A DNA stretch of 61,337 nt, taken from Vezdaea acicularis. Lineage: Eukaryota. A program made the position numbers and the translations under genes. Positions within the stretch are counted from its first letter, which is position 1, and every line of letters begins with the position of its first letter. The DNA is taken from positions 62,001-123,337 of the forward strand of contig JAPEUI010000046.1 in the NCBI GenBank assembly GCA_026025075.1. Reading direction: 5' to 3'. Positions 1 through 61,337 of this stretch are shown here, in pieces. A model generated the notes under the pieces. It was not told the DNA's origin, did no database searches, and worked only from the letters and a program-made list of their open reading frames with translations.

Positions 1-1326
1 GGAAACCCTGAACTGCCAACAACGCCAACTTCTACAGCTGTTTAACAACCAGCGTAGCCCTTGGACAGCGGCTGTCGCTTTACAAGAACGTGAGCCGCTA
101 CTTCTGAAGGATGCGTTCCTATCCTTGACCGAATACTCTGTTTACATTGTACCGGGCCTCAACCTGGATATTCATCACATAGTGCGGTTGTGCTATGTTG
201 CTGAGATCGTGAGGGTCGTATTGGCTTTCCTCTTTAACCCTAAACCACTTCTACAGTTACCTGAACACACTAAGACCGCTCTTCGTAGAAGTTCAGAGCC
301 ACACAGTTCGGGACAGTCGGCGAGCGGATTCCTGGAGCAAATTTTGCACATTCTGCAAAGTACCCCGGCTGGCAAGCAGATTGCGCCCACAGGATCGCCG
401 GATAAGATAGCTTCAATCGTACCTCTGCTGCACGGAATAGTTTTGAAGTACGCCGTTCCATTCCTTCGGAAGACCATGATCCTTCTTCACGCGCGTTATG
501 GCGTCGATTTTTCGCAAGCTGTTCTAGATAGTGGTGAGAGGCCAGAGCTTGACAGGCTGACGGAACTCCTTCGCCTTCCTAAACTCGAGGGTGTCTTCTC
601 TAGTGGAACACAAGGTAACGCTGCAATGCTGAAAATCATGTCTGGTTGGATCAGCCACTGGGCCGCCGTTCGCGCATCGCGGAGAATGACTCTTACAACT
701 ATACTATTACCACATCCAACTATTTTTGAACTTGTCGGATTACCAGAAACCTTTGACTTCTTAATAGACGAGTCGATGAAGTGGCAGTGTCCTACAACTG
801 GCAAGGAAATGACCGATCCAACTGTTTGCCTTTTGTGTGGAGTCGTTGTGTGTAGCCAAGCTCTATGTTGCATGCAAGGCGATCTTGGGGGCGCCAATAT
901 TCACCTCAAGAAGTAAGTTCCTTAAACCTTCAAAAACGTGGATTAATGATCATTGCAAATGGCTAATACAATCTTCAATGCTACAGGTGTGGAGGTACGA
1001 TAGGTCTTTTTCTCCATATCCGCAAATGCGTCGTTCTCGCCCTTCACGATCAGCATGGCTCATGGCTAGCATCGCCCTACATGGACAAATACGGAGAATC
1101 TGATCCAAGCCTGAGGTGAGGTTCCTCCCTCCACAGGAACAAATTCGGTATATATAACCATTGAACTGACTGACGTGCTTGTTCTAGACGAAATCGCCAG
1201 TTATATCTTAATCAAAAACGCTACGACGCGTTATTGAGGAACATCTGGCTGAACCACATGATCCCTGCAACGATATCACGAAAACTTGAAGCAGATAACA
1301 ACAGTGGGGGCTGGGAGAGTCTTTGA
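1..1326 (+). CDS. UBR1: N-end rule E3 ubiquitin ligase UBR1, C-terminal part (5' truncated by window edge)
   Basis: C-terminal UBR domain motifs CPTTGKEMTDPTVCLLCG, then spliced exons CGGTIGLFLHIRKC...SPYMDKYGESD and LYLNQKRYDALLRNIWLNH...GGWESL*. Introns ~913-986 and ~1116-1187. Stop TGA 1324-1326. Confidence 0.92.
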
Positions 1327-1700
1327 TGCTGTCACGAACTAGATACTATCTAATGTCTCAACGGAGTTTGAGGGACGGCGGGAGCCTGGTAGCTTGGTTT
1401 TGATGTAGCATTATGATGCGTGGCTGCTATGCATTATGAAAGCGAGTCTAGTACAATAGATAAACCAATCCGAGAAGAACTGAACAATAGCTATGGTACC
1501 AACAATTAACGATGATTGACAAGATTGCTATGCTAAGTGAGCTGGCAACGTTGTATGAAGCTAGATTCGTAGCTCTCATACCTTTTTGTCTACGTTTTGC
1601 TATCTGCTTTGCTATTTGCGCAGCGTACCCCAGAGAGCCTTAGACCAACAAAAAGTCATCATTCCGTCTGAAATGCTCGCTGGCTGTGACTCCAATGAGA

Positions 1701-4700
1701 TTATCTGTGCCCACGATATCCCCTATCATTCCTTGGCCCTTGATAGTACCCATTGTCTCTACCTCCCCCATGCCCGTAACCCTGTCCACCATATCCACCT
1801 CTAGCGCCTCCACCATAGCCTTCAACATATCCCCGTTGAGGTGGTGGAGGCGGGCCACCGTAGCCCTGCCCTGGCGGCGCATACCCAAAGTCCATACCCG
1901 GAGGAGGGCCAGCAATGGTCGGACCTCTAACCCCTGGCGGCGGCCCATAACTTTGTGGTGCGTTCCCAGACCCTGATTGATTTGAGTGAGGCCTCGTCTG
2001 GGGGCGGAAAAAGTCCGATCCGCGCCTCCTGCCTTGGAAATTATTATCGTTGTCGTAACCACCGCGAATTGGAGCGCCGCCATAGCTTCCACCTGATCGG
2101 CTGGCCATCGCTTTGATCTTTGCTTTGTCCGCTCCGTCGAGCTTTGCAGGTGGAAGTTGGACACCGGCGAGGAGCATCGATTTGTGGATATGGCTTGTCT
2201 TTGGAATTTCGTAAAAGGTGCTGTAAGAGCGTTAGCATTGAATGGTAGTGAGTGTATATTATCATAAAGTTACATACCTAATTGAATTGTCTGTCTCGAT
2301 GTCAGGCATGCTGCCACCCTGAAAAGGGAACATGAGTGAACCCTGAGGGATCGATGCTTCGTCTTTTTCAACTTTGCCGGAGAGGCCCTCGCTTATTCTG
2401 GGATTCAGCTTGAACTTCGGTGCGCCTTGTTTCTTTGAGAAGAAATTTGCGGCAATTTCGTTGTATAAGGGGTGGCTATCTGATATGAGGAGTGCGTCTT
2501 TTCCTACTGAGTTCCGAGTAGCTTCCTCCGTAGTTAGTTTGGGGTAGACCTTTTGCATGGCCGAGAGCAATTTGTTTTCGTCAATCCAAGGGAGAAGAGC
2601 GACACCTTGCCATGCGAACTTCTTTCCGTTCAAATCGACCACAAAATCCTCGGGATAGAACTCGATGATCTCGCTATCTTCATCCGTCATAAGCGGATGA
2701 AAGACTTTAGGCAATGTGTGTCTCGAGGCAGCTGGTAGAACTCCCATCAACTGCTCAAAGGGTCTGAACGGTTTTCCCTTTGCAAATGATACTTCCATCT
2801 TATCTAAATCCTTGAAGTCTGCTGCAAATGGCGCATAGTGATACGGATAATACCATGTCCAGGACGGGCAACCTTGGAAATAGTAGAGTAAGACCCAAGC
2901 CAACCCTTCTGCGTAAGCTCTTGCAACTTTGTGACGAAATTCAATATCCTTAGGATCAACGCCAAACTTTTGTTCATAATACCTATCTGCATAGCCATCT
3001 TCCCACAGCCTCACTGTATCAGGAGGAGGCTCATCACCCGTAGATTGAGGTGTGACTGGCGTATTTGGGGTACTGGAGTCTGTATCGTTATTCGCGTTGT
3101 CCTCCATTAGTTCGGCTTTGCGCTTTCCTAGGGCACTTTGTGGTGTCTGTGGTGCATCCCCACTTGTACTTGGAGCTTCTTTGGAATCTGCTGTGGTCCT
3201 ATGTAGCATTTGATCCTTCAGAATTGCAGCTGCGCTTCTATTTTCTGCATCGGCCTTTATGGTAGCGCCACGGTTGACCACCATTTCGTGGGTTAGTGCG
3301 TTTGCTTGTCTGCCGTCATTATCCTTCCCGGGCTTAAAGAGAGGCAAGTCGGGAGGTGCAAGCGTAGGATTGCCAAGGAAGTTACGACCGTTGCTTCGGC
3401 CTTGACCATTTGAAGAGAAATCATTGAAGCGACGAGCATTTCTATCATTTCTGTTTTGTTCCTCAATTTTCCTCCTTTTTGTATTTGCCTCTCTCCTTTG
3501 CTCTGCTTGTCTTCTGCGTCGGAAAATACCGTCTTCTAACTTGGCTAAGTCATCTAGGATATACTGAGCTCGTTTCATGTCGACCTGGCCGTCTTTCGTG
3601 ACATATCCACCCATGTTATGAAAGCTGTCCCTCCATATTCCGATCAGGGTGTCGATACCTTTGTCTCTGATATCCAAACTTGGAAGATGCGGTAGAAAGT
3701 CGTTACCAACAAAGAAGCACATGAAAACCCAATCATCTAAAGCTCGCTCGAGATCATTTGGGAAGTCAGGTATGTACATTTCTTCCTTGAGATATTCCCG
3801 AAGAACAGATACGTGGAGCCATATATATGGTTTATTTGGGGCAGCGTGCTGCTTTTCATCGAATTCACCCTGCTTCTTCTTCGCCGTGCCTTGGCATTCA
3901 TCGGCCTTGTGCCCTACCTGGCCACATATATGACAAGTTCGGGGTTTACTGTCTTGAGCAAAGACATCTTCGCGAAGTATGCGGAAGTGGGGCTCATGAG
4001 TAGCCAACCCAAGCATGATAAGATCAGCATCAAGACCATAAATCACATGCCGGGTATTGGGGTCATGCTGCGGGGACGATCTTTGTGATCGAATGAACTC
4101 CATGACCTTGTGCTCTCCCTCGCCAGGAACAGTGGCATCGGATATGATGACTTTAAGCTTCGCCCACGCAGGTTCTGTGTTCAACTTGTAGGCTGTCCAA
4201 TATCGAAGAGAAGAAGCCAGAATATCCATAAACGGTGTACCAGGTGTGATTGCATTACTGTCCCAAGTCTTTTGAGGCTTTGTTGGCCCACCATCATCCA
4301 CTTTTTTCCCGTCAGACTTCGCCTGAAACATCCTAAAGTACTCGGCTGCCTCCTCGTCCTTTTCCTTCGCCTCTTGGGCGGATCGAAATCGTCGCGAACG
4401 TTGCTGGTTCATTTTTGCTCTGGGAGCAACGCCATCTGTAAATAGAGAACGAATTAGCTTCAAATCATAAGGTATCTGAGGGACATAAGAATCTAAGACG
4501 TCGTACCCCCTCAAGATGTGTAGATTTCAGTGGAAACAGCAGCAAATCTCGAGGAGGATTTCTTTCTTCTCCACAGTACGATTCTTTGTTATATGAACGT
4601 ACCAACTGCAATCATCAACAGCTTCCTGGGACGGACCATGTTGACTATTCTCTCGGTATACTTGAATATTTCCATCATCATCTCTTGCTCCGTCTCTGGC

Positions 4701-4908
4701 GCGGGTCTATCTTCGGGGTGAGAGCAAGGATGGACAATATTATTCATATCTAAGTAAAGATTATCCATCTCTTCTCCACAAGGATTCGGACCTCTAAGGT
4801 CGACTGGGATTTTGACGCCATCGACCTCCTGCTCCGGCTCCTCGATCACTTTGGTGATGATCTTCGGATACTTGTCCTGTAGCCATCGGAATAGAGCTGG
4901 GACACCCA
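1701..4908 (-). CDS. RAT1: 5'-3' exoribonuclease 2 (Rat1/Dhp1/XRN2)
   Basis: [83 protein letters not shown] knuckle and RGG/Gly-Tyr tail. Introns 4602-4436 and 2277-2221. Confidence 0.97.
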
Positions 4909-5632
4909 TGCCTCTTGCTTATTAGCTCTCCGTGAATGCCCAGCAAGCATTTGAGTGCGGAGTATTCCTGTTAAGATGCTTCGGCGCAAGTCGTATACTA
5001 GCGGGTTGCTTCGACTGTGGTATTGATAAAACAGATTTCCTCAAGTATATGAACAGCTTCGTAGTCTTGGGTAGATTTCACTGGTCAAAGTTTAAGATCC
5101 ATGTAGCAAGATGCTGATGTAGTTGTTCAAAGGTGGAGAAATCTCTCAGAAAGAAAAGCTGATGGCGAGATTTGCGAATAAAGGTGAGTGTGACTATTGT
5201 AGCGGAGATTTTGGGAATCTATAACGTCGAATGCTGTTGAAAAATCCAAGTTTGTACAGGGAATACCTAGAAATTCGTTGTGGAAAATGTCATGAACTTC
5301 GGAAGCACGTAAGGTAAGAGGCTTCGAAACTGAAAGTAGGGCTGGCCAAAGAGAATTAGATTCCGGCGCGCTGCGCGTACTGGGGCACGTCTACTGTAGC
5401 CGGCTTTAGGCGAAGTAGAAACAGGGGTCTACCGAGAAGGGGCAGCCTGGACCGGGCAAAATACCAAAATTTTAGGTGATTTGGCGACCGTGGAACGCCA
5501 ATCAACCTTGTGAGGGACATGCCGACAACCACTATGCGCATCTTGTCAATTGACACACCTTCAGCGATCCAGCAATGACCATAGCGGCCTGATGTTTCTA
5601 CGAGCTATGAGTGAGAGGAGACGGTTAGAGCT

Positions 5633-8600
5633 ATGTTCGGGATTCTGCAAGGCCAAGCGCCAGCGAAGCAGACAGCCACCGACACAATCAATACCCTGAG
5701 TGCCCGACTTTCCACGGCAACATTGCTGGAAGATCGGCGAGCGGCGATACAAGGCTTGCGAAGCTTTGCTAGGGCATATCCCGCGTCGGTGGCCTCTGGA
5801 GCGTTACGGAACTTGATTGTGTGCCTAAGCAAGGATTCTGAAGATGTCGACACAGCTAAGGCTATATTGGAAACCCTGTTGATGCTTTTCCGGCCAGATG
5901 AGAATAGTGTATGGTATTTTGCTCAGAATACATGCTTAGTGAAGGGGCTAACTACCGTGGCAGCCGGAAGCTTCTGAGGATATTGCGTTTTGGCTAGCAG
6001 ACGAGTTTACTCAGGTACAGACTCTTTGCGATCAGGGATGGGACTTCCTATTGATAGTCGCTTAGAGACAAGATAATATAACTGTTCTTCTCGACCTTCT
6101 AGATCAGCCTGATTTCTTCTCACGCCTCTTATCACTTCAGCTATTAGGGTCCATCCGACTGGCAAGGGAAGAAAGGACGCAAGAATGTATATTAAACGCG
6201 CCCCTAGGGATATCGAGGCTTGCTGCCATCTTGGACGATAGACGGGATGCTATCAGGAATGGTGGGACAACATTGCTTCTAGCATCATGCTGCTGACGTA
6301 TTCGGAGTGCTGACATTTGTTAGAGGGTCTCTTACTGTTAGCAGGATTGACACCCTCCTCGTCTGAACTTCAAAAGCTAGTCGCATTTGAGAATGCCTTT
6401 GACCGCATCTTTAATATCATCAATACTGAAGGGGGGTTACTTCAGGGTGGCATTATTGTGCAGGATTGCCTCTCGTTATTAGCTAATCTCCTTCGCCTTA
6501 ATCCCTCCAATCAATCATTCTTTAGGGAGACCGGTTGTGTCGTCAAGCTTACCAAACTCATCAGCGACGTAGTGGGCCGACAGGATGTCGAGAATACTGC
6601 AGAATGGGAGAGGACGCAGAGTGATAAAAATCTGTGGGGGGTTCTTGCTGTATTGCGACTGTTTCTAGTTCAGGGAGGACTCGGCACTCAAGCAAATCAA
6701 AACTCATTTTGGCAAAGTGGGGTACTATTGCAAGTTCTGCAGCTTGCATTTAGCAAATCAACAGGTGTTACGATAAGAGCAGAGGTATGAAAGACACCAA
6801 TGTTTGAGGTTGGAGGGCGCCATTCACTGAATTCAAATTTTAGGCTTTGAAGACATGTGCAGATCTTATTAGAGGCAATCGAAGCCTTCAGGAAAGATTT
6901 GCACAGTTGCAGGTGAAGTCTCTTCTGGATGGTCACGATTCTTTGCCAAATGGCGACTCTCAGCAAAACGGTGTTCCGAAGGTTTATGTTGTAGATGGTC
7001 TCTTAGAAGTAACGCTTGCGGAGCACTCAAACGTTGCCTTTGATGCCCGGATAGCTGCCTGTGACTGCATCAAAGCATATATCTTCAACCACAACGAGAT
7101 CCGACAGCATTTCCTAGATCAAGCCATCAAAGTATATCTCTCAGGTGTTGGAGAAGTTACTAATGTTCTGACAGCGCTGTTGGTACCCGAAGACACTTTC
7201 AAAGCTAAAGATCCTTATCGACAATGGCTAGCTGCAGTCATTTTGATGCATCTAATCTACGACAACTCCTCCGCTAAGACAAAGGCCATGGGCGTAACTG
7301 AAGGTGATGCTGAGAGTGGTGAGGAGGTTGTCACTTTCATCCAGAGTTTGACTGGTATCCTTGTGGCGGGTATTGAAGCAAGAGATGATGAGCGAATTCC
7401 TGTGGGCTATCTGATGCTACTTTGCATCTGGATGTTCGAGGACCCTGACGCCGTCAACGACTTTCTTGGCGAAGGCAACAGCATTCAAAGTCTCGTACAA
7501 GCCGTTATACAAGGGGGAACTGATTTGGTTATTGTCCAAGGACTCTGCGCGATACTGTTGGGCATAATATATGAGTTCTCTACCAAGGATTCACCTATAC
7601 CTCGGGCAACTCTCCATCCCATCTTGGCATCACGTATGGGCCGTGAGCAGTATATTGATAGGATCACAAGGCTTAGAGAGCACCCGCTCTTACGCGACTA
7701 TGAGGTTCTCCCACAGAATCTTGATCCGGAGCAACCAACAGTGCTACCAGAGGTATACTTTGATAAATTGTTTGTCGATTTTATCAAAGATAATTTTAGT
7801 CGGTTGATACGGGCGATCGACAGAGATCCCGGAATGGAAATTCCGGTAATTGCCAACGGAATTCAAAAGGGAATTTCCAGAGAACTGGTGGACTCTTTAC
7901 GCACCCAACTTGAAGATAAAAGCCAATCACTGGAGAGCGCAAAAGAAGAATTGATCACGCTAGAAAGAAAGTTAGGGCAAGAGCAAGCCGACCACCGCAG
8001 ATCTAAAGAAACTGCAGCGGTCGAATTGAATAGAATTAAGTTCATCAACGAAAGCCTTCATAAAAGCCACAACGATCAGATCGACGAGCTTCAGAAAGAG
8101 CACGCGCGATCCATGGACCAAGCCCAGAAGCAATACCAGAGCTCGATCCAGGCAGTCGAAGCACAGCTCGATCAGGTCGGAAGAGAGGCGGACGAAGCAT
8201 TGAAGAAAGTGCGTGAAAGGCACGCTGCCGAAACCACAGACCTTAACGAACGAATCGCAGCATTGGAGGCCAACCTGGAGAAGGCCAACAAAGACCATAT
8301 ACAGGATCTGAAAATTGCTGACGAAGAATTCACGTCTCAGAGGTTGGCTCTGGAATCTCGCATGAAGAGAGCAGAAGAAAGGAGTGAGGAAGCAGAGACT
8401 CGAGCAAATCGAGCGGAACAGAAGCTTACTGAGGCCGAGTTCACGGCAGCAAAGGCCTGTAAATTAAGTGATGAGAACGAAGAAGCCCGAAAGGGCGTGC
8501 AGACGGAGCTTGATGATCTACTCATGGTTCTACAAGACCTCGAAGAGAAACGAACAAACGATAAGGTAAGTCCAAACCGTCCAGTTCTCATTGAGGGTGT

Positions 8601-8710
8601 AGCTGAAGAGGCAGCAGAAACGACTCAAGGCGCTTGGAGAAGAGGTCTCCGACGTGGAAGAGGATGAGGAGGAAGATGAAACGGAAGCTGGGGCTGATGA
8701 AGTTGATTGA
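5633..8710 (+). CDS. USO1: ER-Golgi vesicle tethering factor Uso1/p115
   Basis: ATLLEDRRAAIQGLRSF, QKLVAFENAFDRIF, IVQDCLSLLANLLRLNPSNQSFFRE, long C-terminal coiled coil, ELDDLL..L.DLEEK and acidic tail. Five canonical introns. Confidence 0.95.
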
Positions 8711-9939
8711 GGTTCTGATTTTGTTGATATTTGCAAGATTTGGTTTGCATTCCGCGATGATATCCAGTCGAGGGAAGAGCTGCATTGTAAGATTACTAGC
8801 CTTCGTACTGAATTCGCTACAAAAATTCGCGAGATTATCCATTAGTGCCATCCAGCGTCCATGTTGATTGACGGCAAGGCATTGGCTCAATGGACTGGGC
8901 GGTGAAAGCAAGTGGGTATAACCTAGCAATGCAGCCTTATGCAAACAGGGTAATCGCTGCAAACGCCTCGTCCAAGTGGATGAATGCCGTATGTCGTGCG
9001 TTTGCAAATGCCCGTAGGATTGCCCCGAGACAGTTGGCCGTCTCTCGACGTGGGACTTTCAGAAAAGTGACCGTTTCCAAGGAAGAGTATGCCGCGTCAA
9101 TGGCGAGTATCAATTAAAGCCTACCGCTGCGGACTGGCTCTGCATGACGTCTGCGCGACGAGAGACGTTGTTAGATAGTTGGTCGTCTCTACAGTTCCCT
9201 TAAAGGCTCGGCAACGGTCATCCGACGCGGAGGCCGAACTCCTCGTCTCCACTGGACGAACACGTTGACACCATACTATGGTGCTCCAATTGGGCGTCCA
9301 TTGCATTGGCCCTCTCAACTGCTAGGCTTTCACCCTGGGCTTCGAACGCCTTTTCCATCCGCAATGATGCAACGTTCCGCAGCATGTTCAGAGTGTCCGA
9401 ATGAATGCCGATACAGATCACCGGCGCCGCGGCTGCGACCAACCGTAGACGGGCCAAGCGCACATCCCACTACGGGTTCCTACCGACGGATTGCCTGGCG
9501 CTACCACCAACTGAACTACTGACTAAATAGTTGAACGCTGATTCCGGCGCAAGTTTGCTGAGATCGAATGTCACTACTTCTGCTGTCAGAACGGGAACGC
9601 AGCCGTGGGCAGAATCGTTCGGACCGACCCTCTGTACTCTCGTGGGAAAATATCTGTCGCCCACCAAGAAGCGAGGACGGGCCATGACAACACATACGTC
9701 TGCCAGCAGAATCAGCGGCCCTTCGTCGCCCAAGCTGCGGTCGCTCCTTCACTGCCTGCGACGTGGGAAGTGCAGGATGGGTAAGACCATCTCGTGAGAT
9801 ACATTTTCGCTTTCTCTCAGACAAAATCTCATCTGGGATGGGGCAACGCCGCCCTTGTCCATGACTGAATCCTGGCCTAATTTTCCAGCCAACTGCGTCT
9901 CTTCTAGCTGCAACTGTCACGCCCAGATGCCTCTGTCAG

Positions 9940-10298
9940 CCAATATCCAGCATCTCCGTCTCCCAATTACCCCCTCCATAACCCCTCCTCCCGCCAATAG
10001 CCTCTCTGTTCGGCAGTCGCGGTCCCCATGACGGATGTCTGTTAGTCTATCAATCTCTATCAGACCAATGATCGCCCCGCCCTTCCGCCAGTGCCCCACT
10101 AAGGGATTGGGGGGCTAGTCAGGTGGGAGGGTGGCCTTGCGACGTGAGAGGAGGATGAGGAGGAGGGCAAGGGCTCGAGGAGGGATCTGTCGGTGAAGAG
10201 ATAACAGGATGTCATGATCGAGAGCGGGGTCGCTGCCCTCGAGGGGGGAAGGACTCGATCTCGACGGAGGCAAGGGGTAGGGAGAATGGACTATAAAA
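9940..10298 (+). promoter_or_regulatory. CCAAT-box cluster plus TATA box upstream of the KXD1-like gene
   Basis: CCAAT at 9940, 9963, 9994 and 10065, ATTGG at 10106, TATAAAA at 10292. Confidence 0.5.
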
Positions 10299-10566
10299 GG
10301 GAGGACGATTCCCGTCTCGAGCTGGACTCCTTCCTCTTCCTTTTCTATAACTCTCTACAGAACCATCCTTCCCATACAAACGCTTCCTCACACTAGCAAA
10401 CAGTCTTCGGGTCCTTACTGCCGTAGCCCACCCATTACTTCATTGTATTATTGTACTACTCTAGTACAACTCATACCTTCCCGTTCTTCTCTACAGACAA
10501 TCTTACTCCACCTCCACTATACCTACACTGTCACCCTCAGTTCCCTGTCACCTTATAACCGTCGCC

Positions 10567-11306
10567 ATGTCTGCTCAGCAAGCCTACTACTACCCACAAC
10601 AGCCGACCATGCCCATCGCTGTCGCGGGCAAGTCATCCTATCACGTACACCCTCATCCGCAAAACGCCTATCGGCTCCCGTCCGCATCGCCGCCGGAGGC
10701 TCCGTACAGCTCCACTGCCTCCGGCACGGGCTCCACCGTCCCATCCTATAGCGCATCTTCTAGCAGCTACGGCGGCAGCACCAGCGGCGATTATGATGCT
10801 CCTGCTTCCAGTGTCGATCTCATGGACTTGCTGAACGATCGCATGGCCAACGTCTACGACCCAATGCCAATGGATCGTCAGATGGTGAACCAAGCGCAAA
10901 CGTAAGTCTTACCATCATTCCCTTCCCTTCCCTTGGCGCTGTCGCATGGTTCTCCTTACGATCAAAATTCACAAAGCTGACGTTTGGATAGCTCCGGCGC
11001 GCTCAATGCGAAGCAGCGCGAACTCCTTGAATTGCAAGCGCTCGCACAGTCGCGGCTTGCTTCTACTCGCGCCAACTTCGCCGACGGCATGAAAGCTGCC
11101 AAAGAAGTCAAGCGCGATCTGGAATGGACACAGAAGAGGGTAACGTAAGTCGAAATCTTCATGCCTACAAAACTGTCGCGGTATCATTTTCTCACGATCA
11201 CTGCTAACGCGACATGGTAAATAGCGCACTCAAGGGCAAAGCGGAGCGGAAACATCCAAAACAGTACGAGGCAGCTCGCGCTCGTTATCCGTCGCCCGAA
11301 TACTAA
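10567..11306 (+). CDS. KXD1: KxDL-domain protein (BLOC-1/BORC subunit KXD1-like) with Ser/Pro/Tyr-rich N-terminal extension
   Basis: Exons 10567-10901, 10992-11144 and 11225-11306 give ...QAQTSGALNAKQRELLELQALAQSRL...AKEVKRDLEWTQKRVTALK...; KxDL motif in a coiled coil; both introns are GTAAGT..GCTRAC..TAG. Confidence 0.8.
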
Positions 11307-12071
11307 ACGGACGCACTTTTCACGACATCCACGAATTTCTCATATCGGCGGCCAAAATTTCCATTTTCTGCGCTCGTTCAATATCTCTCTATTAATCTGC
11401 TTTCTCGTCATTTCTTCCATTTCCTACTCGTCGTCTTATGACGAAGTTAAACGATGTCGTCAGGTAAGGCTGTAGGGCTGAGACAGACACGCGAGGGGTG
11501 TGACTGCTCTTCTCGTTTACCCCGCGTTTTCCAGGTACCTGCCACACATCTCGCCGCTTTTGCGCTGCACCTCATGTGCTGTACCTGCGCATACGCGCGC
11601 TTGTGACGGGAGGGCTTCTTATTGGTTGGGCGGGCTGCGTTTGCTGCGAAAGGGTGGGCTGGAGCTGCTTTGTAAGGCGTTCCTGCTGCTTGATTGGCTC
11701 ACCGAGGGTTCGGTCTGGTTGCTGTGGCTCAGCAATGGCGGCGAATAGCTATCAAGTTGTCTATCATGGTTCTTGAGTCCTTGACGCAACGCTATGCTGA
11801 GTGATCGTGAGGCTGGTGAGACTTGTGGCTGGGGCGTGAGCGAGTGCTGATGGTCATACCTATATCGTACACAAGCGCCTAATGAGCACTGACTGCAATG
11901 CTGGAGCACCTATCCAATAGCCAGTTATGAGCCAGCTGCTCCTCATAGCCCTCCTCCTTGCGATGCCCCTCCAAGCCGGTTGGTCAGATCTTCCCGTTTC
12001 GGCTGAGTCCAAGCAAACATGGAGGCATCCCGCCAGGCAAGCACTGGCCTGCATGACAAATAATGCCCCCC

Positions 12072-12983
12072 TCAACCATCAGGCCACCGATCCTTCTCCA
12101 ATGCTGCCCATGGATCTTCCAGAAAGCGAGGCGAGAAGTACACCATATCGCCGCGCTCGTTTCGCACGCCTTTCGCATACCGCGCCAGCTCTTCTCTGCT
12201 CATCCCTGTTTCGCCTCCAGTATTGGGCGTCTCAACTGCATTCTTGTCTGATCCGCCAGTGACGCCCTTGGAGTTGGGCACATCTTCAAGATTCAACCCT
12301 CCTTCCCCGTCCCTCTCGTTCTCATATCCATCCTTGAGAGTATCCAACCTGTCCACCTCTTTTCGAGCGACCATCGCCCCTTCCCGCGTACCGTCCCCCA
12401 TCCCTTTTGTGTTCCCAACCACGATCTCTTTCTCGGCAGCACGTGTCACCTCTCCCACCTTTGCCTCGCTTGTTCTAGGGCTAGATCCCTCGAATGCCGC
12501 CCATGGATCCTCGATGAAGCTGGGCTGGAAGTATACCATATCTCCTCTTGCATTCCGCACACCTTTCGCGTAAGCTGAGAGAGGAAGCTCGGTTCTATCT
12601 TCTTCGTTCAGAGCTTCTCCAGGCGCAATACCTCCCTTACCACCGGTCGGCACTGGAGGTCTGGGTGGTAGCCCCACAGGTCGTGTCAATTCTTTATTGC
12701 CCGGCCCGACCATCCCCTCCTCCTCCTTGACCATGCCCTCTCCGTATACACCCATATCCTCTCTGGAATGGTTATCTCCGGGCTTTTTCTGCTTTCGTTC
12801 ACCCAAAGCCATGGTATTCCCACCAGTGCCAACACTGGATGCATTTGGTGCGAGCACGGAATCTGTGCGGGGATTGAATTTTCGGCGCTTGGACGGTTGG
12901 CCGAAGCCGTTGAAGCCCATCAAGGAGAGAAGGGCTGGGTCTGCTTCTAGCTCATCATCGCTCATCGTGACTTTTGGGGTCAT
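12072..12983 (-). CDS. Uncharacterised low-complexity protein with an MGFxGFG motif, an NLS and two C-terminal YFxPxFxEDPW repeats (MPLKIP/TTDN1-like candidate)
   Basis: Intronless ORF; ATG at 12983 (or 12965); LMGFNGFGQPSKRRKF; motif duplicated with many synonymous differences, which indicates coding selection. Confidence 0.75.
   Translation of the reverse strand: MTPKVTMSDDELEADPALLSLMGFNGFGQPSKRRKFNPRTDSVLAPNASSVGTGGNTMALGERKQKKPGDNHSREDMGVYGEGMVKEEEGMVGPGNKELTRPVGLPPRPPVPTGGKGGIAPGEALNEEDRTELPLSAYAKGVRNARGDMVYFQPSFIEDPWAAFEGSSPRTSEAKVGEVTRAAEKEIVVGNTKGMGDGTREGAMVARKEVDRLDTLKDGYENERDGEGGLNLEDVPNSKGVTGGSDKNAVETPNTGGETGMSREELARYAKGVRNERGDMVYFSPRFLEDPWAALEKDRWPDG
12099..12580 (-). repeat. 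Intragenic duplicated ~28-codon module
   Basis: AYAKGVRNARGDMVYFQPSFIEDPWAAFE (~12490-12575) versus RYAKGVRNERGDMVYFSPRFLEDPWAALE (~12096-12184). Confidence 0.9.
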
Positions 12984-13298
12984 GGAGCGTTGTGTAACGC
13001 TAGGGTGGAGGTTGGATAAGACTTGTGGGAGCGTTCGAGAGCTCCGAAGGCATAGCAGACGGGAGGTAATTGGAGGAGAAAGGCGCGCTACTAGATCAGC
13101 ATTGAGATCTATGTGTTTACCTAGTGATATGCTGACTTCAAGCTCCAAAGATAAGAAAAGCCTAGAGTACAATAGTCATTTCGTTCCTTAGTGTATGACA
13201 GGTGCGTGATGACGCAGTGTTGAAAAAAAGATGCTCGGCTCCGTAACTTCGAAGTTTTCCCCCGCAACCCCGCGATATACCATCAGATTTGCAACACG

Positions 13299-16200
13299 AT
13301 GAAGCAGCGATTCTCCTCGCTGGACGTCAAGGTGTGCTAGCCCTGGTTGGACTTCAACAATCGTATCACGACTGACTCAAGCCACCTTATAGGTCATAGC
13401 TCACGAATTATCTAATTCGCTTTGTTCCCTTCGTCTCGCGAATGTCTACGATCTCTCTTCTGTATGTTCCCACCCCTTCACGCACCCCAGCACTTTCCCA
13501 GAGCTAACCTTTTATAAAACAGCGCATCTTCCTCCTCAAGTTCGCAAAACCAGGCACAAAGCACCAAGTCATCCTCGACTCCGGTTTCCGCTGCCACCTC
13601 ACACGCTTCACCCGTGCCCCCGCCGACCAGCCTTCCGCCTTTGTCATCCGCCTTCGCAAATATCTGAAGACTCGCCGCATCACTGCAGTACGGCAGATTG
13701 GTACAGACCGTATAATTGAGTTCGAGTTTGGCGATGGTCTGTACCGCCTCTTCCTGGAGTTCTACGCCGGCGGGAACGTCGTGCTTACGGACAGGGAGCT
13801 GAATGTCTTGGCCGTGTTGAGGATTGTGAGTGAGGGCGAGGGTGGAGAGGTGGTAAGAGTTGGTGTGAAGTATGGATTGGAGAACAGGCAGAATTATCCC
13901 ACGACGCCGGAGCTGACAAAGGAGAGGGTGAAAGAGGGTCTAGCAAGGGCGGTGGAGAAGAAGTCGGAGGGAGAAGGAAGCAAGAGAAAAGGCAAATCGA
14001 GGCCGGGAGATGCATTGAGGAAGGCATTGGCTGTCAGCATCACCGAGCTGAGCCCAATGGTGGTGGAACATTGTCTTCTCACTAGCAAATTTGACCTAAG
14101 CTTGACGCCAGAAGACATCATTAAGGACGATGCCTCGTTGGATGATCTTCTGGCGTCCCTCAAGAAGGCAGAAAGTTTGGTTCAGGAGATTATGAGTGCG
14201 GAAAAAATTGAAGGATACATCATTGCAAAGCCTCGCAAGAGTAATTCGGGCGTCAGAGATTCAACAGAACCTTCAGATTCGACTGACACCCCCTCTCTCA
14301 TGTACGACGATTTTCACCCCTTTCGACCTGCGCAATTTCTCTCCGACCCTAACGCAAAGATCCTCCCCTTCTCCGGTTTTAACAGCACCGTCGACGAATT
14401 CTTCTCGTCTATTGAAGGACAAAAACTCGAAGGCCGACTTGCGGAACGGGAAGAGACAGCCAAAAAGAAACTTCTGGCTGCAAAGAGAGACCAGCAAAAC
14501 CGGCTTGGTGGTTTGCAAGAACTACAAGAGTTGAACGAACGCAAGGCACAAGCTATCGAAGCAAACGTGGAGAGGGTAGAAGAGGCGATAGGCGCCATCA
14601 ACGGCCTGTTAGCTCAGGGCATGGATTGGGTGGAGATGGCAAGGCTAATAGAGATGGAGCAAGCAAGGGGCAACCCGGTGGCTAATACGGTGAAGTTGCC
14701 ATTGAAGCTGTACGAAAACACAATTACACTTGCGCTCGGAGAGCCGGTGTTTGGGGAAGACGAAAGCGACGAAGGAGATAAGACTGACAGTGATGTGCCT
14801 GAGAGCGATGAGGAAGACAAGAAGAAAAACCTTAAAACTCAGAATGCGCCATCTGCCAAAAGCAAGACGCTAAGCGTGGATGTGGACCTTGCGCTCTCGC
14901 CCTGGGCCAATGCTCGACAATACTACGAGAATAAACGATCGGCAGCGGAGAAAGAGCAGAAGACGTTGCAGTCATCTTCGAAGGCGTTGAAGAGTACGGA
15001 ACGTAAAGTAGCGGCGGACCTGAAAAAAGGCCTGAAGCAGGAGAAGGACATATTAAGGCCGGTTCGGAACCAGCATTGGTTTGAGAAGTTTTTCTTCTTT
15101 GCCTCTTCAGATGGCTATCTTGTCCTCAGGTAAGACTAACTTCTCTAGTCGTTGATCTTAGAGGTGATGAATTGCTGACCGGATTTAGCGGAAAGGATGC
15201 GCAGCAAAACGAAATGTTATATCGACGCCACTTTAAGCGCGGCGATGTCTACGTACACGCCGATCTTGCTGGTGCCGCTATAGTCATCATCAAGAACAGG
15301 CCCTCGACTCCAGATGCATCAATCCCTCCTTCCACCCTCTCCCAAGCTGGAAACCTCTCCGTAGCAATATCTAAAGCCTGGGAGACAAAAGCAGTCATGT
15401 CCGCCTGGTGGGCTAATGCAGATCAAGTTACAAAGCTCACGCCGCAAGGAGACTACCTTCCTGTTGGAGAGTTTCTGGTCAAAGGCAAGAAGAACTTCCT
15501 GCCACCAGCTCAATTGTTGTTGGGATTTGGCGTGCTCTTCCAGATCAGCGAGGAAAGTAAGGTCAACCATACGAAACATAGAGTTAAGGAAGACATTGGG
15601 GAGACAGCCACAGATAAAAAACAAGAGGATGATGTTGAGGACGGGTCTGAACAAGGCTCATCTCACGATGAAAATGACGCTCATGAAGTTCTTCAAGAGG
15701 AAAGTGAGGAGGAAGATGAGGACTTCCCTGATGTCCAGCTCGAGTCTGACTCCGATGATGAGAAAGAAGAAAGTCGCAACCCTCTAGTCAGGCACACCCC
15801 ACTAAAGTCCTCGAAACCAATTCAATCCCAACGACAGGACCTGAGGGAGGTGTCAGTAAGACAAAAGCCTAATAGTCATAAAGAAAATCTCGTCCCACCC
15901 CACGTCCACAAAGAGCACGAACCTGAAAATCGACCGCTTAGAGAGCGAAATGATCATTCAGAAGATGAAGGTGACTCGTCGGACGGATCACATGCATCGG
16001 GTCCTCCTAGTCTTACTACCGCAAAACCCCCTCCAAAAGGAACCTCCATACCCATGAGTAAAGAAAATAAAGATCGACCTGCTGGCCCCCCAAAACGCGG
16101 CAAGCGTGGTAAGAACAAGAAGCTCGCCACAAAATATGCCAATCAAGACGAAGAAGACCGCGCCCTTGCTATGGCGCTCCTCGGCTCCGCTGCCGCAAAA

Positions 16201-16779
16201 GAAAAAGCTTCCGAAGAAGCGCGGGCAAAGGAGGCTCGAGAGAAAGAACTTGCCTTCCAAAAGCAGCGGCGGCGCGATCAGCACCTGAAAACTGAACGCG
16301 AGGGTAAAGAGGCCGAAGCATTGCGCCAGCAGCAGTTCGCTGGCGACACCGAGGCAGACGCAGAAGACGAAGCTACGACGCCCTTTCCAGACCTGGATTT
16401 GTTCGTGGGGACGCCACATCCAGCCGATACGCTAGTAGCGGCGCTGCCCGTGTGCGCGCCATGGAATAGCATGGGACGGTACAAGTACAAAGCAAAGCTG
16501 ATGCCTGGCGCCCAGAAGAAGGGGAAGGTCATAAAGGAGATACTGCATTTCTGGGTTGGGGAGGGGAACCAACGGATGGTGGATACGAAGGGGGAGGATA
16601 TTGAGAAGGTGTGGCCGCGGGAGATGGAGCTCATTCGCGGGTGGAGGGATGTAGAGGTTGTAGGAACCATAGGAGTCGGGAAGTGTAGGGTTAGTATGCC
16701 CGGAGCGAGGGGCAAGACGGCGCCAGGGGAGAGGGGTGGGAAGGGGAAAAGGGGGGGAAGGGGGAGTAAGAAGAAGTAG
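13299..16779 (+). CDS. RQC2: Ribosome quality control complex subunit 2 (Rqc2/Tae2/NEMF)
   Basis: MKQRFSSLDVK start, GTDRIIEF, LEFYAGGNVVLTD, WFEKFFFFASSDGYLVL, GKDAQQNEMLY, YVHADLAGA, C-terminal PVCAPW..KYKAKLMPG. Three introns. Confidence 0.96.
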
Positions 16780-17386
16780 GGTATATCCACTTTTAAACAG
16801 AAATTACGTGCTGTCGCGCCATACGTACTCTATGTTCGTACGTAACGGGTCAAGAGCTCAGGAAAAATCACAACGCGCCCCTAGTCACCATCACACACGG
16901 GAGCCTTGTTGCGCAGCCATATGTACTATATCTCGCACAGTGCATCCTAATGATCTTTATCAACGTTGGTGTTAAACCTGGTTGGGGAAGATATATGTCG
17001 ATGACCCAACAAAGTCAACTCAGCCGTGAGGCTTGGGCTGTTTTCTTGTCATGTATACATGTCCATATCCTTTTCAAATGTCTGAAGTCCTGGCTGGCTG
17101 GAATCCCTGACTGATATCTTTACAAGGTTGTCGTTTCAATGGGGGTAGACTCGAGAGGCATTGGTTGGATCATGCAGTTGAAGGTCGTGTATTCGGGATG
17201 AGCAGAAGATGAGCTTTTCAACATTTGAGCTTCTGGAGCCTTCTCCAGAGCTGGGGCGGTCAAAAGCGGAGTAAGGAAAGGCCATGCCTCTAGGCGCAAA
17301 AGCAGATTGCATTAATATGTATTGCAATTGCTCTAGGGATGTTACAACAAAAGTACGCCGCGAAAGGACTACTGCGCTGTATGGAA

Positions 17387-18112
17387 TTAAAGTCCCTGAC
17401 GTAACCTCTCTTTCAGCGTCGCCTTTCCCAACTCCCACACATTTTGTAACCCCTGCTCGCTGAGATCAATCCCCCTGATATTTGAGATGTCTTGCGTCGG
17501 CGGCCTGCTCACGCGGCTGGCCACAACCACTGGGTCTGTCTCGAGGATGATGCCGTCGTCTACAATCTCGTCTATGGCGAGGGCGACGAGGTCGTAATTC
17601 TCGATTATTGTGCGTTTGTCGGTAGACCCTCTATGCGGGGAGAAGTAAGAAGTCAGTGATCCGCCCTCTTTGAAGTGTTCTATCTAGGGTGTAGAGAGAC
17701 GTCGAGGGATCAATCCAGGAAATACATACTTAAGCAGGATATTCAGCGCATCCCTCAAGCAGAGTACCACATTATAGAGCAGAATCTCATTCTCTTCACC
17801 CCCACCAACAACGTAAAGCATCACATCCCCTTCGGTCTTGAATACCACAATCCTGTTATCATACAATATTACGTCCGTGTTCTGCTTCACCGTCTTCTCT
17901 AATAAGCCCTTCTCGAATGCTTTTTGCTCTTTGAGGGTCGGATATGGGTTTTTGCCGGGGTATGAAGCGGGCGCGGAGGAGCTATGGGAGGAGTGCGGAG
18001 GGTGTTGTGGGTGATGAGGAGCATCGTAATATTTGGCAAGGATTCGACTGCTGTCATCGCAGGCAAATATGAGGATTGCATTTGTGGAAAAGAGGGAGAT
18101 TTCGGGCGCCAT
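17387..18112 (-). CDS. RET3: Coatomer (COPI) zeta subunit
   Basis: RILAKYY, EQKAFEKGLLEKT, ENEILLYNVVL, then after intron 17729-17631 STDKRTIIENYDLVALAIDEIVDDGIILETDP...RLRQGL*. Confidence 0.95.
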
Positions 18113-18423
18113 AGTGGTGGTCCTGGGTGGTTATGTGGAGGAAGTAACTTGAGCGATTCAAAAGATGTTTCTCGGCCTGGAATGGATTGGGAGGCGGATC
18201 ACTGCACGGTATTTTAGCACCTTGGGGGCTGCTACTATTGTATTCATTTGGCAGTCCTGATTCAGATAAACAACTCAATTATTTGAAGGCTTAGAAATGT
18301 TGCTACAAGTGCTAAAATCTCCAATAAACCTCTCTCTATGTAGTCCGCCTCCAAATACTATTGATCATGCTCTGACCATCCATACCTCTAGAGTAGAAGA
18401 GTCCACACATAACAACGCTAAAT

Positions 18424-20838
18424 TTATGCAGAAATGCTTGCGAAGCTCTTATCTTCTTCATGCAAAGAACCCTGTAATGGAGCCACGGTATCATGCATTA
18501 GTATGCTCGCTCGCTCTGGTGTAATCCCCCGTAACCTTAAGATATGATCGGTCGATGACGACCGAGATTGCTCAGCGCTTTCTAGAGCTCGACCATCCAT
18601 AAAGTCTTTTGAAGCCCAGGGGTCGCTCCTGATATATTGAATCTCATCTTTTTCAAGGCCGAGGATCAGCTCGCGGTCATATTTCAGCATGGGCTGTCCT
18701 CCTGCAACAGCTTCTTCCACCTTATTCTGACGCCGTGCTTCGTATACTTCAGCATCGTGCATTAATTCATTTGTGGATCTCCAGTTTTCGTAGCGCAGTT
18801 CATCTAATGGAAAGCAAGTCTTGGTCATGAACGGGGCCTCCGGTGGCGTTTGCGCCAATAATTCTCGTTGGAGCGGGTCAGTAGAGAGTTGCTCATAGAT
18901 ATCGCGATCGTGATTAGACGACGCAGTACCAGATGAACGCCATGGAGACATAGGTATTCGTGACTTGAAATGATCATGAACGCGGCCGGATTGGATGAGA
19001 GAGCCAAGCTCCTTAAGTCTTGCATTGAGCTCTCTCATTTCAGCGTCCATATGCTCCGCATGTGTAGGTAAAATATTTGAAATTGTACAGGGTGCAGGGC
19101 TCAAGGTTCGTCCAACCTCCCTTTGAAGCTCTCGTGCTGCTTGCTTTGCCACACCACTGTCCATGCTTTCCCTATGCTGAGAAAGCTGGGCTTCGACGTA
19201 AGATAAATGGCCGGCTTTGCATCCAGCGCGGATGAGGGCTTTCCAATCTTTAATATTCTCCGGGGATACCCGCTGGCTCTGCGCAAGGCTCACTTCAACT
19301 AGGCTTTCCCAAGTGGTCTCAATTAGTCGAGTGTTGCTCAAATCCCCAGCAGTGTTTAAGATCGTTCGAAGAGTGATCTCATTCATTTCCAGTCGTCGAT
19401 CTTTGAGCTCTCTTAGAGAATAGTCGATCAAAGTCTGACTCTTCAGCTGTCCAGCTATAGAAATGATTGTGTTGAAAGTTGCTGTGGTAGCGCTTAACTG
19501 TAGGACCTCCAAAAGCTCTAGGACTTCTTTGGCCTTTTCAAGCGGAAGCTGTTCATGGTCTTGTGGCTTTGTGTGAGTAGCTGGGCTCGTTTCGCCATAA
19601 TTCGTACCACTCAACAGCGAGCCGAGAACTCCTCTAATCAATGCATTCATATGAAGAATATTCGGCGACCCTCCAGCGCTGTAGTAGGCATATACAGCGT
19701 TCGCCATAGCATTCGCGAGGACAGCATTTGATGGAGGTTCATTTCGAGTGTGTTGGGCATCGGCTAGGCAGACCAGTAAAGTCATGAGATGGCTGCTATC
19801 AACGATATTTCCCGACCGACAAGCCATAAGGAAAACCTTGTAGCTCTCTTTGAGAGGCCGCTCTGAGAGGAACACGCCAATCATATCGCTGGGTACTTGA
19901 TACGCATGGAGCCTGAAAGCTGTATCGAGAGCCAAATATGCGCCGCGCCAGTCTCGATGTAGAAGACGTGCAGTTATAATCCCTTTCAAGAGATTCATAC
20001 TAGTTCCCGGAACGACGCTGGGCTGGGACCGATCTTGAACAATGGCATTAGGAGACAGATGATACTCAGTGAAGAGGCCAGGAGAATGCTTTTGACCTGC
20101 AGTGAACATTTCCTCTAAAGTCGATAATGGCTCGCCAGCAACTGCCAACAACTCTATCGCTGCTCCATAAGTCGGCGCGGTCATGTACTCCTCGTCTTTC
20201 CTAGCAACTCGAGATAGAAACTGCTTCCCTTGATCGAATTGCTTGGAGTCTTTATAAAAATTCAGGAAGACAGTAGTTGCATGAGAATGGGGTGGTATTC
20301 TCTTGTGCATCATATCATCTAGGACAATATCAATAGCATCTTGAAGCCTCTTTCCGTCGGCCCCTGGAAAACGCTGTTTTTGCATGTAGCAGCTACAGAG
20401 CATCTCAACCAGACTGAAGGTGTCTGTAGCAGATAGTAGTGATCTCTCCACCAAACCCGGATACAAGTGCAAGACGGCCGTTTCATCACGACGAGCAACT
20501 GCGGAACGGAAGGTGGACAACTAGCGGGAGAGTAAGTAATCATTCGTCCTAATCAATCCTAAAGGGTTGATTACTGTTTCTTTGGCCTCCAATCTCTCCT
20601 TTTCAAATGCGTCGATGCTAGGATAAGACTTTGTCCTTGATCTGGATTGGGGTTTCTTCTTCTCAAAAACCCTTTTGGGAGCTACATTGTGGCGTGCTTG
20701 CGACTGCACCGTCCGCAGGCGAGTCTTGGACGGTAATATTGCAGGAATTGACGCACAGCGAGGCACTAAGAATGGTGCTTTAGGACATACTATGATATTC
20801 CATTGTGCTCGAGCAAGCTTTAGATGCGAACCCGACAT
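18424..20838 (-). CDS. Probable mitochondrial pentatricopeptide (PPR)-like helical repeat protein
   Basis: Basic presequence-like N-terminus; PPR-like segments (TAPTYGAAIELLA, ATTATFNTIISIAGQLK, NEITLRTILNTAG). The two ORF-track pieces join through a 54-nt phase-0 intron, 20574-20521. Confidence 0.65.
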
Positions 20839-21369
20839 CTAGGTGCAAACGTGCGCCGTTGAAGCGCAAGGCGTAAGTTCGAAAGGGTTGATGCAGCACG
20901 AAAATGTTCCCCTCGAGACCTGCAGCCGAATTATACCTAACCTTGAAGGGCTAGCGCGACGCCAACACGCGATGATTGCTCGACCAATAGATAGTCAGGG
21001 ATCATCGGAACCAAATGGGGAAAATGATGCCCCTCCGAAGTAAATGCCCCACCAAGCAGGAACGCCTCGTAGCTTGTAACGAAACCAACGCCAATAGTCT
21101 GCCCGCAGCGCAAGGAAATTAGTGGTCACACAGTTCCGAAACAGACTGACGGGAGACTCTAGTTGACTGCTTCCTACTCCGTCTAATTTTACCTCAATTG
21201 AGGCCCAAAGCTATTGCTCAAACTCTGCGGTGCATGGTCGGACGTATCCGCCAATACCCGTAACAAAACAAAAGCAACCCCTCGCACCTGACCACCTCTG
21301 GGAAGCCAGAGAAATAAAACTCATCCACCGTGCAGTTCTTCAAACAAACTATCCATAGCACTTTTCAAA

Positions 21370-23013
21370 ATGGTTACAGGAGCCAAGAAACCACCCTCCC
21401 GAAAGGGGTCCATGGCCGACGTGCCAAAGGACCTCTTGGAAGCGCACGCAGAGCTCGAACAGCTTTTTACTGTTGATCAGACAAAACTGAAAGAGATCAC
21501 AGAGCACTTCGTTTCCGAACTAGCTAAGGGTCTAAGCGTTGAGGGTGGCAGTATCGTATGCACCCATCTAGTTATATGCTTTAGAGGGGAGATTTAGAAG
21601 AAGGAACACTGACAACTCTCGTAGCCTATGATTCCGACTTGGGTCATGGACTATCCGACTGGCCATGAAACGGGCACATTCCTTGCTCTAGATATGGGCG
21701 GAACAAATCTACGTGTCTGCGAGGTAGAATTGACCGAGGAGAAGGGCGAGTTTGATATCATTCAATCAAAATACCGCCTACCAGAGGAGATCAAGTCAGG
21801 GTCAGCCGAAGACATGTGGGAGTATATCGCTGAGTGTATTCAACAGTTTATTGAATACCACCACGAAGAGGAAAACATAGAAAAGCTTAACCTTGGGTTC
21901 TGCTTTTCATATCCGGTTACTCAAGATTACATCAATCATGGTGTGCTGCAGAGGTGGACGAAAGGGTTCGATGTTCCTGGAATTGAAGGACATGACATAG
22001 TTCCTATGTTTGAAGCTGCTTGTAAAGCCAGAGTTAGACCATCCGAATGTTCTTCCCTTCTAAAGTGCAAAGCTTCTGATGCCATCTGAAATGATAGGGA
22101 GTCCCGATTAAGCTGACAGCTCTGATTAATGACACAACCGGTACCTTGATTGCCTCAGCATACACCGACGAGCAAATGAAGATCGGATGCATCTTTGGAA
22201 CAGGATGCAACGCTGCCTATTTCGAGGATATCGGCTCAATTCCGAAGCTCGCACATCTGAAGCTGGACCCCAAATTGCTGATTGCGATCAATTGTGAGTA
22301 CGGAGCTTTCGACAATGAGCATGTAGTCCTGCCGCGAACACCCTACGATATTGCTATCGATCGAGACTCGCCACGGCCAGGCCAACAAGCTTTCGAGAAG
22401 ATGATTGCAGGGCTTTATCTCGGCGAGATATTCCGACTTGTCCTCGTAGATCTCCATGAGAGACCTGGCTGTCATATCTTTGAAGGCCAGAAGATTGACA
22501 AACTTCGAAAACCATATAGTTTAGACTCGTCCTTTCTCTCGGCTATTGAGGAGTAAGGCACAGCCAGTACTTCTGTCGCAAGTAAGATGCTGACAGCTTT
22601 GCAGGGACCCCTTTGAAAATCTGTCGGAAACACACGACCTCCTCCAAGCCAAACTGGGCCTCGTTTGCACAAAACCCGAACTCGAGCTCTGCCGCCAACT
22701 CGCCGAACTCATCGGCACCCGCGCCGCTCGCCTCTCCGCCTGTGGTGTTGCGGCCATCTGTAAGAAGAAGAACATCGAGGCTTGCCATGTTGGCGCCGAT
22801 GGGTCTGTCTTCAACAAGTATCCCCACTTCAAAGAACGAGGCGCTCAGGCTCTCAGAGAGATTTTGGACTGGAAGGGGAAGAAACAGCCGATCGTGCTTC
22901 ACCCCGCTGAAGATGGCAGTGGCGTTGGCGCTGCACTGATTGCGGCTCTAACTCTGCAGCGAATACAAAAAGGTAATCTTGCTGGTATCAAGAATGCTGT
23001 TGGCATGACGTGA
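21370..23013 (+). CDS. HXK: Hexokinase
   Basis: RKGSMAD, FLALDMGGTNLRV, LGFCFSYP, LQRWTKGF, LINDTTGTL, IFGTGCNAAY, AEDGSGVGAAL. Three introns. Confidence 0.97.
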
Positions 23014-23303
23014 ATTCAAGACCCCTAGCAGAACATTCATGGATAGAACCGCGCTGGGAAAACAGACCTAGCAGTCTATGGGGACAAGACTCTTAGATTG
23101 GCTCTGGCATTCGCTTCTGATCTTACGTTCAGGGGATGACTTTCACTCTAGATGCCTTCAGGCGAGATCAGCTCTGTGTTAGTAGCTTAAGAACAACATG
23201 TTAGCATCGCAAACTGGTTTCAAACATATTTTCGAGAGCTTGATTCCATTTTGAGCGCACATTGGGTGCACGTAGCCAAGCATAGCCAGAAAGAACTCAT
23301 CCC

Positions 23304-25325
23304 TTAGCTGCGAATCTCCCATAATCGTATCTTTCCCTGCTCATTCGCCACAGAGAGCATATCTGACCCGGGGGAGAAAGCAACGGCCGTGATCCTGCCC
23401 AATGGCGTCGCGGATGTTGGCCAATTCCTGTAGACTGTACATGAAGGCAGATGAACTAGACCGATTGTTAGTATTGCCCAGTGGGGCTTCTAGAAACCCA
23501 CTTACCAAGTCTAAGCGCATCCCTCTTCCAGCGGCTTCCTATCGCAAGTAACTGCCCATCCGCGGAAAAAACCAGATGACTGATAGCTGTTGTGAGTTGA
23601 TCCAGGACTCGCGTCGGCTTCGGCAGCTTAGGTACTTCTCCTTGACTCCAAAGCCGTCGATCATAAATATTCACGATTCCGCTCGAGCTCCCAATTGCGA
23701 CCCATCGATCGCCACCTAAACTATCTTCCCCTCCCTTTCCACCAAGCCCAAGTACTGTTGTCCCTAAGGCGCCATCGTCTGTCCAGCGTGCCAGCATGCG
23801 CCGTTCATGAATGCTCCACTCCCCGACCTCGCCGCCCTTGCCCACAAGGGTCAGGCCACTACCATCTCTCCACCATGCGAAGTCTGCAAGACCGCCACGG
23901 CCGTCTATGCGCACTTGTGCAATCCACTGACACGTTTCGGCGCTGAGAATATTCACGGCTCCTGCGCCTTTCCGCTCTGAGCTGATAAGACCCATCCATC
24001 GTCCACAGGGTGAGAGTTTGAAATGCTCCATGGTTCGCTGAGAGCCATCGTGACCGTAGATACGCGTGGTCTTTTGTATGTTGCCTAAGGGGAGATCCCA
24101 GGTGTGAAAGTAGCGACGGCGGCCTGAGAAAAAAATGCGGTCGCCAGTTGGGGGGTGGAAGGCTGCTGTTTTGATTGGGGTGTGCTTTATATGTAGGGAA
24201 GTGACGAGAGGGTTCGGTGGGACGAGGGTGGGGGCTACATGATGCAGGTAAATGGTTGAAGCAGGGCCGGAGGAAAGAAGAAGGGGGAAGTGAGGGTGAA
24301 ACGAGAGAGATTCAATGGCGGACTGAAGGTCAGCATCGCACATGAGGGCATGGGAAGCTGTACTCACTGGCTGTAACGTACTGACGTCTCTAGTTCGCTG
24401 AAGGTCCAGAACCTCTGGCTTTAGCTTCCTTTTCTTACCATCAGTGGACGCACGATTGTTTGTGAAGGGCTCAGCGCTCCGAAGAAGTCTCGCAAGGGGC
24501 TTGACAGAAAGCTCCTCGTCGTCTGTATTGAGTTCCTCTGAACCAGGTCCATCTGAAGAGACTTCCGCTCCGCCTGAGCTTTTCCGCCGTTGTTTTCTAC
24601 TTCCTTCTTTAGGTGGGAGAGCCCAGTCAGGCACGGGATATAGAAGCTCAAACCTGCAAAGTTGAGTCAGAATGTAAAACGTAGCTAGCCGGCTAATGCT
24701 TACTGTTTCCGCAGTCTTTTAATATACTCTCTCCCACTGACGACGTCTTCGGCTTCGTCCCTTCTCAGCTTACGGAGTCGAGGATTTGAGGCAAGCGAGA
24801 TCATGATGCGGTCGTCATCGCTATCTTCCCAAGCCGCCCCTTCGTCCGAGGAGGACTCAACCTCTCTCGAAGTGTCTCTGATGCTGGTAGTATTCCCATT
24901 CAATCCCTTAGCGCCTGTATCTACAAAGAAGAGCTGCAACATAAGCGTTTGAATGGCATGCGCTTGATTAGGAGCTTGTAACTCACATCTTCATCCTCTA
25001 AATCAGCGAAGCTTTTATCTTTAGACTCTTGAGCTCCCACTTCCGCCTCTTCTCTACCTTGAGCACTGTCGAATGGCTCCGGCTCCTGCTCCGATTCTGC
25101 GCCCGAGTCAAAGGCTACATTTTCATGCCGCCTTAGTTGCTCAAGAAAGCCTGCATCATCCCCAAAGACCAACTTCTCAAGCTCTTCCTCTGCTGGGTCC
25201 TTCTCCTCCGCGTCGTCCATCTCAATGTCTGAAGGAACCTCATCTCGAGCTGAAGGTGACGATTGCTGAGACGCACTCTTGCCATTGACCTGTGAACGGG
25301 TAATATGATCGGGTCTGCTGGACAT
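23304..25325 (-). CDS. UTP18: U3 snoRNA-associated WD40 protein Utp18
   Basis: EEELEKLVFGD, AAWEDSDD, RLRKLR..EAED, PDWA, SGRRRYFHTWDL, SRWKRDALRLVHLPSCTVYRNWPTSATP. Four introns. Confidence 0.93.
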
Positions 25326-25437
25326 GATATGTTGAGGGACCTCAAGAATGAAGGCTGTGGAGATTGCTGGTATATAGAACGAAGTTCTAAATGCTCTGCA
25401 AGGTCAATGAACAGACTTGGGTCGCCTCGGCAAAAAT

Positions 25438-25547
25438 AAAATTTCTCGGTCCCGAGAGTTCGAGATCCCAGAACTATTAAATGACTTGATGCAAACGGGA
25501 CGACCTGTGTTTTACCAAAGCGGGACACGAGAAACTAAAATTTTTCG
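25438..25547 (-). promoter_or_regulatory. RRPE-like ribosome-biogenesis elements upstream of UTP18
   Basis: Minus strand reads CGAAAAATTTT (25537-25547) and CGAGAAATTTT (25438-25448), close to yeast RRPE TGAAAAATTTT. Confidence 0.4.
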
Positions 25548-25793
25548 AATGTCGCAGAAAGATTCAAGGTATGCAAATAGATTTCGTTCCCGGCCAGATA
25601 GGGGCATGGATATAGAATTCAACCACTAACTCATAAAAAGAGGGTCGGAGTTCCACGCTTCAAGTCGCTATGCATACTCCACACGCAGAATCCCACCAAC
25701 GCCAATGCAAATGTACGAAACCATGACGTGAAGGGAACACAATCCGCAACTCTAACCCAATAAGCCTGCGACCTCGTCAAGTATGCTACAGAT

Positions 25794-26984
25794 TTAGTCC
25801 TTCCTCTTCTGCTTCGGTACGTCTATCAGTCGCTCAGTATCTCCACCGCTGCTGTTGCTAGCTACCGTTGAGCTAAGGTCCCCTACATCTACTTCAACTT
25901 TCGCGGGATCTTTCGTCTCATCTAGGTCTATGCTAGACTCCCTGCTTTTCCTCACTAAACGCTCGTTTTCTTCATGGTCAGAAATGTCGTCCTCTAGAGT
26001 GTCGTCCCCGAAGCCTTCGTCCTCATCCTCATTTGGAATTGGTTGATGTTCGGACGGAGCCTGGTATTTGATGAAACTGTCGATGATGTAATATTGCAAG
26101 GCATTCATAACAACCGGGAAGAAGAGCATTACGAAGAATACCTGGATGCGTTCATCTCCTTCAGTCCATCGTAAAGCCCAATCTCCTACTCTCGAGATCC
26201 ACGGCAAAATCTGGAAAATGAAGAGCACACACAACTTCATGCCCATTAATCCCATGAAGTATATGATAGATTGCTTAAACCACCACCATGCTTTCGGTGG
26301 CTGGCCATAATTTCCAGATTGAATCGATTCTCTTGGCTTTCCGAAAGACGTGTATGAGAAAGCAAACGTAAGTATCCGCAGTAGCAGAATAAGGATAGGA
26401 ATTCCAAGAGTTGTCTATGAACCTGCGTAAGCGCGCTTTCATTGCATTCTACTTGGCTATACTGCACTTACATCGATCGCAAGATTGAGCAAGTAGAACG
26501 AGCAAGGGTTGGGCTGGTATTTGTCGTCATCTGAGACCAGAGAAGCCGGCAAAGCCCCACCCGTTGCTTTTACGGTAAGCTGTCCTGCAGACAGCATTGA
26601 CATAAGGAGGTTGGCTATATGTACGAGTACTGATCCGAAAACTTGCTTTGACGCATCGAATGCCCAGATCTTGACGGGCCTCTGTGGCCGCTCTCGCCAG
26701 CGTTTCCACACCAGAGAGAGTAATGCCATTGCCCCTAGGCCACCTTGCACGAATAGCGCAAAGGGACCAAGTAACCTGCACTCTCCATTATCTTCTCTGC
26801 CGTGAGGTCCTTGCCCTGAGACTGCTGCCGCTGTAGCCGTAGCGGCAACGGTAGCTATTGTGCTGATGACAGTTGTCGGTTCGAAAGCGCTGGTGGATAG
26901 CATTGGTGAGACTGAAGGCGCAGTCATTATTGAGAACTCCCCTTGAACGGCTGAGGTAACCGTAATGCCTGGAGGAGGTAACAT
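25794..26984 (-). CDS. STIMATE/YPL162C-like vacuolar membrane protein
   Basis: CRLLGPFALFVQ, KRWRERPQRPVKIWAFDASKQ, NPCSFYLLNLAID|TTLGIP, FPVVMNALQYYIIDSFIK. One intron ~26471-26421. Confidence 0.85.
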
Positions 26985-27906
26985 CTCCGATGGCTTGTTC
27001 AAAGTCTACTTTCGACGCAAGATAGGTGCGAACGCAGGTCGAGAGCAAAGGAAAAACAGCGGATAGACCGTCTGTACGGATAGGTGATCCTATTCGCGAT
27101 GAGGGACTTTACGAGCCGGTGAAGTCATTGGTGGCGGACTGGGGTACGTCGCGTGTTGGAAGAGCCGAAGTAAAGGCTAAGCCAGAGCGACGAAGGGACT
27201 TTGAATAGAGCTACAGTAGATGCAACGAGAACCAACACCTTGATCACTAACTTGGCTGTGGTACAGCTATGGGTTGGAAAGAGAATGATCTGGCGAACTG
27301 GTCATGATTGCTTAGCGACCTTTGGCCTAAGCTCGCGACCGCTCCTGCCGCGAGTAAGGCAACAACTATTCGGGAAATTAAATGCCGAAGTTCACGTCCA
27401 GAACCGGAAAGAATAGTAGAATAATCATGTGTTTTAATTGTACTTTGAGCTTGGTTATCATTGCTTTGGCGTGGAGTTACGCTCAAAAATGAAGGCACGC
27501 GACGTTCACAGTTGGATTGGGGAAGGGTCCAAATAGGGGTTTGAAGCTATTTGAAAAAGTAACCACTAGAGGTACTAATCCCATGCTGAGCCAGAGAAGT
27601 CTGTGGGATATACCAATTCATCCATGCTAGATATCCTGAACCCTCCAGACGCCTCCCAAAACGACCCATTGATCGCTGACCTACGATTAAGCCAGTGACG
27701 CCACCTAAAAGATGCGCTGTTCAAATTGCTTGATTATCCTTTCCGCCACATATCCAGCGTTGTAACTTCGACAAGATAGACTTCGGTGGCTTCCCAGCTT
27801 CTGGTACAGAAGCTTCTTGAAGTTGCGATTGAGGCGCCATAAGGCCACGGCTCTCGTGCTGTACGCTGCCTGGAATGTTCAACAGCACCGAGGGCCGATC
27901 CTCCAG

Positions 27907-28591
27907 TCAATCAATACCATGTTGTTTTTTGAGCTTTTCTAAATTCTCTTGACGCTCCGCTAAATCTTCTTTTGACTTTGCCATCTTCTCAGGCTGGTGG
28001 TATAAGACTGTGGACGAAAATACTAAGCATTGGCTGGTCTTCACATTTGGGATGTGTTACGAACCAACAAGATATCGATTTTGAAAATTAAACCCATTAA
28101 GCTTGTCGCAAGCCTGTTTCGCATCCATGACGTCTTCGTAGACTACGTACACGGTGCCTTTTGTATTATTGGCTATTCCTTGACGAATCTGCCTACTCAA
28201 TACTTAGCCTCGCTCGTGACACGTTTCGGACAACAGTGGATAATTAGATAGAGATCACTCGGTGTTCTTGTATTGCGTAGTGTAATTTAATTGTATATGA
28301 AAGTCCACGTACCGTATAGGGCCGAACTTCCCAAAGAGATCGAAAAGCTCTTCGGAGGTAACGTTATAACTGTAACTTAGTCAACGAGTGTCTTTAGATG
28401 ACTACATCGCCGAAGTCTCAATGTGCTAGTATCAGTGAAGATGACAGACCTCAAGTTCTTGACATAGAGAGCTCTGAATGATAAGATCCGTTAGTCTACG
28501 CCCGAATGAACAACTGCATGGGGTTCAAGGGTCAATGCCCCGCGTCATCTCACCTATTGACCTCAGGCGCAAGTTTCCCGCCTCGACTCAT
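27907..28591 (-). CDS. SF3B6: Splicing factor 3B subunit 6 (p14, branch-site RRM protein); absent from the ORF track
   Basis: Exons 28591-28554, 28473-28450, 28369-28313, 28192-28065 and 28007-27907 translate to [45 protein letters not shown]...[33 protein letters not shown]...HGID*. Confidence 0.95.
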
Positions 28592-29068
28592 ATCTTTAGA
28601 CCGAAAGACTTTTGTCAAGCTTGGTATTCCAAAGGACAAGCTTAGTGGTGGAGAGCGTAGCTGCAGTCGCTGGTTATGTTCGAAGTCGCAAGGACGCTGC
28701 CTCTTTTAGTTATGTTGAAGAGGAACGGTTTGGCCGCTTTCAAATTGTCTTGATGAAGACCGCCGCTAAATTACGCGAGACCGCGCCCAAATCTACTTCC
28801 GGCTTCCTGTAAACCTCCACTGTCGACCCCTCCGCAACTTGACTCCAGCCTCCACATATCTTCACAACCCCTCCACGCTTCCGAAATTCATCGTTTCGAA
28901 ATTATCCGATTTACGAGCTTCTCATATCATTCAAGGTTGTTTTGTCACGCTTTTGACCCAAACCTTGCTCGCTCTCATTTCGCTGCGTCTCGGTGAAGCG
29001 AACTCTCCGCTCTTCATGAAGGAATCAACGACAGTCACGAAAGAAGAGCGGATGGAGAGTTAGCGGTC

Positions 29069-32000
29069 ATGGCAAGCTTCTTGAAACCACCAGGTCAACC
29101 TCAAATTCGACCAGTCCGCTATCGCACCCCTTCACCTCCTCTACGACACTACGTCGAGCACCATTCCCCAGCCGAGGGTAAAGCGAGTATCGACAATGTT
29201 TCACGGAGAGGACCGCATACAGTGACTGCGAAGCGAAACGGGGTACAAAATGGTCGGGTAGATGCGTTGGATACCAGTGCTATCAGTATAGCAGAGGATA
29301 TCATATGGAAGAATGCAGAGAACGGGCGGCGCAACACGTCTGCCATGGACGCGTTTGCGACTATCGCTTTGGCTACGAGCCCTCGATTCAGCTCGAACTC
29401 ATATCATATTCTCAGAAGGAGCGAGAAATGTGACAACAAGGATAATAGAAGGCTCGATATTGAATACGGTGCTGGTGTTCATGACCACCAAACATTTGAC
29501 GGCTACGAGGGTATGAGTGAACGGCCATGGAAAAGGGCACGCTCAGAAGTACCTGCGATCAAACGACCCATCAAAGGTAGCTCAAGACCGTATAGTAGCC
29601 ACATAACCTCATCCACACCGCCGTCGTCCGTCTCTGCACAAGGATATAACGGGGCTTATATAAACTTACCAATTGCATCGGAATCTGATAGTCGAACCCA
29701 TGATGCGGAGCTCCTTCTCAACTTCAGTCGGCCTTCTTTCCACATATCTGCAAGTCATACTTCCACGACTAAAGATCAATCACCCTTTACCGGACTCGAC
29801 AGAGCTAAGGCTGATGGAACTACCCAGTTGACCGTGGACACGCATGTTCCTACCTATGAAGAGTTTGTAAATGGTACGCTGCAGGACCTGCATGAGAATG
29901 ATGCTATGAAGGCGGATATGCGCAACCCAGGGGAACGGATCCCTAAACATACAGCGATGCACCGAGGTGGCGCGAAGGATATACAACCAACGCGTGGAGA
30001 TGGAAGCCACGGCACTTATTCATCCGAGTTCCACCCTCCTTATGCCTTCTCACCAGGACGGGTATACTCAGACATTCGAGTATATGACCGCGACGGAAGT
30101 ATGGGGAAGATTCAGCTGCCAGCAGATGATTTGAGTGCTGTTAGTGGCGATGACCACCCTGCCTCAACGAAAAAGCGTACGCCCTCTAGCCGCGGATGGC
30201 CAAAGGGTAAGCCACGACCGCATCGTCGCGAGCTACCAAAAGAGGGTGCTGTGACTTTACCCTTGAAAATGAAGGGAGGATCGAAACATCAACAGCGGCA
30301 GAACAGAGGGTCAGGTCTTGCAACATATGGGACGGCACAAAGTCAAAATGAATCCATTACATTTTCTCACAAATATCTTGGCTACAATTACCCAACGGCA
30401 CCCTTCAATGGCTTTGCGCACGATGATGCCAATAGGAAAGCATTAGCACAATCTACATCTGCGGTCTCAGGATCCGCTTTTGGTGATCTCCACGACGACA
30501 ACTTGTATCCAGGTTCAAGACACGACTATTTGTCCCCCCTCGAGTTGATAAGACCTCGATCTGCGCCAGGTTCAACAGCCAGTGATACGAGACCTGCCAA
30601 TAAACAGGAACCCTACTTCGACTTCTATGGTACTCGAATTAGTTCGACGGTAAGGGCTAAGTCGGTTCCCAGCGATGATAGAGGCAAGCAAATCTCGGCC
30701 GGTCCAGTGCAATATGGAGATGACTCATCGGCTCATTACCCTTATGACTTTAATCAGACAAGATGTGCTGGCTGTGCTATGCTCCAGGGCTCAGTTGGCG
30801 AATCAACGGATTTTGAAGCTGTTTCTTGGATTAGCTGTGACGGTTGCAAACAGTGGTTCCACGTTGCATGTGCAGGCTTTACCGAGAAAGAGGCGAAAAC
30901 AGTTGATAAATACAGCTGCCGGCAATGCTACAAATCTTGCGGTCCTACAACATGTAAGTTTCATGGAGATCTGTTGCGCGATCAGATGCTGACGTTCCAG
31001 TTGTTCGAAAATCCACAAGAGCACATACAGCAATTGATTATGCTGGGCTCAATGAAGGGGTCGTAAAGACTTCCTCCGACAATCCAGATCATCCCTATAT
31101 TAAGCCAATCAAAGAGGCAACCGTCCAATTCTTACCTGATAACTTTGCCCGGCTGAAGCCTGAGCTGGTAACAAGAGAATACTTCGAAAAAGGAGAAGGC
31201 ATGAAAGAGCCAGTGGTCATATTGGCTTCTGAAAACCCACGACCAGCTAATAGTCCCAGCACATATGATGCACTAGCAGTCGAAGTTGATTTCTTCCAGA
31301 TGACTTCTCCCTTAGCAAGAACAATGATAAAGCAGTGGTTCTCGCGGGGACCCCATGAAACCGATGTTCCAACGGAAGGGGAGGACAAGCTTGATATGGT
31401 CATTCCACGTGATCTGAGTGTACGACACGTTGCCCATCTATATGGTCTTGAGGAGAAAGTTGAAGTAATTGATGTGAAGTCTCAAGGTGAAGCTGGTCCT
31501 TGGAATATGAGGAAATGGGCAGATTATTACGAGAGCAAGGAGAAACGGACCATTCGTAACGTCATAAGCCTGGAGATATCGTCAAGCAAACTAGGCAAAC
31601 TCGTCAAGCGTCCCCGGATAGTGCGCGAGATGGACTTAGCCGACTCCGTTTGGCCACCGGAACTGAAGGCTAAAGGCGACTTTCCAAAGGTTCAACTCTA
31701 CTGTCTAATGTCCGTTGCAGATTCATTCACAGATTTTCATATCGACTTTGGTGGCTCGTCTGTTTTCTATCATGTCCTGAAAGGAAGAAAGACATTCCTC
31801 TTCATACCTCCGAAGCCAAAGCATCTGAAGAAGTATGAACAGTGGTGTTTGTCGCCTGCACAAAACCAGACTTTCCTTCCTGATCAAACGAAGGAGTGTA
31901 TCAGAGTGGACCTTTCCGCAGGAGATACTATGCTGATACCTTCAGGCTGGATTCACGCCGTGTGGACACCAGAAGATAGCCTCGTCATTGGCGGCAACTA

Positions 32001-34473
32001 CCTTACCAGATCGCACTATAGTATGCAGCTCCAGATCGCGGAGATCGAGAAGAACACCCGTGTCCCAAGGAAATTTCGATATCCCAAGTTCCAAAAAGTA
32101 ATGTGGTACACTGCTATCCGGTATTTAAAGGACGACCCCCTTCCAGAAAGTGTCATCGAACTCTTCAATGAGGGACAAGTCTTTTGTCGCACCATGCCGA
32201 CATATACCGAATCGGCTGGACCAAGACCCGAAAGCCTAAGGGGGACGGCTAATTTCCACGCAAGGCATTATTCCCGATTTGAATTGGACGGCCTTCCAGA
32301 TCTTGTACGTTATCTTCAAAGAACAGCTCTAATATCCACAGGAAAAATTACGGACGGCATTACCGTAGATACCAAGAAGCGTGTCATGAGCAGCATACCA
32401 AAAGGGCTTGGCGATCCAGTGGAATTTATCAAAAGACTTGCCATCTGGTCTGCGTGGAAGCGAGGTAACGAGTGCATACCACATTGGGCCTATCCTGACT
32501 ACGTCAACGTCGACAATGCACAGGGTGCAGATGACAAGAAGATTAGTGCTACTGCCTTAAAACGACTTGAAAGGGAGGCAGCATTGGCAGCAAAGCGTGT
32601 AGCTCCTTCACGGCAGTCTTTGCGTAAGCAAGCCCAGGAGAAGTCAGTCGCAGATGCGACAGGCTCCTCAACACATCCAGTCACCACTCCGAGCCCTCCG
32701 GTAGAACTTATGGCGAACGGGCGCCTGATATCGAGTACTATCGAGGATGAGTCAGGCCCAGGTATCAAGGGCGAGCAATCCATGAAGAAACCCAGGCGTC
32801 AAGGGCAGAATCAGGATATGCCCTTTGGATCAAAGCCGGTTACGACTCCGAAGAGTTCTGTCCTGGGCCCTAAAAGAGTTGCATGCGATGCTTGCCGTAA
32901 ACGCCGCGTGAGATGCAAACACAAAGATGATGTTGACCTTCTGAGTGGCTCTGGAAGAGCCACCAACAATATTGCACTTGCGTCGCAGCAAACAGACATT
33001 AGCTCTGTACAGCAAGCAACCCGTGGTCAATCTCCCAATCGGAACAGAAAAGCATCCGACCAGTCTCCACCAGCCACACCAACCTATCACCAATCAACCA
33101 TATTCTTCGACCAACTGATGCTTGGGACCAGCGATTCCATACTACAGATGACAGCGTTGTCTTCCAGCGTGCATCCAATGACGCCAGCCGAATCTGGCGA
33201 AACACAAACTCCCGATGGAAGTTCGAACAATAAGAAGGGCAGGAGCAAAGCTTGCGATGAGTGTCGTAGAAGCAAAGTGAGTTATTCATTCGCAACCTTA
33301 TTATCAAATTCGCAAAGTTCAGTATGATGACCCTTACAATAGCGCCGATGCGTTCACGACGGAAATGGCAACATTGACCCTACAAAAGTTCAAGAAGCCG
33401 TAGAGAAAAGAGCTGCAAGCCAGCAGAAGCGTGCTCGTGCTACTTCGGACGCTGCCGGCGCTCCTTCATCGAAAAAGGCTAAGCAGGAGATGGAAAATAA
33501 GGCATCACCTGTTGGACCTCAACTACAGGAGGATACTATGGTCGAATCTTTATTCCCAGAGCATGAAGATCTAGCGAAGAAACATCCTCCGCATACAAAG
33601 TCAGTAGACCCGCGCCATGTCAGGTCTGATTTGCATTCAGATCCGATGGTAGAGATAGTGGCCAACGTTACCTGCAATCCTCCATTTCGCCAGCAGATAA
33701 GCGATAATCCGGTTGGGGAATATACAGGATATATTGGCGAAAAGCTGGAGAGGGACGCCGCATGTGGCCATGATCAAACAACAGAGTATCAACTAGGCAT
33801 TGCAGCTCCGATTGATTGGGGCAACACGGATTCGCAGCAAGAGGGTCTGGACGATGAGATTCAGTTGATTGCCACTTCGCCGAACCATTCGAATTCAAGC
33901 AAGTCCAAGATGGCTCTGGGTGGGAGATCTGTGAGAGATAGGCAGCTGGCGCACGCCACAGATAATGGGACTCGAGGCATGGAACCGCAAACACCTCAGA
34001 GGCAGGAAGACCCTAGCGCTACGAGTCCCCTATCGTCACCCTCTTCATCCCCGTCCAATCGCGCCTTGTCCTCTCCACCAGCGGGTGATTCCACAACACC
34101 GACTTCTACATCGGCTCCTACCTCCTCGCGTCGCTCTTCTCGCGCTCCGAAGCAAGTCCAGCTCTTCTCGCACGAACAGGTCAAAGGCAGCTATCTGACC
34201 CGCGATCCGAAGCCGCGGGCAAGGAGTTTCACGCAGACTTTCAACGTTGAGAGCAATTCACCCGAGACGGGACAACGCAGAGGAAGTACCCCGAATAAAT
34301 CGAGTATCCAGAATAAGACGAGGCGAGTAAGTGCGCCGGAGGCAAAGGTGGAGGAAGGCGCAGATAGACCGGATCCACGGCCAGCGGAAGAGAGGGAGAA
34401 AACAGAGGAGGAGCTCAGTCTGGCACTGGCGCGGGAGTTGCAATTTGGGTTGAGAAGGCGAGGAGTTAAATAA
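29069..34473 (+). CDS. JHD1: JmjC-domain histone demethylase (Jhd1/KDM2-like) with PHD finger
   Basis: PHD (WISCDGCKQWFHVAC..YSCRQC); JmjC with FTDFHIDFGG, K and GWIHAV catalytic residues; introns 30954-31000 and 33278-33342. Confidence 0.93.
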
Positions 34474-34937
34474 TGAACCACGGCTCGGACAGAGTCGTGC
34501 ATCGGAGTTTTGCCACTGGAGTTACCGGAGATGAGGATGAGAAATAGGTTTATCGCTTGCTTTTCGCAGCACTCTGATATCACTCTGCGTTTTGGGGTTC
34601 TTGGGCGGCGCTTTGGGAGGTGATACGAGCTACGATGGAGTGCGGGGGAAAAATCTGGCCCCCGTAAATATATACAATTTGCTAATCATCTCTGACTTAA
34701 CGTTATGGTATATCGGACTTCACATACTGGGCTCTTGCTCTCAGCCCATTCATTTAAAGTAGCTACCAATTTGCTCTGCAGCTTTCCTCCTTATTCGGAG
34801 GCCCGGCTGGATAAGCCGCAAGTGTTAGCCTTCGGGACGTAAAGCCCAGCGGTGTTCGAAGACTTTTCGCTCAGTGAACGCGGTCATCTGGGCATGACTT
34901 CCGGACGACCAAAAAGCCGGGGAGGACCGGAGATCAG

Positions 34938-34986
34938 ATCAGACAAGCGAATCTTATCAGATCGAAGCCAGTAATCTTATCAGATC
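34938..34986 (-). promoter_or_regulatory. Tandem SreA/Sre1-type iron-responsive GATA boxes (ATCWGATAA)
   Basis: 14-bp direct repeat AATCTTATCAGATC at 34950 and 34973, each containing ATCTGATAA on the minus strand; a 1-mismatch inverted copy ATCAGACAA at 34938. Confidence 0.75.
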
Positions 34987-35839
34987 ATCAGGCCCACGCC
35001 CAGCTGCAGGGACGCCAAATGGAGGCGTTCCGCCTCGTCCCACCTTTTGGCGGGGCAAAGCGGTCTGCTCAGCCAGCCCTCTACGCTTCACATGTCAGCA
35101 AGCAAGAATCAGCTACGCCCCAACTGCTCTCTGTTTGAGAGCTGAGAGAATTGATTCCACCCGACTGTGATCTAGCCCGCTAGGGACGCCGAATAAAGGA
35201 AGCCGCAAGTGTAGACTAGCTGGTCGGTAATGATTCATCGAGAGGAACAAGTGACTTTTTAGGCGAACCCGATCCTCCCTCCTGCTCCTCCGCCATAGGG
35301 GACATTGCGGGTTCTTTGGTACGTATAGAAAGTATCCATCACGGACGGGGAGTTGCCAAGTTTTGCGCGCTTAACCCCGCAAACTGTTCGATACACGGAC
35401 CTCGCGCCAGAGAATACACAGCATGCGCCTGGACCCTCGTGGGGTGTCTGCATCGAGTCAATTGAGCGGAGAACTCGAGGGGAGCGGCGGTGAGATGCGA
35501 TGGGATATCGACCTTTCTCGGGCTCCTCCTACCGAAAACAACCGCACGCGCCAATCGCCCATGCGCCTCGCTTCCCAATCATGGCCGTGTGCTGAGTAGG
35601 GCCTGACATGCATCTTCTGCAAGATTCTTCTTCTTCTTCAGCTGCCATGCCCTCTTTAATAATTGCCTGCCCCGCCGTGATCCGCCGTTGTGCTCCAGCT
35701 GTATTATAGTTCATCTCTCAAATTTCTTTCCGTCGTGTCTTCCATAAGAATTCTATCGCGCTTCTTGAGGCCCAGCGCGATCAACACCGCTTTCGCTCGT
35801 CATAGTCGCCTCATCCCACAATCCTCGGCCCGGCTCACG

Positions 35840-38036
35840 ATGTCTGGTGAGCATACCGCCTTGAACGCGTTTTTACCCCTTTAATTTGAGAACAGGATCG
35901 TTCTTGTTTTCATGGGCAAAGGGTTTCCCTAGACTAATTCTCATGATTGGTAGAATCTAATTGCCTGATGCATCCTCTTTCAATCGCCACTTCCTCGGCT
36001 CTCCTCGAAGAACAAGAGCGGAAACCGGAGCACAACCATATACCTACCACATCCACTTCTCACCCCGAGGATCCAATCCCAGAAGAACCGCAGCCTAATC
36101 ACCACCATGCGCCCTCTCTTTCGTCTTTGGACACCTCGCTACACTCCTCGGCACCATCGATGATATACTCGGAGACAGCGAGCGAGTCGGAGTTGCCAGA
36201 CACCCCTGTGAGCGGCATCGTCGATCTGGCCGAATTCCCTGGAGGGTCGAATACCGAGTCGACACCAGAACGCGATGTGATACGTGTGGGCGGGAGGCGG
36301 CGGGCCTCGACGAAGCTTATCTCCCAAAATGCGAATGATCTGCGGCGCCTGCTCAAGCCGGTGATGGGTGGCACTCACCAGATCGAGAAGGTCTGCTGCG
36401 GGGGAGGGTGCTCGCTCATGAACAAGGTGGAGACCGAAGAGCGTTCTGGCTCACTCACACCGATTGTCCCGCCGGATAATGACGCGTATCGAAGCCTCCG
36501 AATCAATCTCGGCGAATTGACCCTTGGCAGCAAACTTGATAAAGTCGTTGATCTTGCTCCTCAAAAGATCTCCTTCACGCCGTTCCCAGCCGTTGAGACA
36601 CAGCCACAGTCGACTGTTGAGGTTCACCCGCCTACGTTTGTTCAGCCTCACCCTCCGTATAATGTTTACTCTGCCCCAATCTCCCACGCGCGAGCGCTGA
36701 CGAGGCCTGGAGCGGAAAAGCGTACATATCATTTCGACCTGGATGTCACAAATTACCCTACCGAAAGTGGAACTGTCGATTTCGTGGTCGGTGGCGCGGT
36801 TGGCGTGTGCGCCCCAAACAGCGATGAGGTTGTTGACGACGTTTTCGACGAGCTGGGCGTGCCCAGATTCGTGCGCGATCGCCCTGTTGTTGTTAAAACT
36901 GAGGACGGTCGATGGCCAACTATATGGGGCGATGAGATGGCAAGGGAGCTTGTAACGACTCGGCGGGAGCTCCTGACCTGGTGTACGGACCTCCAGAGCT
37001 ACCCACCGACCAAACGACTTTTTAGACTTTTGGCAGAATATGCCGAAGATGAGAATGAGAAAAAGATCCTCATGTATCTTTCTGCAGCTCAAGGGCAAGC
37101 AGCATTCTGCGAGTAAGTTTCCCGAGTCTTTCACGTGGTGGCACTTTCTAATTGGATCGTTAGTCTACGAACAGGACCACATATTACCGTTGGACAGCTT
37201 CTACACGCCTTTCCTTCGTCCAAACCCCCTCTTTCCCACCTCTTGTCCACTTTGCAACAGCTTATGCCGCGTTTCTACTCGCTGTCAAACGACCCACATG
37301 TCACGTGTGACATTGAGGGACGAGCCTGCAGACGTATAATCGAAATTGCTGTCACCGTCCACGAAACCGACAACTGGCGGGGCGGGCCTCGAACAGGAGT
37401 CGGGTCTGGATTTTTCGAGCGGTGTGCGAAGAAAATTGCAGCCGCTGAAGCTGCCGGCGTCGACCCAAGTACATTAGACCTCCGAGTCCCCATGTTCCGA
37501 GGCTTGATGTCCAACCCGCTCGCTCGCGAGTTTGTCTCTGACGGACCCATGCTCCTGATCGGCGCGGGAGTCGGAGTCGCCCCTTTCCGCGGCTTTGTCC
37601 AGCGACGACTGAAGAACGCCAATTGCGCCAACAAAGTCTGGGTCTTGCAGGGCGTGCGAGATTCACTGCTCGACGAACTGTATAGCGGCGAGTGGGGCGT
37701 CCATGAAGACGAGGTCAAGAAAGTCGTTCAGAGCCGCAAGGGCGAAGGGAAATATGTACAGGAAGAGGTCCGAGTGCAGGCAGATCTGGTCTGGTATATC
37801 ATCAATGCCCTCGACGGCCGCGTCTTCGTCTGCGGGAGTAGCAAGGGCATGGGCGAGGGTGTCGAGGCGGCGCTAGTCGACGTGGCTATCGATAAGGGCA
37901 AGATGAACCTCCAGGAGGCTCAGGAGTTCTGGCAGCAGAAAAAGGCTGCCGGACAGTACATATCTGTGAGTGAAGCCCTCCCGATTGGACCTGGCTTTGG
38001 GTTTCCTAAACTGACATCTACTAGGAGACGTGGTGA
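35840..38036 (+). CDS. FAD/NADPH-binding reductase of the CPR/sulfite-reductase flavoprotein family, lacking a flavodoxin domain
   Basis: KRTYHFDLD, GGAVGVCAPN, PRFYSLS, GVGSGF, LIGAGVGVAPFRGF, KYVQ, FVCG and terminal ETW*. Exon 1 35840-35846; introns 35847-35953, ~37113-37163 and ~37966-38024. Confidence 0.85.
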
Positions 38037-38929
38037 TTTCTGTGATTTCCCTTTCGTTTAGACTTTGGTTATGGTTGGGGTGCGGTCTTGCATTTACATT
38101 GCTGGCGTTGCTGCGGCTCATGCATTTTTGTTTTGTTTTGGAACGGAGGGAATGGCTCCTTGCCTCTACGCTTTCCATTTATCATCGGATAAAACGTACA
38201 TACGACTTAGACGCATCATCTCCTTCCTCTCGCGGTGGCACCGGGCGGTCTTTTTGCTCTTCGTGGCATACTCTTTCGTTTTGTCTATCAGGACGCCGAA
38301 CATGACGCTTTTGGGAATGAATGGAAGGGGACAGGATGGATAGGGAATGGACGATACACGGCTAGAAGGAATTGGGGCTGGATGTATCATTAGATTGCTC
38401 ACGCATATCATGAGTCCGCCGTAGGCTATTGGCCTTAGAGAAGTCTGTATTGAATTCACATGCTTTCGATACGGCAGGAACTGTAGCTGCTTCACAGCCA
38501 TGTGAGCAAGATGCAACACAACCTTCGCCCGTCACGGCGGAAAATGCTCAGTGACAGACTCTCCCGCAATGGCTGAGCCATGTGGATTTCTCAATCTCTA
38601 CACACCGTGGCGTCGTCGTCGTCGTCGTCGGATATAGCTATACTCTAGCAGCGGCTGCTCAGCCAGCCACGTCCACTTTGTACGAAAAGCACGGACAATT
38701 CTTGGGGTTCCTGCAGCCACAGTACGTAATCAACGCACCCACCGTGAACCCCTCATCCCTCCACTCCTTGGCCCACCGGAGCTTTCGAAATCGGTCGGCA
38801 CTTAACCACATACACAGGAGACCGTTGTGCTGATAGTGTTTCATTCGCGCACTTGCTCAGCCGCTATACGATAGGAAGAAAGAAAGAGTAACTAGGAAGA
38901 TGGAAGTAAGAAAGAAGGGAAGTGTGAGG

Positions 38930-39110
38930 ATGTGTGAGCCGGCTACGTGTCCGACGTGCCGTACGTCCCACCCCCCTTTCCACCCCCCTCTTACCCCCCC
39001 TCCCCCACCCAGACAACCCAAACCTCCACATCCCCTCTATCTTCCGCTCCCTCCACGCGGACGCGCGCTGCGACTGCTCACTAGGCGCCATAGTGCGAGG
39101 GACGTACTAA
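38930..39110 (+). pseudogene. Hidden spliced Cys-rich microprotein (MCxxxxCxxC...HIPS...RCxC), possibly decaying
   Basis: Exon 1 38930-38960, intron GTACGT..CTTAC..CAG 38961-39012 and exon 2 39013-39110 give MCEPATCPTCHNPNLHIPSIFRSLHADARCDCSLGAIVRGTY*. Confidence 0.6.
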
Positions 39111-39741
39111 CCCGCCAGCAGCAGGGGACGGGGAAGGCGAGAGAAGTGGTGTTGGAGGGGTTGGAGGAGTGGGTGGATTTGGGAGAGGGGGAGTGGGTTA
39201 TGGTTGGGAAGGGGTGGGCGGATGGGGAGGGGGTTGTGGTGAATGATTGATTGAGTGGTGAGGGGTGGGAAGGGAGAGAAGGTGGAGGGGATAGGGGGTG
39301 GTTTGGGTGTAGGAGTGGTGGGGGAAGGGGGGGGGGTGGTTGGCAGATTTGAGGGGTACGCTGGCCAGTGTTTCCATGAACAGGATCTTTCAATCATGCT
39401 GTTTTGGTTCTTGCGACGGTGTCCACTCCAGCCCTTTTGCTTTTACCGTGAGCATACTGGGCCTGGAATCACTTCAATCCGGCGTCCCTGCTCAACAACC
39501 CTCCCTTACTCTCCAGTGAACAGATTTGCCTGCTTGTATACCGCAGACGTCGCGTCAATCTCACAGAGGCAACGATGCAGAATGATGACCCCAATCCTCA
39601 TGAACGCTTGATCCTAACTCCAGGACATCTATGCACGCTCGCTAAACCCAAAAAAGCCATCCATGCAAAAGCTCCGGCGAAGCCAAATTCCACAACACAG
39701 AGGGGGGTATCATACACATATGTCCGTCCTTCTTCACAACC

Positions 39742-42700
39742 TCACAACTCGATGAGATCGACCTCCGAGAAGTCCGGAGGACTCCTCCGATACACGACCC
39801 TCCCCTTAGCGTCCAACCCCGTAAACTCGTTACTGATCCAAATATGCTTGCTAAACCGTTGCGTCCTGTAAATCTCATCGTCGCTGACCCCCAAGTCGTC
39901 CCGCGGGATCCAGACGACCGGCCGCTTCGCCCGGAGGGCCTCGTGCTGGAAGGCGCGCTGCACGAGCTTGTCCCGTTCGTCGGGAGTCAGGTCTTCGATC
40001 TCGTCGTTGAGGCCGGAGAACAGCGCCTCGCCGATCGGGTTGACCCGTTGGGATTCGACGTCGCGGTGATGGTCCCTCATGCGGGTGTGCGTATTCAACC
40101 GTCCGCTACTCTGTCCGTTGTCGGGCTTAGGGCTACTTGTAGAATGGTGTAGAAAGTCCTTTGAGCGCCGCTGGCGACTGCGCTCAGCCCAGCCACCAAT
40201 ACGACCATTGCGGGACATGAGATCCATTGGGGAGAGATGATGCTTCGCCCGCGTCTCGATCTGGCGAAGTTCGATTGCTTCCATTTGCCGTGATTCTTCG
40301 CGTTCGTGGCGTTCTCGCTCTTCGAGCACGTCTCGGATGTTGTCACCCTCCTCTTCCTCCTCCGCCAGATTGAGCCGTTTACGCTGCGCTCGTTCAAACT
40401 CTTCGTCACGACGTACGGCTTCGTCTTCGAGCGTGATGGGCAGATAGCGGAAGAGAGGTCCAAACGCATCGTTGAGGAGGTATTGGAAGACCACAGTAAG
40501 GCAGGCGACGACGATCATGATGATGGCCTGAACTTTGCAAGCGACCCCGTTGTTGGTGTCGCGAACGAGGAAGAAGAGACCAACCAGGCAGAGTTCCATG
40601 ACGTAAAGACCAGTGAAAAGCTGATTGATCGCTTGCGGAAACAGTAGACCACCGGTATCGAAGCGGAATTTGGTAACGTAGAGCGTGTTGTAGCGATAGA
40701 CGACCCAAAACAGGGAGAAGGTTATGATGTTGAAGATCATGATCAGGGGAGAGACCACGCTGTAGATCAAACCTATGAACGATTAGCGAGGTCTCCAAGT
40801 ATGAAAAAGATTCATCGCATCATACCAATAGCCGCGAGGTTAGTATACACTGGGAAGAATGTCCCCCACTGCATATCTGGCAAGTTGGTCTGGCGTTCCC
40901 ACTTGTCACGCGCTGTACTGTCTAGAACTGGAGCCAGAACGAACCAGCTGAAGAGTCCCCCGATTTGCACTAAAGCACCCGCTGACACAGAGAATGCTTG
41001 TAACAACATATATGAAAAGAAGTAGTTGCTAGCCTTTGGCAAGTTCTGCGCAAGAAGCGATGGTACAGAGCCGATGTTATTCGCAAGTTGTTTGATGACA
41101 GTCGTAATGCCAGAAGAAATGGAGACGACCAAGAACACCTGGACGAAGAGGAAGAAGAAATAGTAGTTCTGAACGGAGAGTTCGACGCCCATTCCTGTCT
41201 GAACGCCTTGCTGCCTTGCCAATAGCCTTAGGATTATAGGAAGGAGAGCCATGAGCGCGGCGAGCAACGCTGGTGGAAGGACGCCTTGAATCACGCCAAG
41301 AAACCATTTGGGTAGTCTGTTGAGCCAATCTAGCCAACGCACAATGCTAGCAAGGTAGCTTAGCTGAGATAGTAGGCCGGTAAAAGTAACTGGAAAGGCC
41401 CAGCCAATGATCAAGCCAGCAACAACAAGGTAGACAAGACCTGTCCGAAGATATCGTTCCCACCATTTAACAGACATATTAGTCCAGATGACATCATCAG
41501 GAGATATCTCCACGATACGCGGGGCCATTTGTTTCGGCATATGATGAGCTACGGACTGGCAAGCCATATGTGCCGCAACTTGGTGATTGAACTGTACGAA
41601 CGCGGAGTTCATAAGAGGATACTTCTCAGGCTCTTGTTGGTCTCGCTCAATTTCTAGATTCAAACGGGCGACCTCTTTCCTACAGTAGTAGATCGTGTCA
41701 ACTTTCTTCCCAATCAGCGGGAGCGAGATCATCCAAGTCCTGCCAAATATGGGCAATCTCATTGTATCGCGGTCACTCTTCTCCATATATCTCTTCCACA
41801 TTGGCTCGTCATCTTCATCTTCGTCGTCTTTCAGGTCTCCTTTATATGCCAGCGGATACTCTTCTTTCTCTTCCGAGTCCCTTTTCTTGGTAGATTCTTT
41901 CAATTTCTTGGTATCTTCTTTCATTAATCGTTTGCTCCCACCATTGACGGTAGCTTGGGGATTCGCAGAAGGTGTTATAGGGCTCTGATCACTTAGCGGC
42001 CGCTCATCATCCTCACGAACCGAAGAGAATGGCTTTGGACTCAATCCTCCGGATTTTTTATCCTTAGCCCAAAACTTCCACCCGGACTGACCTTTGCCGT
42101 CAGCGAACTCGGCGAGAGGATCAGGTTGAGAGAGGCCTGCACGAGACCTAGAGTTCCCTCTCTGGTCACTGGAACCGTCCCAAAGCGGGACATCAGCCAT
42201 CCCAGACTGGTTCCCCGGCGTCTCTCTCCTTCGGGACTCGCTAGGTCTGGCAGACGAATTTGTGGATGCTTGCCTCAAGGCAGGATGTATATCCTGCTCG
42301 TCTATGGGATAATCATCTGGTCTCGACGAAGCTCCATACACCCGCCCGGTCCTTTCGTTTATAGCGCCTGGCAGGTCACCTTCGTCAGCGACAAACCCCC
42401 CGGTAGTGTTTAGCCTCTCGTCCACATCTTTTCCTGCCTTCTTCAAGCCCCCAAAAATAGTTTGTCCCACTTTATCTAGCCCGCGACTCACGGCCTCGAT
42501 TCCTTCGCCAACGACAGGCACCGACGGAAGCATTTTATGCTGCCCTTTGTGCTCAGGGATGGCTCCAGTTTCATCCTCTTCCAATGCGTCTTCAATTGTA
42601 TGCCTGGTCTGATGTGGATCACCCGAGCTGATACCGCCCGTTGCAGCCATACGCTGACCTTCCTCTTCTGCAAGCTTTTCTCGTTGCTCCTTATCCTTCT

Positions 42701-43670
42701 TGGTCAATTTTTTGCCAGCTTTCTTTTCTTCCTTCTTCAACTTCTCTATCGAGATTTTTTTACATTTTTTGATTAGGTCTGTCTCCGCTCCCTCAAGCGT
42801 TTTTGCCAACTTATTCCGCATTTGAACTTTCTCCGAAAGCTCGTCGTAATTCCTGTTGATCCAAATATTTCGTATCCCCCCCGGGAAAACGTCGAAAAGG
42901 CCATCTAGAGCTTCGACACTGAGCCATTTCCTAGGTATCGAAGTAACAAGCACGGTCGTTGCAGAAGCCCGAAGACGATGTTGAGGAGATGTGAGATAGG
43001 CTTGTCGCAGCCTAATATATCCTCTGAGCTCGTCGAAGAAGACAAAGCAGACATATACAACCACAAATACTGCCAAGACCAAATGCCCCCAGTATCGACT
43101 TGTCTGATCAGGTCTGACATTACCCCATGCTAGCGTGTCAAGCCCCGTTACGTTGGTAGAGCTCGAGTGATTTCCAACCGCGAAGTGTGGACCTCGTCCA
43201 TGGACTAAGTTGAGGGGTAGTAAGACAGGGAGTATAACAACCGCTAAGGGTATGAAGATCTTGAGAAGCGTCCTTAGGTAGCGTAAAAAGAAGTAGGCGT
43301 CAAGACCGCACTTCTGTATAAAATCCGAGTTCGACGTCCGAAACACTGGAGCAATCCACCGAACTAAGCCATCAGGAGGAGTCTTTGTCCTTTCTCGCTC
43401 TGGAACTAGGTAAGTCCTAGGTTGGCTGTAAAAGAGGTTAGTGAAGCTCAGGGAGCGTATCTGAATTTTTTTTCCTTACTAAATGCGGGCTAATTTGCCT
43501 TTAAGAAGGAGAAACAGGATGAATTCGATTCCGAACACCAACGCTGCAGCAATCAATGACGCTAGGAAAGCAGTGAGGGAGATTCCTTGATTGGTCTGGC
43601 CCTTCCCAGCACTCCCATCCAGGGCGCCGCTGATGCTAGTCGGATTGGCCGTTGGGGACGAAGTAGACAT
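39742..43670 (-). CDS. OSCA/TMEM63 (CSC1/RSN1/PHM7, DUF221) mechanosensitive cation channel
   Basis: RIYQPRTYL, GLDAYFFLRYL, TVLVTSIP, SAFVQFN, PDDVIWTN, NLPKASNYF, DTGGLLFP, AFQHEAL..PVVWIPRDDLGVS. Two introns. Confidence 0.93.
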
Positions 43671-45356
43671 AATGGCAATAGGGGAGGGTTTTTATATTGC
43701 GTGATGTTAGCGGATATGGGGTCGCAGTAAAAGGCGATTACTGCTCCCCGGAGAGACTGGTGACCCCCAGGCCTCCAAGCAAGCACGAGACCTCTTTAAG
43801 CTGCTGAGTTTGAGTGAATATGATGCGTCACAGCGTGGAAATCATAAACGTCTTATCTGCGTGGAAAGATTCCATGTATTTGTACATCGAGTGAGTCAGG
43901 GAGACAAGCAAACGGTTGCGACGCGACTCCCGTGTCGTAGAGTATAGGAGGGTCTGAAGGCCAGGTTATTCCTAGAGATCTGCCTCAGCCTAGGAGATGG
44001 GAAATGGAAATGAAAGCGTGTAGGACAGCAGGATTTGGAGAGATGATTAAGGTAGACGGTGAATACGGCGATGCGATGAGAGGAGGGAAGTCGCGTCAGT
44101 TGGGAAGACTAAACCGCGGTTTCGGTAGCTTGCCTGTCACGCAAAGGTTCTGCCATAGACTCAACATGGATCAGGAATCTTGAAATTGTGTCTGAACCAT
44201 CCTTGAAAGCGAAACACCTTTCCCGTGGTTTGAACTTGGCCTGTCAGGGATTTGGCGTTGCCGCCCAAACTTGTTCTCGCTTGAGAATTTTGAACTTCTG
44301 CACTCTGACATCATCGTACCTTGATTGGCTATAGGTTCGTCGGGAAGCGCGCTCCTCTTTGGCGAGATCAGATGAAACGTCCTTGGCGGCGAGGCCCGCG
44401 GCTGTTAGAAAGATATCTGCACCATCTATTTCTAGCCTAAGGTTACATTGAAACAATACATTGATGCAGCGCACGTGTGGTACCCTCATGAGCGACCGGC
44501 ACCACCAGCACGAGGAGAACCGGCGTAACTGCGGACTCACAGTCGTATTTTTCATGCCAAGTAACACTTGAGTGCAAGCCTGAGCCCTTAGTCCGAGCAC
44601 AGATCATGGATTTATTTTGTGTCTTAGGTCTAAATGATCTGGGAGAAGAGGGTCGGTATGATCTCGTAAGAGTTTCACGAGGCAAATCTGTTAACTTGGG
44701 CACTCTCGATAGGACAGATCACGAGAACTTATGGTACAGGGTAACATGGAGCCCAGAAAAGAAATCTTAATTTCTGAAGGCTATCATTCAACTAGCATCT
44801 TTACTAATGCGGCTCCGTCTCCAAGGATTTTCTCGAAAAACGTTGAAGCTATGACTAGGCAAGCACTCGACATGAAGAGCTGGCCGAAGTCCCTCTTCAC
44901 CAAGGTTGTGTGAAAGGATACTCCATCCGTCAAGGCCGGTCTCGCTTTTTCGCTCTGTAACTTTTCAGACTTGGTGTACACCGCGTACCAAGGCATTGAT
45001 CTAAAGGGGATCCACTCCAACATCCTTTTCAGTTAGGTTACATGCCACCAGCTGCTCGAAGCTGTTATAACGTTTCACATGCATACGCTTCACAGTCGAA
45101 GGTTCGGACGCAACTCAGAAATAGGCAATGGCTCATTGCTGGACTCAAACCAAACGACCAACTTATCTTTGAGTTCTAATGCTATCTATACTATCAGGCC
45201 ATCTTGAAGGAAGGGTTCCACTAGCTTAAAAGCGCAAATTCAGCATACTGCAGAAGAGCCTTGAAAGCCATGTATGACGCATGAGTAGAAAGCTCGAAGC
45301 AACGTGCAGCATATTATAGTGATACACTTCACTGTTTGAGGTTACTACATAGTAAG

Positions 45357-46460
45357 AGATAAGGAAAGCAATCCATGCTAGGAACACCTCACATGGGAAG
45401 CAAAGGCTAAGCCTATGAAGCGGCTCGCATCAAGGTCAATGACGTTAGCCCGTCCCCAAACCCCAACACGGAAAAGAGTCCGTGCCAATCAGGATTAGAT
45501 ATAGGGGACTATTTGGGCAAAGGCCTGTGCAACCGGAATATCCCATGGGGGAGAGTTTTACTGAATGGGCATGCACTGCTCTTATTCGATCAGAGCCGCT
45601 GGTAGTTCGACGATTGACTGCGTTAAAAAGACCGATATAACCCCCACAACCGCGATCGCCTGCAGATTTTGATGTATTGCCAAGACAACGCCAAAGATGA
45701 GGCAAAACCGAAAGATAAGGAAGTCGATAAGTCTCGTTACTTGCAACGTTGCACTTTACCGTATGACGCCAGTGTGACGCAATTGGGGTGTCGCGTGTCG
45801 CTAAGAGGACATGCCTCGACGGAAGGGCTAATGATCTCCCAGCGTTCTCCTGCTGGATATTGCAATCCAACTTTTCATCCTTATCTTTGCTGCCGTAAAT
45901 AACTTCTATACCGTCAACATTCGTCGTTCCAGTCTCTGATGAAGAAGATGAGGGACAAGAAGGGTAACGTGAGATAATAAGAGGGCATGTTAGCTTGTTC
46001 GACCAATTAATCTAAACATACTCCTCGAGATACCTCGGCACAGTATGGGGCTAAACTAGAGTTTGGCGGACTGCAATTGGCTCTCCTACCCAGCCCTCGC
46101 CCGCTTGGGGGCTTGCATTAGACCAGGAAATTTCGGGATTGGCTTTGGCGGGGAAATAGATAACTTGCAGGGCACTTCCTTCTCCCCATGACTTCCGTAC
46201 CTACTGGCTCGAAAATTGTCCACACTCCAACTCCAATCACAAGGGCGGCGCCTTGGAGATAGCGGGATCAGCGCCACCGGCTTACTTGATCGACGTGGCT
46301 ACCGCATGGCTCGCCGGCGTAGGAAACGCATGCGTGGGGACAAGGTGGGACAGTGGAGGTTTCGTCCTAGTCGATGCACAGCACGAGTGGGTTAATCAAC
46401 AATACCGGTGACGTGCCCTATCGCCGGATCTTGTGGTAGTGTTTGGATCCCATGTATATA
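45357..46460 (+). promoter_or_regulatory. Cluster of HGATAR sites (AreA/Nit2 nitrogen regulation) and TATA upstream of the ammonium transporter
   Basis: GATA cores at ~45357, 45713, 45725, 45881 (minus), 45972, 46158 and 46257; TATATA at 46455. The location fits known nitrogen control of Mep genes. Confidence 0.5.
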
Positions 46461-46634
46461 CTCCCCCAGCATTCTCACTTTCATTTCTAAAGCGTGTGCA
46501 TAACTCTTACCTCAAGCTCTTCATCTGGGAATGCCTGGAGGGTGCACAGAGTATTCTGTTACAACGGTCGACCGCCGCTCATTAAAGTCTAGTACACTGC
46601 AGTACGCAGCACTTAAAGATTATCGAGACTCAAT

Positions 46635-48544
46635 ATGTCCGGCTACAGCCCCAACTACGCCTGGGTTGGGTCTCCAACCCTATTCAACGGTACTAATGAT
46701 AGGACAGGGGGTGATTCAAGTGAGTACTCCGCGTTTCCAAGTCTCACCAAGGAGCCGTGTATTCCCCCTGCAGCCTCCCTTTGAAAAGCAAGTAGCAGAG
46801 CTATGGGGGGGGCATCTAGTTTGTTCATATTAGATATGCTAATCACTCTATCGGCATAGCCACGACAAATCTGAACCAATGGTTCGACCCCGGAAACACC
46901 GCATACATCATTGTATCTTCGGCCATGGTGTTACTCATGATTCCTGGGCTTGGTTTCCTCTACTCAGGCCTCGCTCGGAGGAAATCTGCTTTGGCGATGC
47001 TCTGGGCGGTCATGGGCTCATTCTCTGTCATCACCTTTCAATGGTACTTTTGGGGATACTCGTTGGCTTTCAGCTATACGGGCAAGAGCGGCTTCATTGG
47101 CAATCTTGCGCATTTTGGTCTCAAGGATGTTCTAGCAACCCCAAGCCCAGGTAGTCCATTGATTCCGGAACTTCTTTATAGTTTCTACCAGGTACGCTCT
47201 TTACAATTAGCCTCGTGTTGGTTCCGTTTCTAACATCGTTGCTAGCTACAATTCTGCGCAACTACCGCCGCAATTACTATAGGGGCGGTTGCTGAAAGAG
47301 GGAGGATGATGCCTGCGATGGTATTCATCTTCTGTTGGGCAACTCTTGTCTATTGCCCAATTGCGTGCTGGGTTTGGAACTTAAACGGTTGGGCTTTCAA
47401 GTATGGAGTTTTAGATTATGCCGGCGGCGGGCCTGTCGAGATAGCATCCGGAATGTCTGCGCTTGCATACTCCATGATACTTGGAAGGCGCCAGGAAAAG
47501 ATGATGCTAAATTTCCGACCTCACAATGTTTCGGTCATTTTGCTTGGAACGGTTTTCCTTTGGTTCGGCTGGTTAGGCTTCAACGGTGGTTCTGCATTTG
47601 GTTCTAACCTCCGTGCTGTGATGGCCTGCTGGAACTCTTGCTTAACGGCTATGTTTGGCGCAGCATCCTGGGTGCTTGTTGATTTCCGATTAGCACGCAA
47701 ATGGTCTATGGTTGCCTGGTGCTCTGGGGCCATCTCCGGTCTGGTTGCCGCCACTCCCGCCTCTGGCTTCATCACTCCATTTGGCTCAGTTGTCTTAGGC
47801 ATCTGCGCTGGCGCTGGGTGCAATTTTGCTACCAAAAGTACGCTTTCCCCTATCTTTACGCGTATATGATTAATCGCGGCTAATTTTATCGTAGTAAAAT
47901 ACCTCATCCGTGTTGATGACAGCATGGACATATTCGCTGAACACGCAGTTGGCGGCATCATCGGGCTTGTCTTTAATGCGCTCTTTGGGGCAAACTACAT
48001 CATTGGGCTTGATGGCGTAAACACTGGACTTTACGCAGGCGGGTGGCTGTCGCACAACTACAAGCAGCTATACATCCAGGTGGCCTACATCTGTGCTGTC
48101 GTTGGCTACAGTTTCACTATGAGCGCTATTCTCGCCTTTCTGATTAACATCATCCCGGGATTACACCTCCGTGCTTCTGATGAAGCAGAATTGCTTGGAA
48201 TGGATGATGACCAGATTGGCGAGTTCGCATATGACTACGTTGAGGTGAGAAGAGACTATCTCGCGTGGACTCCCAGTAGAAATAAGGTCGGTGAGGCCGA
48301 TGCAGGAGTTCCGGATAGCGATAGGTATGGGATCGCTGAACATGGTGATATGGTCGAGGGAAGGGATCCGAATTCAGAGAAGGGTAGTAAGCATAGCGGG
48401 AACGAGCACACAGGTATTGGAGGTGACCGACATGCGGGAGGGAGATATGGTAACGAGCATAAAGGAAACCATATGGGTAATGGAGTTGATGGTGGAAGTG
48501 CACACACCGGTGTTCAGGGTGATCGACATGCTGGGGGGTCGTAA
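46635..48544 (+). CDS. Ammonium transporter, Amt/Mep family (Mep1/MeaA Glu-His type)
   Basis: LMIPGLGFLYSGLARRKSAL, GAVAERGR, LDYAGGGPVEI, WFGWLGFNGGS, GLVAATP, DDSMDIFAEHAVGG, ELLGMD. Introns 46720-46859, ~47192-47245 and ~47838-47893. Confidence 0.95.
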
Positions 48545-51500
48545 TTCTCGAACGACAGGCTGGTAGTGATACTCCAACAGGAGAAATCGCCTTGAGGGAA
48601 GGCTGGCGAATCCGTGTTTGGGCTTTTGTCCGTTTTCCATTTCTTCCTTCGTCAAATACCATTAGAATGTAGAGAACTTGGTGCTCGTCGCCAAGGTACG
48701 ATGCTAGGTCACGCTAATCATAACCCTAACACTAAGACTTCTATTTTCCCAAAACCTTCTAGTACCAGCATTCCTAGCACTTTAACAACACTTCCGGTTT
48801 ACGAGTGAGAAGTGGCATGATGATCTAGATTGCCTCGATCAATTGTCTCTTTACAGCATGTCCTCCCGGCCTACACATCCTCTACGCCCCTAGATCTCCA
48901 TGGCCGTACAAGGAATCTGCATCTTTCTGGTCTCGTGACTTTCTCTTTCTCTGATGTGTTAGCACAGACTCAATTGGCCATTCGTACCGATGAATGCCAC
49001 GGTGACCTCTGCGAGACGGCATTATGACGGACTAGTTACTCTCAGAAGACAAGTTATCACCTGCAGCTAATGAACAACAGTCGAGTTATCGAAGCACACA
49101 GCCATCGGCCGATGCGATGGCTACAGAAAAGGATAGGACACTAGAGATCGATAGCTTCGAATTGTGATGAGTCTAGCGGTGCGCGTCGTTCGGCAGGTCA
49201 GGAGCAATGGCCTTATCAGGTAATGAGGGCTGCTAACCCTTACCTTTCTTGATACTACCACAAACGATATCAATAGAATGTATAACGCTGATCAGCGTAA
49301 TAGATGCGGGGTGGGCCGTCGACAAACCCGGAAGTTCGTCGCCCTATCTCCACCCAACGAAAGAATGTCTCTGTGGCGTGCTCGCGCTCAAGGAACCCCT
49401 TGTATCGGGGCAGCATCAGTTGGCGTCCTTATACCCGTCTTAGCATGCATGGACACAACGCGTCCTAAAGATTGAGACTAGTGACATATTATATCTGCAG
49501 TCTGGGCAAGTCGGTGCCTCCCAATCCCGCCGAGACCCTGGCGGGAAACTCCGCATCGTTGGCCTCGATTCTAGAACGTTGACCTGCATTAGGACAAGAG
49601 AAGGGGCCCCGGGGAAAGAGTGATGCGGTCATTGGATTACCTTATCACCAACTAATCGAGGCGGTGAGACAGAAGCCGAACCACGACTTCCGAGATTGAG
49701 ATTTCCAATTCTTGGTGCTCACCCAGTGAGGGTAGTCAACGGTACTAGGACGGGAAGGTGAACGGTAACGCCCCTGTTATGCTAGACGGTCTGCCAACCA
49801 GTCCAAACGTGGAGAGGATGATCCTTCTGGCCGCGCAGAGCGCGCGATAGCTCTTAACCGTCGTGGTTAACGGTCGATAATTATCACTCACATTCTACCC
49901 GATGGCAGTCGCGTCACCTTGGTCGCATCATCTCTCCTCCAAGCAAAAAAGACATGAATCCTAGTCGGATAGGTCAAGCAAGCCGTTATGCTCCGGACAG
50001 CTGTTCCAGACATGACCGTGTCAAAGGATACGGGCGCACGGTAGAAGGCTGGCCCGAGGAATATGACCTGTCACTCTCCCAGCCGCATGTTGATCCTCCC
50101 AACGTGCCGTCAATACGCCCTCTACCACGTAACCGCATCGGTTCAATACTGGAGAGCGGCATGGCAGAGAGCATGCCACTGAAACCTATCGATCATCGGC
50201 GTCACCGTATGGAGGCGGAAAGCTCGTTCGTTTCGATGTATGCTCACGTCCGTATCATCGTTTTTCTCTCACGGGTCCCTGTCGGATCAGTCCTCTACTC
50301 TGCGTTCAAAGGAGCGAGGCAATCAAAGACAAAAGCAAAGCAGTTATCGTGACTGACACAGGCCACCAAGATGATCTGACATGGCACGAGAATAATTGTG
50401 CCTTCCTTGTCGGTTCTGGTGTGCTTGAGGAGGGGAAGAGCACTGATTGGCCTGAAATAGCTGCGGCAGCCCTAACGGAAGGTTGATACTTTCCCTGGAC
50501 CACTGGGCGTCCTTACAAGGACAATGATGTGCGGACGTCGCCCCGGAATACGCTCAGAGGGCCAGGTGTGCATCCGCCCTGCTAAGGAGCATGCTGACGG
50601 TCAAACATGGATATGCTTCCTTTTGCCAATGCTGCAGACAAGCGCGGCTGACGAAAAATCATTTAGACTTTGGTAAGCTTCCACAGGATGCGTGGAGTCG
50701 CACCGCCCGGAGCAAGCAACGGGCTTAGCTTCCTGACCACGACATCCGCTGGCATTGGTTTTGGAAAGGGGGGTGTGGATGTCGGAGGGAACGGCTGGCG
50801 TGGGGAAAGGAGGGATTGGAAACCGACAGGGGCTGCGCCTACAGTACACGATCTCCTATCGGGTCGGTGCGCCGGCGTGGGATCTCGACGCATGGGGTAT
50901 TTTGCGAGAGGTGTTATTCACCAAAGTCGCTAAACGAAACGAACGGGTTCGATGAATGCTAGCGCGAGGACCACATGGGCATCTTGGATCGACGGCGCGC
51001 AGACCTGGGTTATGCCCTTGCGACTCATATAAGGGTTGGTGCGTCCAGGGCAGTATGACCTTGGACCGCATCCTTCGAGCTAACGGGCAGGTGGAGCGCA
51101 TCGCTCCCCCCTCTCACCACCCCCCCCGACCACCCCCCTCCGACCTTTTACTCGGCACTGCCCCACAAGATGGCTTGATGAAGCGGCGTGCAGCTAGAAA
51201 GGAGCCTACGATAACTTTCTTCCCGGCGGAACTCCCTCAAATTGCCACCCGAGCCCTGATGCCGTTGTTTCAAGCGCTCTGCTCTCCTTCTGGTACGGAC
51301 GCCGCCTTGGTTTGAACGAAGCAACTCGTGATCGTCACCAGGGTTGCTTTTCCAGGTAGCAGGAACGGCACCATTTGGCCTCACCGAGGATTCACCGAGG
51401 CCATTCTCGAGGCATCGCGCGGGGGTGAGCCAGGTCGACGCTCAGTGCGGTTGGTGATGAGGGGGAGACGTCTTCTAGCAGGAAGGCCGTGCCCGGGTCA

Positions 51501-52827
51501 TGCTGTCGCAGATTATACCTCGTCCACGAGAACGGGGGGGTTGAACCCAAGAAACAACATACAGCAAGGAAGCGGCAGGATGACGACGAAGCTCGAGGGC
51601 TTTGAGTACATCCCGTGTGGGATGAGGCTGACGATTTCAACAGCGAAGATGCCGGTAGCTCTGGCTTTTAGCTTTTCTGCAGAGAGGTTGAAGAAATTGA
51701 AGGCATGCACCTGCCGCCATGCATATTGAGCGATTGTCTGGGCGCGCAACTCGCACGAACTCGGGATCCTCCGAGCAGTGCGACCAATGGTGGGCGCTTC
51801 CTCTGGGCGGGATTAACGGTGCGAACCGTGACATTTCCCGGATTTCCCACCAGCTCCCTGGCCTAGCGGCGAAGCAGCTCGAGGTTAGTTAAACCTTGGC
51901 AACGCGGCCTTCGTCGGTCCTCCTGCTCGACTGGCTGCGCTGGCTGGCGACTGCAAGCGCGCTGTAACCCGCCAAACGGCGTGCCACGGAAACTCGCTGA
52001 ATGATCTTCGTCGGATGATGAGGAAACGAAGTCTGTTGCAGAGCCGAGTCCTCCTCGACACCCCCCCCCCCCCTCCCTCCTCCCTCAAGACGCTTTCCTC
52101 GCTCTCCGCTCTTCTTTCTCCTCCCGAGGGATTCGATCGGTCAGGCGGCACGGCTGAGGATTGAGGAATGAATGGTTGTTTTGAGGCAATAATCAGAGGT
52201 GTCGGCAGAACGAGAGCGACGAGTCATTCCGGAACAACAACGGCCAGTCGCGGCCCCACCCCACACCATTACTCGCACGAACGGTTGTCTATTATGGTGA
52301 ACCCCAATGCCAACAGTGGGGCGGCCCTCTTGATTTGACCGATCGAGCGGCTGATATCTCCCACCGTGTCTCATTGTGGCAGCCATCGCAGCGCGGGAGT
52401 GGACGCTGTTGGACTGTGGGCAATGCTCCTAGTGGGGTGGACGTGCGATGGCGACATAGTCCGTGGATGTAGGGCCGATCTGTGCCACGTTCAACAGGGC
52501 ATAGCCCCTAGACATTGTCCGACGACGTCTTAGGTCAGCAACACCAGCCAGATATCTCCTCCGGGAGAACACCGACTATGGTCAAGAGATCAATGAAAGA
52601 TATGGGCTGCGTGCTGCGGAACAAGGGCTAAGGGCAAGGGCTATGATCCAACTTCGACCTTGGCACGCTCCTCCCCTCTACCCCACCTCCGCCCCCCCCC
52701 CGATCTTCCCATCTCTCCCCCTCTATAGGCGAATGATTGGTTTGAGGTCTTGGTTCAGAATGCACAAGGAAATGCGCGCTCTGAGATAGAAGCGTGTGAT
52801 GGATGGCCTTCCCCACCGTGCGACACT

Positions 52828-52851
52828 GATGCGATGCGATCGCATCGCATC
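52828..52851. repeat. Perfect 24-bp palindrome
   Basis: GATGCGATGCGATCGCATCGCATC equals its own reverse complement. Confidence 0.9.
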
Positions 52852-54942
52852 CCCGCTGTCAGCCGCGCCACTTGATTGCCCTCAACGCGAGGAGCGGGAG
52901 GCCTGGCGATGCTGCTACGACCGGGTTACTGCTCGTTTTTTGGAGTCGCGCCGTCGAAGCCGTTGACGGCTGCACAAGGCATCTCATCTGCCGACTTGTA
53001 TTGCGCGACACGTTCCCTGACTTGTCCCTCACCTTGCTCCCTGTCGTTCGCCGTCCGATCTTACCCCATGTCTGGAGCATGGATAGCGGTGCAGTCGAGC
53101 GGGGGGGACATTGCTCCACTCCACCAATATTCGTCTCGACGCCGCTGCTGCCTGGAGGGAGAAGCAAGCAGCATGCGCCGATAACCGATTCTGGCTCTTC
53201 GCCCGGAGTGTTGGGCGGAAATGGATAAATCGAATTTCTCTCTAGTCTGCGCGTTAGCCACCCGCGAAGCATCGCGAAATCGTCGTCTCAGGGTGCTGCG
53301 CTGTTAGAGTTGGGCTGCACGCGTCTGGCCTCGCCTCGCCACGTTCCCGCGGATGATCCAGCAGGCCGGCGCCGCTAATTCCAGACCGAGAAGCTGCTAA
53401 GGGGACGGTCATTCTAGGGCTTCCATCGCGCACCCGAGCCGGTAGGACATTCCCCTTCCCCCGTTCCCCGACCCTTCGCTCTCACTCGGCCCCCACGGCC
53501 CAACTGACACGTTTCGAGACCAGCTCTCTCCCTCCAACAACTCTTCTACTTCTAATGCTCCTTCAGGATCATCGACTGCACGCGAACAAATGCTCTAGCC
53601 GTTCATCATACCGGCCCCCATACGAGCCGTCGGCCAGAGAGACGGGAAACAGGCGACAGGCGAGGAAAGCCAGCGCAAAGTCAGATGATGCAATGCGTTT
53701 GCGGGTCCGGCGTGGCTGACGGTAGGCGTGCCTTCCGTTGGTCCAGCTGAGCATCATCCATGCCTCGTTGCGCGGGAATCCTTGGTTTCGCCGGCCGCGA
53801 AAGCGACGGAGCGTGGGAATAAGAAAGTGGGGGAGGGAGAAAGGGAGAAAGCCCATCCTCGATGCTTATTCCCTCCTTCGACCGAACCCCCCCCCACACT
53901 TTCCTCTCTCACTTCGGCCCCCTCTTAGTCCCCTCGCTTCTCAACAACCCTCCCGGAGAGCTCCCTTGCCAATGGCAGCCATTGGACTCGCCTGTCAGCC
54001 AAGCTGGGGAATGAGAGGAGAGAGAGAGGGAGGTGTGCCAAGGAACCTTCTTCCGCAGCCCTCGTAACCCTCTCATCAATCTCCATCCTCTCACACTTTC
54101 GCAGATCCTCGGTCCCTCTATGTCCAATTGTTTCCAATCCTGGGCTAATGCAATAACAACTTACCACATTCGTTGAGCTGACTTCCACTTTCTCTCCGCC
54201 ACTCAAGTCCCAAAGCTGGCGGGGTCGCGCCGATCTGGCTTAACACGGGGCCCTGCTCTGCACGTCGGTCGACGGCCGATCTGCAACTCGCCTCCAGACA
54301 CGCTCGTTGTTGGAAATCTGTTTGCGTGCCTGCGGATGGGCGATGATGGGGCGCATCTGACGGCCGACAGCTTGGGTGCCTTTTCTTGTTGGAGCTGGCG
54401 GAGACCGTAGCCTCCTCCTTGGGCCCTTGCGTAATATTACGCATACGCTTGCGTTAGTTCGGACGTACGAACCAACCTACCGACTCGTCCACCGCGGCGA
54501 GAAGAAGCTTGGGCCAAGAAAAGACGGCGCACCAGAGAATCATCATATGCGCCTCCCGAGAATTCAGAGAAATCGTCCCTCACCATTGGCTCATGTATGC
54601 AAGAAAACTCCTTCCCGCCGAGGACGTCCACCCCCTTCCCCCCCACCCCCCCCTTCTTCTACCTTCTCTCTGCACGTCCTTTCACCTGCTTGTCGCAAGC
54701 TCGGCTCACCGCAGCACTGACTGAGAGATCCCAGAGTCGGTCTCAATTCGTGGGCAGCGGAGTCAATCTCGTCCGTCCGACTGATCGGGCCCCACGGGCC
54801 CCCTCCGGCCAAACGCGGAGGCTTGCACCTCCGGACCCTATATACTCCCTCCCGTCCGCGGCGTGGATCCTAACTCATGTCCTCGAGACCTCCACCTCCC
54901 CCGCCGATACACCCCAGCTCCGCCTTTGCTTCGACCTCACCA

Positions 54943-56279
54943 ATGGCTGAAACCCATCCGCCACAGTTCGGCCATCACGCCCTCCCACCTCCTCCATTCT
55001 TGGGCCACTCGTACGGCGCCGGGCCGGTACTGCCTCCTCCCGCTCAACTCTCCAACATACACATACCGCCGTTGCCATTCCCTAGCCGGTCGATCATACC
55101 ATATCAGCCCTACTCGTTCGGGAGCCAGGCACCAAGCTCTGGCCGCGAGCATAATGCGGGAAGCAACATAGAGAGGATGGGCGCATATCAGACGCCCGCA
55201 TATACTCCAGTCAAGTCGGAAGCTAGCTATTCCTCGCGATATACACCTCCATACTCAGTTCGATCAGATGTGGAGCCGACGAAGCCCGCAGAACGGGTGG
55301 GCGTTCGATCACCCCAATCGTCAGAAGCAAGGTGAGATATTCGCCCTCGAACCGTGCAAGATCCTTTAATTTTTTTTGGCCAGGATGCTGACAATCACCT
55401 AGGTCCTCTTTCTCGAGTAACCCGCCACCCAACTATGCCATATCCCACGGTCACTCTGCATCTTCCTATCAAGACCCCAGTCCTTCACCCGCCGGCCCGA
55501 ACATGATGGGCGCCTCAGCCTCGGGCTTTGCATCAAAGAACCCCCAGCTCGAGAAGAGGTGCGTTTCTCTCTATACCCTTTCACACTCAGAGCCACCCAG
55601 CTAACCCTCCGCCTCCAGCACCTCACGATACGAGATCCGCGTCCGCCAGCAACCTCTCGCCGCCCGCGCCTGCGGGTTTGGCGAACGCGATAGACGCGTT
55701 ATCGACCCGCCGCCCATCATCCAGCTCCTGGCCAAAGACGCCGGCTCCGCCTCCCCTTCCTCGACCTCCGCCGACCTGCGCTACCCCTTCAACGTCGTGC
55801 ACTGCACGTTATGGAGCGCCGACGGGCGCACGGACGAGACCGGGCTCGCCGGCCCCGACGGCCGTAATACGCGCCGCCTGATGGGCACGCTCGTGTCGTC
55901 CCCCTTCGTCGGCGCCGACGAGAACGACGTCGAGGGGTGCTTCTTCTGCTTCCCGGACCTCAGCTGCCGCACGCATGGCAGCTACCGGCTGCGCTTCGTC
56001 CTGATGCGCCTCGAGCCCATGTCCCTCCAGCCCGGCGAGTGGATGCCTACCATCGCCGAGGTGGAGAGCGACGTCTTCACCGTGTTCACGGCCAAGGATT
56101 TCCCCGGCATGCGCGCCAGCACGGCGCTGACCAAGGCGCTGAAGAGGCAGGGCTGTGCCATCAGTGTCAAGAAGGGGAATGAGAAGACGGAGGGCAGGGG
56201 GCGGGAGGACGATAGCGAGGGGAGCGAGGGGAGTGGCACCAGTGGCGGGAAGCCCAGTAGGAAGAAGTCGAAGCGTTAG
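54943..56279 (+). CDS. velC: Velvet-domain regulator, VelC/Vel3-like
   Basis: Exons 54943-55331, 55403-55558 and 55619-56279; C-terminal velvet domain YEIRVRQQPLAARACGFGERDRRVIDPPPIIQL...LMGTLVSS...FCFPDLSCRTHGSYRLRF...FPGMRASTALTKALKRQG. An in-frame upstream ATG at 54877 is possible. Confidence 0.88.
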
Positions 56280-58928
56280 TCCGTTGTGTTTTCTTAGGAT
56301 TGAGTTTTTGTTTTGTCAGGCTGGGGCTCGGATTTCACATATCTTCGCGAACTGGGCTGGGCGTGGCGTCTGTCATTATCGCTCCTCCCCACTCTGCTAT
56401 CTCACAGGGAAAGGAAAAGGGGGGGGTTCCCGGTCATTACCATGCTCGAGCTTTCGGGATAACGGCGTTTTCATCTTTTTCACTTTCCTCATCGGCGTTT
56501 TTCTTCTTCCGCTTCCGACGGGGCATACTTTGGTTCTGGTTAGGCTCAGGGTTCATGACGGGAGCAACCACCTTGGCGCATTTTCTATTCCAGCCTTTTT
56601 CCCACCACACTCGTTTTTTGTGGGGTTCGGCGAACGTGCATGCTTCCTTTAATACTTGTTTTTCTTACGGCTCGGTCCTTCTGTTCGAACGGACGGACGG
56701 ACGAAGACATGAGCGAAGGATAGCTCGTCTCCCCGACGCGAGCCTTTTCCGTGGGTTCTTACCGACGTTTATCCTCTGCTTCTTCTTCCTCTTTATAAGT
56801 AGCATAGATGAGTGAACGGATTGCTAAGGATATTCATGCATCGTTTATACTTTTGAGGGGAAGAGAGAAAACGTCATCATCTTATCTTCGCAACTGAGTC
56901 AAGTCACCTAATTTGAATACGCCCTGATGATGTAGTTTGACTTATGGGGCTTTAAGCGAGTTCTTGCCTTTCCAGTGAACATTATTCCTGGATAAAATCC
57001 CATTGGCTTCACTTTCTTTCTACCGTCACTCACTCATTTTGTTCACATAGAGGGGAAATCATACATCCCCTTCGTTCTCGATAGCGTATACGGACTCAAC
57101 CCTCCCTTCCCCTGCCTGCAATTGCGGCGGTTGGGTGTCTCGCAATGCCGTTGCCGGATCCACGCCATCAGGCCACGATGGAGAGTCGTACACGCTCTTG
57201 ACCACTGAGGTTTGGGAGTATGCCTCTCATGGTCTCCTCTCAGTCCACTCTCTCTTCTCTCATTCCTCTCTCTCCTTCGCTTTCTTCGGGAAGTTTTCCG
57301 CTTTTATTCTGTTCTTTTTCTTCCCCTGCCCCCCCCCCCCCCCCCCCCCCTTCTTTACCGTGAGTACGGATGATATGGCGGCTCCTTTTTCAGATTTGTT
57401 GGGGGGGGGGGGAGTTTAGCTTGCTCATTCGTATCTTTACTCGCATCTTCACTTGCATCACAGCTTTTGCTTTTGCTTTGATATACGTCTAGGCTCTACA
57501 ACTTCCCCCTTACGCCACGCCCACCCGGATACCCACACTAATACAGTGAGGGAACTGTATCGGGGTCCCGCAATAGCGCCTAGTGGGATATGCAGTGGGT
57601 AGCAGAGTGTCGTGGCCGTGGGGGGCGCTAGGTGGGGCGGTTAGTGGCGGTGAGAAAGGCGGGGGAAAGAGAGAGGGGAAGAGAAGTGAGGGGGCGGTAG
57701 GGGAAGTGCAGAGGTAAAGGGATCAGGAATAAGAGGGGTAAGGGCAGGAAGTGGGAGGTATCCTCGTCACCCAGCTGCGCTCGCCCAGCAGCTGCCTTGA
57801 GACGGATCTCTAGAACCTGCCTTCAAGGGGTTCGAGCATATCCTGCTTCGCTCGAAACCCAGCCGTCAAAACACATCATCGATCACCAGCGTTCTCGCGC
57901 ACACGCGCGATATCACTCCTCATCCCTCGCTCCTAGCGAGTCAGGAGAGGAGGGACGGTACCCTGTCGCGATAACGCGACCGGACGGACGATAGGCAGGG
58001 CGACGCCGGAGTTTCCTCCATGTCTAAACGCCCCCTGGAGAGCGAATCGATCGAGAACGGGAGAGGAAAAGGAGCCGCCAAGGGTACATCTCCTAGAAAG
58101 AACTGCACGGGGGGTAACACTGCATATGCCCCTCAAACCCTCGCACGTTCATCCGCAAACGTCCGAGGGCAGTTTACTCGTCATCCGTAACGGAGCTACA
58201 GGCATTCAGTCCTATACCTTCTTTCTTGGCGGCTACTCGAGCTCTTTTCCTTGGGTACGCCCGGAGCAGGTTCCGTTAGGGCAGGGATCACGGGGATAAA
58301 GAGGGGATAGAGGGGATAGAAAAGACCGATACGCGAGAGCTCAACCGATGGCATGGAACAATGGCCTAGCGGCGCCACCGAAGCTTATCAGAAGAGATCC
58401 GAATCGCAGCTGTGCGTGCAGTGCAGCTGTCCGGACCCTTTTTTTCCCGGCACGGCGGTTTCCCCGCTGCCTCCCATGGGGCTTCGCTAGGGCTGAGTGG
58501 TCTGGCGGAACGCCAACGGTGCAGCGGATGAGGGATCGAAGGAGCGGGGCTACCTCCGAAGGGCGCCCCGCTACTGTAGCGAGGCGCGTCAGCGGCAGGG
58601 TCACTTCGATCGAGATCTTGCAGGATCAGATATTTTCTTTTCTGCGACAGGTTCGGAGCGGCTTAAATTCTGCAGTTCTTGGAGGCTGCGTTGGCGAGTC
58701 TCGGTCGTGTCTCCGTACATGCGGAGACGTGCTACTTGCTAACCCTTTGTAGGAGAGATATGACGGCCCAGAACCCCCGATCTTCTGAAGCTTGCCTAAG
58801 CCGCTTTAACGACGCCATTCACTCCATTGGACAGCTCGCGGCTCTCTTCCAAGGTCATGGTGGCCGATACTCTGACTGTCGAGGAGATGGATGTTAGCGT
58901 TCCATCATGTCAAGCTGACGGCGGGTCT

Positions 58929-59694
58929 CTAAGGGAGCCATCCCATACCGTAATGATAGAAGATCCGCTCAGCAGCGACGGACGGATGCAAGTTCGAGAC
59001 ATCCAGAACTAGCTCGTCCTTGAGCCCGAACCGATGAATCTGCTCCTCGGCCCTGATCTGCTGCAAGACGTCGGGGTCGGCCAGCTTGCTATTCTTCCCG
59101 TCGCTCAATCTTTCCGTGTACTGCGCGCGTCTCATATTCTCCGCCAGCTCGCAGTCGAGCACGATGGAGATGAAGACGGAACCCCGTGCGGCTGCCGCCC
59201 GCTGGTACGATCGGGCGATGGACGAACCCTCCGCCCCGGCGTACTGCTGGTCCGTGAAGATCCACGTCACGTAGTTCTTCGAGACGCTCGTCGCGATCGA
59301 GTCCAGGATATCTTCCCGCTAATGAGGAGCCACCCAAAAAAAGTTGGCACGCCGTCACCCCCAAGAAAATCCCCCCAAAAAAGAGGACGTTCAAGTCCTT
59401 GTTCTTGTGTCTGGAGAAAACTCACAATTTTCTTGCGTAGTGGCTGATATTCGGGATCCGAGCGATCGTAGACGGCCGCGACGGGGTCGATGAGAAGCTG
59501 CGTGTCGACCACCTTGAACTTGGGAATCAGCTTGCTACGGTTCCCCCGGACCTGGCGTTAGATTCCGTTGACTTTGTTTAAGGGGGGGAGTAGCGACCAC
59601 TCGAGTGGGGGGCTTTCTCTCGCCTTAGTTCCTTTGCGATCGTGAGCTTCCCGACGCCCGGGTAGCCGTTCATGTAGATGAATGCGTGAGGCAT
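58929..59694 (-). CDS. Small P-loop nucleoside/small-molecule kinase-like protein (AAA_33/CPT-like)
   Basis: Exons 59694-59624, 59534-59426 and 59318-58929: MPHAFIYMNGYPGVGKLTIAKELSKLIPKFKVVDTQLLIDP...WIFTD...LDCELAENMRR...LVLDVSNL; Walker A GYPGVGKL. Confidence 0.8.
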
Positions 59695-60513
59695 GCTTTT
59701 GTAGGGTGTTTATCGCACGATTGTGAGATCGAATATGTAGGAAAGATGGCTTTGGGAGATCCGTTGATAAATCTCCTTCCACTTAGTAAACGAGCAGAAG
59801 AAGAAGAAGAAGAAGACAAGAAGTAAAGCTAAAAATAAGGATGAAATTTTGAAAGAGAGAGATGGGAGCTCCCGTTTTTCTAGAAAAGATATGGAAAAGG
59901 GCACCATAGCAAAGTGCGGGGACATCTCCGAACCGGACCAAAAAAAGCCCACAAAAAAGAAGCAAAAAAAAAAGAAGGGTCGTCTCGGCTCATTTGTTGA
60001 TTGGCCAGGCCCCGCGCATTTATGGAATAGCACTGTGCATGTCTCGCCTTAGCCACAATAGCATTAAAAATAGAGAGAGAGAGAATACCAAGTCTCCATC
60101 AAAGCCACAAAGATGTTCTTACAGTGCGGGGGCAAAAATTCTGAATACACTTCGGCACGCGAAGCAAGACCAGGGTGTACCCAGACTTCTGCCCACTCGT
60201 TGTACCCTAGGTCAGAGTGCGAGGAACGAGCTTTCGATGGTCCACTGAGGACGTGTAGAATTGGAGAAAAAAATTCACTACTTATTAGGGCACAAGTCTG
60301 GCATAAGGCCGAAAAGCACGATCTGGGGTAGTAGAGCAGAGAAGCAAGGGGAGCTAGCTAGCTAGGACGTTCGCCGGGGGGAAAAAAAGGAAAGGGAGGG
60401 AAAAAAGGCAGAGGCCGAGGTACTCAAGTATATTTCCTGGCAGACGTGAAAAGGTTATGGGGTTTAGCGTTACCCAAGAGCACCCTTCCCGTGCAAAGAG
60501 GCTGGCCCGGTCC

Positions 60514-61337
60514 CTACTTCGCCGCGTCCTGGGACTCGTCCACGATATCCTGCAGGCTAGCCCGCATCGCAGCCAGCATCTCCCCAACCTCCTCTTCCTC
60601 CTCCTCCTCATCCTCCTCCAACGCCTCCATCTTCTGCACCCCCCTCGCCAAGCCACCATATCTCTTCTCCTCCCCGCCCATCCTCTGCCTCGCGGCACTC
60701 AACTCCCTCTTCCACTTTCCCCTAGCCAAGACCCTCTTCGTCTCCTCCGCGAACCTATTGCCCTGGCCCTCCAACCTCATCCTCTCCTCCTCTTTCCTCT
60801 TCTTCTCCGCCTGGCGTTCCACAACGCGCTTCTGCTCCTTCGGCATCTGCGCCACGACCCACGTGCGCCAGGCCACGCGGAGCGTCTCGCCACCGAACGG
60901 CAGCGGCGAGCCGCCGCGGGAGAGCAGTTCGGCGTAGAGCTCGTCCCAGCCTTTCCAGTAGGAGGAGCGTTCGTCGAGCGCGCCCCCGAAGAGCGTGCAG
61001 CTGTAGCCCCGGCTGAGCCGCCACGCGCTGATCCATTCGGCCTCTTGGTCGTTGAGGCGCGGGGTGGATGCGTTGAGGGCGAGGAGGCCTTCGACGGTGC
61101 GGGGGGCGGGGAGAGGGAGGCCTTCCTCGGTGGTGGTAGTGGGGGCACCGGCGGTGGCGGGGTTGTTGGTGGGAGTTGGGGCAGCCATGAATGAGCCGAG
61201 GGAGAAGAAGTCTTCTTGTGGGGATGGCGGGAGATATTCTTCTTCGACGAAGCCGACGAGGTGCGAGAGAGGGAAGGTCGTGCTGTCTCTGGACAGTGTT
61301 GGGCCTTCGTCGGAGGAGTCGGACGGAGTTGGACTTT
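60514..61337 (-). CDS. Hypothetical protein, 5' truncated (frame open to the window edge)
   Basis: The 224-aa ORF extends without stops from 61188 to 61337; Trp-rich middle and charged coiled-coil C-terminus; no family recognised. Confidence 0.55.
   Translation of the reverse strand, partial: SPTPSDSSDEGPTLSRDSTTFPLSHLVGFVEEEYLPPSPQEDFFSLGSFMAAPTPTNNPATAGAPTTTTEEGLPLPAPRTVEGLLALNASTPRLNDQEAEWISAWRLSRGYSCTLFGGALDERSSYWKGWDELYAELLSRGGSPLPFGGETLRVAWRTWVVAQMPKEQKRVVERQAEKKRKEEERMRLEGQGNRFAEETKRVLARGKWKRELSAARQRMGGEEKRYGGLARGVQKMEALEEDEEEEEEEVGEMLAAMRASLQDIVDESQDAAK

Follow-up and report, generated by a model that had tools for sequence, protein, structure and literature searches.

How the lariat debranching enzyme Dbr1 is recruited to fresh lariats is only partly understood, and work on TTDN1 has been framed on animals and plants. 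A gene in the 61,337-nucleotide stretch of Vezdaea acicularis contig JAPEUI010000046.1 analysed here (the window) raises the question of whether fungi employ an adaptor of the same kind, as proposed in a preliminary description of this DNA on the basis of two copies of a VYF...EDPWAA unit, an LMGFNGFG stretch and a KRRK signal. All three features are indeed encoded by the minus-strand open reading frame 12072..12983, the parts of which are laid out as follows:

12072..12983, minus strand: coding sequence of the TTDN1/MPLKIP family, 303 aa from the first ATG, stop codon at 12072-12074 (from the open reading frame listing and its translation)
12870..12962, minus strand: N-terminal module, residues 8-38, comprising an acidic stretch, DPALLSLMGFNGFG and basic KRRKF
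12900-12920, minus strand: MGFNGFG, inside the N-terminal module
12879-12890, minus strand: KRRK, inside the N-terminal module, a putative nuclear localisation signal
12795..12830, minus strand: second family motif, G-(T/S)-G-(A/G)-N-x-x-(P/A)-L-G-x-R, residues 52-63, here GTGGNTMALGER
12489..12581, minus strand: MPLKIP-type motif copy 1, residues 135-165, LSAYAKGVRNARGDMVYFQPSFIEDPWAAFE
12189..12488, minus strand: inter-copy linker, residues 166-265, an open, G/E-rich frame
12096..12188, minus strand: MPLKIP-type motif copy 2, residues 266-296, LARYAKGVRNERGDMVYFSPRFLEDPWAALE

The first ATG gives the 303-residue product used for numbering here, and a second one at M7 (position 12965) would yield 297 aa; the latter is the likelier start, since orthologues open with M-D-D... 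and align at M7. A database model of that length (P0002, 297 aa) is 100% identical to the product of 12072..12983. No intron candidates of the form GTRNGY...YTRAY...YAG lie inside the reading frame, which appears to be intronless, and alternative splicing of the motif copies was rejected on the same ground. In the 303-residue translation LMGFNGFG occupies residues 21-28 and KRRK residues 32-35, while glycine, glutamate and proline together make up 32% of the protein. The preliminary view of a disordered protein agrees with the AlphaFold2 model (mean pLDDT 59.7, pTM 0.24), where only 70 of the 303 residues reach a pLDDT of at least 70 and these form islands at the N-terminal peptide and at the two motif copies. 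Block 141-150 of copy 1 is modelled at pLDDT 91; copy 2, at 67-72, repeats the helix/hairpin/turn pattern of copy 1; and the linker between them stays mostly at 43-55, with a low-confidence helix at residues 201-221.

Does the protein belong to the TTDN1/MPLKIP/SICKLE family? The Pfam MPLKIP profile (PF15502; InterPro IPR028265) matches it in two stretches (E 3.6e-10), its 40.3 bits exceeding the gathering score of 28.9, and the best stretch is residues 151-172. It is the sum of the two copies that carries the protein over the cutoff: single-copy relatives score 16.5-28.9 bits, with 37 of 38 falling below the threshold and one reaching it. Searches with a family-specific profile recover 721 cluster representatives at E<=0.001, of which 433 also pass E<=1e-10. 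A second family search yields 463 proteins, and the named members among the matches listed are all ascomycete and labelled 'hypothetical' or 'uncharacterized'; they include orthologues from the Dothideomycetes Bipolaris and Hortaea. Across the best 150 matches, over which our residue and Pfam tallies were taken (a second survey covered the best 120), MPLKIP is matched by 143 members at E<=1, and no rival Pfam family falls on the EDPW block; F156 and P160 are invariant, and E158, D159 and the core tryptophan nearly so. The core reads S-F-I-E-D-P-W in copy 1 and R-F-L-E-D-P-W in copy 2, such that the acidic E-D pair and the surrounding core are kept in both and the methionine position is taken by phenylalanine. 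As judged by profile, the window gene thus qualifies as a genuine fungal member of the family. That such proteins had gone unrecognised was only partly right: a preprint on Arabidopsis SICKLE (SIC), in its available text, already places the core MPLKIP sequence in fungal proteins by reference to IPR028265, but the named fungal members all lack annotation, and no characterised fungal TTDN1 was found in the literature searched.

The conserved core is also the part of the known proteins that has been tied to DBR1 by mutation. According to the available portion of a preprint on human TTDN1, its CR1-2 region is necessary and sufficient for DBR1 binding, with E146 and D147 being important, and the SIC preprint, as far as its available text goes, reports that once its SMAEDPW core is converted to alanines, SIC neither interacts with DBR1 in two-hybrid assays nor gives complementation. 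The residues concerned are the most conserved ones in the fungal family, and as the function is known from both animals and plants, on either side of fungi, parsimony favours Dbr1 binding as the ancestral role. The block could instead bind a different factor, for example another nuclear or RNA-processing one, and the fungal family be a look-alike of TTDN1 and SICKLE at the level of the motif. In keeping with this, the Pfam likeness is limited to some 17-22 core positions (23-44 of 64) and most relatives score below the cutoff; the conserved fungal upstream extension L-x-A-L-R-x-G-V-R-N-x-x-G-D is Pfam-aligned in only 2 of 38 relatives; and another preprint, in the part available, describes TTDN1 conservation as metazoan-restricted. 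Moreover, TTDN1 stimulates human Dbr1 but not the Entamoeba enzyme, which is devoid of the disordered C-terminal domain, so that binding depends on features of Dbr1 that are missing in some eukaryotes. The mutational evidence, the absence of a competing family on the block and the second conserved peptide discussed below, which points to the spliceosome, the place of origin of Dbr1 substrates, nevertheless lead us to regard a different partner as unlikely. As regards the enzyme itself, filamentous fungi do possess a partner of comparable length: Fusarium graminearum Dbr1 is described, in the available part of the source, as a 544-aa protein with a C-terminal domain.

We next turn to the doubling of the motif. 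The short cores, VYFQPSFIEDPWAA at residues 150-163 and VYFSPRFLEDPWAA at 281-294, are embedded in a full repeat of 31 residues, L-x-x-YAKGVRNxRGDMVYFxPxFxEDPWAAxE, at residues 135-165 and 266-296. This repeat is longer than the VYF...EDPWAA unit originally noted. The copies are identical at 24 of 31 residues (recounted from the codon table), and the corresponding DNA (12489-12572 and 12096-12179) is 76% identical over 84 nt, with a spacing of 393 nt, or 131 codons, in frame. Alignment of the two protein halves against each other scores 154, as opposed to 33.6 +/- 6.0 and a maximum of 66 in 300 shuffles, and the repeat therefore exceeds chance. Within the 31-codon block 12 codon differences are synonymous and 7 are replacements, and over the 35 codons spanning residues 133-167 dN is 0.29 and dS 2.69, a signature of purifying selection on both copies. 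With the motif removed, the halves score 39, compared with 35.3 +/- 6.5 for shuffles, 272 of 1000 of which reach that value, so that no significant likeness is seen outside it; a duplication extending to the GANxxPLGxR motif is likewise unsupported by self-comparison outside the MPLKIP-type motif. That second motif is nevertheless a family trait in its own right, with N56 invariant and G54, L60 and G61 nearly so among 10 members, and with N56 nearly invariant across the best 150.

The two copies can also be told apart by position. The family profile resolves one domain over residues 4-175 (134 bits), corresponding to an entire orthologue-like unit with copy 1 placed where orthologues carry their single motif, and another over residues 247-298 (62.6 bits), corresponding to an extra C-module; residues 176-246 yield no match to it. 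Copy 2 ends about 7-11 residues before the stop, which is the family's usual C-terminal placing. The repeat count in orthologues, named in the preliminary description as a check, sets the window protein apart: a second motif copy is found in none of 244 other family proteins and in none of 7 metagenome loci, and the doubling is hence unique among visible relatives.

Such uniqueness invites the suspicion that the two-motif form is an artefact, either of a metagenome assembly that merged variants or of a recent read-through past copy 1, with the true protein of this family member carrying a single motif. No Logan contig covers the whole stretch or bridges both copies, which leaves the window's own assembly as the sole basis for the junction; no RNA data set was listed as carrying the sequence either. 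The three best runs (X1-X3), which belong to a single study, have contig breaks at about 12329-12385, with pieces ending at 12385 or 12329 and restarting at 12359 or 12369, and the contig to the left of the break is shallower than that to the right (6.4 vs 9.67, 5.1 vs 7.3 and 3.9 vs 5.5, respectively). However, the pieces flanking the break overlap by 27 nt in X1 and by 17 nt in X2, and no Logan piece differs from the window by more than 4 letters. Contigs spanning 12359-13300 (X1) and 12359-13277 (X3) continue for 43 codons beyond copy 1 with no stop, whereas in orthologues the median distance from EDPW to the C-terminus is 7 residues. The two copies are joined in frame, and a 131-codon frame would stay open by chance with a probability of about 0.002, or (61/64)^131. 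Finally, divergence at 24% of bases together with the strong synonymous excess argues against copy 2 having arisen by collapse or duplication of a read stack. We consider an artefactual origin very improbable.

At its other end the protein shares a peptide with components of the spliceosome. The family consensus, DPxIAAAMGFxxFG-KRRKF, contains invariant G23, F24, F27 and G28 and nearly invariant A19, M22, R34 and K35 in the best 150 members, and KRRKF in particular represents a putative nuclear localisation signal, in line with a probably nuclear protein. When the N-module profile was run against 177,635 distinct PDB sequences at E<=10, it returned exactly three matches, all spliceosomal: ZMAT2 (E 2.2e-07), WDR70 (0.042) and SNRNP27 (1.6). 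The residues concerned are 176-197 of ZMAT2, a component of the deposited models 5o9z, 6ahd and 7aav, and 14-33 of WDR70, present in 6zym, 7a5p and 8i0w, while SNRNP27 occurs in 6qw6 and 6qx9. Among Pfam families, SNRNP27 (PF08648) is matched by 65 of the best 150 members (best E 4.3e-05) and is the sole recurring second family, every other listed one being confined to a single member. The likeness of MGFxGF to snRNP-27K proteins noted at the outset is therefore real, but the C-terminal tail of ZMAT2 is closer still, as that match extends beyond MGF itself to the acidic residues leading into it and to the A-x-x-MGF-x-GFG core. In the relatives inspected, positions ~4-32 of the 56 in the SNRNP27 model align to residues ~9-37 at 17.3-19.5 bits, below the cutoff of 23.1, and the matched part of human SNRNP27 covers residues 97-121, with M141, a functionally known residue, lying outside. 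The window protein itself has no PF08648 match at E<=10, its LLSLMGFNGFG departing from the family consensus, and by sequence it is not an SNRNP27 member but shares the motif only. A search of the ESM Atlas with residues 8-62 gives best scores of 0.82 and 0.79, with a WDR70 cluster second at 0.79, at the level of a lead only.

What these shared positions do is a separate matter. The MGFxxFG-KRRK peptide may be a generic signal for nuclear import or chaperone binding, or else an MGF loop of degenerate UBA-like kind, that nuclear proteins share without being related, such that the adaptor would reach lariats through Dbr1 only. This is a short peptide that matches WDR70 and SNRNP27 only weakly, and in the literature searched 'MGF motif' denotes UBA domains, no partner is described for the peptide shared by ZMAT2, WDR70 or SNRNP27, and the strings MGFSGF, MGFTGF, MGFxGF and MGFSSF are absent. 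Yet all three PDB matches and the only recurring second Pfam family are spliceosome proteins, and the ZMAT2 match is significant. The UBA-like loop was itself rejected, as no UBA or other such Pfam domain matches the MGF peptide at E<=10 and AlphaFold2 predicts a single short helix of 6 residues (16-21, pLDDT ~74) preceding MGF. A generic signal thus retains appreciable weight, if somewhat less than an even chance in our judgement, and we treat the N-terminal module as a candidate spliceosome-docking peptide.

Comparison with the known Dbr1 cofactors places the window protein close to, but apart from, each of them. Like human TTDN1/MPLKIP, which is nuclear and whose C-terminal region binds DBR1 directly, it is short and largely disordered, with a ...P-S-x-x-E-D-P-W... 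core towards the C-terminus, but the position of human M144 is phenylalanine in the fungal family, which also possesses its own conserved upstream extension, GVRNxxGD, and the window protein bears two blocks in place of one. In human TTDN1, according to the available part of the source, the spliceosome is contacted through an N-terminal part unrelated to the DBR1-binding region, an aromatic-rich, prion-like segment that binds the intron-binding complex; the fungal family instead features the acidic-MGFxxFG-KRRK peptide. Arabidopsis SICKLE, in turn, is described in the available text as a proline-rich nuclear protein of ~35 kDa, conserved throughout angiosperms, with a single MPLKIP core that is its only widely conserved element and that mediates DBR1 binding and is required for lariat turnover in vivo; that same text describes no MGFxxFG peptide. 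A third comparison is offered by Drn1/CWF19L1, a non-catalytic Dbr1 binder reported, in the part of the article available, to enhance branched RNA turnover (PMC10470207) and to be folded and homologous to Dbr1; the window protein has no similarity to it by Pfam match.

With the ZMAT2/Snu23 C-terminal tail, the WDR70 N-terminus and the first half of the SNRNP27 domain, the protein shares an acidic stretch followed by (D/E)-x-x-(A/M)-A-x-MGF-(S/T/A)-(G/S)-F-(G/D) and a basic stretch. The ZMAT2 zinc finger, the WDR70 WD40 propeller and the RS domain and M141 loop of SNRNP27 are all absent from it, and it belongs to none of the three families. Queried with the whole protein, the PDB returned only a chance MurD match (E 1.6), and no TTDN1 chain was found there with either the whole protein or the family profile.

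The surroundings of the gene offer little further orientation. No Dbr1 gene is found among the 32 window reading frames scanned with Pfam, and the genes next to relatives encode HEM4, Erv1 or hydrolases, not NFACT, with neighbours differing between loci. A functional reading of the neighbours, including an Xrn2-type gene ~7.5 kb away, was rejected for want of shared synteny. The Xrn reading frame in the window is of the Xrn2/Rat1 type; its best models are Leotiomycete, at 64-66% identity among proteins of 1321-3770 aa that are mostly fused models.

In light of these results, the preliminary interpretation stands as far as the profile match, the E-D pair, the MGFxxF likeness and the doubling are concerned, and we favour, with reasonable though far from full confidence, a short, mostly disordered fungal adaptor of the TTDN1/MPLKIP/SICKLE type, built of linear motifs, that would tether Dbr1 to spliceosomes in the nucleus and would be bivalent in the window lineage. 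Here, the C-terminal block GVRNxRGDMVYFxPSFxEDPW would bind Dbr1, by analogy with the homologous core in experiments on human TTDN1 and Arabidopsis SICKLE, KRRKF would serve as nuclear localisation signal, and the N-terminal acidic stretch-DPxIAxAMGFxxFG would dock the adaptor onto spliceosomal particles. An in-frame internal duplication at a 131-codon offset added the second, putatively Dbr1-binding block in this lineage, and since both copies bear the mark of purifying selection, one adaptor molecule could hold two Dbr1 enzymes, or a single one with higher avidity.

A bolder and rather doubtful extension is that filamentous ascomycetes deliver Dbr1 as a plug-in: through a common terminal docking peptide (acidic stretch-AxxMGFxGFG-basic), a single spliceosomal pocket would be used in turn by SNRNP27K (tri-snRNP/pre-B), ZMAT2/Snu23 (B) and WDR70 (C), and lastly by the TTDN1-like adaptor, which would bring Dbr1. 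In fungi this peptide would take the place of the metazoan tether between prion-like region and intron-binding complex, and the Dbr1-binding end would be doubled in the window protein. Independently of that scheme, the peptide suggests that ZMAT2, WDR70 and SNRNP27 have in common a short linear motif not described before. As most members fall below the Pfam cutoff and are labelled hypothetical, fungal annotation would gain from a profile specific to the family. A large ascomycete family that joins the Dbr1-binding core with a peptide of three spliceosome proteins furthermore provides a docking hypothesis in tractable fungi, and the natural two-motif variant described here offers a ready test of the valency of the Dbr1-binding end.

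Every sequence feature named in the preliminary description of this DNA is present in the translation of a single open reading frame (ORF), here numbered on its 303-aa product:

12072-12983, minus strand: TTDN1-like ORF, uninterrupted, 303 codons
Residues 21-28 of the minus-strand ORF: LMGFNGFG
Residues 32-35 of the minus-strand ORF: KRRK
Residues 150-163: core of motif copy 1, VYFQPSFIEDPWAA
Residues 281-294: core of motif copy 2, VYFSPRFLEDPWAA

The ORF holds no canonical intron candidate, and its second ATG (M7, position 12965) lies where orthologues begin and where the 297-aa database model of the gene also begins. The protein had been put forward as a candidate fungal counterpart of TTDN1/MPLKIP/SICKLE, and the profile similarity that such a proposal calls for was found: Pfam MPLKIP (PF15502) matches it over two stretches with 40.3 bits (E 3.6e-10), exceeding the 28.9-bit gathering score. 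The match clears that cutoff because the scores of the two copies add up, whereas single relatives score 16.5-28.9 bits each and only one of the 38 scanned reaches it, consistent with none of the named members having a descriptive name; 143 of the best 150 members listed nonetheless match MPLKIP at E ≤ 1. Profile, core residues and overall character all place the window protein within the known MPLKIP family, a membership that is in itself unremarkable.

The first protein search returned 13 relatives of 177-320 aa with 33-73% local identity, the lichen fungus Squamulea among them, each featuring a single C-terminal block and the conserved N-terminus. Four Aureobasidium melanogenum gene models (P0009, P0011, P0012 and P0013) join an upstream Con-6 (PF10346) conidiation-protein gene to the N-terminal end of their TTDN1-like protein; they are probably merged neighbouring genes and were left out of the alignments. 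A 10-member profile retrieved 721 cluster representatives at E ≤ 0.001 (433 at E ≤ 1e-10) from a library of 1.84 billion proteins, and a 144-member profile retrieved 463 proteins from a second collection; among the best 120 of these 463 listed, any name given is ‘hypothetical’ or ‘uncharacterized’, and the named organisms, which include Hortaea, Friedmanniomyces, Bipolaris and Cenococcum, are presumably Dothideomycetes. The family consensus opens with M-D-D-x-E-I-D-P-x-I-A-A-A-M-G-F-S-S-F-G-x-Q-x-x-K-K-R-K-(F/Y), continues through G-A-N-x-x-P-L-G-x-R into a variable disordered stretch, and closes with L-x-A-L-R-x-G-V-R-N-x-x-G-D-x-x-Y-F-L-P-S-F-x-E-D-P-W a few residues before the stop. For a second motif conserved across the family alignment A3, G-(T/S)-G-(A/G)-N-x-x-(P/A)-L-G-x-R (window residues 52-63, 12795-12830), no counterpart is known. 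Some members (P0004, P0005, P0014 and P0007) contain a third element, (A/Q)-P-x-G-L-A-x-F-L-x-x-G-x-x-L-P, which the window protein does not clearly show.

The repeat proved longer than first described, spanning 31 residues (135-165 and 266-296) with 24 identical; in the DNA, the copies at 12489-12572 and 12096-12179 share 76% identity over 84 nt, with an in-frame offset of 393 nt. The copies differ by 12 synonymous and 7 replacement changes across the 31 codons, and over 35 codons dN = 0.29 and dS = 2.69, a synonymous excess from which we infer that the block duplication is old and that both copies have been under purifying selection. Self-alignment of the protein scores 154 against 33.6 ± 6.0 for shuffles, and beyond the 31-residue block its two halves show no greater similarity than shuffled sequences do. 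Against the family profile (local hmmsearch) the protein resolves into two parts: residues 4-175 (134 bits) form a full orthologue-like unit and residues 247-298 (62.6 bits) an extra C-module, with no match in the linker between the copies. AlphaFold2, run with a 150-sequence alignment, gives a mean pLDDT of 59.7 and a pTM of 0.24, with confident islands at the N-terminal peptide (pLDDT about 74), copy 1 (76-91) and copy 2 (67-72), where both copies are predicted to adopt the same pattern of short helix, two-residue hairpin and helical turn.

Portions of the stretch occur in six DNA runs; three of these, from a single study, contain 71-91% of its sampled words, their Logan contigs differing from the window by at most four letters per piece. 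That the two-copy junction might be an assembly artefact is suggested by the ends of these contigs, which in all three runs fall at about 12329-12385, between the copies, so that no contig bridges both, and by a depth step at the break, the left-hand (low-coordinate) contigs standing at ~0.7x the right-hand ones in each run. The right-hand contigs, however, continue stop-free for 43 codons beyond copy 1, whereas in orthologues the stop follows EDPW by a median of 7 residues; moreover, the join in the window keeps the reading frame, and copy 2 has diverged from copy 1 and is not a duplicate of it. We consider an artefactual junction very unlikely. A co-occurring variant diverging within the same interval is possible.

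Among the relatives compared, the internal duplication proposed in the preliminary description is seen in the window protein alone: of 244 other family proteins, 238 carry one block, 6 none (by search pattern) and 0 two, and in an earlier 157-protein set failures of a stricter pattern were shortened or variant forms. Seven metagenome loci, the closest only 36% identical, likewise include no two-block form, with one block apiece in six ORFs. The duplication is unique to the window protein among its visible relatives (244 proteins and 7 loci). In the metagenome locus L007 (546-1207) the MGF peptide lies in one ORF and the match to the C-terminal motif in another, which suggests an intron or frameshift in that contig.

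According to the Townley et al. preprint, human TTDN1 binds DBR1 directly, its conserved C-terminal region CR1-2 being both necessary and sufficient; E146 and D147 are important for this interaction, the core is the site of the patient mutation M144V, and lariat abundance rises about 8- to 24-fold on TTDN1 loss. The Arabidopsis SIC preprint reports that replacing S-M-A-E-D-P-W with alanines abolishes both the DBR1 two-hybrid interaction and in vivo complementation. The residues mutated in these human and plant studies are kept in the fungal family (best 150 members), where E and D hardly vary and F and P do not vary at all. Since fungi are bracketed by animals and plants, binding of the lariat-debranching enzyme Dbr1 would be the parsimonious role of the fungal block. 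According to Clark et al., TTDN1 increases human Dbr1's catalytic efficiency 19-fold and leaves Entamoeba Dbr1, which is without the disordered C-terminal domain, unaffected; Fusarium graminearum Dbr1 comprises 544 aa with a C-terminal domain, so the length of a filamentous-fungal Dbr1 at least leaves room for a TTDN1-responsive region. A Pfam scan of 32 ORFs of the window revealed no Dbr1 gene.

Besides MPLKIP, the only recurrent Pfam family is SNRNP27 (PF08648), matched by 65 of the best 150 members listed (best E 4.3e-05); in two members inspected, profile positions 4-32 of 56 align with residues about 9-37. Every further Pfam family listed matches one member only. The likeness to snRNP-27K-type MGFxGF proteins drawn earlier holds for the family; the window protein has a divergent form of the peptide, LLSLMGFNGFG, which on its own yields no SNRNP27 hit. 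Against the PDB, the whole-family profile finds two sequences at E ≤ 10, ZMAT2 (3.3e-05) and WDR70 (1.7), and an N-terminal profile of 38 positions, built from 24 members, finds exactly three among 177,635 distinct sequences at the same threshold, all of them spliceosome proteins:

ZMAT2, residues 176-197 of 199: E 2.2e-07
WDR70, residues 14-33 of 654: E 0.042
SNRNP27, residues 97-121 of 155: E 1.6

We take the corresponding entries to represent the B-complex (5o9z, ZMAT2), the C-complex (6zym, WDR70) and the tri-snRNP/pre-B stage (6qw6/6qx9, SNRNP27). The three human proteins have in common a terminal acidic-AxxMGFxGF(G/D)-basic peptide. The functionally studied SNRNP27 M141, placed between PRP8 H1580 and SNU66 H734, lies outside the matched part, and its mechanism is therefore not transferable to the fungal peptide. 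The pattern of shared-peptide matches suggests that the N-terminal peptide may dock the adaptor on the spliceosome, a role functionally analogous to that of the N-terminal region of human TTDN1, which links to the intron-binding complex. The literature searched yielded no description of the shared peptide or its partner, none of the strings MGFSGF, MGFTGF, MGFxGF or MGFSSF, and no paper treating WDR70, ZMAT2 and SNRNP27 together; ‘MGF motif’ there denotes UBA domains.

Velvet, PRT6_C and other Pfam families mark the window as fungal, and the surroundings of the TTDN1-like gene include:

13300-16776, plus strand: NFACT/Rqc2-type gene (NFACT_N, NFACT-R_1, NFACT-C)
6844-8664: Uso1 head-domain gene
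2265-4526, minus strand: Xrn2/Rat1-type 5'-3' exoribonuclease gene

The NFACT/Rqc2-type and TTDN1-like genes are transcribed divergently, their start codons about 320 bp apart, and the Xrn2/Rat1-type gene lies about 7.5 kb from the TTDN1-like one, with the Uso1 gene in between. Xrn2/Rat1-class enzymes degrade debranched introns; we treat this nearness as coincidence. Relatives on other contigs neighbour HEM4, Erv1 and a hydrolase, and the NFACT pairing is not kept in those examined; because these neighbours differ, no meaning is read into the gene neighbourhood.

The preliminary description had proposed an unrecognised fungal adaptor. The core motif in fungal proteins is already in print, noted via InterPro in the SIC preprint, whose Supplementary Figure 7 may already display fungal members; the Townley et al. 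preprint calls TTDN1 metazoan-restricted, and the literature searched yielded no characterised fungal member. The term ‘unrecognised’ is only partly apt. New relative to that literature are the family-wide occurrence of a terminal peptide of the ZMAT2/WDR70/SNRNP27 type alongside the MPLKIP block, and the two-block variant in the window lineage. The peptide shared with spliceosome proteins and the naturally bivalent form lead to specific, testable hypotheses on Dbr1 recruitment.
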